A stretch of DNA of 64,000 nucleotides from contig OZ244956.1 in NCBI GenBank assembly GCA_965222505.1, forward strand, positions 788,581 to 852,580, read 5' to 3'. Source of the DNA: Rhodothermales bacterium. GTDB lineage: Bacteria; Bacteroidota; Rhodothermia; Rhodothermales; DATKEJ01. This document shows, piece after piece, positions 1 to 64,000 of this stretch. The notes beneath the pieces are model-generated. The model had not been told where the DNA came from. It saw only the letters and a program-made list of their open reading frames with translations, and did not search any database. The position numbers and the translations under genes were made by a program. Every line of letters begins with the position of its first letter. Position 1 is the first letter of the stretch.

Positions 1-1686
1 GAGGGGGAGGCTTTTGCCTTCAGCCTCTATGAATTTAGCATAGGAAAAGCCCTCATCAACCACCAGGGTCTCAACGACTGCTCCATGCAGGAATATTTCT
101 TCGAGTTCAGAAAAGCTCAGTCCAAACAGAAGCCGGCCACGAAGGTGTTGGGAGAGTTCTTTGCCCTTCGGCCCCGATTGCCCCAACTGGAACACCTCCT
201 CCCGCCCGAACACTTCAGCAAATTGCAAGGCGGCCAGTGCATTGACCTCATCATTCGGTGTCAAGGCCAGCAGCCGGCCAATGCCGCCGAGGTTAATGTC
301 ATCTGCGATGCCTTCTTCGAGCACATTGCCCTGTTCCGCCGGAAGTCCGGCGGCTCGGGCCTTCTTAATATGGTTACGGTTAGTATCCAGGAGCAAGACA
401 TCCACCTTGTTCGCTTTAAGCACCTGCCCCATCTCGATCACCCAGTCGGTTGCCCCCACCAGCAATAAGCCCTGCGGTTTTGCCTGTGCAATCCCCATGC
501 GCCGTGCCAATGGCCCCAGGGAGAGCCCGTATATCATCACCGTACCCACAATGACGAAAAAGATCACAGGGGCCAGGGCCGCAGCCTCTTGTGGAAAAAG
601 CTCTTCCAACCGAAAACCAAACAGGGATGCCACAGCAGCCGCAACGATTCCGCGAGGAGCCAACCAGGACAAAAATAGTTTTTCCTTCCGCGTTACGTTG
701 GTTCCTCGGGCCGAGATCCATACGGCAATGGGCCGCACCACCAGCATCAAGGAAACCAAAAAGAGTACCGTCCGAAAGTTGATGTATCGAATATCGGCCA
801 GGTCCAGCCGGGCACTGAGCAGGATAAACAGGATGCCAATTAGAAGTACCCCAATGTCTTCCTTAAACTTGGTGAGCCGGTGTACATCAATAATGTTCTG
901 GTTGGCCATGCCAATGCCCATCAGGGTCGTAGCCAGAAGACCGGTTTCATGCTGAAGCATATCGGCTACGGCAAACACCAGGACCACAATCATAAGGGCC
1001 ATTGCATTTTGCAAATACTCTGGAATGAGCCGGTACCGCAGCATGAGGATGAGCATGGCCCCCCCGGCCACCGCCGTTCCTACTCCAATCACAATCACCC
1101 GCAGCAACCCCTCCAGTTCATAACCAATGGTGGTGCCCACACTCCCTGAGGGTTCACTGAGCAGAATAACCCCTTCCAGCACCAGCACCGCCAACACGGC
1201 CCCAATGGGGTCAATGGTAATGCCTTCCCACCGGGCAATAGTACTGACCCGTCCGCGGGGCCGAATGTCCCGCAACAAGGGGATAACCACTGTTGGCCCC
1301 GTGACCGTCAAAATGGCCCCAATGACGGTGGCTACCTCCCACCCGAAGCCAATGATGTAATGCGCGGCCAACGTGGCCAGTACCCACGTTACCAAAACCC
1401 CGAGGGTAATCAGGTTGATGACGATTTTGCCCACTTCCCGAAAATCGTCCATACGCAGACTCAAGCCTCCCTCAAACAGAATGATACCGACCGAGAGCGA
1501 CACAATCGGAAACAGCACCGGCCCCAGAATCTGGTCTGGGTCCAGTAACCCCATCAATGGACCGGCCAAAAAGCCGAAACCGAGCAGGAGCAGAATGGAG
1601 GGAATGTTGAAGCGCCAGGCCAACCACTGTGCGCTCACGCCCAGGATCAGGATGCTGGCAATGCCAAAGAGTAACGATTCAGACAA
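1..1686 (-). CDS. nhaP: NhaP-type (CPA1) Na+/H+ antiporter with a C-terminal cytoplasmic regulatory region; 3' end runs off the window; probable TTG start near 1686
   Basis: Manual minus-strand translation gives an uninterrupted frame: ...IASILILGVSAQWLAWRFNIPSILLLLGFGFLAGPLMGLLDPDQILGPVLFPIVSLSVGIILFEGGLSL...TLMGIGMANQ...LLLDTNRNHIKKARAAGLPAEQGNVLEE... This is typical CPA1/NhaP transmembrane topology followed by a TrkA-like tail. It is absent from the ORF track because no stop falls inside the window. Confidence 0.75.
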   Translation of the reverse strand, partial: MSESLLFGIASILILGVSAQWLAWRFNIPSILLLLGFGFLAGPLMGLLDPDQILGPVLFPIVSLSVGIILFEGGLSLRMDDFREVGKIVINLITLGVLVTWVLATLAAHYIIGFGWEVATVIGAILTVTGPTVVIPLLRDIRPRGRVSTIARWEGITIDPIGAVLAVLVLEGVILLSEPSGSVGTTIGYELEGLLRVIVIGVGTAVAGGAMLILMLRYRLIPEYLQNAMALMIVVLVFAVADMLQHETGLLATTLMGIGMANQNIIDVHRLTKFKEDIGVLLIGILFILLSARLDLADIRYINFRTVLFLVSLMLVVRPIAVWISARGTNVTRKEKLFLSWLAPRGIVAAAVASLFGFRLEELFPQEAAALAPVIFFVIVGTVMIYGLSLGPLARRMGIAQAKPQGLLLVGATDWVIEMGQVLKANKVDVLLLDTNRNHIKKARAAGLPAEQGNVLEEGIADDINLGGIGRLLALTPNDEVNALAALQFAEVFGREEVFQLGQSGPKGKELSQHLRGRLLFGLSFSELEEIFLHGAVVETLVVDEGFSYAKFIEAEGKSLPL

Positions 1687-2327
1687 TGGAGATTAGGGTT
1701 TAGAGCGTAGTGACATAAATATTGAAGGATGGGATCGCTCGAAATGGGATTGCCGTGTCAGGGCCGTTGGCCCTTCCTCGCAATGACCACGTGTTTTGAA
1801 TGTCATTGTACTTAGGATGTAATGCAGAAGGGAATTAACATACTACAACCTTCTGGTATAGACAACCCTTGAAGGGAACAAGGGCCACCTCATCTTAAAG
1901 CTGGAACACTTTTTCCAAGTAGCTATTGCCCCATCGCCAATCAAAACCCCACATTCACCCCGGCCAACCGGGTCCGCCCTGGGGCTGGCATCACGCATCT
2001 GTGTTGCCGGTAAAATCCCCCGGCCCCGCGAAAGAGGGGCTGTCCTTTTCGATGTTTGGGCGCGGGTCCACCCCTTCAACCCCTGATTCGCATTTTAAGG
2101 AAACGTCTGTCAGATGGAGCCGCCAACTTGTCAACGCGAGCGTATGCAAGGTACGTCATTCCTTCAGACCATCTGCGCCAGGTTTTCAGCGGATACGCCA
2201 TCTTTTCGGAGACCGTACGCAAGCCTGGCAGAGTGCACGCCTTGGCATACCCCTTGATACCTAAGGGGTCAAAACACAACCGAATTTTTTCACCCTACCC
2301 TATCACAAACCTATTATTAACAGAGCC

Positions 2328-2762
2328 ATGACGAAATTAGCCCGTTATAACCCAAGCCGTGCCCTCTTCCACAGCGACTTTGACCGCTTCATCGAAAACT
2401 TCTTCCCCAATGTGGCCCATGCGGCCGGCGAAGCCACCCCGTGGCAACCCCGCGTTGAGTTGTCCGAAAACAAATCGGCCTACGTGGTTTCTGCCGACCT
2501 GCCGGGCATCGCCAAAGAAGACGTCACGATTAACTTTGAAAACAACGTCCTGACGATCAGCGGCGAGCGGGTGGAAGCGAAGGAAGATGAAGGTACCACC
2601 TACTTCCGTAGCGAGCGCGTCTACGGCAGCTTCTCGCGGTCATTCACCTTCCCCAAAGGCATTGATGTCAACAACATCCATGCGGCCTTTGAAAACGGTG
2701 TCCTGACGATTTCCATCCCAAAATCCAAAGAAGTCATGCCGCGCAAAATTGAAATCGCCTGA
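2328..2762 (+). CDS. Hsp20/alpha-crystallin small heat-shock protein
   Basis: 144 aa. Alpha-crystallin domain signature: ...TINFENNVLTISGER...AAFENGVLTISIPK. Confidence 0.9.
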   Translation: MTKLARYNPSRALFHSDFDRFIENFFPNVAHAAGEATPWQPRVELSENKSAYVVSADLPGIAKEDVTINFENNVLTISGERVEAKEDEGTTYFRSERVYGSFSRSFTFPKGIDVNNIHAAFENGVLTISIPKSKEVMPRKIEIA

Positions 2763-2823
2763 CGCAGCAGCAGGCAAACAGGGTGTAACCGCACCCTTTA
2801 TTGAGGCATCTCAACCTCTGCAG

Positions 2824-2866
2824 AACCAGGCGTGTGTGCTCCGGCGCACACGCCTGGTTTATTTAA
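2824..2866. terminator. Intrinsic terminator hairpin between convergent hsp20 and the esterase gene
   Basis: aaccaggcgtgtgtgc-tccg-gcgcacacgcctggtt (13-16 bp stem, one mismatch) followed by ttatttaaat. A/T-rich on both sides, so possibly bidirectional. Confidence 0.7.
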
Positions 2867-2875
2867 ATACACGCC

Positions 2876-3724
2876 CTAACGCCCATTTCTCAGGAAGAAT
2901 GCGCCTATGGTTTCGTTGGCATGCATGGGCCAGGTGTGGGTGCCCCCCTGGATGGCGTAGAGGTTAACCTCGGCAGCACAGTTGTTGAAAACCGAACGCT
3001 GAACGGAAAGATCGTCCTCCGGCTCGGCTACTTCGCGTGTGGGTGCGGCATCGCATCCATTCAGGTTGGCCCAGACGGCGACTGTTGAATCAATGGGCAG
3101 TCGTCCCCCCGCATTGGTACCAGCTCCGACCCAGGGAAAAGCCGGATCTTCCGTGCCGATCATTTGAATGAAAGCAACGGGTTGCTCCGGCGCGCACGTT
3201 TCGACCAACGCTGGCGTCATGGATGAGGCAACGGCTGCGATCCCCGCAAAGGTATTGGACAGGCTACATCCCATACGGTAGGCCATCCAGCCCCCCGCCG
3301 AAAACCCGAGCGCATACACCCGATTCGGGTCAATGTTAAAATCGGCGGAGACCTTGTTGACGGCTTTTCGCATAAAGTCTACATCATCGACACCCCGAAA
3401 ATCATCCTGGGTACAGGCACACCCCGGTGCCCAATCGTCCAGGCTGTTGGGATAGGCAATGAGTATGCCTTCCTGTTCTGCCAAATCATCCAACTTGGTT
3501 GACACCCGCATGCCGAGGCTGCTGCCTGGACTGCCATGAAAGGCCACCATCAACGGCGCAGGCGCAGCGGCCTGATAAGAGGCCGGGACGTACAACTCAA
3601 AGTTGCGTAACCTTCCATCAATGGAAAGCGTGATGTATAGCTCCTGCGGTTCCAGCTCAGGCGTAGCACTACATCCCAAACCCAATACCAAAAGTCCGGC
3701 AAGCATGTATCGGTGATACATCAT
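2876..3724 (-). CDS. Secreted esterase, PHB-depolymerase/feruloyl-esterase (alpha/beta hydrolase) family
   Basis: 282 aa; signal peptide plus a Cys close to the N-terminus (AGLLVLGLGCSATP); ...AFHGSPGSS..., ...LGFSAGGWMAY... (GxSxG nucleophile elbow), C-terminal His region. Confidence 0.65.
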   Translation of the reverse strand: MMYHRYMLAGLLVLGLGCSATPELEPQELYITLSIDGRLRNFELYVPASYQAAAPAPLMVAFHGSPGSSLGMRVSTKLDDLAEQEGILIAYPNSLDDWAPGCACTQDDFRGVDDVDFMRKAVNKVSADFNIDPNRVYALGFSAGGWMAYRMGCSLSNTFAGIAAVASSMTPALVETCAPEQPVAFIQMIGTEDPAFPWVGAGTNAGGRLPIDSTVAVWANLNGCDAAPTREVAEPEDDLSVQRSVFNNCAAEVNLYAIQGGTHTWPMHANETIGAFFLRNGR

Positions 3725-4089
3725 TCAAAAATACGTAAGGCATAGATCAACATAGACCTCCATAGTATCAACTCATTTCCTGAAATGAAAGGCATAGATC
3801 ATAGCCTTTTCATATTTCACCTCAGGCGCAAAGTCGACAGGTTTCGCGGGTTGCCACATTCCCATTCCGCTTGTATGAATCACATAGAACACTTGTCGGC
3901 TTTCCTGCCTGCACTTGTTATGTTTCTTTGAAGGATACCGCCACCAGATGTATGCGCTCCTCTACGTACTTGCTATACATCCTTGATTCACTTGTTCTTT
4001 CCCGAGCATTGGCCATTACTGCAATTCAGACTAATTATAAATTTAAGTCGATAAAAAACAAATGACTATCGAAACAGTTAAATAGACCA

Positions 4090-5574
4090 TTGAACTTCAC
4101 ACTTTTGCTTCCCGGTTCCTTTATGATGGCACCTGTTCCGGCCTACTGCCTGCCGCATTTTTCGGCCCTCCTTTTGTTCTTGCTGGCTTTAACACCCATT
4201 GCCTGTACGGACGCTCCAGCGCCTGATGCCGATGCCGCCAGCGAAACCCTTCCGCCATCAATTGCACCGTCTGCCTCTGCCGATGTGGTGTATGTTTCAT
4301 TAACCTCACAGCAAGCCGACGATCTGCGCATTGCAACCCGGACCGTGGAGACGCAACCCATTGCCTATCCAGTCGAGATTCCGGGTGAGGTGCACCCGGA
4401 CCCGGACCACTTTGCACGGGTCAGCGCGCCGATTGGGGGGCGCGTAACCCGGATTTATGCCCATGAAGGCGAGGCCGTCCGGCGCGGAGCGCCCCTGCTC
4501 ACGCTTGAAAGCCTGGAATATGCCAGTCTGGTGGCGGACTATCTACAGGCCCACGCGGAAACCCGTTTTCAACAACGCGATGTAGAACGGCTCCAGGTCC
4601 TCACCGAAAAGCGCATCGCACCCCAGAGTAAATTTGAACGCGCCCTCGCCGACCGGGATCGGGCGAAGGCCGCCGAGCAAGCCGCCCTGGCCCGCTTGCA
4701 AGCCCTTGGACTCCCGACCCAAACCATCGCTGCGTGGCAGTCTGATTCTACCGCCAACCAACGGCCTTTCCTGACGGTCTATGCCCCCATTTCCGGCAAA
4801 ATCGATGCCCACCTGATTGATCTCGGCCAGGCAGTATCCACCTACGAAGAACTTCTTACGCTGATAAACCCCGTCAAAGTCTTGATCAAAGGGTTTGCGG
4901 CACCGCAAGATGCGGGCCTGCTAAGCGTCGGTAGCCCGGTTACCGTCACCGGTGGCCCCGCCGGGGCCCAACTTGAAGCCCGAATCACCTCCATCAATCC
5001 GGCTATAGATGTTGAAAACCGGGCCGTTCCCCTGAATATCGAGACCACAACTGTGCAAAATTGGCCCGACCTCCAGCGGTTTAATCACACCCTGGATGCC
5101 GCCCAATTCGGCATTCGCGCGGCCCGCAGTTCCTTGATCCCCGGCTTGCAAGTAGAGGTCTTCCGTCAGGATTTTGGGACCGGCTATGACTTCTCCGGTT
5201 TTCAGGTTGGATTGAAGGTTCCGCTCTGGTGGCAAAACTACCGGGGCCGCCTCCGGTTGGCCCAGGCCGAATTTAACGCCGAACAGGCCCGGCGTGCTGC
5301 CGTACGGCTCACCGTCAACCAGGCGTTTGAAGAGGCCTGGCAACAGTACAAGACGAGCCACGCCAACATCGAACGGTATCAACAAATGGTGCAGGCCCAC
5401 TCGGACACCCTGCTCGCCCTTACACAGGAAGGCTATACCGCAGGCGAAGTGGATCTGATTACCCTGCTCGATACCCAGCGGACCTACCTTGCCAGCCGTC
5501 GGCGCTACGTCCGAACCTTACGGGATTACCTCAAGAGCCTGGCCACCCTGGAGCGTTTCAGACAAGTGCGTTGA
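4090..5574 (+). CDS. Chimeric efflux protein: N-terminal RND/HlyD-type periplasmic adaptor (MFP) fused to the C-terminal half of a TolC-like outer-membrane factor; possible deletion-fusion remnant (pseudogene)
   Basis: Lipoprotein-like N-terminus (LLALTPIAC). MFP lipoyl/beta-barrel segments (RVSAPIGGRVTRIYAHEGEAVRRGAPLLTLES; VYAPISGKIDAHLIDLGQAV). C-terminal 170 aa resemble the OMF second repeat (...VNQAFEEAWQQY...LLDTQRTYLASRRRYVRTLRDYLKSLATLE). Confidence 0.6.
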   Translation: MNFTLLLPGSFMMAPVPAYCLPHFSALLLFLLALTPIACTDAPAPDADAASETLPPSIAPSASADVVYVSLTSQQADDLRIATRTVETQPIAYPVEIPGEVHPDPDHFARVSAPIGGRVTRIYAHEGEAVRRGAPLLTLESLEYASLVADYLQAHAETRFQQRDVERLQVLTEKRIAPQSKFERALADRDRAKAAEQAALARLQALGLPTQTIAAWQSDSTANQRPFLTVYAPISGKIDAHLIDLGQAVSTYEELLTLINPVKVLIKGFAAPQDAGLLSVGSPVTVTGGPAGAQLEARITSINPAIDVENRAVPLNIETTTVQNWPDLQRFNHTLDAAQFGIRAARSSLIPGLQVEVFRQDFGTGYDFSGFQVGLKVPLWWQNYRGRLRLAQAEFNAEQARRAAVRLTVNQAFEEAWQQYKTSHANIERYQQMVQAHSDTLLALTQEGYTAGEVDLITLLDTQRTYLASRRRYVRTLRDYLKSLATLERFRQVR

Positions 5575-5586
5575 TCGAACCCCTTA

Positions 5587-5672
5587 GAGCCTATCCGAAG
5601 ACCTGCTTCGTAGGCCAGAGTACAACGGCACGATTAGTGCAGCCGTGCGAAGCCCGGATTGAGGTTCGGATA
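5587..5672. repeat. Long inverted repeat (16-bp perfect arms ttagagcctatccgaa / ttcggataggctctaa around a roughly 52-nt GC-rich spacer with an internal gcttcg...cgaagc repeat) between convergent genes
   Basis: Read directly from sequence. Candidate bidirectional terminator or REP-like element. Confidence 0.6.
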
Positions 5673-5676
5673 GGCT

Positions 5677-7797
5677 CTAAATGCCGAGCGTGCGTCCCCG
5701 TTTGAACCGACGGCGGATCTCGCCCAACACGGAAGGTTCACCGATGATGGTGACCCGATCATCCTGCTGAAGCATCGTATTGCCGCGCGGTACGATCATC
5801 TGATCTTCCCTTCGGATGATCGCGACGAGGCAATTTTCAGGCAGGGCAATGTCTTTCAGGGATTTGCCGATGAGTTCGGCCGTGGGGTCGTTGGGATTCA
5901 AGAAAAGCGTCAGGTAGCGGGCTCCACCCAGCAGCAACTCCTTGAGGTGTGCCGTATTCCCGGCCCGGAGCCAGCGTTCGAGGAAACGTTCTTCGTCCAT
6001 CCGATTGGCAAGCTGCGCCAACATCCTGAGGTGCTGCCTGTGATCGGCTTCAGGACTGACCAGCAAAAAGACCGCGTGGACGGACTCTTCGGTTTCTGGT
6101 GCCAGATCCGAAACAACATCCAGTCCTTCCCGTGATCGGATCAAGACCAGCCGGGGTTGCTTGATGCCACTGATATGAAAATGCGGCAGGGCTGCGCCGT
6201 GTGAGACCGGTGTGGTGCCTCTGCGGGTGCCCAGACGTTCCTTCACTTCTTCGGCAGTGATGGGAAGTTGCTCGGACACGGCATGGGCCGCACGATGCAA
6301 CACCTGTTCATAGGTCTCATTGGCCTCAGCCTCGATCACATGGGCCTTGGCAACCACTTCATCGAAAGGATCTTCTTGCCGTAAACCCTTTTCTTTCAGA
6401 ATGGTCCGAAACTCCCGGTCCAGACCTTCATATTGCGATTGCCCCAGCCGCTGGAACCAGTGGTAGATGGCCCCATCCCGGACCACATGCGCACGGGCAT
6501 AGCGGTAGTACCAGATCAGACAGAACAAGACCACGCCGATCGTAAACAGAATCGCCAGCCATCCCATATAGAATATCAGGACCAGAGAGATCAGAATACC
6601 GGCGATTTGCATCCACGGATACAAGGGCGAGCGATAGCCGGGGTCATAGGAGCCGATATGACTCTCCCGCATCACGATTACGGCCAGGTTGACCAGCATA
6701 AAGATGAACAACTGAAACGCACTGGCCAGTTTTGCAATGCCTTCTTCGTCCAGAATCAGGATAAACACGATCATCAGCGCCCCGGTGGCGAAGATCGACA
6801 GGGTCGGGGTGCGGAAACGCCCCAGGTTACTGAACGCTGCCGGCAGAAGCCGGTCCCGAGCCATAGCCAACGGATACCGTGATGCGGAAAGCACCCCGGC
6901 ATTGCCGGTGGATGCGAAGGCCGCCAGCGCAGCAACGACAATCAGCAGCAAACCCAGGGAATCGGGGAGCCAGTTGAAAAAGACCTGGGCTGCCGAAGCG
7001 ACCGGCGTAAGGTCTCCATGAAACGAGTCCGGATCAAGCACAGCCACCAGGATGAACACCCCGACGACGTAAATGATCGACGTGGAAACCAGAGAGAGGA
7101 TCATCCCGAGCGGGATGTTACGCTCCGGGTTTTCAACCTCCTCGGCCACGCTGGCTACTTTCGTCAACCCGGCATAGGAGACAAAGACAAAGCCGATGGT
7201 TGAAAGCAACCCTTCAAACCCCATTGGCATGAACGGGCTAAAACGAAAGCGGGTCAGGGCACGGGGTTGCTCGAAAACGATGGTGAACAGACCTTGCGCA
7301 ATGAAAAACGTCAGCACCGTAAGCAAGATGATGACCAGCCAGCGCTGCAAGCCACTCGTTTCCTTGGCCCCGACGACGTTGATGGCGACGAATGCCACCG
7401 TTAAGGCAATGGCCACCGGCTTGACGGGCAGTTCGATAAAAAACGAGGCATAGGCTCCGATGCCAATGAGGGCAAATGCTGTTTTGAGGGTAAGCGCCAG
7501 GTAGGTGCCAAGTCCGCCGATGGTCCCGAACATCGGGCCGAGACTCCGGTCGAGAAAATAGTACGTCCCTCCTGCCCGGGGCAGCGCCGTGCTCAATTCG
7601 GCCTTGCTAAACATGGCAGGCAGAATGAGAATCCCCGCAAACAGATAGGCCAACACCACGGCAGGCCCTGCTTTGGCTGCTGCCAGCCCCGGCAATAGAA
7701 AAAAGCCCGAACTGAACATCGCGCCAGTGCAAATGGCATAGACGTCGAAGAGATGTAATTCTTTCCTGAGGCGCTTGGCCTCCTTCAATTCAGGCAT
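5677..7797 (-). CDS. APC-family amino-acid permease fused to a PTS EIIA-2 (fructose/mannitol-type) domain and a TrkA_C/RCK_C domain
   Basis: 706 aa. 12-TM permease N-terminus. C-terminus has ...GAALPHFHISGIKQPRLVLIRS... (EIIA-2 phosphorylatable His region) and ...LKDIALPENCLVAIIRREDQMIVPRGNTMLQQDDRVTIIG... (RCK_C). Confidence 0.75.
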   Translation of the reverse strand: MPELKEAKRLRKELHLFDVYAICTGAMFSSGFFLLPGLAAAKAGPAVVLAYLFAGILILPAMFSKAELSTALPRAGGTYYFLDRSLGPMFGTIGGLGTYLALTLKTAFALIGIGAYASFFIELPVKPVAIALTVAFVAINVVGAKETSGLQRWLVIILLTVLTFFIAQGLFTIVFEQPRALTRFRFSPFMPMGFEGLLSTIGFVFVSYAGLTKVASVAEEVENPERNIPLGMILSLVSTSIIYVVGVFILVAVLDPDSFHGDLTPVASAAQVFFNWLPDSLGLLLIVVAALAAFASTGNAGVLSASRYPLAMARDRLLPAAFSNLGRFRTPTLSIFATGALMIVFILILDEEGIAKLASAFQLFIFMLVNLAVIVMRESHIGSYDPGYRSPLYPWMQIAGILISLVLIFYMGWLAILFTIGVVLFCLIWYYRYARAHVVRDGAIYHWFQRLGQSQYEGLDREFRTILKEKGLRQEDPFDEVVAKAHVIEAEANETYEQVLHRAAHAVSEQLPITAEEVKERLGTRRGTTPVSHGAALPHFHISGIKQPRLVLIRSREGLDVVSDLAPETEESVHAVFLLVSPEADHRQHLRMLAQLANRMDEERFLERWLRAGNTAHLKELLLGGARYLTLFLNPNDPTAELIGKSLKDIALPENCLVAIIRREDQMIVPRGNTMLQQDDRVTIIGEPSVLGEIRRRFKRGRTLGI

Positions 7798-7856
7798 GGC
7801 AACGAATGGGTCTGGAAAGCAGGATAACTTAAAACGAAAGCGCTGGTATGCCCCTG

Positions 7857-8813
7857 TTATGCCATCTTCCGAAGGGTTTCAAGCACACGGCGGACGGTAT
7901 CGGCGCGTTGCATGATATAGAAATGCAGGCAGGGTATGTTTGCGCTGAGCAATTCTTCACTCTGCTTGATGGCCCACTCGACACCAATGTCCCGTACGTA
8001 CTCTGGTTTGGCGGCTTCGACTTCGGCGGCGAGGGCTTCGGGAATGTCGATGTGGAACAAACGGGGCAGGGTTTCGAGTTGCCGCTTGGACGTCAAGATT
8101 TTGACCCCTGGAAGAATCGGGACCTCGATGCCGACAGACCGGCACTGATCGACAAACTCAAAGTAGTGGGTGTTGTCGAAGAGCATCTGGGTGACGATGT
8201 AGTGCGCGCCTGCATCAACCTTGCGCTTGACGTTCAGGATGTCCCAGGTCAGGTTTGGTGCTGCGAAGTGCTTTTCTGGATATCCGGCCACCCCGATGCA
8301 AAAATCCGTTGGCACAGCATCAATGAGTTCTTCGAGGAAGGTGCCCTGGTTCATGTCGTCGATTTGCTTGACGAGGTCCATGGCATAGGCATTGACACTC
8401 CGGTCCGGCCGCACGGGTTTTTCGAACCCGTGGTCATCCCCTTGCAGGGCCATCACGTTGTGGATGCCGAGGTAGTGCAACTCGATCAGGGCATCTTCGG
8501 TCTCTTCTCGCGTGAACCCTTTGCACAGCAGATGGGGCACGGCCTCAACGCCGAACCGGCTTTGAATGGCTGCGCAAAGGCCCAGGGTGCCGGGGCGTTT
8601 GCGTTTGACACGCCGGCGGATGCTGCCGTCCGGCATTTCCTCATACTGAACCTGGGCAGAATGACTGGTGACGTCGATGAACGGCGGTTCATACGGCATC
8701 AGGGCCTCAACCACATCCAGCACTTGTTGTACAGATCCCCCCCGTTTGGGCGGGATGATTTCATAGGAGATCAGGGGCTCAGTCGCCTTTGCAATACGCT
8801 CTACAACCTTCAA
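7857..8813 (-). CDS. metF: 5,10-methylenetetrahydrofolate reductase
   Basis: 318 aa; MetF family similarity throughout (e.g. ...SYEIIPPKRGG..., ...CIGVAGYPEKH...). Confidence 0.85.
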   Translation of the reverse strand: MKVVERIAKATEPLISYEIIPPKRGGSVQQVLDVVEALMPYEPPFIDVTSHSAQVQYEEMPDGSIRRRVKRKRPGTLGLCAAIQSRFGVEAVPHLLCKGFTREETEDALIELHYLGIHNVMALQGDDHGFEKPVRPDRSVNAYAMDLVKQIDDMNQGTFLEELIDAVPTDFCIGVAGYPEKHFAAPNLTWDILNVKRKVDAGAHYIVTQMLFDNTHYFEFVDQCRSVGIEVPILPGVKILTSKRQLETLPRLFHIDIPEALAAEVEAAKPEYVRDIGVEWAIKQSEELLSANIPCLHFYIMQRADTVRRVLETLRKMA

Positions 8814-8951
8814 AATCGCAAGGGTTTAGATTGGTTAACCATACCGTAAAAGGCACGTTTCTTTAATGAAACGGCTGAAGATACGACTTTCTTCTCAGAA
8901 GATTTCGGCGTATTCTCCGAACCGATATTCATCCAGCATATAACCAGGGGT

Positions 8952-9551
8952 ATGACAGGAATCTTTTTTAGTACAGCAAACGAGGCCGGCCCGTTCCTGA
9001 CCGGCTATTACCGGGGCCGGTTCGACGGCCTCTCTGAAGGGGAAAGCGCACAGGACGATCAGGTCTTGATTGCCCTGACGGGTGTGGGCAAAATCAAAGC
9101 CACCCTTCGTACGGAGCGGTTACTTCGGTCCAATACACTCACCCGGTTGATCCACATCGGCACCTGCACGGCGCTGGATTCGGAAACGGAAACCGGCACC
9201 CTCTTTGCTATTGAAAAAATCCTGGAAGGCGACCGCATCGAACTGGCTGCACCGGCCTACCCACGCATGCCATTGGCGACCCCATTTGATGGCCTTCCTA
9301 AAGCCACCCTCGTTACGCAGGATCATACCCTCAACACCGAAGAGCAAAGCTACTGGCAGCGTATTGCCACGGTTTCAGATACCGTTGGGTACCCCATTGC
9401 GTTTGTCGCAGCCACGTACGGCATCCCTTGCATCCAATTGAAAGTGGTAGCGGGCCATGCCGGAAAACAAGATACTAACCTTCGCCGCACCCTTGCCAGT
9501 GCGTATGAGAAAATGGCCGCATTTTTATTGGAGGAAGTTGTTAGTGGTTAG
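8952..9551 (+). CDS. PNP_UDP_1 (nucleoside phosphorylase) family protein, MTA/SAH nucleosidase-like or futalosine hydrolase-like
   Basis: 199 aa; ...VLIALTGVGKIKA... resembles the Pfs/MqnB glycine-rich motif. The length fits futalosine hydrolase better than Pfs. Confidence 0.45.
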   Translation: MTGIFFSTANEAGPFLTGYYRGRFDGLSEGESAQDDQVLIALTGVGKIKATLRTERLLRSNTLTRLIHIGTCTALDSETETGTLFAIEKILEGDRIELAAPAYPRMPLATPFDGLPKATLVTQDHTLNTEEQSYWQRIATVSDTVGYPIAFVAATYGIPCIQLKVVAGHAGKQDTNLRRTLASAYEKMAAFLLEEVVSG

Positions 9552-9583
9552 CCTGTCGTCCGCCGCTTCGCAGCGGTGCGGCT

Positions 9584-11101
9584 TTAAGGTATCTGAGAGG
9601 CTTGCCCATTTGCCGGCAACCATACATTGAGGTAGTCGAATGCCGTCACCCCTCCCGACAGGTTAAAATCGCCTTGGTGATAACCTGGAGAACTGCCGTT
9701 TTGTTGAAGCCAAACGCTGAGAAAATCAAATGCCGTAATCGCGCCATCGCTGGTGCCGTCACCGCCCCACAGCACAAAATCCCCGTCTATATTCCTCATG
9801 GGCTGTGTGCCATAGGCTTGACCTAAGCTAACCGTAAAATCGTATGCGGCAGTCGTACTTTCAGTCAGAGGCACCGGTGCAACCGTCATTACACCCGCAT
9901 GATTGCGATGTTCGACCACGATGTAGTACTCCCCTGCAGGTACGGCTTCAAATACAAGCGAACTACTTCCATCAAGATCTCGAATGAACCCGTTTGAAAG
10001 AAGAAACCCGGCCCGACCGGCTACCGTTGACGCGGCATTCGGTGCACTTCGCAGATGAACCAATACCCAGTCGACAACATTCTCCGGGACGGCTTGAACT
10101 GTTTCAGTGCCTTCATAATTCCAGGGTGCTCCGGCAAAGGGATGGGAAAGCGGAATATGCATTCCACTTTGCAAATCGGTATGCATGGTGCCAGCGTCAA
10201 ATGGCCCTGCAAGAAAGACCTTAATATCCGTCGGTAAGTTCACGTCGGCCGCCAACAGAAATTCTCCCATCCCTGCAACTCCCGTCAAGACGAGTTCATT
10301 TTCCGAAACATCATAACTGGTAGCTACAGGAATAAATGTACCAAACCCCGGCTCGGACCGTCTATAGGCCACCACACCTGACGGATCGGTAAAGCCCGGA
10401 TTGGATAGTTCATCCAGCGCAATTCGAATTTCAGTAGCAGGATCGAATGTGAGACCCTCTCGTATATGCACCTCCCATCGGTGCTCAAATACAGTATTAT
10501 GGGTAACGCCGGTCGTAGCACTGGGCGGCTGGTCGTAGTAACTAACGGAAACCATAGTGGTATCAACAAATTGAACCGTATTGACACCCACAAAGTCAAT
10601 GGTATAAGCCGTACTTTGAAAATCAAATGTGCCATCTCCTCCCACAATGACCGTAGCTACACCGGCTGGTAGGACTCCGGTTACACAAAAAGCCAGCCAT
10701 TGATTCGGAGGAAAATTGGTCTCATCAAATGTGGTGCCGGGATTGATCCAACTCTGCCCACTCCACCAAATTCCATCCCCATTGGAAACCGTGTATTGTT
10801 TTACATAGTGCGCAGTAAAAAACTTCCAGCGGTACGGAAGTGGTGTGGCTCGAAACTCCAACCCGATAAAATTCTCCAATACATCACCGGCATTCTGTTG
10901 AAGCGATGATGACTGATAGGGAGACGATCCCAACCATCCAATGCTTTCAGTAGAACGACAGGCTCCTTCGGTAGGAATGGTTTGCGCCCAAACAGGAATA
11001 GTGAGACAGCAGGATACAACCAAACCAATGCTAAACAGAATACCAGCGTTGTAACTCATTGGTACATGCGGTTTGATGAGGGAAAGAATATGGCGAAACA
11101 A
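9584..11101 (-). CDS. Secreted hypothetical protein with a C-terminal pair of dockerin-like (Ca-binding-loop-like) repeats
   Basis: 505 aa. Signal peptide (probable start around 11059, MSYNAGILFSIGLVVSCCLTIPVWAQT). C-terminal repeats DGDFVLWGGDGTSDGAITAFDFLSVWL / QGDFNLSGGVTAFDYLNVWL. Confidence 0.4.
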   Translation of the reverse strand: MFRHILSLIKPHVPMSYNAGILFSIGLVVSCCLTIPVWAQTIPTEGACRSTESIGWLGSSPYQSSSLQQNAGDVLENFIGLEFRATPLPYRWKFFTAHYVKQYTVSNGDGIWWSGQSWINPGTTFDETNFPPNQWLAFCVTGVLPAGVATVIVGGDGTFDFQSTAYTIDFVGVNTVQFVDTTMVSVSYYDQPPSATTGVTHNTVFEHRWEVHIREGLTFDPATEIRIALDELSNPGFTDPSGVVAYRRSEPGFGTFIPVATSYDVSENELVLTGVAGMGEFLLAADVNLPTDIKVFLAGPFDAGTMHTDLQSGMHIPLSHPFAGAPWNYEGTETVQAVPENVVDWVLVHLRSAPNAASTVAGRAGFLLSNGFIRDLDGSSSLVFEAVPAGEYYIVVEHRNHAGVMTVAPVPLTESTTAAYDFTVSLGQAYGTQPMRNIDGDFVLWGGDGTSDGAITAFDFLSVWLQQNGSSPGYHQGDFNLSGGVTAFDYLNVWLPANGQASQIP

Positions 11102-11105
11102 CTGA

Positions 11106-12599
11106 TCATGAACGAATTTGAACTGTTCTGATCAGTTGTCGCGTCACCTCGCGGATAAGTTCACGTCTATGCCTGAGGAGTCGTTTTTCACCAGCGGCAC
11201 TTTGCTGACCTTCAAGCAGCAAATTGGGAACAACAACCGCTGGACTTACGACGTATGTATATTCCCAGGGGATGCTGGATACGGAAGGAGGGCTATTCAT
11301 CATACGGCGTAAGCGTACCCTATTTCTTTCATGCGCCTTTTCAAGGTCCGCGATAGTGTCGGTCAGTTCGTTTCTGTATTGAACAAGCTCGATTTCTTTT
11401 TTGAACTTCTTTTCTTGCGATGCTCGCGTATAGGCCAGCGTCAAGGTATTTCTGCTGGCTTTTGATTCATTAATCAACGTCCGAAGTTCAGCATTGTATT
11501 TTTGAATTACACCGTTGATGACTGCGGCATTCTTCACTTTCCTTTGCACATCAAAAGTGATACGTATCGGCTCTGCAGCCCATGATTCCAATTCATGAGA
11601 CCCAAGCCAAACTATACTGCCGGATACAACACTAATAAGTTTGGCATTAAACTCGACACGTAGCCATTTGGAAGGCACCCGTGCCGGTAAGGCATCGGGT
11701 AACGAACCAAATTTTAACCCAGGATTTGCTTGTAGAAATGACTTGACTTCAGGCAACTCCTGGATATTGAGCATACGATTTTCTGCATCGTTTACGGCTA
11801 AACCATTGATCTGAAGCACATAGTCGGCTTGGTCACTTCCCGTCTGTGCTGCCCGAATCACTTCTGCGATGTCGATCATTTCATCTTCCGTACGCTTGTG
11901 TCCGGGTAACCCGATTTGGCTGATTTCGTCAACTTCGCTGATTCTTTTTATGTAGTCTTTTTGCGTCAATACGCCACTTTTCAGTTGTTCTGCCAATAGT
12001 GATTTGAGGGCATCATATTCCTTGTTTTCAATCAGTCGTTCGTAGTTAGTCCACCAGTATCGGGTATCATTTGCCCGGTCGCGCAAATCCCGAAGCTTGG
12101 CTTCAAATTTTGAACGATCCAATACATTAAAACCCTGCCGCAAGAGGGCAGCTTCAATGGCCTGTTCAGCCTCATTGTAATAGCCGTCGGTCCTGAAGAC
12201 CTCATGAAGGCCCCGTCCTACCGCTTCACTTTCCTGTCGTCCCTCGGTACTGCTCAACGATTGCGATGTGGCCTTATCAGGAACAGCGATGATTACCGAA
12301 GGAGCAGTATCCGGCTTGTTACGGCTTGCCCCTGGATTGTTATAATAGGCATCCGTATTTGGCGCAACGGTTTGTGCTAATGAAATCACGAGCCGGCTCC
12401 GTTCCTCCTCGGGAACGGGCCGTTCGGCAATATATTTCACTTCCAATACGGCCGATACGTCAGGGGGTGTAGTATACAAAGGCTTGAATACCTTTGGCCC
12501 ACAGCCGGCACCAATAATAGCAAAAAGAATCACAAATAATTGCAGCCTAATCATATCATGGCTTCTCTTTAGTTCCGAGACTCGTGTGTTAAAGCACAT
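11106..12599 (-). CDS. Hypothetical lipoprotein with an extended coiled-coil region; co-operonic with the 9584-11101 gene (4-nt gap)
   Basis: Probable start MIRLQLFVILFAIIGAGCG (lipobox AGC); K/E/R-rich coiled-coil-like stretches. Confidence 0.4.
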   Translation of the reverse strand: MCFNTRVSELKRSHDMIRLQLFVILFAIIGAGCGPKVFKPLYTTPPDVSAVLEVKYIAERPVPEEERSRLVISLAQTVAPNTDAYYNNPGASRNKPDTAPSVIIAVPDKATSQSLSSTEGRQESEAVGRGLHEVFRTDGYYNEAEQAIEAALLRQGFNVLDRSKFEAKLRDLRDRANDTRYWWTNYERLIENKEYDALKSLLAEQLKSGVLTQKDYIKRISEVDEISQIGLPGHKRTEDEMIDIAEVIRAAQTGSDQADYVLQINGLAVNDAENRMLNIQELPEVKSFLQANPGLKFGSLPDALPARVPSKWLRVEFNAKLISVVSGSIVWLGSHELESWAAEPIRITFDVQRKVKNAAVINGVIQKYNAELRTLINESKASRNTLTLAYTRASQEKKFKKEIELVQYRNELTDTIADLEKAHERNRVRLRRMMNSPPSVSSIPWEYTYVVSPAVVVPNLLLEGQQSAAGEKRLLRHRRELIREVTRQLIRTVQIRS

Positions 12600-12689
12600 G
12601 GTTTTCTATATCTATTAAATACGATGTTTTTTCTCCCCTGTAGACACCCGTGGTTCCTTTTTTTCGACATACCACCGGCTCAACCTTGA

Positions 12690-13307
12690 GTGCCAACCAT
12701 ATTTAGGCTATTTTGGGAGCACGCACCTACTCTAGATCCTTGTCTCACAACCCGTATGGCTTCTATTACCGGACTTCTTGTACAGTGGAAGGATGGCGAT
12801 ACCGAAGCTGGTAACCAACTGTTCAACCTCATCTACCAAGACCTCCACCTCCTCGCACAGCGGCAACGAAAGGGGTGGGAGCACCTCGAAACATTTAATA
12901 CAACGGCACTCGTACACGAGCTCTTTCTGAAATGGGACAAAGCAGCCCATATAACGGCAGAAGACCGACGGCAGCTTTATTTTTTCGCTGCACACGCCCT
13001 TCGCAATATTTTAGTTGATTACGCCCGTTCCAAAAAACGAAAGAAGCGAGGAGGCAGCCGACGCAACACTACACTACACGATATACATGATAACTCGGTA
13101 GCATTAGAAATAGAGGACATCCTGGCCCTTAATTCCGCTATCGATACGCTACGAACCCAAAGTACAAGATTGGCAGATGTTGTAGAATTGCATTTCTTCG
13201 GTGGGTTTTCATATACCGAAATTGCGGACACTTTAGGAGTAACCAAACGTACCGTCGCCCGCGATTGGCTAAAGGCCAAAACCCTACTTTATCGTACATT
13301 ACGGTAA
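12690..13307 (+). CDS. ECF-type RNA polymerase sigma factor of the kinase-associated (Sig70_X6/ECF43-like) type
   Basis: Region-2-like ...ALVHELFLKW... and region-4 HTH ...DVVELHFFGGFSYTEIADTLGVTKRTVARDW... The true start is probably the internal Met near 12756. A Ser/Thr kinase gene lies immediately downstream. Confidence 0.75.
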   Translation: MPTIFRLFWEHAPTLDPCLTTRMASITGLLVQWKDGDTEAGNQLFNLIYQDLHLLAQRQRKGWEHLETFNTTALVHELFLKWDKAAHITAEDRRQLYFFAAHALRNILVDYARSKKRKKRGGSRRNTTLHDIHDNSVALEIEDILALNSAIDTLRTQSTRLADVVELHFFGGFSYTEIADTLGVTKRTVARDWLKAKTLLYRTLR

Positions 13308-13341
13308 CGGTTTCCCTATCCGACACCAAACCTGTACCCTC

Positions 13342-16056
13342 ATGCATGCACCCAAATGGTCACGCATCGAAGCAATACTAGACCATGCCCTCACCTTGTC
13401 TGGCCCCAAAAGAACAGCGTACATCGACAAAGCCTGTGCACACGATCCAACACTCAAGGATGAAGTTTACCGTCTGCTGGAAGATATGGCTAAAGCAGAG
13501 GCAAGTTCTTTCCTCAAGCAACCAGCCGGTTATGAACTTCAGAATTTAGCACGTCAGGCTTTCGCTTCGGACGCAGACGAATGGATCGGACAAACCCTGG
13601 GGGGATATCGGGTGCTAGAACATATTGGAAGCGGGGGTATGGGATCCGTTTACCTTGCCAAACGAGTCGATGAATCATTTCATCAGCAAGTAGCCATCAA
13701 ACTCATAAAACGGGGCATGAATACCGATAGAGTGATCCGGCGCTTTGTCCGTGAGCGACAAATCCTTGCCCAGCTACGTCATCCCCATATTGCACGCCTG
13801 ATTGATGGCGGCGTAACCGAAGATGGCCTCCCCTATTTTGTGATGGACCATATCGAAGGGCTACCCCTCATATCCTATTGTGATACATATACTTTGACAG
13901 TTGGTGAGCGCATTGATTTGTTTCAGCAAATTTGCGAGGCTGTACGATATGCCCATCAAAATCTGATCGTACACCGTGACCTAAAACCTAGCAATATCCT
14001 CGTTACACCAGCCGGACAAGTCAAGTTATTGGACTTCGGTATTGCCAAAATGCTGGACTATGGTCAACCCGATCAAACCCGTACGGACACTCAAATCCTC
14101 ACCCCTGCCTATGCAGCCCCTGAGCAAATTAAGCGTGAACCGATTACCACAGCTACCGATGTATATGCTTTAGGTATTTTGCTCTATGAGTTGCTCACCG
14201 GCCATCGACCATACCGAGTCGCAAACAAAACGTATGAAGACTTGATCCATGCCATTTGCAATACCATACCGATACGACCCAGTATGGCGATATCACAAGT
14301 ATCGGAGAATAAAGACGGTAGTCGCATATCCCCTGATTCACTTAGTGCAAAACGTCGAACGACTCCGGCGCAACTCAAACGCCGGCTACGCGGAGACCTC
14401 GATACCATCACTCTAATGGCGCTTCGCAAGGAACCCTCTCGTCGGTATCCTTCAGCAGACGCAATGTTGGTCGATCTCAATTCACATGTGGCAGGAATGC
14501 CGATTACAGCCCAAAAAGACACTTTTGGATATCGAGCCGGTAAATTCGTCCGAAGGCACAAGTGGGGCGTCACTGTGACCCTTGTTGGTGTGCTTGCGGG
14601 GTTGGGATTTACATGGCAGTTGGTTCAGGAGCGTAACCGCGCCGAAACCAAGGCCGCTGAAGCGGAGGCCGTATCCAACTACCTCGTATCGCTTTTTGCA
14701 GCACCCGATCCCTTTTCCTATCGAAGTGGCGATTATGAGGATGTAGATGCCGACACCCTCCGCGTTGCTGATTTCCTGAGACTGAGCGCCAAGCGCGTGG
14801 AGTTAGACTTGAATGACCAGCCTGCCGTCAAAGCATTACTGTTAAGCACGATGGGCACGGCTTTTCAAAACTTATCCGATCTGGAGACGGCTGAGCACTT
14901 AATCTCTACCAGCATTGGATTACGCAGTGAGCTGGGCAAAACAGAACAGGAGAACGTGGTAAAATCATTAGCAACCCTCGCAGATATTAATCTTGATCAA
15001 GGGCAATATCAGACAGCTGATTCTTTGTATAAACACGCATTAGAACTTAGCCAAACACTAGATGACACTCCCAATGTACAAACAGCAGTAATTTACAATG
15101 GAATGGGGATCGTCGAACTCAGGAAGGGCAATTATGTAGAGACAGAGGCTTTGTTCAGAGAAGCACTCTCCATTAGACTTGAGCGCCTTCCCCCTGAACA
15201 CAATGACATCTTTCAATCATACAATAACCTAGGGGCTGTGCAAATGAGACAGGGGAAATATGACGAAGCTGAGCAAAATTATAACCGTTGTCTTGAATTC
15301 GATAAGGTACACCTGGGCTTAGATCACCCTGGTACAGCCATTACCCTTGGAAATTTAGCAACGGTTGCATACCAAAAAGGCGATTATGATAAATCTGAAC
15401 GCCTGAACCGTGAAGCATTAGCCATTCGGCGGCAACGACTGGCTCCAGAAAATTCATACATCTCCCAGAACCTTAACAATCTAGCGACAACTTTAAGGGC
15501 AAAAGGCAATTATGACGAAGCGCTAGCCCTTTTTAAGGAAGCCCGCAGCCTTTTCCATTTGATCCAAGGCAGTGAGAGTTCTGGTGTAGCGATCTCTCTG
15601 CTGAATATTGGCACCACCTTAGGTTTACAGGACAAGAATGAAGAAGCCCTGGAGATGCTCTATGACGCACTGGAAATGTGGAAGCGTCTGTTCGGCCCAG
15701 CGCATCCTCGAATTGCGCAAACGATGATGCAAATTGGCATTGTCCTCATGGAAGAAGGCCAACTAGATGAGGCTGAGGCCTTTCACCGGCAAGCACTCGC
15801 AATGAGACAAGAACTCATTGGTACCGATCATCCAGACATTGCCGCTTCAAAAAGCAATTTAGGTGTTGTACTTACGGCCCAAGGTGCACTTGAAGAAGCT
15901 GAACCATACCATTTGCAAGCGGTTGACCTAGCTATAAAATCACTCGGTCAAACCCACCCCTACACCCAGACATACGTACGTAACACTGTTGCCCTCTATG
16001 AGACTTGGAACCGGCCGGAACAGGCCGCAACCTATCGAGAACGGCTGACGGAGTAG
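13342..16056 (+). CDS. Ser/Thr protein kinase with a C-terminal TPR-repeat domain
   Basis: 904 aa; GxGxxG ...LEHIGSGGMGSVYLA..., VAIK, HRDLKPSNILV, DFGIAK, APE motifs; one TM segment; multiple TPR repeats (...YNNLGAVQMRQGKYDEAE...). Confidence 0.9.
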   Translation: MHAPKWSRIEAILDHALTLSGPKRTAYIDKACAHDPTLKDEVYRLLEDMAKAEASSFLKQPAGYELQNLARQAFASDADEWIGQTLGGYRVLEHIGSGGMGSVYLAKRVDESFHQQVAIKLIKRGMNTDRVIRRFVRERQILAQLRHPHIARLIDGGVTEDGLPYFVMDHIEGLPLISYCDTYTLTVGERIDLFQQICEAVRYAHQNLIVHRDLKPSNILVTPAGQVKLLDFGIAKMLDYGQPDQTRTDTQILTPAYAAPEQIKREPITTATDVYALGILLYELLTGHRPYRVANKTYEDLIHAICNTIPIRPSMAISQVSENKDGSRISPDSLSAKRRTTPAQLKRRLRGDLDTITLMALRKEPSRRYPSADAMLVDLNSHVAGMPITAQKDTFGYRAGKFVRRHKWGVTVTLVGVLAGLGFTWQLVQERNRAETKAAEAEAVSNYLVSLFAAPDPFSYRSGDYEDVDADTLRVADFLRLSAKRVELDLNDQPAVKALLLSTMGTAFQNLSDLETAEHLISTSIGLRSELGKTEQENVVKSLATLADINLDQGQYQTADSLYKHALELSQTLDDTPNVQTAVIYNGMGIVELRKGNYVETEALFREALSIRLERLPPEHNDIFQSYNNLGAVQMRQGKYDEAEQNYNRCLEFDKVHLGLDHPGTAITLGNLATVAYQKGDYDKSERLNREALAIRRQRLAPENSYISQNLNNLATTLRAKGNYDEALALFKEARSLFHLIQGSESSGVAISLLNIGTTLGLQDKNEEALEMLYDALEMWKRLFGPAHPRIAQTMMQIGIVLMEEGQLDEAEAFHRQALAMRQELIGTDHPDIAASKSNLGVVLTAQGALEEAEPYHLQAVDLAIKSLGQTHPYTQTYVRNTVALYETWNRPEQAATYRERLTE

Positions 16057-16114
16057 GAGCCTTTTCCCTAATGAGTACGCAGATGCATTACTGGGACAGG
16101 GGGGGTACGATGGG

Positions 16115-16426
16115 CTAGTTGCAGCGCTCCTGTAGGTCCTTGATCCAGGCAAGGGGTAGGCCACCACCGGCCATGCCTCGGATGTATTGGTAGTCGGTAT
16201 CGCTGTTGCGCATGAAGCGCTGTTGGTCCTCACGGATCTCCTTGAACCCTACAGATACCGGTTCGCCCACGCGGCGGGCTTGTTCCCGGATGTAGACGGG
16301 TTCACGTTCAAAGGGCCGAGCCTGCTCCGGTACACAAATCCGATAGGCCATCGTCGCACCCCACACGATCAGAAAGAAAATGATCGGGATAATCACCATC
16401 ACGAAGAGGAGCGCAATCGGATGCAT
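16115..16426 (-). CDS. Small single-TM hypothetical protein at the distal end of the cox operon
   Basis: 103 aa; one hydrophobic helix; overlaps the subunit-IV gene stop by a few nt, consistent with co-transcription. Confidence 0.3.
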   Translation of the reverse strand: MHPIALLFVMVIIPIIFFLIVWGATMAYRICVPEQARPFEREPVYIREQARRVGEPVSVGFKEIREDQQRFMRNSDTDYQYIRGMAGGGLPLAWIKDLQERCN

Positions 16427-16437
16427 GGATATTCAAA

Positions 16438-16911
16438 CTATTGTGTCGGTCCCTTCGGATTGGGGAAGCGGGTAGAATCCGGGGTATTGACCAACGGCTG
16501 TGCCTCGAACTGAGGGCGTACGATTTCATCGCGTTCGCCGAGGACTTGTTCCTCAGCCTCGCGGTCTTTTACGGTAATCGCCTTGTCGGCCTCAAAAAAG
16601 CCGCGGAAATTGGTATCAAGCAGCGTGATACCGATGAAGACCAGCACAAACAGGGACCCCACGACGAACACCATCATGTTTACCCGAGTGTCATACCAGA
16701 GGGCCATAAAAAACATCACCACCAGTGCGGCCTTCGCTACTGCGATGGCCAGAGCCAGCGGCACGTTAAACATGCCGAGGTCTACATATTCGGCGGTCAG
16801 GTACGTCACAATCGTCAGGATGATGAGTGCGGCAAAGACGCCGTAGAGGATTTTCCACGGTGTCTTGTGGTGCCCGTGGTTTTCGTCGTGTGCAGTGTGT
16901 TCGGTTGCCAT
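16438..16911 (-). CDS. Cytochrome c oxidase subunit IV (prokaryotic caa3-type, CtaF/CoxD-like)
   Basis: 157 aa; three TM helices; His-rich N-terminus; positioned after subunit III. Confidence 0.55.
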   Translation of the reverse strand: MATEHTAHDENHGHHKTPWKILYGVFAALIILTIVTYLTAEYVDLGMFNVPLALAIAVAKAALVVMFFMALWYDTRVNMMVFVVGSLFVLVFIGITLLDTNFRGFFEADKAITVKDREAEEQVLGERDEIVRPQFEAQPLVNTPDSTRFPNPKGPTQ

Positions 16912-16958
16912 TCTTATGTGTGTTTAACCCATCTTTTTATGGGATGTACCTTCGGCGA

Positions 16959-17657
16959 TTAAATGAGGTACAACAGGGGAAAGAGGAAAATCCAGATGAT
17001 ATCAACCAGATGCCAGTACAGGCCGGTCAATTCTACCGGGGTGTAGTAGGCGCTGGAAAAGCGCCCTTTGATGGCTTTAACCAGGACCCAGATAAACACG
17101 CCGATGCCAACGAGCACGTGGAACCCGTGGATGCCGGTCATGACGAAGTAGATGCTAAAAAACTGTGGTGCATATGGGATGTTATAGTCGCCGTAGTTAA
17201 CGCCGTGGCTTTCCCCAAACGGTGCAAAACTGGCCCCTGGAAATACCCCATGCGAGAATTTTCCGGAGTATTCCACGTACTTGACGGCCATAAAGCAGAA
17301 GGCAAAAAAGATCGTCAGCAGGATACACACGATCAGGCCACGCTGGTTGTCATCCTGAATAAACCGAATGGCCATGGCCACCGTCAGGGATGAGGCCAGC
17401 AGCACGACGGTGTTCACCCCGCCCCAGAAGGGGTCCAGGAGTTCACTGGCTACGGTAAAGACTTCCGGGTACCACACCCGGTACACCACGTAGGCCACGA
17501 ACATCCCGCTGAAGAGCAGGATCTCCGTGATGAGGAAGAGCCACATGCCCATCTTGGACGCATCGAACTGCTGTTCCGAGGACACAAAGTGGTGATGCAG
17601 GTGGGCAGGATGATCGTGTTCGTGCACGTCCCCTGCATGAGCTACCGTTGTTGACAT
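16959..17657 (-). CDS. coxC: Cytochrome c oxidase subunit III
   Basis: 232 aa; conserved COX3 helices (...FFMAVKYVEY..., ...IYFVMTGIHGFHVLVG..., ...YWHLVDIIWIFLFPLLY). Confidence 0.9.
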   Translation of the reverse strand: MSTTVAHAGDVHEHDHPAHLHHHFVSSEQQFDASKMGMWLFLITEILLFSGMFVAYVVYRVWYPEVFTVASELLDPFWGGVNTVVLLASSLTVAMAIRFIQDDNQRGLIVCILLTIFFAFCFMAVKYVEYSGKFSHGVFPGASFAPFGESHGVNYGDYNIPYAPQFFSIYFVMTGIHGFHVLVGIGVFIWVLVKAIKGRFSSAYYTPVELTGLYWHLVDIIWIFLFPLLYLI

Positions 17658-17679
17658 CTACTTATTTGGGATAGTTAAT

Positions 17680-17775
17680 AAATGAAAACGTAGTTCGTAT
17701 TACGTATTGCGTAAGAGAAATCGCACTCATGTTTGAGGGCACCTTTACGCAATACGCGATACGCATTACAGAAAT
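17680..17775 (-). repeat. Structured intercistronic repeat element, copy A (coxA stop to coxC start)
   Basis: + strand: ...cgtattacgtattgcgtaagagaaatcgcactcatgtttgagggcacctttacgcaatacgcgatacgcattac... Arms cgtattgcgtaag / cttacgcaatacg, plus an extra tandem arm copy next to the upstream stop. Confidence 0.6.
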
Positions 17776-19508
17776 TATGCGTCGGTCTGTTCGGTCGGGG
17801 AGATCACCGGTTCATCGGCCCCACCATCGCCATAGAGTTCATCGACGTACTTGTATTCATACGGCCCACGTGTCACGATGGGCATTTTGGTAAAGTTGTG
17901 CGGATCCGGCGGGGTCGTGGTGGCCATCCATTCCAGCGTGGCCGCGCCCCAGGGGTTGGCTCCGGCCAGGGGTGCCTTCTTGCGCAAGGAGGCCAGGAGT
18001 GTAATCGCGGCGATCAACAGTCCCAGGGTCAGGACCAGGGAGCCGACCGTCGACATCTGGTGAAACTGCTGGAACAGGTCGATCAATTCCTGTTTGATCG
18101 GCTCGCCGGTTGCCATTTGCGAATAGTCGTGGTAACGGCGCGGCATGCCCTGGCTACCCAGGATGAACTGCGGGAAAAAGGTCAGGTTGAACCCGATGAA
18201 CACAAGCCCCGCGCCGATGGATGACCACAGCTGGTTGTACATCTTGCCGAACATCTTGGGCCACCAGTAGTGTACCCCGCCCAGGAAGGCGATCACGTTA
18301 CCGCCCATCATCGTATAGTGGAAGTGGGCCACCACGTAGTAGGTATCGTGCAGGTGGACATCGACGGCCAACACACCCAGCATCACACCGGTTACCCCAC
18401 CGATGGTAAACAGAAACAGGAAGGCCAGCGCATAAAGCATGGGTGTGCGTAACCACACCGAGCCCTTGTACATCGTAGCCACCCAGTTAAAGACCTTGAT
18501 CCCCGAAGGAATCCCGATCAGGTAGGTGATGAGTGAGAAGACAATCGAGGAGACTTCCGACTGGCCAGCCACGAACATGTGATGCCCCCAGACCAGGAAG
18601 CCGAGGAAGGCAATCGCCACCGAGGAAAGCGCGATGGGTTTGTATCCGAAGATGTTCTGGCGGGAGAAAGTGGTGACCAACTCCGAAATAATCCCAAAAG
18701 CCGGCAGAATCATGACGTAGACCGCCGGGTGCGAGTAGAACCAGAAAAAGTGCTGAAACAGCACCGCATCGCCCCCCAGGGCAGGGTCGAAGATACCGAT
18801 GCCCAGATAATGCTCCAGGAACAACAGCACCACCGTAATCCCGAGTACGGGCGTGGCAAGCACCTGAACGATAGCCGTCGAATACAGCCCCCAGATCATC
18901 AACGGGAGCCGGTTCCACGTCATACCCGGTGTACGCATCTTGTGGATGGTCACAATAAAGTTCAGACCCGTCAGGATGGACGAAAAGCCTGCCACAAACA
19001 CCGCCATGGTCATCCACCGGACCGCGTTACTTGCTTGCGAGGAATAGGGTGTATAAAAGGTCCATCCGGTATCCACCTCGCCGGCCAGAATGGCCGAGAC
19101 CGCCAGAATGGCCCCGGTAATGTAGAGGTAGAAGCTCGCCAGGTTCAGCCGGGGAAATGCGACATCCTTGGCCCCGATCATGATGGGCAACACAAAATTG
19201 CCCAGCGAGGCCGGGATCGCAACGAGGATGAAGAGAAAAATCATGATCGCTCCGTGGAGCGTATACACCTGGTTGTACGTATTGCTGTCCAGGAATTGTG
19301 TCCCCGGCGAAAACAACTCCAGCCGGATGATAACAGCCAAAAGCCCTGCAACAAAAAAGAACGTAACCACCGAGAACAAGTACATCAAACCGATGCGTTT
19401 GTGGTCTACGGTGAGCAACCAGGACATGATGCCCTTGGGATGTTTCAAGTAGTTGTGTTCGCCTTCATACCCCTTCGGGACGTTGGCTTGTACTGTGGTT
19501 GCACTCAT
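17775..19508 (-). CDS. coxA: Cytochrome c oxidase subunit I
   Basis: 577 aa; heme-copper oxidase signature (...[17 protein letters not shown]..., ...HHMFVAG...). Confidence 0.95.
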
Positions 19509-19581
19509 AGTCGGTCAGGTGAGGGTTTCTGGGTACCCGGGGGGGTAGCCCTATGCCTTCGAAAATCGCTAAACGCTAATA

Positions 19582-20601
19582 TTATTGAACGGACTTGATG
19601 TATTCAACCAAGGCCTGGACTTCGGTATCATCGAGTGTCATCATCGGCATCACATTCTGGTAGCCGTTGACGATTTTGGCGCCGGGTTCTACGATAGACT
19701 CGCGGAGGTATTCTTCGTCCACCTGCACGCTGGACCCATCGCTGAGTTGTTCCTGCCGCCCAAAAAGGCCCTGGAACGTTGGGCCGACTGTCGCCGAGCC
19801 GTCCAGGCTGTGGCAGGTGACGCATGCTTTCGTGGCGTAGAGGCCTTCGCCATATTCAGCGGTCGGCTCGGCATTCTCGACGGTATTGACCCATTCGGTA
19901 AACACATCTTCGGGAAGCACGTGGAGCCGGGTGGCCATCCGGGAGTGGGCATCCCCACAGTATTCGGTGCAGAACACCTGCACGAAGTCTGCCCCTTCTA
20001 CATCGGCCGTATTGCTGGTCAGTTCATTGGCGATGAACCAGATCGATGTATAGCGGTTGGGAATGACGTCGTGCTTCACCCGGAAATCAGGGATAAAGAA
20101 ACTGTGGAGGACGTCGTCGCTGGTCATGATGAGCTTGACCGGGCGGTCGATGGGCACCAGTAGTTCGTTGGTGACTTTGCCCGAGGGGTACTGAAATTCC
20201 CAGGCCCACTTGCGGCCCTTGACGTAGATTTCATACGCATCCGGCGGGGCCACTGTGACCTTTACAAAGGCACTGAACCCCCATACAAAAACGACCATCA
20301 CCAAAATAGTGGGCAGTACAGCCCAAGCCGTTTCAGTAATCTTGCTCGGATGCACGTCTTCCGCACGTTCATGAGCGTCTTTGCGGATGTACTTCCACAT
20401 CAGGTACAACATCCACGTCACCACACCCACCATGAGCGCAGCACTGGCCCAGTTGACGAAATAAAAGACTTCATCAATCACAGGAGCCAGGTTCGACTTC
20501 TGCGGGGGCATCCAGCCATACACGGCCCAGAGTACCGCCATCCCGACCAGGGAAAGCATTGAGATGATGAGGACCATGACACCGATATTACGATTTTTCA
20601 T
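19582..20601 (-). CDS. coxB: Cytochrome c oxidase subunit II with a fused C-terminal cytochrome c domain (caa3-type)
   Basis: 339 aa; CuA site ...FCTEYCGDAHSRM...; C-terminal CVTCHSLDG heme c motif. Confidence 0.9.
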   Translation of the reverse strand: MKNRNIGVMVLIISMLSLVGMAVLWAVYGWMPPQKSNLAPVIDEVFYFVNWASAALMVGVVTWMLYLMWKYIRKDAHERAEDVHPSKITETAWAVLPTILVMVVFVWGFSAFVKVTVAPPDAYEIYVKGRKWAWEFQYPSGKVTNELLVPIDRPVKLIMTSDDVLHSFFIPDFRVKHDVIPNRYTSIWFIANELTSNTADVEGADFVQVFCTEYCGDAHSRMATRLHVLPEDVFTEWVNTVENAEPTAEYGEGLYATKACVTCHSLDGSATVGPTFQGLFGRQEQLSDGSSVQVDEEYLRESIVEPGAKIVNGYQNVMPMMTLDDTEVQALVEYIKSVQ

Positions 20602-20673
20602 CGTATGCTTTATACGTCTAAGAAGTTAAAAGAGCGGCTGACGGCACAGCACCGGTCAGCCTTACACGTTTCC

Positions 20674-21483
20674 TTAAATACCAGCACGTTGACGTTGCCC
20701 TTCGCGCCGCCAAAACCAAATCAGCAACCCACCAAGCAACACCACCGTCAGCAGACCAGCCAAACGCATCACATTCAGGGCAATCGGCACGTACGAGCCG
20801 GCTTCCGGGTCATACTGAAAACAATATAAAATCAAACGGTCAATGGTAGAACCGATTTGTCCCTGCGAGGCTTCAATCAGCGAATTTCGCACATCGAAGG
20901 GTTCAAACGCGATGCCGTACATATACCGGGTAATCAGGCCCTCTCCGCTTAAAAAGACCAGCACCGCCGGGTGGGCGTACTGTTCGCCTGCTTCATCCCA
21001 AGCGTAGCCAAAACCCACCGCATCAGTAAGGCGACGAATATTGGCCTCATCACCCACGAGGAAGTGCCATCCATCGGCGGCTTCGGGTTTCCCCAGCCGC
21101 TCCACATACCGTGTTTTCTGGGTGGCAGCCTGTTGTGGTGTTTCCTCGTGCGAGAAGCTGACCGTCAAGATATCAAATTTTTCGCCAGGGACCCAATCCA
21201 TTTCTCGCAAAGAGGCTGTTAAGCCGTCCAGCAACAAACTACACAACATCGGGCACTCGTGGTAGGCCAGATTGAGCAACACCGGCCGTTTGCCGCCCAG
21301 GTAGTCTCCGAGGGTAACCGACTTTCCTTCGGCATCGGTGAAGACCAGATCCGTGGGAATCGTTTCGCCCAGGTGCTCTGTGACGTCAGCCTCTTTAAGC
21401 GAAGGCGGCAGCTCGTCCATGGCCTGAGCCCAGGCCCCTGTCGCTACGAACATCAAACAATATGTCAACAGCCACCTTATCAT
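20674..21483 (-). CDS. SCO1/SenC family copper chaperone
   Basis: 269 aa; CxxxC ...HECPMLC... plus conserved His region; location between the ACIII and cox operons. Confidence 0.8.
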   Translation of the reverse strand: MIRWLLTYCLMFVATGAWAQAMDELPPSLKEADVTEHLGETIPTDLVFTDAEGKSVTLGDYLGGKRPVLLNLAYHECPMLCSLLLDGLTASLREMDWVPGEKFDILTVSFSHEETPQQAATQKTRYVERLGKPEAADGWHFLVGDEANIRRLTDAVGFGYAWDEAGEQYAHPAVLVFLSGEGLITRYMYGIAFEPFDVRNSLIEASQGQIGSTIDRLILYCFQYDPEAGSYVPIALNVMRLAGLLTVVLLGGLLIWFWRREGQRQRAGI

Positions 21484-21534
21484 TCTTCAACTATATAACA
21501 GGACTACGCACATGGTCTCGGTCTTGCCCGAGCC

Positions 21535-21882
21535 TTACTCGGTGCCTGCATCCTGAATCACAAGTTCCATAGCCCGTTCAATCGGGATGCGGTAGATGCC
21601 CTGTTCGGCATCGACGACACCGTACTGGGTCAGCAAACGCTGGGCATCGGCATTGGCCTGACGCAGCATGACGGGTTGGGTCATACCGGTCACCTCTTGC
21701 TCCTGTGCATGTTCGGTTACGTTGATCCAGGCGACGACAGCCGTAATGGCAAACACCAAAAAGAGGAAGGTGCCAACAGCTATTTTCATGATGGCATGTG
21801 CAGAGATGCCTTCCGGCTCTACACCGGCGGCAACAATCGCTTCTTCTTCCGGCGTCAGGGGCAATGCGGGATCAGGAATCAT
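21535..21882 (-). CDS. Small single-TM protein at the distal end of the ACIII operon (possible ActG-like accessory subunit); the listed ORF 21535..22062 is N-terminally over-extended
   Basis: The real start is probably MIPDPALPLTPEEE..., followed by the TM helix KIAVGTFLFLVFAITAVVAWI. The first 60 codons of the tool ORF overlap repeat element C. Confidence 0.4.
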   Translation of the reverse strand: MIPDPALPLTPEEEAIVAAGVEPEGISAHAIMKIAVGTFLFLVFAITAVVAWINVTEHAQEQEVTGMTQPVMLRQANADAQRLLTQYGVVDAEQGIYRIPIERAMELVIQDAGTE

Positions 21883-21924
21883 GGATCGTTCAGGTTGTGC
21901 TATACAAAAAATGGGGTGCCATGA

Positions 21925-22042
21925 TGCGTGTTGCGTGAACTCAGGTTGGCATGTTCTGATAGGTGAACAAGCGTCGGTCCCTCCCGTGTATACGGTCGGT
22001 AATGTATGGACCGTATTCACGCAACACGTATCACGCAACACT
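21925..22042 (-). repeat. Structured intercistronic repeat element, copy C (actF stop to small ORF)
   Basis: + strand arms cgtgttgcgtgaa (21927) / ttcacgcaacacg (22016) plus a tandem tatcacgcaacac next to the actF stop. Shares aaaaatggggtgc...gcgtgttgcgtgaact with copy D. Confidence 0.6.
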
Positions 22043-23296
22043 TTAAGCATTTTCAAAGGCAATGGACCGGTTGTAATACCGATCTCCGTAGGCTACCAGA
22101 GCATGGCGATTGAAGCGCCAGACGGCCAGGCCAGCCAACAGAGCGACCAGCCCCAACCACAAGGCAAGATCAATCAGGGCTGGGTGAAATCCGTGGTCAT
22201 GCACCGGCATCGCGATCCAGTACAGATCCACATAATGCGCCAGGAAGAACCACACGGTAAAGAACCACAGCACCGGCTTCATGCGCTTGACAGCCCGGAA
22301 CATCAGCGCAAGGAACGGGAACAGGAAGTGCCCGAAAATGAGGAACGTGGCGAGGGTTTCCCAGCCATTTTCCAGCCGATGACGGAACCACAACGTTTCT
22401 TCAGGCAGGTTGCCATACCAGTAGAGCATGTACTGGCTGAAAGCGATGTACGTCCAGAACACCGTGAAGGCAAACATGTACTTGCCGAGGTCATGGTAAT
22501 GCTCGGGCGTGATCACATGGCTCAGCTTGCCTGCACGCTGGATGAACAGGACGGCCATCGTAATCGCTGCCAACGTCACAAACCATGAGCCCGCAAAGTA
22601 ATACACGCCGAACATCGTCGAGAACCAGTGCGGGTCCAGCGTCATCAGCAGGTCGATACCCACGAAGGCCGTTGTGAGGGCAAACGCCAGTAGGCCCCAG
22701 CCGCTGGTAAAGCGCAACTGCTTGGAGCGGTCCTCGCCCGTCAAATCCTGATGGATTGAGTTGGAAAAAAGTTTATAGGACGAGTAGATCCAGATGGCAA
22801 AGTAAATCACGTACCGGGCGATGAAGAACGGCGTATTCAAATAGCCCTGTTTGCCGGCCAGGATTGGGTCGTAATGTGCACCGCCTACTTCGTAGAGGTC
22901 TTCATGCGTCCAGTGGTAGAGGTCGTGCATCCCGAGCAGGATGGGGATCCCCAACACAAACAGCACCGGAAAGCTCATCATCAGGATTTCGGGAATACGC
23001 CGAACGGTGGCACTCCAGTAGGCCTGTGTGATATGGTGGATCATCACAAAAAACCAGCTTCCCAGCGCAATCGACAGACAGAAGGTGTAGCCGATCAGGT
23101 AGGAGAAGTAGAAGCGGGAGGAAAACAGGTGCCCGTCTTCACCCCCCAGGCCCAGGATAACGCCCAGCACCAGCAGGACTGCACCGACGCCAACGAGCAG
23201 TTGCCACGTGCGGCTTTGCGCACCTAGGCGAAACTCGGGGGGGGCCGCCTCATCCGAGCGGCGTACCGGGTCAAAAAGTCTAAGCAACGGATTCAT
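22043..23296 (-). CDS. actF: Alternative Complex III subunit ActF (NrfD-like membrane subunit)
   Basis: 417 aa polytopic membrane protein, homologous to ActC; position in the cluster. Confidence 0.8.
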   Translation of the reverse strand: MNPLLRLFDPVRRSDEAAPPEFRLGAQSRTWQLLVGVGAVLLVLGVILGLGGEDGHLFSSRFYFSYLIGYTFCLSIALGSWFFVMIHHITQAYWSATVRRIPEILMMSFPVLFVLGIPILLGMHDLYHWTHEDLYEVGGAHYDPILAGKQGYLNTPFFIARYVIYFAIWIYSSYKLFSNSIHQDLTGEDRSKQLRFTSGWGLLAFALTTAFVGIDLLMTLDPHWFSTMFGVYYFAGSWFVTLAAITMAVLFIQRAGKLSHVITPEHYHDLGKYMFAFTVFWTYIAFSQYMLYWYGNLPEETLWFRHRLENGWETLATFLIFGHFLFPFLALMFRAVKRMKPVLWFFTVWFFLAHYVDLYWIAMPVHDHGFHPALIDLALWLGLVALLAGLAVWRFNRHALVAYGDRYYNRSIAFENA

Positions 23297-23328
23297 AGAT
23301 CTCGTCGGTATTCAAATGAGGAAGAAGC

Positions 23329-23991
23329 CTACTGGCCGAGGCCCACGTTGGGGCTTTCGTTCTGAATGTTTTGCATCCGGTCTGCGGGTACATCGCCTGC
23401 ACCGGCATACTGGCTGCGCTGCAAGGCCCGAATGTAGGCCACAATGGCCCAGCGGTCCTCGACGGGAATGTGATACCCGTACGCCGGCATGTTGCGAACG
23501 CCGTTGGAAATCACGTCGAAGAGGTGGCCGTCCTCAACGCCCCGCAGGAAGTCGCTGTGGTACGTCGGCGCCGGTACATAGCCGTAGTTGCCCCGCATAA
23601 TCACGCCCAGGCCGTCGCCGGCTTGCCCGTGGCATGGGGCACAATAGATATTGTAACGTTTCTGACCGCGCTCCATTACAGCACGCGTGAGGGGAACAGG
23701 ATTGGTCTGAACCAGGGAGCCGTCGGCCTCTCGACCGAAATACAGGCGGGTGTCTTCCCGGAGGAAGCCCCGGGCAATCGTTCCCGGTACGGGCTGGCGC
23801 ATGGCCCGGCCGTCCGCGAAGAACGCGTTCGGTTCCTGGGCTTCAAACCGTTCCTGATAGTCCATGTTCAGGTTGGGGTGCACCGGCGGCTTGGAAGACG
23901 TCATGCCCCGGCAACCGGCCATAAACAGCAGCCCGAGGCAGAGGGCCGGGAGGAAGGTGAGGTGTTTCATGGATACCTTTTGGCTTGACAT
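23329..23991 (-). CDS. actE: Alternative Complex III subunit ActE (monoheme cytochrome c lipoprotein)
   Basis: 220 aa; signal/lipobox ...LFMAGC...; single CAPCH heme motif. Confidence 0.8.
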   Translation of the reverse strand: MSSQKVSMKHLTFLPALCLGLLFMAGCRGMTSSKPPVHPNLNMDYQERFEAQEPNAFFADGRAMRQPVPGTIARGFLREDTRLYFGREADGSLVQTNPVPLTRAVMERGQKRYNIYCAPCHGQAGDGLGVIMRGNYGYVPAPTYHSDFLRGVEDGHLFDVISNGVRNMPAYGYHIPVEDRWAIVAYIRALQRSQYAGAGDVPADRMQNIQNESPNVGLGQ

Positions 23992-24003
23992 ACAGGAGTG
24001 GGG

Positions 24004-24597
24004 TTAGGTGGAGGCGTCGGCATCCACCACACCGTGATCCTCAATCACTTCAATGTGGGTCGCGCCCAGTTGCTTGAGCAGATCGCCCGCCTGGGTGATG
24101 TCGAATTGGGGATCTTTGGCCTCAATGTGGAGGAAGAACCCGTCGTCCGTGGCTCGGGCAAAGCGCTCGGAGTAAAACAGGGGATTGTACGGTTTGGGCA
24201 GTCCGTTCAGGGCCAGCATGCCGCCCACAGCGGTCAGGGCCGAAAACAGGATGGTCAGTTCGAACATGATGGGCACGGAAGGCTCCAGTGCAAAAAACGG
24301 CTTGCCGCTGATGTTGAGTGGATAATCCACCCCTCCCATCCAGTACTGCATGTAGAACCCGGTGAAGCAACCCGTAATTGCCCCGATGAAGATGATAAAG
24401 CCGAGCTTGGAATCCCCCAGTCCCATTGCCCGGTCCATGCCGTGGATGGGGAATGGACTGTAGGTATCGAACCGTTTAAAGCCGGCCTCGCGCACCCCGT
24501 GGGCCGCGTGGTAGAGCGCGCCGGGGTTGGCAAATTCGCCGAGGACCCCGTAAGTCGTGCCCGTCTCCGGCTTGGAACCAAACAATGAACTTAGCAT
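24004..24597 (-). CDS. actD: Alternative Complex III subunit ActD
   Basis: 197 aa; DUF3341-like; one TM segment; position between actC and actE. Confidence 0.75.
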   Translation of the reverse strand: MLSSLFGSKPETGTTYGVLGEFANPGALYHAAHGVREAGFKRFDTYSPFPIHGMDRAMGLGDSKLGFIIFIGAITGCFTGFYMQYWMGGVDYPLNISGKPFFALEPSVPIMFELTILFSALTAVGGMLALNGLPKPYNPLFYSERFARATDDGFFLHIEAKDPQFDITQAGDLLKQLGATHIEVIEDHGVVDADAST

Positions 24598-24599
24598 GG

Positions 24600-24714
24600 T
24601 TTAATGTGGGTTATGCAAGTAATAAATCGTATGCTCGTATAGTATTTCGTAGTGCGTAAGGGAAGTTGCCCTGATGTGAGAGGGCACCCTTACGCAATAC
24701 GCATTACGCACTAC
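24600..24714 (-). repeat. Structured intercistronic repeat element, copy B (actC stop to actD start)
   Basis: + strand: ...cgtagtgcgtaagggaagttgccctgatgtgagagggcacccttacgcaatacgcattacgcactacg... Around 80% identical to copy A over the core. Confidence 0.6.
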
Positions 24715-26168
24715 GTTTCTGTTTCTGTTTCCGGTGAAGCCAATTCGGCATCGGCACTGTGGCCGTCTCCGTGCTCGTCATAAAAATGCGGGTTGGCTTC
24801 GGGCATCACACCCTTGACCTCGGCGATGGCAACCATCGGCACAAACCGCAGGAAGAGCAGGAACAGGGTCAAAAACAGGCCGAAACTCCCGACGAGCGTC
24901 AGCACGTCCACAATCGTGGGCGAAAAGTAGTCCCAACTCGACGGCAGGTAATCGCGGTGAAGCGATGTTACCGTAATCACGAACCGTTCGAACCACATCC
25001 CGATGTTGACCAAGATCGAGATCACAAACATAAGCGGGATGTTGCGCCGGAACTTCTTGAACCAGAAAAGCTGCGGGGCAAACACGTTGCAGCTAAACAT
25101 CGTCCAGTAGGCCCAGGCATACGGCCCGGTGGCGCGGTTAATGAAGGCATATTGTTCGTAGGTCACGCCGGAGTACCACGCGATGAAAAATTCCGTGATA
25201 TAGGCAAATCCGACGATTGACCCCGTCAGGAGCATGATGATGTTCATCTTCTCCAAATGGTTCAACGTAATCAGGTCCTCAATTTCGTACACCTTCCGGG
25301 CCGTGATCATAAGCGTTTGCACCATGGCAAACCCGGAGAAGATGGCCCCGGCCACAAAGTAGGGTGGGAAAATCGTCGTGTGCCATCCCGGGACGATAGA
25401 CACGGCAAAGTCGAACGACACGACCGAGTGTACAGAAAGCACCAGCGGTGTAGCCAAACCGGCCAGGATGAGATAGGCACGTTCGTAATGCCGCCAGTGC
25501 CGATTGGCACCCGTCCAGCCCAATGCAAGGGCACCCATCACTTTCTGCCGAATTTTGCCTTTGGCGCGGTCACGCAGCGTGGCCCAGTCCGGGATCAAGC
25601 CAACATACCAGAACAGCACCGATACGGTACCGTAGATCGTGACTGCAAACACATCCCACAACAGCGGACTCTTGAACTGCGGCCACATCAGCATCTGGTT
25701 CGGAATGGGCAGCGTCCAGTAGATCACCCAGATCCGTCCGACGTGAATGGTCGGGAACAAGAGCGCACAAACAACGGCAAAGATCGTCATGGCTTCGGCA
25801 GCCCGGTTAATCCCCGTGCGCCACTTCTGCCGGAACAGAAAGAGCACCGCCGAAATCAGCGTGCCCGCGTGGCCGATCCCGACCCAGAACACGAAGTTGA
25901 CGATGGCCCATCCCCAACCGACCGGGTTGTTCAGGCCCCAAACGCCGGTGCCGTTCCAAAACAACCAGGCGATCATGACAATCAGCGTCAGCAACCCGAC
26001 AACGGCCACCCCAAACAACGGGTACCAGAGCTTCGGCGGTTTCTTCTCAGCGTGTTTCGCCACCAGTTCGGTTACATCGTGGAAGGTATGCCCCCCTTCC
26101 ACCAGGGGTGGATCGGAAGCATGTCCGTCGCCGGAGATGCCGAGGTGTTGATCGTGTGTCGTACTCAT
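24711..26168 (-). CDS. actC: Alternative Complex III subunit ActC (NrfD/PsrC-like quinol-interacting membrane subunit)
   Basis: 485 aa polytopic membrane protein; NrfD-family topology. Confidence 0.85.
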
Positions 26169-26205
26169 TCGAAATTCTGAGTTTACGATTTACGTTGAAA
26201 ACGTA

Positions 26206-29200
26206 TTAAGAGACGTTTTCGAGGCTTGGGTTGGGATTGCGGAGCCGGGCCAGGTACGAGACCCGTGGTTTGACGGACAGTTCTTCGAGCAACTCATAGT
26301 TGCGCTCGTTCTGTTTCATCCGTACCACCTGGCTATTGGCATCGGTAAGGTCACCGAAGGTAATAGACTGCGAGGGGCATGCCTGCTGACATGCCGTCAG
26401 CACTTCGCCCTCGGCAATGCCCCGGCCCTCACGGCGGGCATCCTGGCCGGTCTTGCGAATGCGATGGATACAGAAGGAACACTTCTCCATCACCCCGCGG
26501 AACCGGACCGTCACGTTCGGATTCTGGACCATATGCACGGTGTCCGGCAGCGTCTTGGTCCAGTTGTAGAAATTGAACCGGCGCACTTTGTACGGGCAGT
26601 TGTTGGCGCAGTAGCGCGTCCCGATACACCGGTTGTAGGCCATCACGTTGATGCCGTCCGGGGAGTGCACCGTCGCGGCCACCGGGCAAACCGACTCGCA
26701 CGGGGCATTTTCGCAGTGCATACACATCACCGGCATGGTAACCATACCCGGTACATGCGTATCGTCCCCGGTATAGTACCGGTCCAGGCGAATCCAGCTC
26801 ATGTCCCGGCCCCGGCTGATCTGGTCTTTTCCGACGACCTGTATGTTGTTTTCGCTCTGGCAAGCTGCGACACAGGCATTACAGCCGGTACAGGTATTCA
26901 GATCGATGACCATCCCCCACTGCTGATCGGCGTACCGTGCGTCTGCATATCTTGGGTCTTTGGTCGGATGATCGTCCTCCCAAAGGGCGGGATATTCATC
27001 CCAGGGTTCAAGTTGCTGCCCTTCGCTTTCCAGCCGTTTAATTACATCACCGGCAAAGGTGGGCGTGGCCTTATATTCTTCAAGCGTTGCCATCCGGAAG
27101 ATGGGGCGGCCTTCCATGGAGCCGTGGTCCTGCGTGGTTGCCACCATGTACCCACCACCCGCTCTGCTCACCTGGGCACCGGATACAAAGGATGCCCCAG
27201 CCGAGCGCAGCGGCGCTACATTTTGGCCCACACCGTTTGCCAATGGACCCGCACTGTAGATATCGGCATCGATATCGTAAATCGGCACATCCGGGGGGAC
27301 CCGTGTGCTGTTGATGGCGCGGCCATAGCCGAGGTTCAGCGTCACGACGTCATCGGCATGGCCGGGGGCCACCCAGACGGGCAACTCAACCGACTGTCCG
27401 TTGGCGGAAATGGTAACGGTGTCTACGTAGTGTTTACCTGCATCGATTTCGTAACCGACGCCGAGGGCACTGGCCGTTGCCGGACTCATCATGGCGGCGT
27501 TGTCCCATGTGATCTTCGTCACGGCATCCGGGGTTTCCTGCATCCAGGCATTGTTCGAGAAACGCCCATCGTAGAGTTTGCCATCAGCGCGGAAGGACAA
27601 TTCAATGCCATCGGCTGTGGTGGGCAGGGCAGCCACAGCGGCACCAATCGAAGCGGCGCCGGGGCTGGCGGCTGCAAAGGCCGAATCGGCCAGGAAACCG
27701 TCATGGACCACTTTCCGCCAGGCGGCCTCATAATCGCCCGTCAGGACGCCGCGCCATCCGTTGCGGATAAGTTCAAAGCTGGAATCGGTGCCCCCAGCCA
27801 GGGCATTGACCACATCCAACGCAGAATGGGCATCCGGGTAAAGCGGGGCAACCAAGGGTTGTACCACAGAGCGGGTACCATCAAAGGCACGGCCGTCGCT
27901 CCAGGCTTCCAGATAATGGGCCTGCGGCAGGTGCCAGGCCGAAGCCTGTGCGGTTTCGTCTACCCAGAGGCCCAGGTGAATCGTGTTGGGCACCTGCCCG
28001 AGGGCCTGGGCAAAATTCAATCCGGCCGGCGCGTTATAGACCGGGTTCACGCCGATCATCAACAGGGTATCCACTTGCCCGGCACTCATGGACTGGGCCA
28101 GTGCAGCCAGGGCTTCGTCTTGCGGTTGCCGCTGGGCTTCACCGGTATTCAGCAACTGAACGGTTGTGCCAATGTTGCCAAGGGTCTGGTTGATGGCGGC
28201 ACACAAGGCATGCACAGCCGCAGGCTGGCCCGAACCGGACAACACAATCCCCTGCCCTTGATGGGCTCGCAGGTCATCCGCCAAGGCGGCAATCCAGGGG
28301 TGATCGGCGAAGGCGCTGCCAGCAGAAGCCGCTTCCGAGAGGCCGAGGCGGGCAGCCAGGGCCGCAGCAAATGCACCGATCTGGCTCGGCTTGAGCCGCA
28401 GGCGATGGTCGGCCATGCCGCCCGTGCCACTGAAGGCACTTTCAACCACGTAAAGCCGACTCATGGTGTCGCTGGTGGACATCACGCGGCGGCCATCGGC
28501 GTAGGTGCGAGCGTCGTGGGTATTATTGGGGTTGAGCGGCCCCAGAAAATCGGCATCCAGGCTCAGAATGACCTGGGCCTGATCAAATTGGTGAACGGTG
28601 CGGTAGGGCTGACCAAAGGCCATTTGTGTGCCTAGTGCAGCGTTATCGTCCCCGGTAGCTTCCCAGGTTACCCAGTTCAAATTCGGGTAGCGGGTGGCAA
28701 GCTGGGTGCGGAGTGCAGCCATCGTCGGCGAACTGCTGGCTTCGGCCAAAACGGCCACCTGGCCGCTCGGCTGATGGGTCCGGGCAAAGTCCGTAAAGTC
28801 ATCCCATGAAGCCGCCGTGTTACCGTGCAGTACGCGCTTGGAACGGTCTGGGTCGTACAGGTTCAGGATGGAAGCCTGCTGGAAGATGTTGGATGCGCCC
28901 TGGCTAACGGGGTGTTCGGTATTGCCTTCGACCTTCGTTGGTCGCCCTTCATGGCTTTCGACGAGCATCGGGTGCAGGACCCCGGCCATCGGCATGGCGG
29001 TGGCATAAAACAACGGCAACCCAGGAATCACTTCCTCGGGTTTGCGGCTGTAGGGTAGAATTTGTTCCACCGGACGGCGGCAAGCGGTCAGGCCGGCCAT
29101 CGCCATAGAGGCCCCCATCAGCTTGATAAAATCACGCCGGGAAGATGCCGTAGGGGCTTCAAGGGCATCCGGCGCAAATTCTTGCGCCTGTTGGGCCCGG

Positions 29201-29364
29201 AACGCCGGGGTCTGGTTATAATCCTCAAGGCTTCGCCAGGTCCGGGTGGTTTCGGATGCGCTGGCTTCAGCTTCGGCCGGACTCAGTACAGGAAGGTCGA
29301 GTAACATAGTCGAGGTATGCGTTCGCGGTGAACGTGGCAGGACATTAGTAGTGGCACGCGCCAC
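26206..29364 (-). CDS. actB: Alternative Complex III subunit ActB (fused molybdopterin-oxidoreductase-like domain plus 4Fe-4S ferredoxin domain), Tat-secreted
   Basis: 1052 aa; twin-arginine motif SRRDFIKLMGASMAMAGLTA; C-terminal Cys clusters (CTGCNACVAACQSEN, CMHCENAPCESVCPV, CIGTRYCANNCPY). Confidence 0.9.
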   Translation of the reverse strand: MARATTNVLPRSPRTHTSTMLLDLPVLSPAEAEASASETTRTWRSLEDYNQTPAFRAQQAQEFAPDALEAPTASSRRDFIKLMGASMAMAGLTACRRPVEQILPYSRKPEEVIPGLPLFYATAMPMAGVLHPMLVESHEGRPTKVEGNTEHPVSQGASNIFQQASILNLYDPDRSKRVLHGNTAASWDDFTDFARTHQPSGQVAVLAEASSSPTMAALRTQLATRYPNLNWVTWEATGDDNAALGTQMAFGQPYRTVHQFDQAQVILSLDADFLGPLNPNNTHDARTYADGRRVMSTSDTMSRLYVVESAFSGTGGMADHRLRLKPSQIGAFAAALAARLGLSEAASAGSAFADHPWIAALADDLRAHQGQGIVLSGSGQPAAVHALCAAINQTLGNIGTTVQLLNTGEAQRQPQDEALAALAQSMSAGQVDTLLMIGVNPVYNAPAGLNFAQALGQVPNTIHLGLWVDETAQASAWHLPQAHYLEAWSDGRAFDGTRSVVQPLVAPLYPDAHSALDVVNALAGGTDSSFELIRNGWRGVLTGDYEAAWRKVVHDGFLADSAFAAASPGAASIGAAVAALPTTADGIELSFRADGKLYDGRFSNNAWMQETPDAVTKITWDNAAMMSPATASALGVGYEIDAGKHYVDTVTISANGQSVELPVWVAPGHADDVVTLNLGYGRAINSTRVPPDVPIYDIDADIYSAGPLANGVGQNVAPLRSAGASFVSGAQVSRAGGGYMVATTQDHGSMEGRPIFRMATLEEYKATPTFAGDVIKRLESEGQQLEPWDEYPALWEDDHPTKDPRYADARYADQQWGMVIDLNTCTGCNACVAACQSENNIQVVGKDQISRGRDMSWIRLDRYYTGDDTHVPGMVTMPVMCMHCENAPCESVCPVAATVHSPDGINVMAYNRCIGTRYCANNCPYKVRRFNFYNWTKTLPDTVHMVQNPNVTVRFRGVMEKCSFCIHRIRKTGQDARREGRGIAEGEVLTACQQACPSQSITFGDLTDANSQVVRMKQNERNYELLEELSVKPRVSYLARLRNPNPSLENVS

Positions 29365-29992
29365 AGGTCTGCGGCGGTCGGATATTTTCCTGACGAATCC
29401 GCTCCAGGTTCAATTCGATATAGTTCGCCGGGCGTTGGTAACCCATCGTGGTCACTTCCGAGGGTGGGCGCAGATGTTCTTCCGGATTGCGATGGCACTC
29501 CAGGCACCAGCCCATCGACAAGGGTTGCGTTTGCTCCACGACAACCATCTGGTCGACGCGGCCATGACAAGACTCACACCCCACGCCCACATTCACATGC
29601 ACGGAATGGCTAAAGACCGCGTAGTCAGGCAGTTGGTGGACTTTCAACCACGGCACGGGATCGCCAGTAGCCCAGCTTTCCCGAACGGGAAGCAACTTAA
29701 GCGACTCGGTGCGAACCTGGCTATGGCAGTTCATACAGGTCTGCGTCGCCGGAATATTGGAGTGGGCGGCCTGCTGCACATAGCTATGGCAATACTGGCA
29801 ATCCAAACCCAACTGCCCCACGTGGAGCTCGTGACTGTACGGCACCGGTTGTTCCGGGGCATAGCCGACATCCGTAAACTTGGGAGAGAAGTAATACCAG
29901 ATAAGAAAGGTCAGAACGCCGCCGCCGACGATAACACCCAGCAGGGTAGCCATGGGCAGGCGGTTGGTCTTACGAGGAAATAGTTGTGGCAT
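29345..29992 (-). CDS. actA: Alternative Complex III subunit ActA (pentaheme cytochrome c)
   Basis: 215 aa; N-terminal TM anchor; five CxxCH motifs (CQYCH, CMNCH, CESCH, CLECH, CGACH). Confidence 0.9.
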   Translation of the reverse strand: MPQLFPRKTNRLPMATLLGVIVGGGVLTFLIWYYFSPKFTDVGYAPEQPVPYSHELHVGQLGLDCQYCHSYVQQAAHSNIPATQTCMNCHSQVRTESLKLLPVRESWATGDPVPWLKVHQLPDYAVFSHSVHVNVGVGCESCHGRVDQMVVVEQTQPLSMGWCLECHRNPEEHLRPPSEVTTMGYQRPANYIELNLERIRQENIRPPQTCGACHY

Positions 29993-30572
29993 ACGGCTTT
30001 GGTAAAGGATAAACCTCCGAAGCGGGATCTAGGTGTGGTGCTTCACCCATGGCGAAAATGTAGAATATGGGGCACCTTACGTGCTTTGAATTTAGGTTGA
30101 ATACAAACCTTTCAATATTTACAAAACCGGTTTTTGGGGCCCATTTTTGGGTGATGGTGAAAAACTACGAAATCCATCTTCCAGATGTGCAGAACCTGAC
30201 TTGCGGTTTTGTGAAGGTCTGTTGGCGTTGTAGCGAATTTGCGTCGAAGGACTTGCCAGGAAATACGACCGCCGGGCTTGTTGAAGGTGCGCGTTTTGTT
30301 TAAATTCCTGCAATTACATCAGATGTGACACCCCACTCCCCTGCGATGTCGACAACGTTCCACCCTCCGACATCAGAGTCTTTGGATTCGCATACTAAGC
30401 CTCAGGGCGGCTGGGCGAAAATGCACGCTTTGGGCCGAAACGAGTAGCCAACCCATAGGAAGCGGACCTCATCTAAAACATGCGAACCGGAAGTGAAGGT
30501 GTGTACATCTTTGCATTGGAAGGGCTGGTTCATCTGCAATGTGTGGCCCCTTTATGTGGGTGGATACTCCCG

Positions 30573-30609
30573 AACGCTCGGTCGAATTTGACCGAGCGTT
30601 ATTTTTTTG
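30573..30609 (+). terminator. Intrinsic terminator in the 5' leader about 100 nt upstream of nfeD
   Basis: aacgctcggtc-gaattt-gaccgagcgtt followed by atttttttg (11-bp stem plus T7). Confidence 0.7.
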
Positions 30610-30709
30610 AGACCAGGGGTCTGCAGCATCCCTTGATATTTTCTGCCACTTTCCAAAACTACCGTTCCTATCTTGGCGTATACACCGCTCATACTAAACA
30701 GAAACCGTC

Positions 30710-31327
30710 ATGGACACGATTTATCTGGTGTGCCTCGTTGTCGGCGGGTTCTTCGTGGCCCTGTCCATTTTTGGCGGTGGCGACTCGGAGACCGACGTGG
30801 ATGCCGATTTTGATGTGGATGTAGACGCCGATGCTGATTTTGATCTCGATGTAGATACGGACGCTGAGATCGAGCTGGAAGTCGATCACGCTGGTGGAGG
30901 GATCGGAGGCAGCGGGGTGGATTTTATTGATCTGTTCAGCCTACGCTTCATCTTTCTATTTGCGGCCTTCTTCGGCCTGACCGGTGTGCTGCTCCAGACC
31001 TTTGGTGCGCAAGAGCCCTTCACGTTCATCACTTCCCTGCTCATGGGCCTGGGCATCGGCCTGGGTGGCAATTACATCATCAAACGCTTTGGCTATCAGT
31101 CAGTATCCAGCGAAGTGACCCAGCGCGAGCTAGTCGGCCGCACGGCCAAGGTGATGCTCCCGTTTGACGGTGACGAGAAAGGCAAAATCCGCCTGCTTGC
31201 CCGCGAGCAGCAACTCAACTTAATTGCCCGTGGCGTCCCAGGGGCCGAAGAAACCTATGCGCCGGGAGATGAGGTCGTAATTGTCCGGCTCGACGGAAAT
31301 GTGGCAGAGGTGATCAAACCGACCTAG
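30710..31327 (+). CDS. nfeD: NfeD-family membrane protein (partner of flotillin/SPFH) with an acidic DxD repeat insert
   Basis: 205 aa; N-terminal TM, acidic repeat DVDADFDVDVDADADFDLDVDTDAEIELEVD, further TM helices, C-terminal OB-fold-like beta domain (...GRTAKVMLPFDGDEKGKIRL...VVIVRLDGNVAEV). Confidence 0.7.
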   Translation: MDTIYLVCLVVGGFFVALSIFGGGDSETDVDADFDVDVDADADFDLDVDTDAEIELEVDHAGGGIGGSGVDFIDLFSLRFIFLFAAFFGLTGVLLQTFGAQEPFTFITSLLMGLGIGLGGNYIIKRFGYQSVSSEVTQRELVGRTAKVMLPFDGDEKGKIRLLAREQQLNLIARGVPGAEETYAPGDEVVIVRLDGNVAEVIKPT

Positions 31328-31375
31328 TAGACCCCTGATTCGTTATCCTTGTATTGAAAAATTGAGGCTACCCCT

Positions 31376-32626
31376 ATGGAATTTGCTTTTATCATCGCCG
31401 GTGTTTTGATCGTTGCCTTTTTGGCTATCATTGGCATCGTCCAGGCGAACCTTAAAATTTGCCAGCCCAATGAGGTGCTGGTCTTTAGCGGCAAGCAACG
31501 CAAGATCAGCGACGGTTCCAGCGTGGGCTACCGGGTCATCAAGGGTGGACGCGGGTTTCGCATGCCGATCATTGAGAAAGTGGACCGGCTGGACCTGACC
31601 GTGATCCCTATCGATCTGCGGATCGAAAACGCCTATTCCAAAGGCGGTATCCCGCTGACAGTGCGTGGGGTAGCCAACGTTAAAGTGGCATCTGGTGAAC
31701 CAGAACTCAGTAACGCCGTCGAGCGCCTGCTCGGTAAACCGCGAGACGAAATCCAACTGATCGCCAAAGAAACCCTGGAAGGTAACTTGCGTGGTGTGCT
31801 GGCCCTGCTGACTCCGGAAGAGGTAAATGAGGACCGGCTCAAGTTCGCCAAAAGCCTCATCGAAGAAGCCGACATCGATATGAACGCCCTCGGTCTGCAA
31901 CTCGACACCCTCAAAATCCAAAGTGTCGAAGACGACCGGGGCTACCTTGATGCCATCGGGCGGCAACAAACAGCCATGATTATCTCCGCCGCCGAAATTG
32001 TTGAAGCCGAGCGCAAAGAACAAGCCCGGCTGGTGGAAGCCAAAGCCGACAAGTCCATTATCCAGGCCGAAAATGAAGTACGGCTTGAAAAGGCCCGGCT
32101 GGATGCCCTCGCAGAGGCCGAAGAAGCCAAGGTCAATGTAGCCGCAGATGTGGCCCGCGCCCGCGCCGAACAGGAACTGGCCGAACAGGAAATCCTGCTG
32201 GCCGAAAAACGGCAGCGCAGTGAAGTCATTATTGCCGCCGAAGCCCAGCGCCAGGCCAAGGAAGAACTCGCCAAAGGGAACGCCGCCCGTATCTTTGAAG
32301 ATGGCAAGGCCGAGGTAGAAGTCCTTCGCGAAAAAATGGCCCTCTGGCAAGAAGCTGGCCCTGATGCCGAAAAACTCTTCCTGATCCAGATGCTGCCGGA
32401 TATCATGCGCGAACTGGTCAGCACCGTGCGGGACCTGAAGATTGATAAGATCACCGTCGTCGACAGCGGCCAAAGCCAGGGTGGTGGCGTACCCGCCGTC
32501 TTCAACCAGATTGCCGGGTCTACCCCTGCCCTGCTGGAAAGCCTCAAGGCATCGACGGGCATCGACATCGCTGGCCTCCTCCAGGGAACCGCCTCCGATA
32601 CCCAGGGCACCGAACCTCCAGCATAG
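31376..32626 (+). CDS. Flotillin-like SPFH/band-7 protein (FloA/YqiK family)
   Basis: 416 aa; N-terminal TM, SPFH domain, long EA-rich coiled coil (...AEAEEAKVNVAADVARARAEQELAEQEILLAEKRQ...). Confidence 0.85.
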   Translation: MEFAFIIAGVLIVAFLAIIGIVQANLKICQPNEVLVFSGKQRKISDGSSVGYRVIKGGRGFRMPIIEKVDRLDLTVIPIDLRIENAYSKGGIPLTVRGVANVKVASGEPELSNAVERLLGKPRDEIQLIAKETLEGNLRGVLALLTPEEVNEDRLKFAKSLIEEADIDMNALGLQLDTLKIQSVEDDRGYLDAIGRQQTAMIISAAEIVEAERKEQARLVEAKADKSIIQAENEVRLEKARLDALAEAEEAKVNVAADVARARAEQELAEQEILLAEKRQRSEVIIAAEAQRQAKEELAKGNAARIFEDGKAEVEVLREKMALWQEAGPDAEKLFLIQMLPDIMRELVSTVRDLKIDKITVVDSGQSQGGGVPAVFNQIAGSTPALLESLKASTGIDIAGLLQGTASDTQGTEPPA

Positions 32627-32667
32627 GAAAACCGGGATAGACGACTGTCGTCAAAGACCTTCGGGCA

Positions 32668-32708
32668 CAAAAAAACGGCAGGCTGCTTTGAGCTTAAGCA
32701 GCCTGCCG
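32668..32708 (-). terminator. Intrinsic terminator for the BON-LysM gene (minus strand)
   Basis: + strand: aaaaaaa cggcaggctgctt-tgagctt-aagcagcctgccg; on the minus strand this reads as a hairpin followed by a U-run. Confidence 0.65.
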
Positions 32709-32732
32709 TACATGCTAGCGCATTCGAGCCTG

Positions 32733-33137
32733 TTACGGGTTCGGAATCACCAGTTCCTGACCAACCTGGATCAGGTCCGGGTTATTGAGTTGGTCCGTAT
32801 TGGCATTGAAGATGGCCATGTACTTCATGGCATCGCCGTAGTAATGCTTGGCAATCTTGCTCAGGGACTCACCGGAGGTAACCGTGTGCTTGTGGTAATA
32901 GTCGGTGTTTTTTACACGGATATCGGCGCCGATATCCGTGGGGCTATTACCGCCAATTTCCTTGATCTTGTCCCAGAGGAGGTTTTTCTCATACGGGGTA
33001 TTCACGTGACCACCAATTTTCAGCTTCCCTTCTACTTCCTTCACGTATCCATCGGTAACGCCAAGTTCTTCGCCCAGGTTGAGCACGGGCTGATATTTTG
33101 CTTGCAGCGACATAGTGTGTTGTTGGTTTTGGTACAA
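32733..33137 (-). CDS. BON-domain plus LysM-domain protein (Kbp/YgaU-like)
   Basis: 134 aa; N-terminal BON-like region (...VKEVEGKLKIGGHV...); C-terminal LysM (HTVTSGESLSKIAKHYYGDAMKYMAIFNANTDQLNNPDLIQVGQELVIP). Confidence 0.7.
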   Translation of the reverse strand: MYQNQQHTMSLQAKYQPVLNLGEELGVTDGYVKEVEGKLKIGGHVNTPYEKNLLWDKIKEIGGNSPTDIGADIRVKNTDYYHKHTVTSGESLSKIAKHYYGDAMKYMAIFNANTDQLNNPDLIQVGQELVIPNP

Positions 33138-33321
33138 TAAATGGGGGTTGCTTCGAACCCTTTGTTCAGCTCAAGCGATAAGCCTATCTCTCACGGTTAA
33201 CCAAAACGTATTCCGTAATTCGAAACGAGCGTAGCGACTAACGAAGTAATTGCGTAAGGATGTTGTACGCAATACTTTCCTGGCGCTACACGTGAGGTCT
33301 CACACAACTTGAGTTACATGT

Positions 33322-35553
33322 TTACAAGTCCCAGGGTGTTTCGGTTTCTTCGAGGGCCACTTTACATAACATGTCGTGGAAGTTGCGCACCGGTTCATCC
33401 GGTCCTGGTTGCCGTTGAACGTACTGTCCGTCCGGTTGCAGATCCCATGACAGGCGGTTGTCCATCAGGGCCAGATCAAGGATTTGCTTGAACCGTGTCT
33501 GCAACATGGGATCTTCCAGCGGCGCAATGACTTCGACCCGGTCGTCCAGGTTGCGGCGCTGCCAATCGGCACTGCCATAATAATACCGGGGGGCTCCATT
33601 GTTGTGGAAGTAGTAAATCCGCGTGTGTTCCAGGAACCGCCCAATCATGCTGCTGACGCGAATGTTTTCGCTGTAGCGCGGCAGGCCGGGCCGCAAGCGG
33701 CAATGCCCCCGAATCAACAGGTCAATCTGCACGCCAGCGGAAGAAGCCCGGTACAACTCCTGAATGATTTTGATGTCATCCAGGGCATTCATCTTGGCGA
33801 TGATCTGCCCGTTGCCAAACTTTTTTTGATGCGTAATTTCCTTGCGGATGTGCTCGATGAAGCGCCGCCGCATGTCCCGCGGGGCCACCAGCAACTTCCG
33901 GTAGCGTTGTTCCGGCGAATACCCCGTGAGGTAATGGAAGAGGTTGATGAGGTCGAACCCCATGTCTTCTCCGCAAGACAGGTACCCGACGTCCGTATAC
34001 AACCGGGCCGTTTGGTGGTTATAGTTGCCGGTTCCGATGTGGTAGTAGGCCCGGATGCCGTCGTCGTCTTCCCGGATGACCAGGGCTGTTTTGGTATGGG
34101 TTTTCAGGCCCACCAGGCCGTAGGTCACATGCACGCCGGCATTTTCCAGTACCTGACCCCATTCCATGTTGTTGGCCTCATCGAACCGGGCTTTCACTTC
34201 TACCAAGACGGCCACCTGTTTGCCGCGCTCAGCCGCACGGACCAGGGCCTTGATGATGGGAGATTCGTCTGAGGTTCGGTAGAGGGTTTGTTTGATAGCC
34301 AGCACCTTGGGGTCGAGGGCTGCTTCTTCGATAAACCGGGCCACACTGGCCGAGAAGGATTCGTACGGATGATGGACCAGGAGATTGCCTTTTCGGATGA
34401 TCGAAAAGATGTCTCCGGCATCCCCGGAAGAGAGCTCTTCCCGAATGAGCCGGTTCGGCACCACAGGTTGCCAGGGGGTATACAGATGCTCCGGGAAGTT
34501 GTAGTTGGCCAGCTTCATGCAGTCTCGCACTTCGAGCAAGCCTTCGACTTCATACAAGTCGTCTTCGCCAAGATCGAGTTCATCCATGAGCAGGTGGCGA
34601 ACGTGCTCCGGCATGGTTTTCTCAACCTGAATGCGCACCACCCGGGCAAACCGGCGTTCCCGCAACTCTTCCGAAATCAAATCCCGCAGATCGGCCGCTT
34701 CTTCTTCGTTCCGGCTCAGGTCTGCGTTTCGGGTTACGCGGAAGGCGCTTACGCTCACCAATTCCATCCCCCGAAACAGCTCGCTGATGTTGTGGGCAAT
34801 GACCTGTTCGATGGGTACCAGGTGTATAGGGTTATCCCCCACTGGAATCCACCGCCCGCGTTGCCGAGGAACTTTCAGACGGGCAAAGTGCTCGGTCCCC
34901 CGCGTCGGATGACGGAGCAAAACGGCGAGCGACAGGCTCAGGTTTGAGATAAACGGGAACGGGTGGCTCGGATCAACGGCCAGCGGCGTCAGGATGGGAT
35001 AGATGTTGCGCATGAAATACCCATGCAACGCTTTCTTTTGGGCATTGCTCAGGTTGGCGTAATCATCTACGTTTAGTCCGACTTTGTCGCGCAGGGCCGG
35101 GCGAAGCAGGTACATCCACGTCTCCTGCATGGTTTGCTGCATTTGCAGCACAGCCGGCCGAATCAAGGTCAACTGTTGCGAGGGCGTACGTCCATCTGGA
35201 GACAAAATGCGGGCATCAGCGGCTTTCAGGCGCTTCAGGCCCCCCACCCGTTTCAGGAAAAACTCGTCCAGGTTATTGGCGGCAATCCCCAGAAAACGTA
35301 CCCGTTCGAGCAAGGGGATACGCTCATCCAGCGCCTGGTACAGGACGCGCCAGTTGAAGTCCAGCCAGCTCAATTCCCGATTAAAAATCAACTCGGGATG
35401 GCTATAGGACTTCAGCCCTTTGGGGGGCGGTACAGCCGTACCGGGCACGGAGAAGACGTGATGGGGAAGGGTCCCGTTGGAAGCAGGAGACGTTATCGTG
35501 GGTGCCGCTTCGTGTACATCGGCACCGTTGGTTTTATGTGTTTGCTTGGACAT
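33322..35553 (-). CDS. ppk: Polyphosphate kinase 1; the listed 807-aa ORF is over-extended, and the start is probably Met65 (MSKQTHK...)
   Basis: PPK1 N, H (phosphohistidine region ...HTKTALV...) and two C-terminal PLD-like domains. Confidence 0.9.
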   Translation of the reverse strand: MSKQTHKTNGADVHEAAPTITSPASNGTLPHHVFSVPGTAVPPPKGLKSYSHPELIFNRELSWLDFNWRVLYQALDERIPLLERVRFLGIAANNLDEFFLKRVGGLKRLKAADARILSPDGRTPSQQLTLIRPAVLQMQQTMQETWMYLLRPALRDKVGLNVDDYANLSNAQKKALHGYFMRNIYPILTPLAVDPSHPFPFISNLSLSLAVLLRHPTRGTEHFARLKVPRQRGRWIPVGDNPIHLVPIEQVIAHNISELFRGMELVSVSAFRVTRNADLSRNEEEAADLRDLISEELRERRFARVVRIQVEKTMPEHVRHLLMDELDLGEDDLYEVEGLLEVRDCMKLANYNFPEHLYTPWQPVVPNRLIREELSSGDAGDIFSIIRKGNLLVHHPYESFSASVARFIEEAALDPKVLAIKQTLYRTSDESPIIKALVRAAERGKQVAVLVEVKARFDEANNMEWGQVLENAGVHVTYGLVGLKTHTKTALVIREDDDGIRAYYHIGTGNYNHQTARLYTDVGYLSCGEDMGFDLINLFHYLTGYSPEQRYRKLLVAPRDMRRRFIEHIRKEITHQKKFGNGQIIAKMNALDDIKIIQELYRASSAGVQIDLLIRGHCRLRPGLPRYSENIRVSSMIGRFLEHTRIYYFHNNGAPRYYYGSADWQRRNLDDRVEVIAPLEDPMLQTRFKQILDLALMDNRLSWDLQPDGQYVQRQPGPDEPVRNFHDMLCKVALEETETPWDL

Positions 35554-35596
35554 GGGGGTGCGGTTTTTCCTCGGTGAGCCGCTTCCTCGTTCGGCA

Positions 35597-36719
35597 TTAA
35601 TTCGCCATGAGATAGGCCTTGATGAAAGGCTCAAGTTGCCCGTCCATGACGCTATTGAGGTCGGTGACTTTGAGATCTGTTCGGTGATCGTTGACCATCG
35701 TATAAGGATGAAAGACATAGGAGCGGATTTGGCTGCCCCATTCAATTTTTTTCTTGGACTTGGCGCGTTCCTCCTTGGCAGCTTCCCGAATTTCCCGCTC
35801 CAGCAGGTAAATTCGGCTCTTGAGCAGCACCATCGCCTTTTCCCGGTTCTGCAACTGGCTCCGTTCCTCGGTACATTCGGCCACGACGCGGGCTTCTTCG
35901 CCGTTGGACAGGTTGCCGGTCCAGATCAACCGAACGCCGGTTTCAACCTTGTTGACGTTTTGCCCCCCCTTGCCGCCGGAGTGAAAACGCTGGAGTTCGA
36001 CGTCGTCCGTGTTGACCTCCACCTCAATCGTGTTGTCGATTTCGGGATAGACAAAAACGCTGGCAAATGAGGTGTGCCGCCGCCCACTGGAATCAAACGG
36101 CGAAATGCGCACCAGCCGGTGTACGCCGGACTCGGCCTGGAGGTAGCCGAAGGCATAATCGCCCTCGAAACGCAAAGTGACACTTTTGATGCCCGCCACA
36201 TCGCCTTCCCTGCGTCCCAGCAACGTAACCTTATAGCCGCTGGACTCTCCGTATCGGGTGTACATCCGGAGCAACATTTCGGCCCAGTCCTGGCTCTCGG
36301 TACCCCCGGCACCGGGGTTGATGGTCATGATGGCGTTACGTATGTCATCTTCATCCTGCAACATGTTGCGCAGTTCGAGGACTTCGAGCCCATCCTGCAA
36401 CTTGGCTGCTTCATCCTGGATTTCTTCAAGGCCCGCATCAGGATCTTCGCTGACCAGTTCGATGAGGGTTTCCAGGTCGTCTCCGAGGGTTTTCAGGTGT
36501 TCGAAGGATTTGATCCAGTTTTTTTCCATGGCCAGTTCCTTCTCCACCACCTGCGCCGCTTGCGGATCATTCCAAAATGTAGGATCAAGCCGTTGGGCTT
36601 CCAGGCCAGCCACCTTTTTCCGGCGTCCGGCAATGTCAAAGGTATCCTCCGAGTGCGTCCACACGCACCCTCATTGCCTTGATGTCCTCCCGCGAGAACG
36701 TTGAAATCATTTCAGCCAT
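35597..36719 (-). CDS. prfB: Peptide chain release factor 2 with a programmed +1 ribosomal frameshift (frame-0 ORF MAEMISTFSREDIKAMRVRVDALGGYL-stop, then +1 frame continues DIAGRR...)
   Basis: Two overlapping ORFs in the track (36636..36824 and 35597..36664). Shift site reads GGAGGA TAC CTT TGA C (SD-like sequence plus CUU UGA C). Downstream GGQ motif (SGGKGGQNVNKVETGVRL) and SPF motif (ISPFDSSGRRHTSF). Confidence 0.9.
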
Positions 36720-36732
36720 AAGAAGCGGATAC

Positions 36733-37101
36733 CTAGCCGGTCGTTTTTCTGAATACAGCATTGTCCGACTGGGGCCGGACGAGTAGGCGAAGCTGGGTGC
36801 CAATGACGCCACCGAGTGCCCCAATCAAGAGACCAATACAGAGGCTCAGACCAATTACAAAGAAGGAAGACCCCTGGAAGAGGTCGCCCATAATGCCGAG
36901 CAGGCGGCCTGTTTCGGCGGGGGTTTCCAGAAGACGCTGCATCAGCAACATTCCCCAACTCAGCCCCACACCGAGGGCGCCATGCAGCCCTCCCCACCGC
37001 CCTTTAAGTACCCCGGCCACAATGCCGGCAAGGACCACCCAGGGCCACCCCAAGAGGAGGTGAAGGATGAGGGCAAGCGCCGCCGTTAATAAGATGATCA
37101 T
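36733..37101 (-). CDS. Small hydrophobic membrane protein (hypothetical)
   Basis: 122 aa, 3-4 predicted TM helices; no recognisable family. Confidence 0.35.
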   Translation of the reverse strand: MIILLTAALALILHLLLGWPWVVLAGIVAGVLKGRWGGLHGALGVGLSWGMLLMQRLLETPAETGRLLGIMGDLFQGSSFFVIGLSLCIGLLIGALGGVIGTQLRLLVRPQSDNAVFRKTTG

Positions 37102-37220
37102 CAGGTTGTGACAACATAATGGTCAATGGTCAAACGAGCGTAGCGACTAACGTAGTCATTGTCAACGGATGCCGCCCATTGACGCTTGTCGATTGCCCCT
37201 TTTCAATTGACCCTATTCGA

Positions 37221-38426
37221 CTATTCAATTTTGCAGCGTTCCACGAATCGGGTGATCCGGGTCACGGCTTCTTCGATTTGTTCGAGGGCCGTTGCGTAGG
37301 AGCACCGGAGGTAACCGGCTCCACTTGGGCCGAAGGCATCGCCGGGGACGCACGCCACGTGTTCTTCCTGTAGCAGGCGCTGGGCAAAATCTTCGGAGTT
37401 AAGGCCCGTCGAGCGGATGTCCGGGAAGCAGTAAAACGCGCCTTCCGGCTCAAAGGTGGGCAACCCGGCAGCCCGGAAGCCGTCAACGATGGTCCGGCGG
37501 CGGCGGTCGTAGGCTTGCCGCATACGCTCTACATCTTCCTGGCATTCTTCAATGCCGGCCAGGGCACCATTCTGGCTCATGGTGGGTGCACTCATGATGA
37601 TGTACTGGTGCAGCTTGTACATCGCGTCCCGAATCGCTGGGGGCGCACAAGCATAGCCTACGCGCCACCCGGTCATGGCATAGTTTTTCGAGAAACCGCC
37701 GAGGAGTACGGTTCGGTCCCGCAGGCTTTCGATGGCCGGGACGCACACGTGGCCGCGTGCGTAGGCTTCGCCGTAGACCAACCGGTCGTAAATTTCGTCC
37801 GAGATCACCAGCAAGTCATGCTTCAGCACCAATTCGGCAATCTCCTCCATATTCTCCTGACGCAACACGGCCCCTGTGGGGTTGTTCGGATAGGCCAGGA
37901 ACAGCACCTTGGTCCGGGGGGTGATGTACCGTTCGAGGTCGGCAGCGGTCACCTGAAAATCGGTTTCAACCGAGGTCGGCACATAGACCACTTTGCCGCC
38001 TGCAAAAACGGCAGTGGGGCCGTAAGAGACAAAGCACGGCTCGGGGATCAGAATCTCATCGCCGGGGTCGAGCAAGGCCAGCATGGTGAGTTGCAAGGCC
38101 TCGCTCACGCCGACGGTCACGATGATCTCACTGCCGGGGTCATAATGGACGTTGTAGAGGCGGCTCAACTCAGCCGAAATGGCATCGCGCAGTTCGCTGA
38201 TCCCGGCATTGGAGGTATAGCCCGTTTTCCCGGCTTCGAGCGAGGCAATGGCCCGGTCGATGATGGGGCGTGGCGAAACGAAATCCGGTTCACCGATCCC
38301 GAGGGAAATCACCTCATCCATGGTGGCTGCGATTTCGAAAAAGCGCCGGATGCCGCTTGGCGGTACAGTACGAACGCGTTCTGAAAGCCGCGTGTTCAGG
38401 TCCGGAAGCAGGGTCGTGGTAGCCAT
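37221..38426 (-). CDS. Class I/II PLP-dependent aminotransferase (aspartate/aromatic/2-aminoadipate aminotransferase-like)
   Basis: 401 aa; ...LGGFSKNYAMTGWRVGYACAP... (PLP-binding Lys region). Confidence 0.8.
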   Translation of the reverse strand: MATTTLLPDLNTRLSERVRTVPPSGIRRFFEIAATMDEVISLGIGEPDFVSPRPIIDRAIASLEAGKTGYTSNAGISELRDAISAELSRLYNVHYDPGSEIIVTVGVSEALQLTMLALLDPGDEILIPEPCFVSYGPTAVFAGGKVVYVPTSVETDFQVTAADLERYITPRTKVLFLAYPNNPTGAVLRQENMEEIAELVLKHDLLVISDEIYDRLVYGEAYARGHVCVPAIESLRDRTVLLGGFSKNYAMTGWRVGYACAPPAIRDAMYKLHQYIIMSAPTMSQNGALAGIEECQEDVERMRQAYDRRRRTIVDGFRAAGLPTFEPEGAFYCFPDIRSTGLNSEDFAQRLLQEEHVACVPGDAFGPSGAGYLRCSYATALEQIEEAVTRITRFVERCKIE

Positions 38427-38730
38427 AAAGCGTCTAATCAGTCATTGAAGGGCCGTAAAGACGAGTGTGGATGCCAAAGGTACCACTTTTGGGGTCATAT
38501 CAACAACCAATTTTCTATTGAGTTGTACCCAATTCTCGCACCCAAACTCAATAATTATTCGCAACCCTTTACTGATCCCCGGCGTTACTTTTGCTTTTAT
38601 CTATTTTTTGTACGCTGCACGTTGGGTTTTACAGACATGTCCCCACAGGGCCCCGCGCTGACCTGACGTGTACCGTAGAACGTCGCACCCTTCGCTTGCA
38701 CTCAGGGCAGGCTCCGAACATCGTACATAA

Positions 38731-40281
38731 ATGTCAACCTTGACCTCGGCTGAATCCATCCTGGACCAACTTGGAATCCTCGATCAAAACCCTTGCATCT
38801 TCACCGGCACCAGAAGCGCTTATGCTACCGATGGGCCGTACCACGCCATTCACTCCCCCACCGACGGTAGTTTGCTCGGCCAGGTACAGTATGCCGGCCC
38901 TGCCGAATATGATGCTGTGATCAAACAGGCCAGCCAGGCCTTTGCCGAATGGCGGGAATGGCCCGCGCCCAAGCGTGGTGAAATCGTCCGGCAAATCGGC
39001 GATGCCCTTCGGCAATACAAACAACCCCTGGGCGAACTGGTCTCGCTGGAAATGGGAAAGATCCTACAGGAAGGACTCGGCGAAGTTCAGGAGATGATCG
39101 ATATTTGCGATTTTGCCGTTGGCCTCTCACGTCAGTTGTATGGCCTGTCGATGCATTCGGAGCGCCCCCGCCACCGGATGTACGAGCAGTGGCATCCGCT
39201 GGGCATCGTGGGCATCATCTCGGCCTTCAACTTCCCGGTGGCCGTGTGGTCCTGGAATGCGATGATTGCTGCGGTCTGTGGTGACGTCACCGTCTGGAAG
39301 CCCAGTGAAAAAACCCCGCTCACGGCCATCGCCTGCATGCACATCATCAAAGACGTCCTCAAACGTAACGAAGTACCGGAAGGCGTCTTCAACGTGGTCG
39401 TTGGAGACCGGGAAATCGGGCAGCGCATGGCCAGCGACCGCCGCGTCCCGCTCATTTCGGCGACGGGTTCGACCCGCATGGGACAGGCCGTTGGCCAGAC
39501 GGTAGCGCAACGCATGGGCCGATCCTTGCTGGAACTCGGCGGCAACAATGCCCTCATCGTCACGCGCCACGCCGACCTCAAACTGGCCCTCAGCGCCACC
39601 ATCTTTGGGGCCGTCGGCACGGCCGGGCAACGGTGTACCACCACGCGCCGTCTGATCATCGAAGACGACATCTTCGACGAGGTCAAGGAAAAACTCATCG
39701 GGGCCTATCAAACCGTCACCCAACGCATCGGCCATCCTCTTGATGCCGATACCTTGATTGGTCCGCTGATCGACAAGGATGCGGTAAACCAAATGCAGGC
39801 CACGTTGAAAGAAGTGCAGGCCGAAGGCGGCACCCTGCTCTTCGGCGGCGAGGTATTGGACACGTTTGAATCCGGCACGTATGTGGTCCCGGCCCTGGTG
39901 GAAGCCCGGAATGAGTTCAAATCGGTCCAGCGCGAGACCTTTGCCCCCATCCTCTACCTGATCAAATACTCCACGCTTCAGGAAGCCATCGACATCAACA
40001 ATGCCGTGCCGCAGGGCTTGTCTTCGGCGATCTTCACGGCCAACATGAAGGAGTCGGAATTTTTCCTGAGTCAGATTGGGTCCGATTGCGGCATTGCCAA
40101 CGTCAACATCGGCACCTCAGGCGCTGAGATTGGCGGGGCCTTCGGGGGCGAAAAGGAAACCGGCGGTGGCCGGGAATCCGGTTCGGATGCCTGGAAAGCC
40201 TACATGCGGCGGCAAACGAATACCCTGAATTGGTCTGACGATCTGCCGTTGGCCCAGGGGATTCAATTCGATTTCTTGTAG
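38731..40281 (+). CDS. ALDH7-family aldehyde dehydrogenase (piperideine-6-carboxylate / alpha-aminoadipic-semialdehyde dehydrogenase-like)
   Basis: 516 aa; ...ISAFNFPVAVWSWNAMIAAVCGDVTVWKPSEKTP..., catalytic ...LELGGNNALIV... and ...GTAGQRCTTTRRL... Confidence 0.75.
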   Translation: MSTLTSAESILDQLGILDQNPCIFTGTRSAYATDGPYHAIHSPTDGSLLGQVQYAGPAEYDAVIKQASQAFAEWREWPAPKRGEIVRQIGDALRQYKQPLGELVSLEMGKILQEGLGEVQEMIDICDFAVGLSRQLYGLSMHSERPRHRMYEQWHPLGIVGIISAFNFPVAVWSWNAMIAAVCGDVTVWKPSEKTPLTAIACMHIIKDVLKRNEVPEGVFNVVVGDREIGQRMASDRRVPLISATGSTRMGQAVGQTVAQRMGRSLLELGGNNALIVTRHADLKLALSATIFGAVGTAGQRCTTTRRLIIEDDIFDEVKEKLIGAYQTVTQRIGHPLDADTLIGPLIDKDAVNQMQATLKEVQAEGGTLLFGGEVLDTFESGTYVVPALVEARNEFKSVQRETFAPILYLIKYSTLQEAIDINNAVPQGLSSAIFTANMKESEFFLSQIGSDCGIANVNIGTSGAEIGGAFGGEKETGGGRESGSDAWKAYMRRQTNTLNWSDDLPLAQGIQFDFL

Positions 40282-40307
40282 GGACATGGCGTGCCATGTC
40301 CCTACAA
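40276..40307. terminator. Perfect palindrome ttgtagggacatggc-g-tgccatgtccctacaa between convergent ALDH and rlmD genes
   Basis: 15-bp arms read from sequence; no T-run, so it may act as a bidirectional hairpin or protein-binding site. Confidence 0.5.
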
Positions 40308-40316
40308 CGTCGTACG

Positions 40317-41717
40317 TTAATTCCGCAGGCGCAGTTTGATGACGTTTTCGACGTGATGGGTGTGCGGGAACAGGTCCACCGGCTGGACGGCCTCGATCTG
40401 GTAGACGTCGTTGAGCACGGCCAGGTCGCGGGCCTGGCTGTGGGGGTTGCAACTCACATACACGAACCGCTCTGGCCGGAGGTTGGCGATTTGTTTGACC
40501 ACCTTCAGGTGCATCCCGGCGCGGGGCGGGTCTACGATGAGTACATCCGGGCGACCATGCTTGCGTACAAAATCCGGTGTAAACATCCGCATCAAGTCAC
40601 CACTCGTGAAGGTGCAATTCGTGACCCCGTTGGCTTCCGCATTCTGCCGGGCATTGACGACGGCCGCTTCGATGAGTTCGACCCCCACGACCTGCTTCAC
40701 GTGACCTGACATAAACAATGAGATCGTCCCGGCCCCACAGTAGAGGTCGTAGAGCAGGTCGTCAGGTTGGGGGTCTGCGAAGTCACGGGTAATGCGATAC
40801 AGGTGCTCGGCTTGCCGGGTGTTGGTCTGAAAGAAGGCATTGGCAGCCATTTCGAAGGTATAGTCTCCAATCCGGTCATGCACCACGCCGGGTCCGAACA
40901 GGATGTGCTCGTCTTCCCCATAGGCCGTTTGTGCCGGGCCCGTGTTGATGGTATTGGCGAACGTGGTGATTTCAGGAATAACCTCCTGATAAAACTCGGC
41001 CAGGGGTTCGATGCGTTCCGGCACGTACCCATTCGTGACCAGGTTCACCATTAACTCGCCGGTGTGAACCGGCATACGCAGCACCATATGCCGCAAATAT
41101 CCTTCCTGTTGATGGACATGCCAGGGTTTCCAGCCCCGCGCCTTGGCAAATGTGCGGGTCTTATCCAGAATCCGCATACCGACCTCCGGCAGCAGGTGGC
41201 ACTCGTTCAGGTCCAGCACCTTGTCATACCGGCCCGGCACATGTAAACCGGCAGCGAAGCTTTTGTCCAGTGGAATCCCCGATGCGATTTCCCAATCGGC
41301 CAGCCACCGCAGGGCGCTGAAGGAAAACTCCATTTTGTTGCGGTATCCGTAGATGGGATCCGAAGCCAGTGGCAGCGGAACCTCCAACCCTTCGAATCCC
41401 CCCTGATAGCGCAGTGCTTCGGCTACGCTTTGCCGTTTGGCTTCAAGTTGGGCCTCATAGCTGACATGCTGCCACCTACAGCCGCCACAGGTCCCGAAGT
41501 ATTGACAGCGCGGATCGGTGCGAAGCGGGCTGGGCGTCAACAACTCAAGCAGGCGTGCCTCGGCATATTTTTTCTTGCGTTTGAAAACCCGCGCCTTCAC
41601 AACGTCGCCCGGTACGGCACCCGCTACAAAAACCACATAGCCGTTGATCCGGCTAAGCGACTTGCCTCGGTCTGCAAATTTTTCGATCTGAAACTCGATT
41701 TCCTGCCCTTTTTTCAC
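40317..41717 (-). CDS. rlmD: 23S rRNA (uracil-5-)-methyltransferase RlmD/RumA (TRAM domain plus Fe-S cluster plus SAM methyltransferase)
   Basis: 466 aa; TRAM N-terminus, ...CQYFGTCGGCRWQH... cluster, SAM-binding ...LYCGAGTISLF..., C-terminal ...SCNPHSQARDL... Confidence 0.85.
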   Translation of the reverse strand: MKKGQEIEFQIEKFADRGKSLSRINGYVVFVAGAVPGDVVKARVFKRKKKYAEARLLELLTPSPLRTDPRCQYFGTCGGCRWQHVSYEAQLEAKRQSVAEALRYQGGFEGLEVPLPLASDPIYGYRNKMEFSFSALRWLADWEIASGIPLDKSFAAGLHVPGRYDKVLDLNECHLLPEVGMRILDKTRTFAKARGWKPWHVHQQEGYLRHMVLRMPVHTGELMVNLVTNGYVPERIEPLAEFYQEVIPEITTFANTINTGPAQTAYGEDEHILFGPGVVHDRIGDYTFEMAANAFFQTNTRQAEHLYRITRDFADPQPDDLLYDLYCGAGTISLFMSGHVKQVVGVELIEAAVVNARQNAEANGVTNCTFTSGDLMRMFTPDFVRKHGRPDVLIVDPPRAGMHLKVVKQIANLRPERFVYVSCNPHSQARDLAVLNDVYQIEAVQPVDLFPHTHHVENVIKLRLRN

Positions 41718-42301
41718 GAGGTTGGGGGTTCATAGGTGTGATGGAGTGCCACAACTTTGCCTTCCTGTGCGACGATGGAGCGCCGCAAATTCTCATGTTG
41801 TGTGGTCAGATACCGGGCCAGGGCCAACCCTACCGCCATTCCGAGGCGTGGGTGCCGCTGCTCCAGCGTTTTGAGGTCGGGTCGGAAAAAACCCAGCAGA
41901 CGAGTCGGGACCAAAACCTGTGCCGTTTCGGTGCGGCGGAACTCACCGGCCAGGGAAGCGGCCCCAAAGACGCCGAAGCGTTCAACGTCATGTACTCGAT
42001 GCAGTTCACCATATTCATCTTCTGTCAGCAAAGCCACTTCGCCCTGCTGCACAATATAGAGGCCCAACCCCGGATCATGCTCATGGTAGATGTACTCGTC
42101 CGGTTTGTAATCCCGGTAGTGCATCACATGGGCCAGGTCTCGCAGATTGGCGGGGGTCATATCTGCAAAGAGCAGGGTATGCCGTAAGGTTTCAAGCGTA
42201 CCCTTCACCAATCCAGCCTCCTGTTTCTGAAACAGGTTCTTCAACGCAGGCGGTAACCAGTCGGTGAGTGAAGACATTTTTATTGGTGATTTGCTTCGCA
42301 C
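41714..42301 (-). CDS. Cyclic-nucleotide-binding domain protein
   Basis: 195 aa; cNMP-binding fold (...YIYHEHDPGLGLYIVQQGEVAL...FGAASLAGEFRRTETAQVLVPTRLL...). Confidence 0.6.
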   Translation of the reverse strand: MRSKSPIKMSSLTDWLPPALKNLFQKQEAGLVKGTLETLRHTLLFADMTPANLRDLAHVMHYRDYKPDEYIYHEHDPGLGLYIVQQGEVALLTEDEYGELHRVHDVERFGVFGAASLAGEFRRTETAQVLVPTRLLGFFRPDLKTLEQRHPRLGMAVGLALARYLTTQHENLRRSIVAQEGKVVALHHTYEPPTS

Positions 42302-42375
42302 AGTCGGCTTCGCCTCGTGTGGTAATTTGTGATTGATAATTTCTGATTGGGCGTTCTAAATCAAAAACCACCAAT

Positions 42376-44793
42376 TTAAAAGGCTTGGCCGATGCCGAAG
42401 TGTAATTTAGGACTAAATGCCCCTTCTGCAAAGAATCCTTCGGCGGGGTCCCGGATGCGGAAGGCCAGGTCCAACCGTACAATCAGGTATTGCCATGCAA
42501 TCCGCACCCCTACCCCACTGCCAATACCCAGTTCCTGGGCAAGGTCCTGCACCTGAAACACGCCCCGGTCATCCCCTGGATGGCGTGGACCATACCAGGT
42601 ATTTCCGGCGTCTGCGAAAAACGCCATGATCCAATCGGCCTTGAACACATTGCGCAAGATGGTGTTGCGAGATTCCATGCTGAGTTCCAGTTTCACATCT
42701 CCCCCCTGAATCAGGGATTCCCGATTGCCGGCTGGAATGCGCCCCGGTCCCAGGGTCCGCAGGTTCCATCCACGCACACTCGAAGCCCCTCCGCTATAGA
42801 ACCGTCGGTCGAAGGGTACCACCCGGGCCCGCCCCGTAGGATGCGCCCACCCGCCGATGGCCTTCCACGCAAACACCGTGCGCGAGGTGATTGGCTTGTA
42901 CCGCCGGAGGTCTACCAGAAAACGGATGTACTGCCGGTACACCAGCCGACGTACCCCAAAACCGGGCAAGGAGCCCTCTACAATATCGGGTGTAAAGACA
43001 TAGCGGTCCAGCCAATAGGGCAGGTTGCCTCCCACTTCAAAAGAAGCTTCCCGGATATGCCCCCGGTCCCGCCGAAACAGGTTGGTGTTCGTCGAGCGCA
43101 GGGCGTAGCGCAAGGCGTTGTTCACCTGGGGCCGACTGTAATCTTCCAGAATCCGTTCGCGTTCAACGACGTCCTGAATACCGGTCAGGAAGCGTTGCGA
43201 AAATCCACGAAGGGTATCCGGGTCACTGAGGTCAAAATCGAGCAAACTGACCAGCGAGGAAAGCGTTGGCGAGTGGCGCATTTCGAGCCCGGCCTGGAGT
43301 GAGCCTCGCCCCCGAATGGTCAGTAGCAGTGAGGCCCGGCGGGCCTGGAGCACACTAAGCGACAGGCGAGATCGGGCATCATACAAATTCAGCTTGCGGC
43401 CCAGGCTCCGAAACGGCCAGATCAGATAGGGAAACAAGACGGAGGTTTCGATCTCGGTTTGGGCCGTGTTGAACAACCCTCCTTCGAGGTCGGCGGCAAA
43501 AGATGTTGAGCCTCGAATCTGAAACCGTTCGCCGCTACCCAACAGGTTGGCGTTTTTGTAAGCCACCCCACCACCGAGGCCCAATTCACCGCTGCCGGTT
43601 TCATCCCCCAACACAGCGGTCCGTTGCAGCATAAAGCTCTCGAAGCGAACCTGATGCCGGGGCCGGGTACGCAGTTCGATGCGGTAGGGCACCCGTGGGG
43701 TGGTGGTATCCCGTGCGGCAACAGGCCACGCCGGGACGAAGTCGGTAAACGTAAACAGGCCGATGTTTTCCAGGCGTTGTTTGGTTTCGATCAATCGGGC
43801 CTGGTTGAACCATTGGCCGGGCCAGAACTGTAGCGCTGAAGCCAGAGCACGCGGCTTGAGCCGGCTTTCATTTTCAATGTTGGACAGGGCAAACCCGGTG
43901 GTGGCGGTACTTGTGGGCCGTAGCGTGTCTACCCGCGCTGGGGTTTCTTCAGGCCCTTGCACCGTAAAGCTGATGTCTCCAAACCGCATCCGCGGCCCTG
44001 TGCCGATGCGAAATACCACATCGAAAGAATCCGGGTGTGGGGTATGGACCCTGGCGCGAACGGAATCACGGGAAACCCGGGCATACCCTTCGTTGCGCAA
44101 GAACGTCAGGATGTGGCGGCGTTCTTCCAGCAGGCGGCTTTCCGAGTAGCGCTGGTTTTGTGCGGTGAACACGACTGGTGTGCGGTCTGTCCACGGCCCT
44201 GGATTCAAGGAAGAGGCTTGTAGCAACACCTCACGCTGTTCCGGCGTAAGGCTCTCCAGCCCTTCATACCGAATGGTGCGCAGGTACGTGGCCGGGCCTG
44301 CGGCTACGTCAAAGACCACCCGAACATGGGAAGCCGCATCGTTCAGGGTGTCAATGCGGGTGGTTACGACGGTCTGGCGGTACCCTTCGCTTTGATAATA
44401 TTGTTGCAGGCGCTCCTGATCATCTGCGACGACGGATAAATCCAGCAGGGCGGGAGGTTCGCCGCTCCCGATCAGTGCGCGCCGGAAGCGATCGCTAAAA
44501 CAGCAGCCGCCGTCTCCCATGTTATACAGCCACAACCAGAGACGTGCACCGGGGATGCCCAGAAAACGACGGTTGGGCCGGGTCCGCAGTTGCAGTTGAA
44601 TGACCTCAATGGGGAAGTGCAGATCACCCGTGAGCCGAACCTGGGTTACCAGCGGGGGTACTGCGGGGGATTGTGCACGTAGTGGGGCGGCTCCGGTCAA
44701 TAATACCAGAACCGTCCAGCACAGAAGGGTGTTGCGCAAGGATGAGACCTCTACCTTATGCCGCCTCCCACAGCACAAAGATACGTAACCGAG
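42376..44793 (-). CDS. Omp85-family outer-membrane protein (BamA/TamA-like: POTRA repeats plus C-terminal surface-antigen beta-barrel); the listed ORF start at 44946 is probably over-extended
   Basis: Signal peptide ...LLCWTVLVLLTGAAPLRAQS, POTRA-like segments, C-terminal barrel ending ...LHFGIGQAF. Confidence 0.7.
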   Translation of the reverse strand, partial: LGYVSLCCGRRHKVEVSSLRNTLLCWTVLVLLTGAAPLRAQSPAVPPLVTQVRLTGDLHFPIEVIQLQLRTRPNRRFLGIPGARLWLWLYNMGDGGCCFSDRFRRALIGSGEPPALLDLSVVADDQERLQQYYQSEGYRQTVVTTRIDTLNDAASHVRVVFDVAAGPATYLRTIRYEGLESLTPEQREVLLQASSLNPGPWTDRTPVVFTAQNQRYSESRLLEERRHILTFLRNEGYARVSRDSVRARVHTPHPDSFDVVFRIGTGPRMRFGDISFTVQGPEETPARVDTLRPTSTATTGFALSNIENESRLKPRALASALQFWPGQWFNQARLIETKQRLENIGLFTFTDFVPAWPVAARDTTTPRVPYRIELRTRPRHQVRFESFMLQRTAVLGDETGSGELGLGGGVAYKNANLLGSGERFQIRGSTSFAADLEGGLFNTAQTEIETSVLFPYLIWPFRSLGRKLNLYDARSRLSLSVLQARRASLLLTIRGRGSLQAGLEMRHSPTLSSLVSLLDFDLSDPDTLRGFSQRFLTGIQDVVERERILEDYSRPQVNNALRYALRSTNTNLFRRDRGHIREASFEVGGNLPYWLDRYVFTPDIVEGSLPGFGVRRLVYRQYIRFLVDLRRYKPITSRTVFAWKAIGGWAHPTGRARVVPFDRRFYSGGASSVRGWNLRTLGPGRIPAGNRESLIQGGDVKLELSMESRNTILRNVFKADWIMAFFADAGNTWYGPRHPGDDRGVFQVQDLAQELGIGSGVGVRIAWQYLIVRLDLAFRIRDPAEGFFAEGAFSPKLHFGIGQAF

Positions 44794-44845
44794 CATTTCA
44801 GATCGTGAGGGTACCCAAAGGTGTCCTTTCGGTGTGGGATACCCG

Positions 44846-45064
44846 CTACTCGTCTTCGAAGTAGAAGTCGTCGTTACGGGTCGGGAATTCCGGCCACATT
44901 TCCTCAATGCTCTCGTACGGTTCTCCGTCGTCTTCCATCTCCTCAAGGTTTTGAATCACCTCAATCGGCGCGCCGGTTCGGTCTGCATAATCGATCAACT
45001 CATCGGTTGTTGCAGGCCAGGGCGCGTCTTCCAGGTAAGACGCGAGTTCTAACGTCCAGTACAT
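44846..45064 (-). CDS. Small acidic DUF2795-like protein
   Basis: 72 aa, strongly acidic C-terminus; the family assignment is from memory only. Confidence 0.35.
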   Translation of the reverse strand: MYWTLELASYLEDAPWPATTDELIDYADRTGAPIEVIQNLEEMEDDGEPYESIEEMWPEFPTRNDDFYFEDE

Positions 45065-45210
45065 GCCAGCCTTTCGGTACCAGAATAGGTTTTGGGGGTA
45101 TCAGTAAGACCGGACGGCGATGTTGCCGTCACCGGGGGACTATAGCACCTCATGTGCATAAATGCAAGTCGAAACGGATACCGCATCAAAAAAACATGCG
45201 CGAATCATCC

Positions 45211-45242
45211 AAAAAAAAGCGGAAACACGAACCGTGTTTCCG
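45211..45242 (-). terminator. Intrinsic terminator downstream of the M23 peptidase gene
   Basis: + strand aaaaaaaa gcggaaacacg-aacc-gtgtttccgc; on the minus strand this is a hairpin followed by U8. Confidence 0.75.
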
Positions 45243-45270
45243 CTGAAATAGGGGTATGGAGCCCAACTGC

Positions 45271-46371
45271 TTAGTCGATCCAGTCGAATGAAGTCTCCAT
45301 TTTTTCGGACGCATCCCGAATCTTTTGGAACTCCTGCGGCTTCATGCTGAGCGCGAAGAAGTCGACCGGATTGAGGGTTTTATCTTTCAGGTCGCGCACT
45401 TCATAGTGCAGGTGTGGCCCTGTGGACCGGCCGGTGTTGCCACTCAGGGCGACGACATCGCCGCGCTTGACGCGTTGCCCGTGCTTGACATTAATCTTTG
45501 AAAGGTGCGCGTAGCGCGTCATATGGCCGGATTTCGGGTGCTTAATTTCGAGGGTCATGCCGTATCCGGCTTTGCGACCGGTGAAGGACACGATGCCATC
45601 TCCGGCGGCAAAAATGTCGGTACCGACATCGGCGGCAATATCCAGGCCGTGGTGCATCCGCTTGTTGCCGTAGATCGGGTGCGTCCGCATGCCAACGCCA
45701 CTGCCAATGCGCTTGCCGTTGATGGGCAGGATGGCCGGAATTTCTTTCAGACGATCCGCACGGGCCTTGGCCATCTCGATGAGTTCCTTGTAGCTGGAGG
45801 TCTGAATCGTCATCTGGCGTTCGAGATTGTCCAGCGACTCGGCTGAGCGGCGCAGCACCGTGCGCGTTTCCGGGCTAAACTGTTGAAATTCGCCGTAGGT
45901 GTCCGTCCCTCCTACACCGGCCTTCCGGACATCCTCCGAAATCGGGCTGGCCTGAAGGATGGTACGGTAGAGTTCCTGGTCTTGCTCAGAGAAAGAGGAG
46001 AGTTGCTCGCCGAACTTCATCATGCGCTCTTCAGTCAGAGACAACTGGGAGCGAAGGGCATCGTTTTCGGAGCGAAGGGCAATGGCTTCCGGAGAGCCAA
46101 CCACGGTCCGCAAGCTCCAGTACATGACCATGGCCAGAACCAGCGATATGCCAAAGATGAGACCAGCCTGCTTGTACCACTTACTGCGATCAGGCTCCAC
46201 TTCCACAAAGGTGCATTGATCCTGATCGTAGTAATAATACCGATTCTTCATAGTGCTGCGCGTGTGTATAGACAGTACAACTTTTGGCTCCGGCTGTGCA
46301 CCGAAGCCCTTTGAGAACCGATTTGAGCGATTACTACCGACGCCTCCTCGCATAGTGGCATCACTAAGCAA
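45271..46371 (-). CDS. M23/LytM-family metallopeptidase with an N-terminal TM and coiled-coil region
   Basis: 366 aa; ...HHGLDIAADVGTDIFAAGDGIV..., ...GNTGRSTGPHLHYEV... Confidence 0.85.
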   Translation of the reverse strand: MLSDATMRGGVGSNRSNRFSKGFGAQPEPKVVLSIHTRSTMKNRYYYYDQDQCTFVEVEPDRSKWYKQAGLIFGISLVLAMVMYWSLRTVVGSPEAIALRSENDALRSQLSLTEERMMKFGEQLSSFSEQDQELYRTILQASPISEDVRKAGVGGTDTYGEFQQFSPETRTVLRRSAESLDNLERQMTIQTSSYKELIEMAKARADRLKEIPAILPINGKRIGSGVGMRTHPIYGNKRMHHGLDIAADVGTDIFAAGDGIVSFTGRKAGYGMTLEIKHPKSGHMTRYAHLSKINVKHGQRVKRGDVVALSGNTGRSTGPHLHYEVRDLKDKTLNPVDFFALSMKPQEFQKIRDASEKMETSFDWID

Positions 46372-46603
46372 ATTCGAACCCTATCGAATGTTCTCTGGCA
46401 GTATTAGTTGGACAGTTGATGCTAACCATTCGGTGCCGGTCAGGTCAGGCCCTATCGTGGTGACAGCACGGAATAGCCGACATCAAGCGTCCAAAACAGT
46501 GTGGGAAACCGCTTTCTCGGCTACCCGGAATATAGTTTTCGTGTTGAATTAGTGCAAATCCATTATCGGATTCTCCACGAAAAACCTGACGAAAAGCAGG
46601 CCG

Positions 46604-47629
46604 CTACTCAAAGTCGTGTTCAAAATATTCAATGCCACGCTGTGGCGACTTGCGATTTCCGGCGCTTTTTTCCTGAATTCGCTTCTGTAACCGCTCAGTA
46701 AACACCTGGGATGCGTTATACCCGTAATGATCAAGCAAGTAGTTCATCGCGATGACTTCACAGATCACCGTGATGTTCTTCCCAGGTACGATGGGCAGCT
46801 TTACACGGGGCAGTTTTACATCCAGAATGGTGTGGGTTCCCTCGACCATCCCAAGGCGGGTATACTCTTCCTCCGGGTTCCAAAGCTGCAAGTCGATCAC
46901 CACCTCAATGCGTTTTTGAAAGCGGATGGCCCGAATGCCAAACATCGCCCGGATGTCTACCAGGCCCAGGCCCCGAACCTCCATAAAATGGGCAGCCAAT
47001 TCGGTGCCGGAACCAATGATGACGTTGGCACTCTTTCGGGAGGCCACCACGACATCGTCTGCGACCAGGCGATGCCCCCGTTCAACGAGGTCCAGGGCTA
47101 CTTCACTCTTGCCGATCCCGGCCTTGCCCTTGAGCAACATCCCCACGCCATATACATCCACCAACGAGGCGTGTACGACCTGTTGGGGTGCAAATTGGTC
47201 TTCCAGAAAATCCCGAAGGAAATAGGCAAATTCGGTCGAGGGCACCGGCGTACGATAGACGGGTACCTTGGCCGCTTCGGCCATGGCAACCAGGGCCGGA
47301 TCAAGTACGTTGTTTTCAGTCAGGAACAGGCAGGGGATGGCATGCCGAATGAGGTTCTCAAAGGCCTGCTTCCGTGCTTCCGGGTCGAGGTGACCCAGGT
47401 ATTGGTTTTCCGTGTTGCCCAGAATCTGCACCCGCTGATGGGTGAACAGGTCCACATAACCGGCCAATGCCAGGCCGGGCCGGTGCAGGTTGCTTTCCTT
47501 CACCAGCCGCACTTCGGCCTCACCAATACAAATAGGTTCGATGGGTACATGAACCGCACTGTCCAATTGGTCCACCATAAAGGCGACCGTGATGGATTCT
47601 TTCTTAAAGGCCTTGGCAGACGGCGGCAT
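46604..47629 (-). CDS. hprK: HPr kinase/phosphorylase
   Basis: 341 aa; Walker A ...LLKGKAGIGKSEVALDLVERGHRLVADD... Confidence 0.85.
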   Translation of the reverse strand: MPPSAKAFKKESITVAFMVDQLDSAVHVPIEPICIGEAEVRLVKESNLHRPGLALAGYVDLFTHQRVQILGNTENQYLGHLDPEARKQAFENLIRHAIPCLFLTENNVLDPALVAMAEAAKVPVYRTPVPSTEFAYFLRDFLEDQFAPQQVVHASLVDVYGVGMLLKGKAGIGKSEVALDLVERGHRLVADDVVVASRKSANVIIGSGTELAAHFMEVRGLGLVDIRAMFGIRAIRFQKRIEVVIDLQLWNPEEEYTRLGMVEGTHTILDVKLPRVKLPIVPGKNITVICEVIAMNYLLDHYGYNASQVFTERLQKRIQEKSAGNRKSPQRGIEYFEHDFE

Positions 47630-47632
47630 GGA

Positions 47633-47944
47633 TTACCCCTGGATTTCGGTGATTAACTGAATTTCACGCAAGACGCCCTGCACGCGAAAACATGCTTCAA
47701 ACTCGCCCTCATAGACGTTGGCCTTGCCACGGGTGTGTACCGTCCAGGCATGTTTTTCGGCCTGGGCCGTTGAGCAACCGATCGCTTTCACCAGTTGGAG
47801 GATCACTTCCTCAAAGGTATGAATCTCATCGTTGAAGAGGATGACCCGCCACGGCAGGGCCACTTTTTCCTCGTCTTCGACATCGACCAATACGTCCTGG
47901 TCCGGTTTGGCCGGGGTTTGTAAGCGCGGCCGGTCATCAGCCAT
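47633..47944 (-). CDS. clpS: ATP-dependent Clp protease adaptor ClpS
   Basis: ...[49 protein letters not shown]...; probable start MADDRP. Confidence 0.8.
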
Positions 47945-47983
47945 ACCATATGGATGCGAAGCGGTCCACATAGAAGTATTCAC

Positions 47984-48235
47984 TCAGGCCACCGATTCCA
48001 ATGCGATGGCATAGTCTTCCATGACCGGGTTGGCCAACAGCTTTGCACAGGCCTGCTCGGCAACCTGTTGAGCGGCTTCGCGGCTATCAGCCTCAATCCA
48101 GAGTTCGGCATATTTGCCCATCCGAACCCGTTCCACAGCTCCCATACCCAGGGCATCGAGGGCATGGTGTGTAGCCTTGCCCTGCGGATCCAGAATCGAG
48201 GGCCGCAGGGTAATACAAATGTTCGCTTTGTACAC
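47984..48235 (-). CDS. purS: Phosphoribosylformylglycinamidine synthase subunit PurS; the listed 146-aa ORF is N-terminally over-extended, probable GTG start (VYKANICITLRPSILDPQG...)
   Basis: The C-terminal 83 aa match the PurS fold (...ITLRPSILDPQGKATHHALDALGMGAVERVRMGKYAELWIEAD...). Confidence 0.7.
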   Translation of the reverse strand: MYKANICITLRPSILDPQGKATHHALDALGMGAVERVRMGKYAELWIEADSREAAQQVAEQACAKLLANPVMEDYAIALESVA

Positions 48236-48289
48236 GTTGTATTTGGTGTTTGTTGGTGTGATGATTAAAAATGGGGTGCTGGTATTTAT

Positions 48290-48440
48290 GCAGAGCGTAT
48301 TGCGTGAACTTAGTCCATTATGTTTTACCAAAACAAGTCCCTTTCTGCATTTCCCGAGTATTCGGCTACTGTATCCCGGGCCGAAATTACGCAATACGTT
48401 TCCCGCACAAAAGGGGTCTGACACACACTTGAGTTATTAT
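48290..48440 (-). repeat. Structured intergenic repeat element, copy D (pssA stop to purS start)
   Basis: + strand arms gcgtattgcgtgaact (48295) / aattacgcaatacg (48386). 5' flank aaaaatggggtgc shared with copy C; 3' flank ggtctgacacacacttgagtta shared with the ppk-downstream site near 33280-33300. Confidence 0.55.
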
Positions 48441-48464
48441 AGAAATCAGAGGCTACGTCTCTCC

Positions 48465-49316
48465 TCACTCCACCTCAGCATTCCAAACGGCCTGTCCAAA
48501 CCGCAACACGGCCCGCCCGATGCTGAACAGAATGTAACACATGGCCGAAATAAAGAGGCCAACTTCCTGCAAAAAGACGGTAAGCGTAGCACCAATGAAG
48601 AAAAAAATCACGACCCAGCGATGGGATTTCAAGGCAACCGGCGTCAGTTTGGGAAAGGAATCAAACTGTACATCGGTCAACATCAAGGCCGAGAGGATCA
48701 CCACAAACGGAATCAACACAGACAACCGTCCCAATGCTAGGCCATCAAACCATGAAGGATCCTCAAAGGTTAGAATAAACGCCACCAGCGTACCGGCGGC
48801 AGCCGGAATGGGAAGTCCTTCGAAGTATGGCTTTTTCTCGCCTTCCGACTCTACATTAAACCGGGCCAACCGAACCGCCCCGCAAATGGCCGGTAACGCT
48901 GCAATGAGTATACCCACCGTCCCAAACTGCTCAAAACCGTACTGAAAAATCAAAAACGACGGGGCTACCCCAAAGCTGACCAGGTCACTCAGCGAGTCCA
49001 GTTCAATGCCAAACGCGCTATCGCCCTGCGCCAGACGGGCCATCAAACCATCCAACAGGTCGAAGAATGCGGCCAACACAATTAACCAGGCCGCCCGCGT
49101 GAGGTGCCCCTCGCTGGCCTGAATGATGGAAACGAACCCACTGAGCAGGTTCATCAAGGTAAAAAACGACGGGACGGCAACCCGGCTCCGGCTCGGAACC
49201 TGAGGCGGACGCACCGGGCGCGAATCTCGATAGGCCGCCAGCCGTCGCCGCAGCTTGGGTTTGGACACCCGATGTACGCGGGGTCTCTTTTGATCAGCAG
49301 AATCCGGGACGGACAC
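48465..49316 (-). CDS. pssA: CDP-alcohol phosphatidyltransferase (CDP-diacylglycerol--serine O-phosphatidyltransferase-like)
   Basis: 283 aa; CDP-OH_P_transf motif ...DLLDGLMARLAQGDSAFGIELDSLSDLVSFGVAP... Confidence 0.75.
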   Translation of the reverse strand: MSVPDSADQKRPRVHRVSKPKLRRRLAAYRDSRPVRPPQVPSRSRVAVPSFFTLMNLLSGFVSIIQASEGHLTRAAWLIVLAAFFDLLDGLMARLAQGDSAFGIELDSLSDLVSFGVAPSFLIFQYGFEQFGTVGILIAALPAICGAVRLARFNVESEGEKKPYFEGLPIPAAAGTLVAFILTFEDPSWFDGLALGRLSVLIPFVVILSALMLTDVQFDSFPKLTPVALKSHRWVVIFFFIGATLTVFLQEVGLFISAMCYILFSIGRAVLRFGQAVWNAEVE

Positions 49317-49328
49317 AAGCGTTGGGGT

Positions 49329-50036
49329 TTATCGTTTGGCGGCGGCTTGTTCGGAGGATGGCGCGTGGTGCGGAGCTATGGGCGGCAACGTACCGAGTAT
49401 CGTCAACCCACCCTTGACCACATCGCCGACGGCCACCTGAATATCAACATCCAGCGGGACCAATACATCCATGCGCGAGCCAAACTTCACGATGCCGAAC
49501 CGATCGCCGGCCTTGACTACATCGCCCAGATTGACGTGGTATACCACCCGGCGGGCCAGAAAACCGGCAATCTGTTTGAACAACACCGGCGTCCCACTCG
49601 GATGCCGCAGCCCCAGCACCGATCGTTCATTTTTCTCGCTGGCCTTGGGATGCCACGCCACCAGATAATCACCAGAAATGTAATCTACATACTCCATCAC
49701 CCCATCAGCCGGAATGCGATTGACATGTACGTTCAACGGCGACAAAAAAATCGAAACCTGCCACGCCCGCCCCTTCAAATAAAGCGGCTCATCCACTTCC
49801 TCAACCAAGACCACCTTTCCGTCAGCGGGGGCCAACAACAACTGCCCGTTAGCCGCTTCGGCAGGGGGTGTGCGCTGGGGATCTCTGAAAAAGTACAGGG
49901 TAAAGGCCACCGTCAACAGCCCCAATATCCAGCACAACACGGACCACGGCGAAGACACCCCGTATCCGATGAGGCCCAATACTGCTGCAACCAGTATGGC
50001 GCCGCCGACAAGTCCGTATCCTTCAGGTGCAATCAC
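49329..50036 (-). CDS. psd: Phosphatidylserine decarboxylase (short/archaeal-type proenzyme)
   Basis: 235 aa; ...IVKFGSRMDVLVP... GS(R/T) self-cleavage-type motif; located directly upstream of pssA. Confidence 0.75.
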   Translation of the reverse strand: MIAPEGYGLVGGAILVAAVLGLIGYGVSSPWSVLCWILGLLTVAFTLYFFRDPQRTPPAEAANGQLLLAPADGKVVLVEEVDEPLYLKGRAWQVSIFLSPLNVHVNRIPADGVMEYVDYISGDYLVAWHPKASEKNERSVLGLRHPSGTPVLFKQIAGFLARRVVYHVNLGDVVKAGDRFGIVKFGSRMDVLVPLDVDIQVAVGDVVKGGLTILGTLPPIAPHHAPSSEQAAAKR

Positions 50037-50130
50037 ATTATTGGTAATTGGTGATTGGGTACTCTTAAATCATAAATGACAAATCACAAATAAAATAGCG
50101 TTTTCCCATGTTTGCCGATGGGGTCTTGCA

Positions 50131-51495
50131 ATGAAAAATCACGGAACGCCGCCTTTGGACCTTCGTTCAAGCCGCGTTTCTTACCTCCCTGCTATGCCGC
50201 GCGTTTCCTTTCATACCCTGGGCTGTAAACTCAACTACGCCGAGACCTGCACCCTGGCCCATCAGTTTGAAGAACAGGGCTACACGACGGTCGGCTTCGG
50301 CGATCCTGCCGAGATTACGCTCATCAACACCTGCTCGGTTACCGAACAGGCCGAGCAAAAGTGCCGCAATACCATCCGCCGTGCCCTGCGGGCCAACCCG
50401 GAGGCCTTCGTCATTGTGACGGGTTGCTATGCCCAACTGCATCCGGAAACCCTGGCCGCTCTCCCCGGTGTCGATGCCGTGCTGGGCGCATCCGAAAAAT
50501 TCCGGCTGTTCCATCTGATCGATTCCTTTTCGAAAACCGAAAACACACAGGTGGCCGTCTCTTGTATCGATGAGGCCACCGACTTTGGCCCAGCCTTCTC
50601 GGCAGGGAGCCGGACCCGTGCTTTTCTGAAAGTTCAGGATGGGTGCGATTATACCTGTTCCTTCTGTACCATTCCCCTTGCCCGTGGGGCCAGCCGCTCC
50701 CATCCCATCGACCAGACCCTTGCCCAGGCCCAGCGCCTGGCAGAGCAAGGCTACCGCGAGGTGGTCCTGAGCGGCATCAACATCGGCCTGTATGGACAAG
50801 AACACGGGGCAAGTTTTTATGACCTGATCCGGTGCATGGATCGGGTGGACGGCATCGAGCGGTTTCGGATTTCGTCGATTGAGCCGAACCTGCTCTCGGA
50901 TGAGATCATTGATTTTGTAGCGGACTCGGACAAATTCCAGCCCCACTTCCACATCCCGTTGCAAAGCGGGGATGATGAGGTGCTGGGCAAAATGCGGCGG
51001 CGTTACCGGCGCGGCCTGTACACGGAACGCATCACCCGCATCAAACGGCTGATGCCGCAGGCCTGCATCGGCGTGGATGTAATCGTGGGCTTTCCGGCTG
51101 AGACCAATACCGCGTTTATGAACACCTGGGCATACCTCGCTGACCTCCCGGCCTCGTACCTGCATGTGTTCACCTACTCCGAACGCCCGGACACCGCCGC
51201 CGTCAACCAGTTGGAGCACATGGGCGGTCCGTCCGTCCCCAAGGCCGAGCGCAGTCGACGCAGCAAACGGCTGCGCCTGCTCTCCGAGCAAAAACGGCTG
51301 GCGTTCTACGCCGAACACCTCGGCCAAACCCGCCCCGTCCTGTGGGAGCACACCGCCCGTACCAATGGCGCCATGACCGGCTTTACGGACAACTATATCA
51401 AGGTCGAAACCAACTATGACCCGGAACGTGCTGGATGCATCGAACCCGTTCCCCTTTGTAAACTGACCGAAGCCGGTACGGTGCGTGCTGCCTAG
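50131..51495 (+). CDS. mtaB: Radical-SAM methylthiotransferase, MtaB-like (tRNA t6A37 methylthiotransferase); MiaB/RimO family
   Basis: ...VSFHTLGCKLNYAETC... (N-terminal UPF0004 Cys triad), radical-SAM CDYTCSFC, C-terminal TRAM-like region. Confidence 0.7.
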   Translation: MKNHGTPPLDLRSSRVSYLPAMPRVSFHTLGCKLNYAETCTLAHQFEEQGYTTVGFGDPAEITLINTCSVTEQAEQKCRNTIRRALRANPEAFVIVTGCYAQLHPETLAALPGVDAVLGASEKFRLFHLIDSFSKTENTQVAVSCIDEATDFGPAFSAGSRTRAFLKVQDGCDYTCSFCTIPLARGASRSHPIDQTLAQAQRLAEQGYREVVLSGINIGLYGQEHGASFYDLIRCMDRVDGIERFRISSIEPNLLSDEIIDFVADSDKFQPHFHIPLQSGDDEVLGKMRRRYRRGLYTERITRIKRLMPQACIGVDVIVGFPAETNTAFMNTWAYLADLPASYLHVFTYSERPDTAAVNQLEHMGGPSVPKAERSRRSKRLRLLSEQKRLAFYAEHLGQTRPVLWEHTARTNGAMTGFTDNYIKVETNYDPERAGCIEPVPLCKLTEAGTVRAA

Positions 51496-51711
51496 GCCGT
51501 GTTGACAATTAAGCGTAAACGTCGTTTTTGGCCCGTTTCGGGCCGATAACCGGCCCTCTTGGCCCACTCTGCGTTGCATTTCTCCTGAAATGCGATCCCC
51601 GATGATGGATCGGGGGCATTGCAGTCAAAATGCGCCTTGATTGGGCCTGGGCCGATCCACGGCCCTAACGACCTCAAAACCGCCTGTTGATCTAATGGTC
51701 AACACGGCCTA

Positions 51712-53931
51712 GTGTTTAACTTTTCTTTTAACTTTTCTTCCGCGGTGTTCAACCAGCGTCTTTTTTTCACCCTTGTCTTTGGTGCAACCCTGGTTGCACC
51801 GGTGCTTGCACAAGATGCTCCAGACCGTCCTCGTGTGGGCCTCGCCCTGAGCGGCGGAGGCGTACGGGGGTTTGCCCACGTCGGGGTCCTCAAGGTCCTG
51901 GAAGAGATCAACATGCCCATCGATTACATCGCCGGGACCAGCATGGGCGGCATCATCGGGGCACTCTACGCCTCCGGCTACCGGGCCGATGCGCTGGAAG
52001 AACTGGTATTGACCACCGACTGGTCCCGCTTCTTCGCCGATGCCCCCGCCCGACGCTACCTCGATATGGATGCCAAACGCCGCGACGGTCGGTTCATCGG
52101 CTCCCTTCCCATTTACAACCGAACCCGCCTCGTCCTGCCCTCTGGCCTGATTGCCGGGCAACGCATTGCCGAGTTTATGGCCCGGCTCACGTGGCAGGTC
52201 CATCACATCGAGGATTTCACCCAGCTCCCCATTCCATTCGTCTGTGTAGCAACTGACATTGAAACCGGCAAAGCCGTGCCCTTACGGGGGGGCTACCTGC
52301 CCCAGGCCCTTCGCGCCAGCATGGCTGTGCCGTCTGTGTTCACGCCGGTCAAACTGGGCAATCAACTGCTGGTAGACGGCGGCGTTGCCCGAAATCTGCC
52401 CGCACAGGATGCCCACGACCTTGGGGCCGATATCGTGATCGGGGTGGATGTTTCTGCCCCACTTCGTACCGACGCGGAAATCCGCTCCTTTCTGGACATC
52501 CTGGACCAGACCGTCGGCTTTTACATGCAACTTTCCACTGAAGCCCAGCAGCGTTTGGTGGATCACCTGATCCTGCCCGAAGTGGCCGGGTATGGCCTGT
52601 TTGACCTGGATCAAACCCAGGAGATGATCCAACAGGGCGAAGCTGCTGCCCGCCGCATCCTCCCTGAACTGAAAGCCCTGGCCGATTCCCTCAACAGGGA
52701 CGCTGGACCGGCACCGGTCTACATTGCGGCCCCACTGGATTCCGTGTACGTCACCGATCTGCGCATCGAGGGTCTTCGGAATACGCCACGCCGCCTGGTC
52801 GAATCCCAATTAGACCTGACCCTCCCGATGTGGCTCACTGCCGATGCCCTCAAAGACGAAATGGACCGGGTGTACAGCACCCAATTCTTCGAGCGCGTGA
52901 CGTACCAACTCGAACCCATGACAAACGGCACCCGGTTGGTGATTCATGCGCTGGAACGCCAGGATGACCTGCTCCGCTTCGGGTTTCGTTACGACCCTGA
53001 GGAAGGCCCTGCCCTTCTCTTGAATGCCACCTACAGTAACCTGCTTGCCCGGGGGTCGCTGCTACTCAATGAAGTGCGTTTGGGCGAACACATCACGGCT
53101 TCATCCGAGTACCTGGTCGGGCTGGGCCGGCGAGACCGACTGGGGTGGAGTACCCGTGCAGGGATACACATCCAGAACTACAAAACCCCTGCTACGTCAG
53201 TCTTGCCATTTGTTGAATTTCGGACATCTGTCTATTCGCTGGAATCAAGCGTGGCTACCTATTTCTCGACCACCGGCCTATACGGCATCGGTATTCGAGA
53301 AGAGTTGAGTACCATCAAGCCGAAAGTGGCCCCACCGGACGTCGAAGTGGAGCACACGCACCTGCAAATGTTGCACAACACGTTCTGGGTGGATTCCATT
53401 GACCGGGCAGTGTATCCACGCCGGGGTCATTTTTTGTACTGGCGCAACGAAGGCACCACAGCAGCTTTGGGGAGCGACCTGACGTTCTCGCAGCATCGGC
53501 TCCTCTGGCGCGGCGCATTTCCCTCGTCCATCGACCCCAACCTGAGTGTACATACCGGCTTACAATGGGGGGCGACCTTCGGAGACCCCGTGCCAGTGCA
53601 TTACCGCTTCCGACTTGGCGGCATGAATACCTCAGATTTTACGCTGGGTCAGTTTGTTGGCCTGGAAGTGGGTGATCGCACAGGCCGGTTCATGAAAGTG
53701 CTATCGCTGGCCCTGCAGGCCGAGGTGATCAAAGACCGGTTTTTGCTGCTTCACGCGAACGTCGGCAACACCACCGAAACCTGGAACTGGGCATTGTCCG
53801 AAGAGGAATTTGAATGGGGATTTGGCCTCACGCTCGGGGCGCTGACGCGCATCGGCCCACTCGAAGCCACCTTCGCCACCAGCTCCCGCAAAGAATCCCT
53901 CCTGAACATCAACGTAGGCTTCCGGTTCTAG
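51712..53931 (+). CDS. Patatin-like phospholipase fused to a C-terminal Omp85/surface-antigen beta-barrel (PlpD-like, type Vd secretion architecture)
   Basis: 739 aa; signal peptide; GLALSGGGVRGFAHVGVL plus GTSMGG (patatin G-x-S-x-G) and a DGG region; C-terminal barrel ending ...NVGFRF. Confidence 0.8.
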   Translation: MFNFSFNFSSAVFNQRLFFTLVFGATLVAPVLAQDAPDRPRVGLALSGGGVRGFAHVGVLKVLEEINMPIDYIAGTSMGGIIGALYASGYRADALEELVLTTDWSRFFADAPARRYLDMDAKRRDGRFIGSLPIYNRTRLVLPSGLIAGQRIAEFMARLTWQVHHIEDFTQLPIPFVCVATDIETGKAVPLRGGYLPQALRASMAVPSVFTPVKLGNQLLVDGGVARNLPAQDAHDLGADIVIGVDVSAPLRTDAEIRSFLDILDQTVGFYMQLSTEAQQRLVDHLILPEVAGYGLFDLDQTQEMIQQGEAAARRILPELKALADSLNRDAGPAPVYIAAPLDSVYVTDLRIEGLRNTPRRLVESQLDLTLPMWLTADALKDEMDRVYSTQFFERVTYQLEPMTNGTRLVIHALERQDDLLRFGFRYDPEEGPALLLNATYSNLLARGSLLLNEVRLGEHITASSEYLVGLGRRDRLGWSTRAGIHIQNYKTPATSVLPFVEFRTSVYSLESSVATYFSTTGLYGIGIREELSTIKPKVAPPDVEVEHTHLQMLHNTFWVDSIDRAVYPRRGHFLYWRNEGTTAALGSDLTFSQHRLLWRGAFPSSIDPNLSVHTGLQWGATFGDPVPVHYRFRLGGMNTSDFTLGQFVGLEVGDRTGRFMKVLSLALQAEVIKDRFLLLHANVGNTTETWNWALSEEEFEWGFGLTLGALTRIGPLEATFATSSRKESLLNINVGFRF

Positions 53932-53932
53932 T

Positions 53933-55414
53933 CATTAGTTTAGCGGTTTCAGGCAGCTCTTGTCTTGTTAGAGGCCGCAGAACCGCGATGTTGTCTATGT
54001 TTTTCTGCCAAAGTGGACCAAAAACCCACTTTGGGTAAAATTCCACACTGGTACAGATGCTCTCTGGTGATCCAGGTCACATCATGAAGGCTCGGCCCCT
54101 GTTTACTCAGGTACCAAGGCCGATAACGCGTCAAGCTCACCTCGGCTTCGGTCTGCTCAAGCCGACGGGCCAGAAACAGCACCTGGGCTGCGGTGACGAT
54201 CAAGCGAAAGGCATTGATTGAGACAATGCGACGATACCGCCGACACCGATCCTGGCCCAAGCCCAGGCTCTGACGCGCCTGCCAGATCGTGATCTCAATC
54301 GACCACCGGGCCTTGTATTCATCCAACACCTGTTCAGCATCCAGATTCAGCGCCGTTGTGAAGTAAGCCTGGATCCAGCGATCGCGTTTCCATTTACGGC
54401 TAGCTTGCCGCCAGGCGAGACGGCGTACCAAGACCACTTGCAGATCCACTTCCGGCATCACACTGTGCCAGCGACACCGAAGCAGATACACCTCAACGCC
54501 GGGTTGATGCTCACGCCAGTCGTCTTCGGCCAGCGCCAACTGTTCAGGCGTTCCCAAACGAGGCCCTTTCTTGGCCTTGCGACCCCGACCACGACGCGGC
54601 ACAGGCCGTGCGTACAACGGACTGTTCTTCGACAAACGACCGATCACATCGACTTGACCGGGCAGATCACGCAAAAACTGCTTCGTGGCATAATTGCCGT
54701 CTTGAACTGATAAAACGGCTCTATCGGTGCCCACGACGCCGACAACGCGGTCGAGCATGGCCCGTGCCAACGCACTCGGGCTCTGATAGACCACATCAAG
54801 GGCCTGGTCCGAACGCACATACAACGCCAGACCGATGGGCACCGAGATGTACTGGTCAGGCCAGGGCTTGAGTCGAATCAACATTTCAGCTATGATGAAC
54901 TGCAAGCCCCACAGCGTACGATATTCCTGGCGCGCCGTGCCGGCCCCGTTGCGAAAAGCGGCACAGCCGTCAATCGATCGGCCGGTTTTCTTACATGTAG
55001 TCTCGTCAAAGCGGACACGTACCGGTTCATGTTCGGGCACAAAACGGGCCGCGATGGTGATCACGGTGATCCAGAGCCAGTCGAGTTTGTCATAGAGTGG
55101 ACCACCGATGAAGACATAGAAACGGGTAAAGTGCTTCACGGCCGTGGCCCCACTACGCCAGAGGTAGTTGGCAATGGTGTGTCGACTCGGCGACAGACAG
55201 AATCCGAGTGCGAGTATCAGAAAGCTTTGCCGCGCACGTTGGTTGAACAGGTCGGCAAACTCGGTGTCAAGGAACGAACCAAAGTCAGTACGTATAAACG
55301 AATCCACGGCGGTGCTCTGAAGGTGAGGTTGAAGGATGACAACTCCCTCACTTCTCAAGTGCCGTCGTGTTTCTTTTTTACATCAAAGCAGCGCCATTTT
55401 TCGCTAAACTAATG
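53933..55414 (-). mobile_element. IS4/IS701-like insertion sequence (about 1.48 kb) with 13-bp perfect terminal inverted repeats CATTAGTTTAGCG and a 6-bp target-site duplication TCTAGT
   Basis: Left end tctagt|cattagtttagcg (53927-53945). Right end cgctaaactaatg|tctagt (55402-55420). Single DDE transposase ORF inside. Confidence 0.85.
53949..55358 (-). CDS. DDE transposase (IS4/IS701 family)
   Basis: 469 aa; typical IS4-superfamily length and composition, with motifs such as ...VLSVQDGNYATKQF... and a C-terminal ...YKARWSIE... region. Confidence 0.8.
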   Translation of the reverse strand: MRSEGVVILQPHLQSTAVDSFIRTDFGSFLDTEFADLFNQRARQSFLILALGFCLSPSRHTIANYLWRSGATAVKHFTRFYVFIGGPLYDKLDWLWITVITIAARFVPEHEPVRVRFDETTCKKTGRSIDGCAAFRNGAGTARQEYRTLWGLQFIIAEMLIRLKPWPDQYISVPIGLALYVRSDQALDVVYQSPSALARAMLDRVVGVVGTDRAVLSVQDGNYATKQFLRDLPGQVDVIGRLSKNSPLYARPVPRRGRGRKAKKGPRLGTPEQLALAEDDWREHQPGVEVYLLRCRWHSVMPEVDLQVVLVRRLAWRQASRKWKRDRWIQAYFTTALNLDAEQVLDEYKARWSIEITIWQARQSLGLGQDRCRRYRRIVSINAFRLIVTAAQVLFLARRLEQTEAEVSLTRYRPWYLSKQGPSLHDVTWITREHLYQCGILPKVGFWSTLAEKHRQHRGSAASNKTRAA

Positions 55415-55605
55415 TCTAGTGCACCGGCTAGCTTATTCTGCCGGGTTTCGCTCGGCCCTGTAGGCTGTGTTTGCTCTCTTGCTGGTCGGCAAGGTGAGTA
55501 CGGCAAAACCATCCTTGCACCACAAACACAAAGCTGTCCCCTCTTCGGTTGAGGAGGGGACAGCGCTATCACGTTAACCGAAAGGCCATGATGGATCAAA
55601 GGTGG

Positions 55606-55915
55606 TCAGTTGATCACAACCGTGTAACTGAGTTCAACCTTGCAACTCGCCGCTTTGCTGACCGGTACACTAATGGGCGTATTGCTATCCTCAGGGAGGT
55701 TGCTCCACCCGGTCGGCCCGAAGGTATGGGTGGCCGTATTGCTCCGGTTCAGGTCATTGTAGTTGGGGGGGCCGAAAGGCGGATCGTCCCGCTCCCGGGC
55801 CGCGAGCTTGACGGAAAACTTTTCCCCCTCCCGCCGCTCGGCAGTGAAGGAAACCTGCTGGTTTTCGATTAACGCAACAGATCGAACCGAATTTAATATT
55901 CCTTCATCAAACCTT
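55606..55915 (-). CDS. Hypothetical small protein immediately downstream of vanZ-like gene (possible TTG start)
   Basis: The open frame continues from the VanZ stop overlap to 55606; no recognisable family. Confidence 0.25.
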
Positions 55916-55921
55916 AACAAA

Positions 55922-56473
55922 TCATTTGCTGCCGCGCCGCCGCGCCCAGGCCAGTGCCACACTTGCCAGAATCGCCATCCCTCCTGCCACAACGTTGAAC
56001 AGAATGTCACGGGGGTCAAACACGCGGCTCGGCAGAAACATCTGGATGCATTCATCAACCACTCCGAAAAACGCGGTGGCCAGGGCAGCAAGCAACGCAG
56101 GCACGGGAACGTTTTTACCTTGGCCCTTGCGCTCCAGTAGGGCCTGATGTATGAAAACGGCGACCACGCCATACTCGATGAGGTGGGTGCGTTCCTCGGG
56201 GATCGTCATCCGGACGAACACCATGAGGTAAGCCGCCGCGATGCCCAGCACTACGGCAATCTCGGCACCCCCCGGCTTCGTCTTGAGCCCATGCACCACG
56301 ATGGTCGCCCCCACCAGAAGCATGCCGAGGACGAAAGCGGCAACCAGCAAGCCACTTTCGCGCAAGGCCCCGGCTAGGGATCGCGTCAAACCAAGCGTCC
56401 CGTAGATCGCCACCAGGACGGCAGCGGTCCAGAGCCAGAGGTGTCGTTCCCGTTTGGAGGTAAATAAAGCCAT
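55922..56473 (-). CDS. VanZ-like family membrane protein
   Basis: 183 aa, 4-5 TM helices, ...FFGVVDECIQMFLPSRVFDPRDILFNVVAGGMAIL... typical VanZ C-terminus. Confidence 0.6.
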   Translation of the reverse strand: MALFTSKRERHLWLWTAAVLVAIYGTLGLTRSLAGALRESGLLVAAFVLGMLLVGATIVVHGLKTKPGGAEIAVVLGIAAAYLMVFVRMTIPEERTHLIEYGVVAVFIHQALLERKGQGKNVPVPALLAALATAFFGVVDECIQMFLPSRVFDPRDILFNVVAGGMAILASVALAWARRRGSK

Positions 56474-56510
56474 AGCGTACGCCCTTCCTGCCCCATTGAC
56501 CTTGAACGCG

Positions 56511-58082
56511 TCAGGACTGCGGGTTGCTCATCCGCTTCACGATCCAGCGGTTGCCCGCGATCAGCAGGAGCAGGATGCCTGCCCATTGGACAAGTACCGT
56601 CATCAGACTGGCCGGTTGAAATGGGTCATACCAGTTTTCATCGACGGAATCGGCCAGCCACCACACCAACAGCGTCACAGCTGCAACAGGGATGAAGTAT
56701 TTGACAACATAGACCCACATCTTACTGACCGCCCAATCCTCACCCTTGCCCAACAGGTATTCTTCCCGCATGTTGCTGACCCCGTTTTGTATGACGATGA
56801 AGGCGACGAAGGCCCCTGAGATCATCAACGCAACGCCCCATACAAAATCCTGATTGCTCAGAATTTTGAGGTTGATGGCAGAAGGAATGCCAAACAGATA
56901 GCTGACGCCCACAACCATGCCAATGGCCTGGGGTCGGCTGAGGCCCGCATCGATACAGACCCGCGTGGGCAATTCCAACTGGGCAATGAGTGAAGAGAAC
57001 CCGGCAAAGGTCAGGCCGAGGAAGAACAGGATGGCAAGCGGGCTTCCCAGAAACATCCTTTCAAAAAGCTGGGGCATCCAGATGAAGGTCAGCCCCGTTG
57101 AGGCCGGGCCGCTGGTCTTCATGACCTCTAGAATTTCGGCCTTGTTCATGCCCAATTCCACTTGCAGGATGGAAAAGACCGTTGCGAAGATCATCAGCGC
57201 AGCCAGCAAAGAGACCGTGTTGTTGCCCACGGCTGTAGCAATGGCATTTTTGACGATGCCCTGTTTGGTGCTCATGTAGGCGGCGTAGGTAAGAAACAGC
57301 CCCCATCCAGCACCGGTATCCCAGGCGTTCTGCGTCAAGGCTTCAATCCAGATCTTGGGTGCCCCGAGTTGACTCCATTCCGGCGTAAAGAGATACGCGA
57401 CGCCCTCCATGGCCCCCGGCAACATAAGCGCACGCACAACCGAAACGATGACGATCACAAGAAGCGTTGGCACGAGTACTTTGTTGACGCGCTCGATAGA
57501 GCGGACCCCTTTCCAGATGGCAAGCGCGCCAAACCCCATCGCGATCCCGTGAAACAAGAGCGGCCAGCCACTGCTCTGGTAATCATTCCATACAGACATG
57601 GCATCCGCAGTCGTCATCGGCAGCGGCTGTGTGACCATCTGGATGAGATAGAAGATGCACCATCCCACAACGACAGAATAGAAGAAGGTAATGGCCGTTG
57701 CCACGAAGGCCACAAAAGCCCCCATCCAGGCAAACCGTTCCCCGCCGGCCTTGATAAAGGTGCTGACCACACCAACGCGATGCTTTCTCCCCCACACGTA
57801 TTCGATCATGATCAGGGGGATGCTCCAGGCAAAGAGAAACACGAGCCAGGCTACCAAAAACGCACCGGCCCCCGCCTCCCCACCGTTCTGGGCGGCAATG
57901 CGCGGAAAGCGCCAGATGTTACCGGTACCAACCGCGATGCCCAGTACACTCAGGAAAAATCCCCAGCGGGAGGAAAAGCGCTGTGTGGTATGTTCTAATC
58001 GTTCCGACATAGAATCTGATGGCGTTGATGAGGAGGAGCCAGAGCGGGTAGAACATACAAAGACCGGCTGTAAGTCGCACAT
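56511..58082 (-). CDS. Neurotransmitter:sodium symporter (SNF/NSS) family transporter
   Basis: 523 aa; ...GTGNIWRFPRIAAQNGG... signature; 11-12 TM helices. Confidence 0.9.
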   Translation of the reverse strand: MCDLQPVFVCSTRSGSSSSTPSDSMSERLEHTTQRFSSRWGFFLSVLGIAVGTGNIWRFPRIAAQNGGEAGAGAFLVAWLVFLFAWSIPLIMIEYVWGRKHRVGVVSTFIKAGGERFAWMGAFVAFVATAITFFYSVVVGWCIFYLIQMVTQPLPMTTADAMSVWNDYQSSGWPLLFHGIAMGFGALAIWKGVRSIERVNKVLVPTLLVIVIVSVVRALMLPGAMEGVAYLFTPEWSQLGAPKIWIEALTQNAWDTGAGWGLFLTYAAYMSTKQGIVKNAIATAVGNNTVSLLAALMIFATVFSILQVELGMNKAEILEVMKTSGPASTGLTFIWMPQLFERMFLGSPLAILFFLGLTFAGFSSLIAQLELPTRVCIDAGLSRPQAIGMVVGVSYLFGIPSAINLKILSNQDFVWGVALMISGAFVAFIVIQNGVSNMREEYLLGKGEDWAVSKMWVYVVKYFIPVAAVTLLVWWLADSVDENWYDPFQPASLMTVLVQWAGILLLLIAGNRWIVKRMSNPQS

Positions 58083-58119
58083 GCGGCGTCAATCAGGTCA
58101 GCCCTTCTGCTCCAGACGC

Positions 58120-58863
58120 TCAAACGCGCTCAGCCCCCCAGACCACCACATCAATGCGCCGTGCGAAATGCAGTAACGGGGGTGCATCTGCAACCTGAAG
58201 CCCATGCAGGGCGAGCATGGAGTTCTCAAGCCACTCGGCTTCTGCGGGTTGCAATGACCAGGGCAGGTGATGAACCTCATTGCGTAGCAGCGATCCATCA
58301 GGGGCCTGGGCATACAAACAATACCGTTCCGTGAGCCAATGCTCAAGCGCCCCCGGCACGGATCTGTATGGGGCACCCGTGGGACGATACCGACATCGGA
58401 GCCACGCCGCTTCTTCATGACGAGATGAAGTAAAGTCGATGGCATCGCCCGCTTGCGTCAGGGACATTGCCGCATGGTAATACGGGAGGTAAAAAAACCG
58501 GCGGGCGGCCCAAACCGCGAGCGGATTCGCGGCATCCAAACTCAGAAACCAAACCCCCGGCTTGCCTTCGGCTTCGACGTAGAGCCGAACGTTGAGTTCG
58601 GGAAACGCCGAAATCCAGGGCAGGTCAGGCAAAGGTCGCCGCATTACTCCGGCCATTCTGAACGGCACCAGCCCGATCCATGACGTGCCGTCGTATTCCT
58701 GTATTTTCAAGTCCGGCGGGACAAGATGACGCAGGCTCGCCGCAGGAATCGGCCAGTGAGCAAAAAGCAAATCACACCATGATTGTCGCCAGGTCCAGGG
58801 CTTCGACGGCAAGGCCCAGGGGCGATGATCGGTTTGAGAAAAGGCAACGTGCATGGTGTTCAT
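58120..58863 (-). CDS. DUF2071 (YqjF-like) family protein
   Basis: 247 aa; family assignment from overall recall of YqjF-like proteins; forms an operon-like pair with the SNF transporter. Confidence 0.45.
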   Translation of the reverse strand: MNTMHVAFSQTDHRPWALPSKPWTWRQSWCDLLFAHWPIPAASLRHLVPPDLKIQEYDGTSWIGLVPFRMAGVMRRPLPDLPWISAFPELNVRLYVEAEGKPGVWFLSLDAANPLAVWAARRFFYLPYYHAAMSLTQAGDAIDFTSSRHEEAAWLRCRYRPTGAPYRSVPGALEHWLTERYCLYAQAPDGSLLRNEVHHLPWSLQPAEAEWLENSMLALHGLQVADAPPLLHFARRIDVVVWGAERV

Positions 58864-59060
58864 AGGGGTTCAACAGCAGATCAAAAACATTGCTAAAAGG
58901 TAACACGCCCAACTGAAAATCACGATCTTTTCGCGCTCGCCCGCTGCCCTTTCCCTTCAGCCGACAAACGGCGGTCAGGTCTTGCCATGTTCAATTCCTG
59001 TGTCTATGTTGCTTTGCCTGAAACCTAAACATATCCATCCACCGGGAAGGACTGACAGCC

Positions 59061-60092
59061 ATGAGAACATCCAAGGTCATTCATGTGGTGAGTTGCCATG
59101 CAGAAGGGGAAGTTGGAGATGTGATTGTCGGGGGCGTGGCCCCACCGCCGGGAGACACCATTTGGGAGCAGCGTTGTTTCATCGAAAAAGACGACCGTTT
59201 GCGGCGCTTCGTGCTGAACGAACCGCGCGGTGGGGTATTTCGGCATGTGAATCTGTTGGTTCCTCCCAAAGACCCCCGCGCACAGATCGGCTGGATCATC
59301 ATGGAGCCGGCCGATACCCCACCCATGTCGGGTTCAAATTCGATCTGCGTGGCAACGGTGGTTCTTGACACAGGCATCATTCCGATGACTGAGCCGGAAA
59401 CGGAGCTTTTGATCGAAGCCCCAGGGGGGGTGGTGAAAGCACGTGCGCGGTGCCGAAATGGCAAGGCGGAACGTATCACCATCACCAACGTGCCCTCGTT
59501 TGTCGATAAACTGGCATGTTCGCTGGAAGTGGAAGGCCTCGGCACCCTCACCGTCGATACGGCCTACGGCGGCGACAGCTTCGTGATTGTCGATGCGGTT
59601 GAGTTGGGTTTTGAAATCGTTCCGGAAGAAGCCTGTGATCTGGTCGAGACGGGCATGAAGATCACCCATGCGGCCAACGAACAGTTAGGGTTCAGGCACC
59701 CCTTGAATGCCGAGTGGAATCACTTGTCGTTCTGTCAATTTGCAGGGTCGCTGGCTGAAGAAGACGACGTACTGGTTGGGCCGAACGCGGTGGTCGTCCG
59801 CCCGGGCAAGATTGATCGATCACCTACAGGTACGGGATGTTCCGCACGCATGGCCCTCCTGCACGCGCAGGGGCGTATGAAAGTCGGGGATCGGTATCGG
59901 GCGCGGTCGATCATTGGGTCCGAGTTCACGTGTGGGATTGAAGCAGTGACTTCTGTTGGAGAAACCCGTGCAATCGTGCCGACGGTTTCAGGCCGTGCGT
60001 GGATTACGGGCACCCATCAGCTCATGCTTGATCCAGACGACCCCTGGCCCGAAGGGTATCGGCTGGCCGATACGTGGCGCATTGAAGTGTGA
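59061..60092 (+). CDS. Proline racemase-family enzyme lacking both catalytic Cys (Ser/Thr type), likely a trans-3-hydroxy-L-proline dehydratase-like dehydratase rather than a racemase/epimerase
   Basis: 343 aa; ...[16 protein letters not shown]...; first catalytic motif MSGSNS (Ser instead of Cys); second motif [11 protein letters not shown] (Thr at the canonical Cys position). Confidence 0.65.
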
Positions 60093-60146
60093 GGGATTGC
60101 TCTACATTTTGGGGTTATGCGCTACCCCCCCGGTACCGGCTTTGGG

Positions 60147-60184
60147 AAATAAAAACGGGACCTGCATCATTGGTGCAGGTCCCG
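60147..60184 (-). terminator. Intrinsic terminator downstream of the T9SS cargo gene
   Basis: + strand aaataaaaa cgggacctgca-tcattgg-tgcaggtcccg; on the minus strand this is a hairpin followed by a U-run. Confidence 0.7.
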
Positions 60185-60206
60185 CATCTATGGGTAGCGC
60201 CGGAGG

Positions 60207-61529
60207 TTACTTGACCAGCATGATTTTCTGGGTACTTGTAAATGACGCACCTTGTACCCGGATGAGGTACGTCCCGCTGGGCAGATCGCTGCCCGCATCA
60301 AATGTAAAGGTGTAGCTTTCCTGGCCGGTCAGCAGGCCGTTGTGGAGTACATCAATCAGTTGGCCCATCACGTTGTAGACGCCAATCTGGACCTGTTGAT
60401 CGCGGGCCACCATGAGCGTAAACTGGCCTTGCGGATTGAACGGATTCGGGTAGAATTCGCCCAGCGCGTACCCTTCGACCAGTTCGCGAGTGGCTTCGAC
60501 AACCTCGCTATACTCAAACGCTCCGTCGAAGTCGATTTGCTTGAGGCGGAAGTGGTGCAGGCCATAGTCGAGCCCTTCAATGCGGAAGGTGTAGGCTTGC
60601 GGCTCGGTAGTGGTGCCGTGGCCGTCGACCCAGGCGAGGGTTTCAAAGACGTCTTCGGCGATTTCACGCTGCACCTCGAACCCGGCATTGTCCGTCTCGC
60701 TGGCCGTTTGCCAGTTGAGCACGGCGGTATCGTCTTCCAGGATCACATCGAAGCTGGAAAGTTCGACGGGCAGTAGGTCGCTGTTGATGGCCAGTTGGGC
60801 ACTGATGATCACATCGGCCAGGGATTTGCCATGGGCGGCCCCGCTGGGCACCGTGGTGCTGGTTTGAAGCACCCCTGTAAAATCCCCAGGGCCGAAGGGC
60901 AGGCCGGTGTTGGTGAAGTCATTGGTCAGCGCATCATTGAGCACATCTCTTATCAACGGAAAGCCATCTACGCCGAACGAGGTGGCATCGGGCATGAAGA
61001 AATCTGCCAGGTTGGTGTCCATGATCTGGATATGGTTGTTGGCATTCGCCAACGTGGCACTGTCACCACCGGCCGAAGCGTCCACGTCAAAATCGGCATA
61101 TTTGAACAGGGTGATTTCCAGCGAGGGTACCCCGGCGGGGTTTGAGATGGTTAGCTCTTCCAACAATATGCCAGAGTTGCCGCCGTTGGAACCCATCAAG
61201 GTCAAGACGAGCTGCGCACCGAAACCCCGGCCATCCACATCGTTCCAGGTCAGGGTCGCGGTATTCCCGACGTAGTTCTGGGCATCCGGTGGCGGAAAAA
61301 CGGTCTCCTGCTGATCGCCCTGAATACGGTACCACCACCAGGTAGCAAACAGGTGATCGGTGCCGGTCGGCACTTCAAAGTCTGCACTCATGCCGCTGCT
61401 GCTTGTGAAATTATTAATATCGAAATTGGTCCCGCCGTCTGTGATGGTGCCCTGAGCAAGCAGGGTCAGGGGCAAACAGCAGAGTACAAAAGCGATTACG
61501 AACAAGCGTATGGTAGGATGTGATTTCAT
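60207..61529 (-). CDS. Secreted protein with a C-terminal type IX secretion system (Por) sorting domain
   Basis: 440 aa; signal peptide; C-terminal ...YPNPFNPQGQFTLMVARDQQVQIGVYNVMGQLIDVLHNG...GTYLIRVQGASFTSTQKIMLVK matches the T9SS CTD pattern. Confidence 0.8.
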   Translation of the reverse strand: MKSHPTIRLFVIAFVLCCLPLTLLAQGTITDGGTNFDINNFTSSSGMSADFEVPTGTDHLFATWWWYRIQGDQQETVFPPPDAQNYVGNTATLTWNDVDGRGFGAQLVLTLMGSNGGNSGILLEELTISNPAGVPSLEITLFKYADFDVDASAGGDSATLANANNHIQIMDTNLADFFMPDATSFGVDGFPLIRDVLNDALTNDFTNTGLPFGPGDFTGVLQTSTTVPSGAAHGKSLADVIISAQLAINSDLLPVELSSFDVILEDDTAVLNWQTASETDNAGFEVQREIAEDVFETLAWVDGHGTTTEPQAYTFRIEGLDYGLHHFRLKQIDFDGAFEYSEVVEATRELVEGYALGEFYPNPFNPQGQFTLMVARDQQVQIGVYNVMGQLIDVLHNGLLTGQESYTFTFDAGSDLPSGTYLIRVQGASFTSTQKIMLVK

Positions 61530-61689
61530 GATGCGAAGCGGTTAAATGAGAAAGACTGCACGCGTCGGTGCAGGACAAACAGCGCCTCCGGATTCATCTC
61601 CTCCTAATGTTAATAGTAATAAACAAATGGAAAAAAGTAAACCGTGCCGTAAAATTAGCACCGGATACCTCTGCACGAAAGGGGATGGC

Positions 61690-62967
61690 CTAAATGCCGG
61701 AGGCGATGAGCAGTTCGATGTCGCGGTGGGCCATGCCGAAGAGGCCGGCGAGGCTTTTCTGGGTGAGGTGGCGGCGGTAGACGTAGGTGCCGTTGCGCAG
61801 GCCTGCATTGCTCCACAGGGCCTCATTGATGCTCCCGGCCTCACCGATGTTGAGCAGGTACGGCACCAGTACATTGGTTAACGCATCGGTGGCGGTGCGG
61901 GCGGCGTTCGAGGGCATGTTCGGGACGCAGTAATGCACCACGCCGTGGCGCACAAACGTCGGGTTGGACGGTGTGGTGGGCTGGCTCGTTTCGATACATC
62001 CACCCTGGTCGATCACCACATCTACAATCACCGAGCCCTGCCGCATGGAAGTGACCATATCTTCCGAGACCAAAATGGGCGAACGTACCCCGTTGCGCAT
62101 CATCGCTCCGATGACCACATCGGCGGTACGGACGTTGTGACGCACGTACTGCTCGTTTGCCATGGCCGTCACGATGCGGCGGTCCAGGTAGTGCTCCAGC
62201 ACACGTAGGGCGCGCAGGTCGGTATCGAGCACCACAACGTGTGCCCCAAACCCCAGGGCGGTACGTGCGGCCCATTCTCCGACCACCCCGGCCCCGAGGA
62301 TAACCACTTTGGCCGGGGGTACGCCTGAGATCCCGCCGAGCATCCGACCGCTCCCCCCTTCGTTGCTTTCCAGGTACCGGGCAGCCACCTGAATGGCCAG
62401 CGACCCCATGATTTCGTGCATCATCCGGACGATGGGGTACGTCCCATCCGCATCCCGGATAAATTCAAACCCGATACCCGTCACGCACAGATCCATGAGC
62501 CGCCGGAGATAATCCGGTTTCATGTTGCCGAGGTGCAGGGCCGAAAACAGGATTTGTTTCTCCTGCAACAGGTCCAGTTCCTCTTCGCACGGGGGTCCTA
62601 CCTTAACGACGAGGTTACACTTGCTGTAGAGGTCCTCGCGGGTCAGCGCGATGCCGGCCCCTTGTTCGGTGTATTCGACATCCGAGAAATGCGCCATGGT
62701 GCCGGCCCCGGCTTCCACAAACACCTCGTGTCCATTCACCACCAGCACGCTGGCCCCGGCCGGGCTCAACGCCACCCGCCGCTCCTCATTGATCGTCTCG
62801 CGCGGCACACCGATCCGTAAAGAGGTGCGCTGCTGCCCGACCTTGGCCTGCTTTTCCAACGTCAACAGTGAGGTTTGCCCGATGCCTGTCAGTTCAGGGA
62901 CTTCCACTATAGGTACAACGTGATGTATGATGTGTGATTTCGGCTCAGGCCGAGCAAACACGTGCAA
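61690..62967 (-). CDS. ald: Alanine dehydrogenase family enzyme (start probably downstream of the listed Met; N-terminus about 50 aa over-extended)
   Basis: ...LRIGVPRETINEERRVALSPAG..., Rossmann ...VVILGAGVVGEWAARTALGFGAHVVVLD... Confidence 0.8.
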   Translation of the reverse strand: MHVFARPEPKSHIIHHVVPIVEVPELTGIGQTSLLTLEKQAKVGQQRTSLRIGVPRETINEERRVALSPAGASVLVVNGHEVFVEAGAGTMAHFSDVEYTEQGAGIALTREDLYSKCNLVVKVGPPCEEELDLLQEKQILFSALHLGNMKPDYLRRLMDLCVTGIGFEFIRDADGTYPIVRMMHEIMGSLAIQVAARYLESNEGGSGRMLGGISGVPPAKVVILGAGVVGEWAARTALGFGAHVVVLDTDLRALRVLEHYLDRRIVTAMANEQYVRHNVRTADVVIGAMMRNGVRSPILVSEDMVTSMRQGSVIVDVVIDQGGCIETSQPTTPSNPTFVRHGVVHYCVPNMPSNAARTATDALTNVLVPYLLNIGEAGSINEALWSNAGLRNGTYVYRRHLTQKSLAGLFGMAHRDIELLIASGI

Positions 62968-63045
62968 CCTGGGTAAGATACGGGTTATCGGCCACCTAAA
63001 CTACAGGTCTGTTTTACACTTCGGGGTTCGATCACACAACGTGTA

Positions 63046-63840
63046 TCACGCATCACGCCCCATCCATTGGCGCATCAAGATGCCTCCCGCTACCGAAACA
63101 TTAAGGGACTCTACCCCTTGCTGTGCCCCATCTCCCATTCCGATGCATACCCGACGATCCAGTACCGCCGCCACCTCCGGCGAGAGGCCGTGGGCTTCGC
63201 TACCCAACACCAGCACCGACGGTTTCACAGGGTTCCAGTACCGCGCCTCCTGACCAGACAAATCAGCCCCGTAGCACGTAAACCCGGCCACACACAATGT
63301 GCGTAGCGCCTCGTCCAGCGCGCCGACCGGCACCAGCGCGAGGTCCCACAGCCCTCCCATCGTGGCCCGAACCACCTTCGGACTGTACCCATCCACGGTC
63401 CCTGCCCCCAGCAACACCGCATCCACCCCAAACCAGGCTGCCGTTCGGATAAGGGTACCCACATTACCGGGGTCCTGTACGGCATCCAGGGCCAAAACCG
63501 TCAACCGGTCTGCAATGCCTTCCACGGTGTGTTTCGGCATACGCGCCACGGCCAAAATGCCCTGATGCGTCTGGACGTCCGTTAACTGTGCCATAACAGT
63601 TGCTTCGGCCTGATACACCGGTACAGCCGTATCAGAAAGCAACCGGGCCCAGCCGGGGTCTGTCAATCGGTCAGCGGAGACCACGATCATTTCCAGAGGG
63701 GCCCCGGCCTGAAGCGCCGAGGCTACAGCCCGAACCCCCTCCACGAGAAAGGCCCGCTGCCGATACCGGTACTTTTTCTGGGCCAGTGCCGCAACCTCTT
63801 TTTGACGGCGACGGGTGAGTGCAAGGACAGGATTGGACAT
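63046..63840 (-). CDS. SpoU/TrmH-family RNA 2'-O-methyltransferase
   Basis: 264 aa; SPOUT motifs ...LVLGSEAHGLS... and ...LNVSVAGGILM... Confidence 0.75.
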   Translation of the reverse strand: MSNPVLALTRRRQKEVAALAQKKYRYRQRAFLVEGVRAVASALQAGAPLEMIVVSADRLTDPGWARLLSDTAVPVYQAEATVMAQLTDVQTHQGILAVARMPKHTVEGIADRLTVLALDAVQDPGNVGTLIRTAAWFGVDAVLLGAGTVDGYSPKVVRATMGGLWDLALVPVGALDEALRTLCVAGFTCYGADLSGQEARYWNPVKPSVLVLGSEAHGLSPEVAAVLDRRVCIGMGDGAQQGVESLNVSVAGGILMRQWMGRDA

Positions 63841-64000
63841 CGAGATTCAAGGGGGTTAGCAAAAGCCTATAACAAATTCATATTGACCACCCGAAAGCGC
63901 TTCCAAACGTTGGTGCAACCGATGTATCTTTGCCCTGTTTGTACCCGATATTCGGTTTTGCATTCTTTACTGATGTTCCGCCGCTTGTCATTGATGTTGT

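Follow-up and report, generated by a model that had tools for sequence, protein, structure and literature searches.

A dispersed, probably REP-like palindrome family with tandem heptamer arms in the pssA-purS spacer and other gene junctions of a Rhodothermales bacterium

The pssA-purS spacer and its inverted repeat

In the 64-kb stretch of Rhodothermales DNA analyzed here (the window), the minus-strand genes pssA (CDP-alcohol phosphatidyltransferase) and purS are separated by a spacer of 228 nt, which holds an inverted repeat, termed copy D (Table 1). The true start of pssA is probably near position 49154, the database protein having 229 aa, and purS is followed by clpS and hprK. The first-pass annotation had placed two arms around a loop in this spacer, and these arms are present, with a perfect core of 10 bp and a distance of 83 nt between the cores. 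The predicted stem grows outward from the core to about 20 bp, and the fold of copy D amounts to -37.4 kcal/mol (z = -2.9) on the mRNA strand and to -34.5 kcal/mol (z = -4.2) on the antisense strand. The element begins 63 nt after the pssA stop codon and lies between two modules, M1 on the pssA side and M3 on the purS side. No promoter consensus was found around copy D in a consensus scan, and inspection by eye of module M3 for the Bacteroidetes-type promoter motif TAnnTTTG did not find it. Copy D genuinely belongs to a dispersed palindrome family, as a long-loop and partly decayed member, and looks like a decaying or composite copy.

Table 1. Features of the pssA-purS spacer, the other family members and further elements discussed (positions in the window)
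Feature	Position	Strand	Sequence or remark
Copy A	17686-17769		Heptamer palindrome with a short loop, in the COX1-COX3 spacer, 5 nt past the COX1 stop
Copy C	21907-22041		Long-loop palindrome (21924-22041) with module M3; in the spacer from ActF (1 nt past its stop) to a 115-aa gene
Copy C, mini-hairpin	21984-21995		CCGTGTATACGG
Copy B	24642-24718		Short-loop palindrome between ActC and ActD, 0 nt after the ActC stop
Copy E	33135-33316		Composite; between ppk and a LysM-domain gene; addition to copies A-D
Copy E, M3-like part	33135-33146		CCCCCATTTATT
Copy E, extra arm-type array	33204-33220		
Copy E, short hairpin	33249-33273		ATTGCGTA-9 nt-TACGCAAT
Copy E, M1	33296-33316		GGTCTCACACAACTTGAGTTA
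purS	47984-48235	minus	GTG start; Pfam PF02700, E = 7.9e-29; downstream of copy D
Module M3	48267-48279	minus	GCACCCCATTTTT on the mRNA strand, 31 nt before the purS GTG; core CCCCATTT 33 nt before it
Candidate antisense ORF, 53 aa	48271-48432		
Copy D	48293-48401		Inverted repeat
Copy D, left arm	48293-48310	plus, as written	GAGCGTATTGCGTGAACT; 3' arm in the minus-strand mRNA; about 2 heptamer units
Copy D, arms of the inverted repeat	48295-48310 / 48385-48398		GCGTATTGCGTGAACT / AATTACGCAATACG
Copy D, perfect core	48296-48305 / 48389-48398		CGTATTGCGT / ACGCAATACG
Copy D, internal module	48311-48384		74 nt; homology with the copy C interior
Copy D, mini-hairpin	48354-48365		CCGAGTATTCGG
Copy D, right arm	48385-48401	plus, as written	AATTACGCAATACGTTT; 5' arm in the mRNA; about 2 heptamer units
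Module M1	48415-48436	minus	TAACTCAAGTGTGTGTCAGACC on the mRNA strand, 28 nt past the pssA stop; common to the ppk 3' flank
pssA	48465-49316	minus	PF01066; upstream of copy D
Insertion sequence (DDE_Tnp_1)	53949-55358		Ends CTAGTCATTAGTTTAGCG
Rejected degenerate copy	63027-63057		Two ATCACGC units

Family members in the window

With at most one mismatch, TACGCAATACG is matched 12 times in the window, compared with 0.69 +/- 0.81 matches in shuffled sequences, none of 100 shuffles reaching 12. The 12 matches fall in five spacers (A-E), on the same transcribed strand throughout, giving a density of five copies in the 64-kb window. Copies A, B and C begin at or within a few nucleotides of the upstream stop codon, and the stop codon of ActC (TAG) sits within the outermost unit of copy B. 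Copies A and B share 82% identity across 73 nt, including their 32-nt loops. All five copies lie in spacers. The stem-loops of the window copies have predicted energies of -33 to -54 kcal/mol, and their fold z-scores range from -2.9 to -5.7, with the exception of the composite copy E.

The closest relative of copy D is copy C, and the homology between the two spans their whole length. The 5' flank AAAAATGGGGTGC is an exact 13-mer that occurs in the window only at 48267-48279 (D) and 21907-21919 (C), and the copy D arm GCGTRTTGCGTGAACT is identical at 15 of 16 positions to the copy C arm at 21926-21941. A mini-hairpin within the internal module of copy D matches that of copy C with a change of one compensatory pair (CCGU-AUAC-ACGG in C, CCGA-AUAC-UCGG in D). 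The 3' flank of copy D, GGTCTGACACACACTTGAGTTA, recurs 5 nt past the ppk stop codon, where it forms the M1 part of copy E, and the two versions of this 21-22 nt module differ by one substitution and one 1-nt gap. Module M1 is common to copies D and E and module M3 to copies C, D and E, and in each of the latter three copies CCCCATTT(A/T)T lies 25-33 nt ahead of the downstream start codon.

These comparisons bear out most of what the first-pass annotation had read from the sequence, namely the likeness of the 5' flank of copy D to copy C, the recurrence of its 3' flank near the ppk stop, the modular make-up of the family, its presence outside the act-cox operon (copies D and E), and its operon-internal or 3' positions (copies A, B and C). 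By contrast, the degenerate copy that had been proposed at 63030-63060 does not belong to the family: it consists of two ATCACGC units overlapping the 3' end of a SpoU methylase gene, with a poor partner arm, and the 150-nt region around it folds no better than shuffled sequences (z = -0.56).

Heptamer arms and their distribution across phyla

Each arm is a short tandem array whose repeat unit is the heptamer YACGNWW. In the window the unit takes the form TACGCAA, and TRF reports a period of 7 with 3.4-3.7 copies in A and B. The most frequent unit variant is TACGCAA, followed by TACGCAT, TACGTTT, TACGAAA and CACGTTT; the ACG core is invariant and positions 5-7 are variable, the invariance of ACG being partly imposed by the detection pattern. 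A scan of 185,579 species-representative genomes with the query TTACGCAATACGYNWYMCGCA, which represents one unit type, gave at least 120 loci, compared with about 17 expected by chance, as estimated from the information content of the pattern. Locus taxonomy was taken from record titles, and the statistics given below were computed with our own scripts on the 120 listed loci plus the window. Among the matches listed, more than 10 phyla are represented, mainly Chloroflexota (71 loci), Calditrichota (14) and Planctomycetota (10), with further loci in Bacteroidota/Rhodothermia (6), Armatimonadota (4), Omnitrophota (3), Kiritimatiellales/Pontiella (3), Deltaproteobacteria (2) and an unclassified bacterium (3), and single loci in Lentisphaerae, Atribacterota, Gemmatimonadaceae and Priestia. 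Since 102 of the 124 listed matches either belong to an array of at least 4 units or are accompanied by an inverted array no more than 160 nt away, most of them are not due to chance.

The longest arrays in the listed loci have 13 units, and loop lengths range from 1 to 119 nt. One Calditrichaceae MAG holds 13 of the listed loci, whose loops fall into two families, ATRGAYYGGC (in both orientations) and AYYGGnnAnnnCACAA, indicating that whole hairpins, and not units alone, propagate in that genome. No viral contig contains the 21-mer TTACGCAATACGCAATACGCA, and Rfam 15 gave no match at gathering score across the whole window; for copies C and D, lowering the threshold to E = 10 yielded chance-level matches only (E = 4.8 and 9.5). 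A metagenome query with the C/D-type 3' module (GTTCACGCAAYACG...CACCCCATTT) returned one match, which lies within a 550-aa ORF and was attributed to chance. In the literature searched, no paper contains a 14-mer of the array and none ties heptanucleotide repeats to Rhodothermus, Salinibacter, Anaerolinea or Caldithrix, and a cross-phylum heptamer palindrome with fixed polarity seems to be undescribed there. The tandem-heptamer arms and the multi-phylum palindrome with its fixed arm order had been overlooked in the first-pass annotation.

Arm order, position and strand

Neighboring arrays within 200 nt of each other are arranged as (TTGCGTA)n-loop-(TACGCAA)n in 77 cases, compared with 4 cases of the reverse order, among the matches listed plus the window, and all five window copies follow the predominant order. 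Because either order gives the same helix, and because the palindrome reads the same from both strands, neither hairpin stability nor the direction of transcription explains this polarity, which suggests that the arrays either descend from a single type of element or are recognized by a sequence-specific factor. Pairing between the arms is imperfect: at the variable unit positions, the arm match is 0.771, compared with 0.674 +/- 0.016 in randomly re-paired arms (among the matches listed). Solo arrays that have no partner are common, and their orientation relative to genes is without bias (21 versus 21 among the matches listed).

The placement of the paired arrays relative to genes is more regular. 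With gene orientation assigned by a longest-ORF heuristic, the flanking genes are co-directional for 38 of 45 hairpins among the matches listed, convergent for 3 and divergent for 4. The hairpin starts at a median of 5 nt past the upstream stop codon and about 50 nt before the next start codon, 23 of 46 hairpins lying between -25 and +15 nt from the stop, and a Shine-Dalgarno sequence and start codon often follow the hairpin directly (all among the matches listed). Across 42 hairpins among the matches listed there is no downstream U enrichment, with a mean of 4.17 T in 15 nt in both directions. Folding of the sense and antisense strands shows no bias (16 versus 26 among the matches listed, Wilcoxon p = 0.42), and the numbers of G-U pairs on the two strands (100 versus 105) carry no signal of strand-specific RNA selection. 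As the sense and antisense folds are equally stable, there is no sign of selection at the RNA level, and the strand data are equally compatible with a DNA-level role or with no function.

Gain, loss and length change at orthologous sites

At site D, the closest relative found (L121, PssA 85% identical) has a pssA-purS spacer of 46 nt with an unrelated small GC hairpin, and three more distant relatives (L122-124) have a spacer of 59 nt; the element is absent from all four, and the pssA-purS alignments to relatives end exactly at the gene ends. The element is likewise absent at site A from two relatives with COX3 proteins at least 90% identical (L129 and L130), in which the COX1-COX3 spacers are 30 and 43 nt long. 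A 4.5-Mb relative (L126; ActF 60% identical) has the act-cox gene order of the window in a compact operon, in which the genes are 2 nt apart, overlapping and 11 nt apart at the junctions that measure 113, 160 and 117 nt in the window. Taken together, the comparison shows that the long act-cox and pssA-purS spacers were recently inserted at gene junctions which relatives keep tight, and the insertions probably alter the translational coupling and mRNA stability of the respiratory genes in this lineage.

A different situation is seen in L128, a contig that is 97.4% identical to the window over ActC-ActF. At site B it carries the copy B element, with one TGCGTAT unit more in the window, one TACGCAA unit more in L128, one substitution in the loop, and a 6-nt AAACAG indel at the end of actC. 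The differences in copy B are direct evidence for slippage by whole units. At site C, L128 has a spacer of 87 nt with a different short palindrome (GTAATTCGTA / TACGAATTAC) and without the inner module of about 75 nt that is common to copies C and D of the window, while GGCACCCCAT and the leader are kept. Nucleotide identity between the window and L128 falls from 97.4% to 87.7% exactly at the site C spacer.

Relation to known repeat families

Similar features are known from the REP/BIME/REPIN elements of Proteobacteria, which are mobilized by RAYT (Y1) transposases. REPs occur in tens to hundreds of copies per genome, and they usually flank the cognate RAYT gene. Like these, the window family consists of short imperfect palindromes that lie in spacers, at the 3' ends of genes and within operons, form transcribed stem-loops (predicted here), are gained and lost between relatives and fall into genome-specific loop or stem families, and are often found no more than 15 nt from a stop codon. 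In the described REP super-families, one end carries GTAG or CGTC as a conserved tag that stays unpaired (PMC3733652). Such a tag is inconsistent in the heptamer family, as GTAG occurs only in the outer units of copies A and B, in the variants CGTAGTT and CGTAGTG, and is absent from copies C and D; membership in the GTAG-tagged REPs was therefore rejected. The family further differs from REPs in that its arms are tandem heptamer arrays that change by whole units, its loops reach about 120 nt, no RAYT was seen in the window, and its heptamer unit and arm order are common to several phyla, while REPs are species-specific.

MITEs such as Correia, RUP and ERIC are also small non-coding elements with inverted ends that insert into operons and are co-transcribed, but MITEs are uniform in length, are flanked by target-site duplications and have a cognate IS, three features of which the heptamer family showed none. 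Heptanucleotide repeats were reportedly described in cyanobacteria by Mazel in 1990 as STRR sequences. The units of STRR1-3 are CCCCAGT, TTGGTCA and CAACAGT. The present arrays resemble STRR/LSSR repeats in their head-to-tail 7-nt non-coding units and in changing length by slippage, and differ from them in the sequence of the unit. The descriptions of STRR/LSSR repeats that were consulted mention neither obligatory inverted pairs of fixed polarity nor a placement after stop codons. According to Mrazek 2007, as summarized in PMC4679880, no other long simple repeats are as common in prokaryotes as heptamers. The TAACTGA repeats of marine Beggiatoaceae, Cyanobacteria and some Bacteroidetes occur in 169 direct sets compared with 1 inverted set, lie just upstream of start codons, and have a patchy spread that suggests horizontal transfer or a shared binding factor (PMC4679880). 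These share with the present family the tandem use of one heptamer, an intergenic location and a distribution across phyla, but they are direct repeats placed before start codons, whereas TACGCAA arrays pair as palindromes just after stop codons.

Interpretation and rival explanations

The best supported reading, which we hold to be reasonably probable, is that of a REP-like dispersed palindrome built of heptamer repeats and transcribed as an intercistronic stem-loop. It draws on the observed anatomy and membership of the family, its heptamer structure, polarity, post-stop position, gain and loss and unit slippage, and on the lack of terminator tails; transcription, the effect on mRNA and the way in which copies spread are proposed here. 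The small-repeat reading of the first-pass annotation is upheld in its REP-like form by the gain and loss at orthologous sites and by arm lengths that shift by whole units in close relatives, while its two other suggestions, a regulatory RNA and a MITE, are not supported, as discussed below. Like REP elements, the family is non-coding, turns over fast and is gained and lost spacer by spacer, its arms lengthening or shortening by whole 7-nt units through replication slippage, and its copies settle mainly between co-directional genes, straight after the upstream stop. An operon-internal location implies that the element is transcribed and may fold into a strong stem-loop. Such an intercistronic hairpin would be expected to shield the upstream mRNA from 3'-to-5' exonucleases, as a generic effect. 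REPs of E. coli that lie within 15 nt of a stop codon are described as lowering translation of the upstream gene (PMC12306157), and copies A, B and C, which lie within about 15 nt of a stop, might in the same way hinder terminating ribosomes and cut the output of the upstream gene. The hairpin may also uncouple the translation of the downstream gene, and the genes downstream of C, D and E have their own putatively unstructured A/C-rich leader. Such hairpin effects are least to be expected of copy D, owing to its two-unit arms, its long inner module and its distance of 63 nt from the stop codon; with about two units per arm and at this distance, an effect on translation by stalling is unlikely. 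The element is most likely not a purS- or respiration-specific switch. With regard to mobilization, a Pfam scan of about 50 window ORFs gave no Y1_Tnp (RAYT) domain, no dedicated mobilizing enzyme was found in the window, whose sole transposase belongs to a DDE IS with unrelated ends, and the ORFs between paired, closely spaced hairpins in the loci look by eye like housekeeping genes.

Several other readings account for part of these data. A protein-binding array, in which a conserved DNA- or RNA-binding factor (a regulator, nucleoid protein or mobilizing enzyme) reads YACG every 7 nt, would explain why the same heptamer and arm order recur across more than 10 phyla (77 to 4 among the matches listed), a shared order that hairpin thermodynamics cannot account for because both orders form the same helix. 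It would also fit the invariant ACG core with variable positions 5-7, the preservation of the unit pattern better than the pairing (the arms being 77% complementary at variable positions), and the many partnerless solo arrays. It is nevertheless doubtful: no protein emerged as a candidate, the operons concerned are unrelated housekeeping ones, orthologous sites can do without the element, the invariant ACG is in part a product of the detection pattern, and an ancestral element common to all copies could have passed on the fixed arm order. A broader proposal, that the YACGNWW palindrome is a distinct cross-phylum REP-like class whose arm order and ACG core reflect a conserved protein, a candidate mobilizing enzyme or RNA/DNA-binding factor, is put forward only tentatively; if true, a ‘code’ shared by Chloroflexota, Planctomycetota, Calditrichota, Rhodothermia and other phyla would serve to mark or process their operon junctions. 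Unit-sized indels between close relatives, the occurrence of other heptamer arrays in the window (by TRF) and beside TACGCAA arrays in the loci, the absence of strand bias in folding and the reported prevalence of heptamers among the long simple repeats of prokaryotes (Mrazek 2007 via PMC4679880) would all be expected of a neutral by-product, that is, slippage-grown heptanucleotide repeats, immobile and without function, whose inverted pairs arise by chance or template switching. Slippage, however, does not explain the 77-to-4 polarity among the matches listed, and neither the same unit in distant phyla, the non-repeat loops and flanks common to copies of one genome, nor the median placement 5 nt after the stop (among the matches listed) is accounted for, making this reading unlikely. 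The MITE reading, of a non-autonomous DNA transposon whose heptamer arms are terminal inverted repeats and which a transposase of the DDE or HUH type mobilizes in trans, is quite improbable: no target-site duplication flanks copies A, B, C or D, and no transposase with matching ends was found, the ends of the window IS being unrelated. Element and arm lengths vary widely, as do the loops, the genes between closely spaced hairpins are by eye ordinary housekeeping genes, and viral contigs gave no matches. These observations stand against the inverted termini, the presence or absence at orthologous sites, the internal sequence common to A and B and to C and D, and the presence in the window of a DDE IS and another MITE-like element.

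The remaining readings concern transcription and the control of purS itself. A role as terminator of the pssA transcript, or as attenuator setting how much read-through reaches purS, would call for a strong hairpin downstream of a stop codon, as is seen; GUUUUCAUUUAUU follows copy A, and a U6 run lies 4 nt beyond the extended stem of copy C. Against this, a terminator scan found no terminator-like site in 47900-48600, the U-run of copy D lies 14 nt beyond the stem, the hairpins among the matches listed are without downstream U enrichment, and copies lie inside the act-cox operon, which is compact and, judging from its arrangement in relatives, co-transcribed; a terminator is accordingly very improbable. 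Least probable is a gene-specific cis-regulatory RNA (a riboswitch or leader) for purS, or expression of the 53-aa antisense ORF. The location upstream of purS and the C/D mini-hairpin with its single compensatory change speak for the former, and for the latter an ATG in the A-rich AAAAATGG common to C and D and a 9-nt, in-frame length difference between them. However, beyond about 10 residues the peptides of C and D no longer match, their alignment has frame-breaking gaps, the element is missing from the pssA-purS spacer in 4 of 4 relatives, that is, in every relative found, the same element precedes unrelated genes in unrelated operons, Rfam gave no match beyond chance level at E up to 10, and the sense strand folds no better than the antisense. 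The purS cis-RNA reading is largely refuted by these comparative data.

Implications

If the REP-like palindrome proves to be genome-wide, it would provide a simple, searchable rule, (NNNCGTR)n - loop - (YACGNNN)n directly following a stop codon, for a repeat class common to numerous little-studied phyla, where hardly anything is known of REPs, terminators and operon punctuation. The polarity, at 77 to 4 among the matches listed, poses a concrete question beyond hairpin stability, and a marker that changes in whole-unit steps could be used to type closely related strains. Genome annotators could likewise recognize such spacers instead of calling spurious ORFs; the arrays are free of stop codons.

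Sequence change at copies B and C

The heptamer family comprises dispersed intergenic palindromes with arms of tandem YACGNWW units (most often TACGCAA), and its copy C lies 3' of the ActF gene. The spacer that holds copy C (window 21884-22042, corresponding to 2760-2846 of L128, the contig of a close relative) is the exact point at which nucleotide identity between the window and L128 drops, from 97.4% over ActC-ActF to 87.7% over the downstream genes. The position of the fall suggests that recombination broke at the copy C palindrome.

Copy B, between ActC and ActD, adjoins a further site of change. The actC stop codon lies within its first heptamer unit, and the 3' end of actC carries tandem copies of the hexamer AAACAG (mRNA strand; 24715-24731). 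Their number is polymorphic (three in the window, two in L128), and the gain or loss of one copy adds or removes a Glu-Thr pair immediately ahead of the stop codon.

Antisense ORF at copy D

The Cys-rich ORF at copy D, in the pssA-purS spacer, starts at an ATG within AAAAATGGGGTGC. This start context is also present in copy C, the peptides differing beyond about 10 residues, and the ORF is probably non-coding.

Other repeats and mobile-like elements

The insertion sequence has no relationship to the heptamer palindromes; its terminal inverted repeats (CTAGTCATTAGTTTAGCG) are 18 nt long. The MITE-like element (ends CTAGGCCGTGTTGACAATTA and TAATGGTCAACACGGCCTAG) has a radical-SAM gene on one side and a patatin/Omp85 gene on the other; the ends of both elements begin with CTAG. 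A further, separate module of 40 nt (AAACGAGCGTAGCGACTAACG...) lies in the 3' spacers of ppk (33223-33262) and an aminotransferase gene (37132-37171). The ATTGGTA and AAATCAC arrays, which show no mutual complementarity, lie in the spacer that separates psd from a divergently oriented radical-SAM (MiaB-like) gene.

Repeats, mobile-like elements and antisense ORF in the window
Feature	Position	Strand	Description
40-nt module	33223-33262; 37132-37171		85% identity between copies
GACCATT x2.3 run	37118-37133		Adjoins second module copy
Cys-rich ORF	48271-48432	+	53 aa; antisense to pssA/purS
ATTGGTA x2.7, AAATCAC x3.6	50040-50091		Adjacent period-7 arrays
MITE-like element	51492-51712		221 bp; 20-nt ends, 95% complementary
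Insertion sequence	53928-55419		DDE_Tnp_1 transposase, terminal inverted repeats
DDE_Tnp_1 transposase	53949-55358	minus	469 aa; within insertion sequence

Heptamer arrays in other genomes

In Chloroflexia MAGs (L011 2904-3034, L034, L074, L082, L100), other heptamers (GGGATCA, CACGTTT, CACGCAT, GGTACGA and GAGCAGC) also form arrays, nested with those of TACGCAA, and heptamer runs make up nearly the whole of some spacers. A distant relative carries, downstream of COX4 (L127 16730-16800), a single-unit inverted repeat, GACTTACGCAA ... TTGCGTAAGTC, 46 nt apart and in the rare reverse arm order. Variant units AAACGTG / CACGTTT are present at L007 5825-5894, L054 3065-3139 and L112 7891-7950. They include GTGAAAC / GTTTCAC, which are the half-sites of the parS consensus TGTTTCACGTGAAACA; the prevailing arm order does not recreate a full parS.
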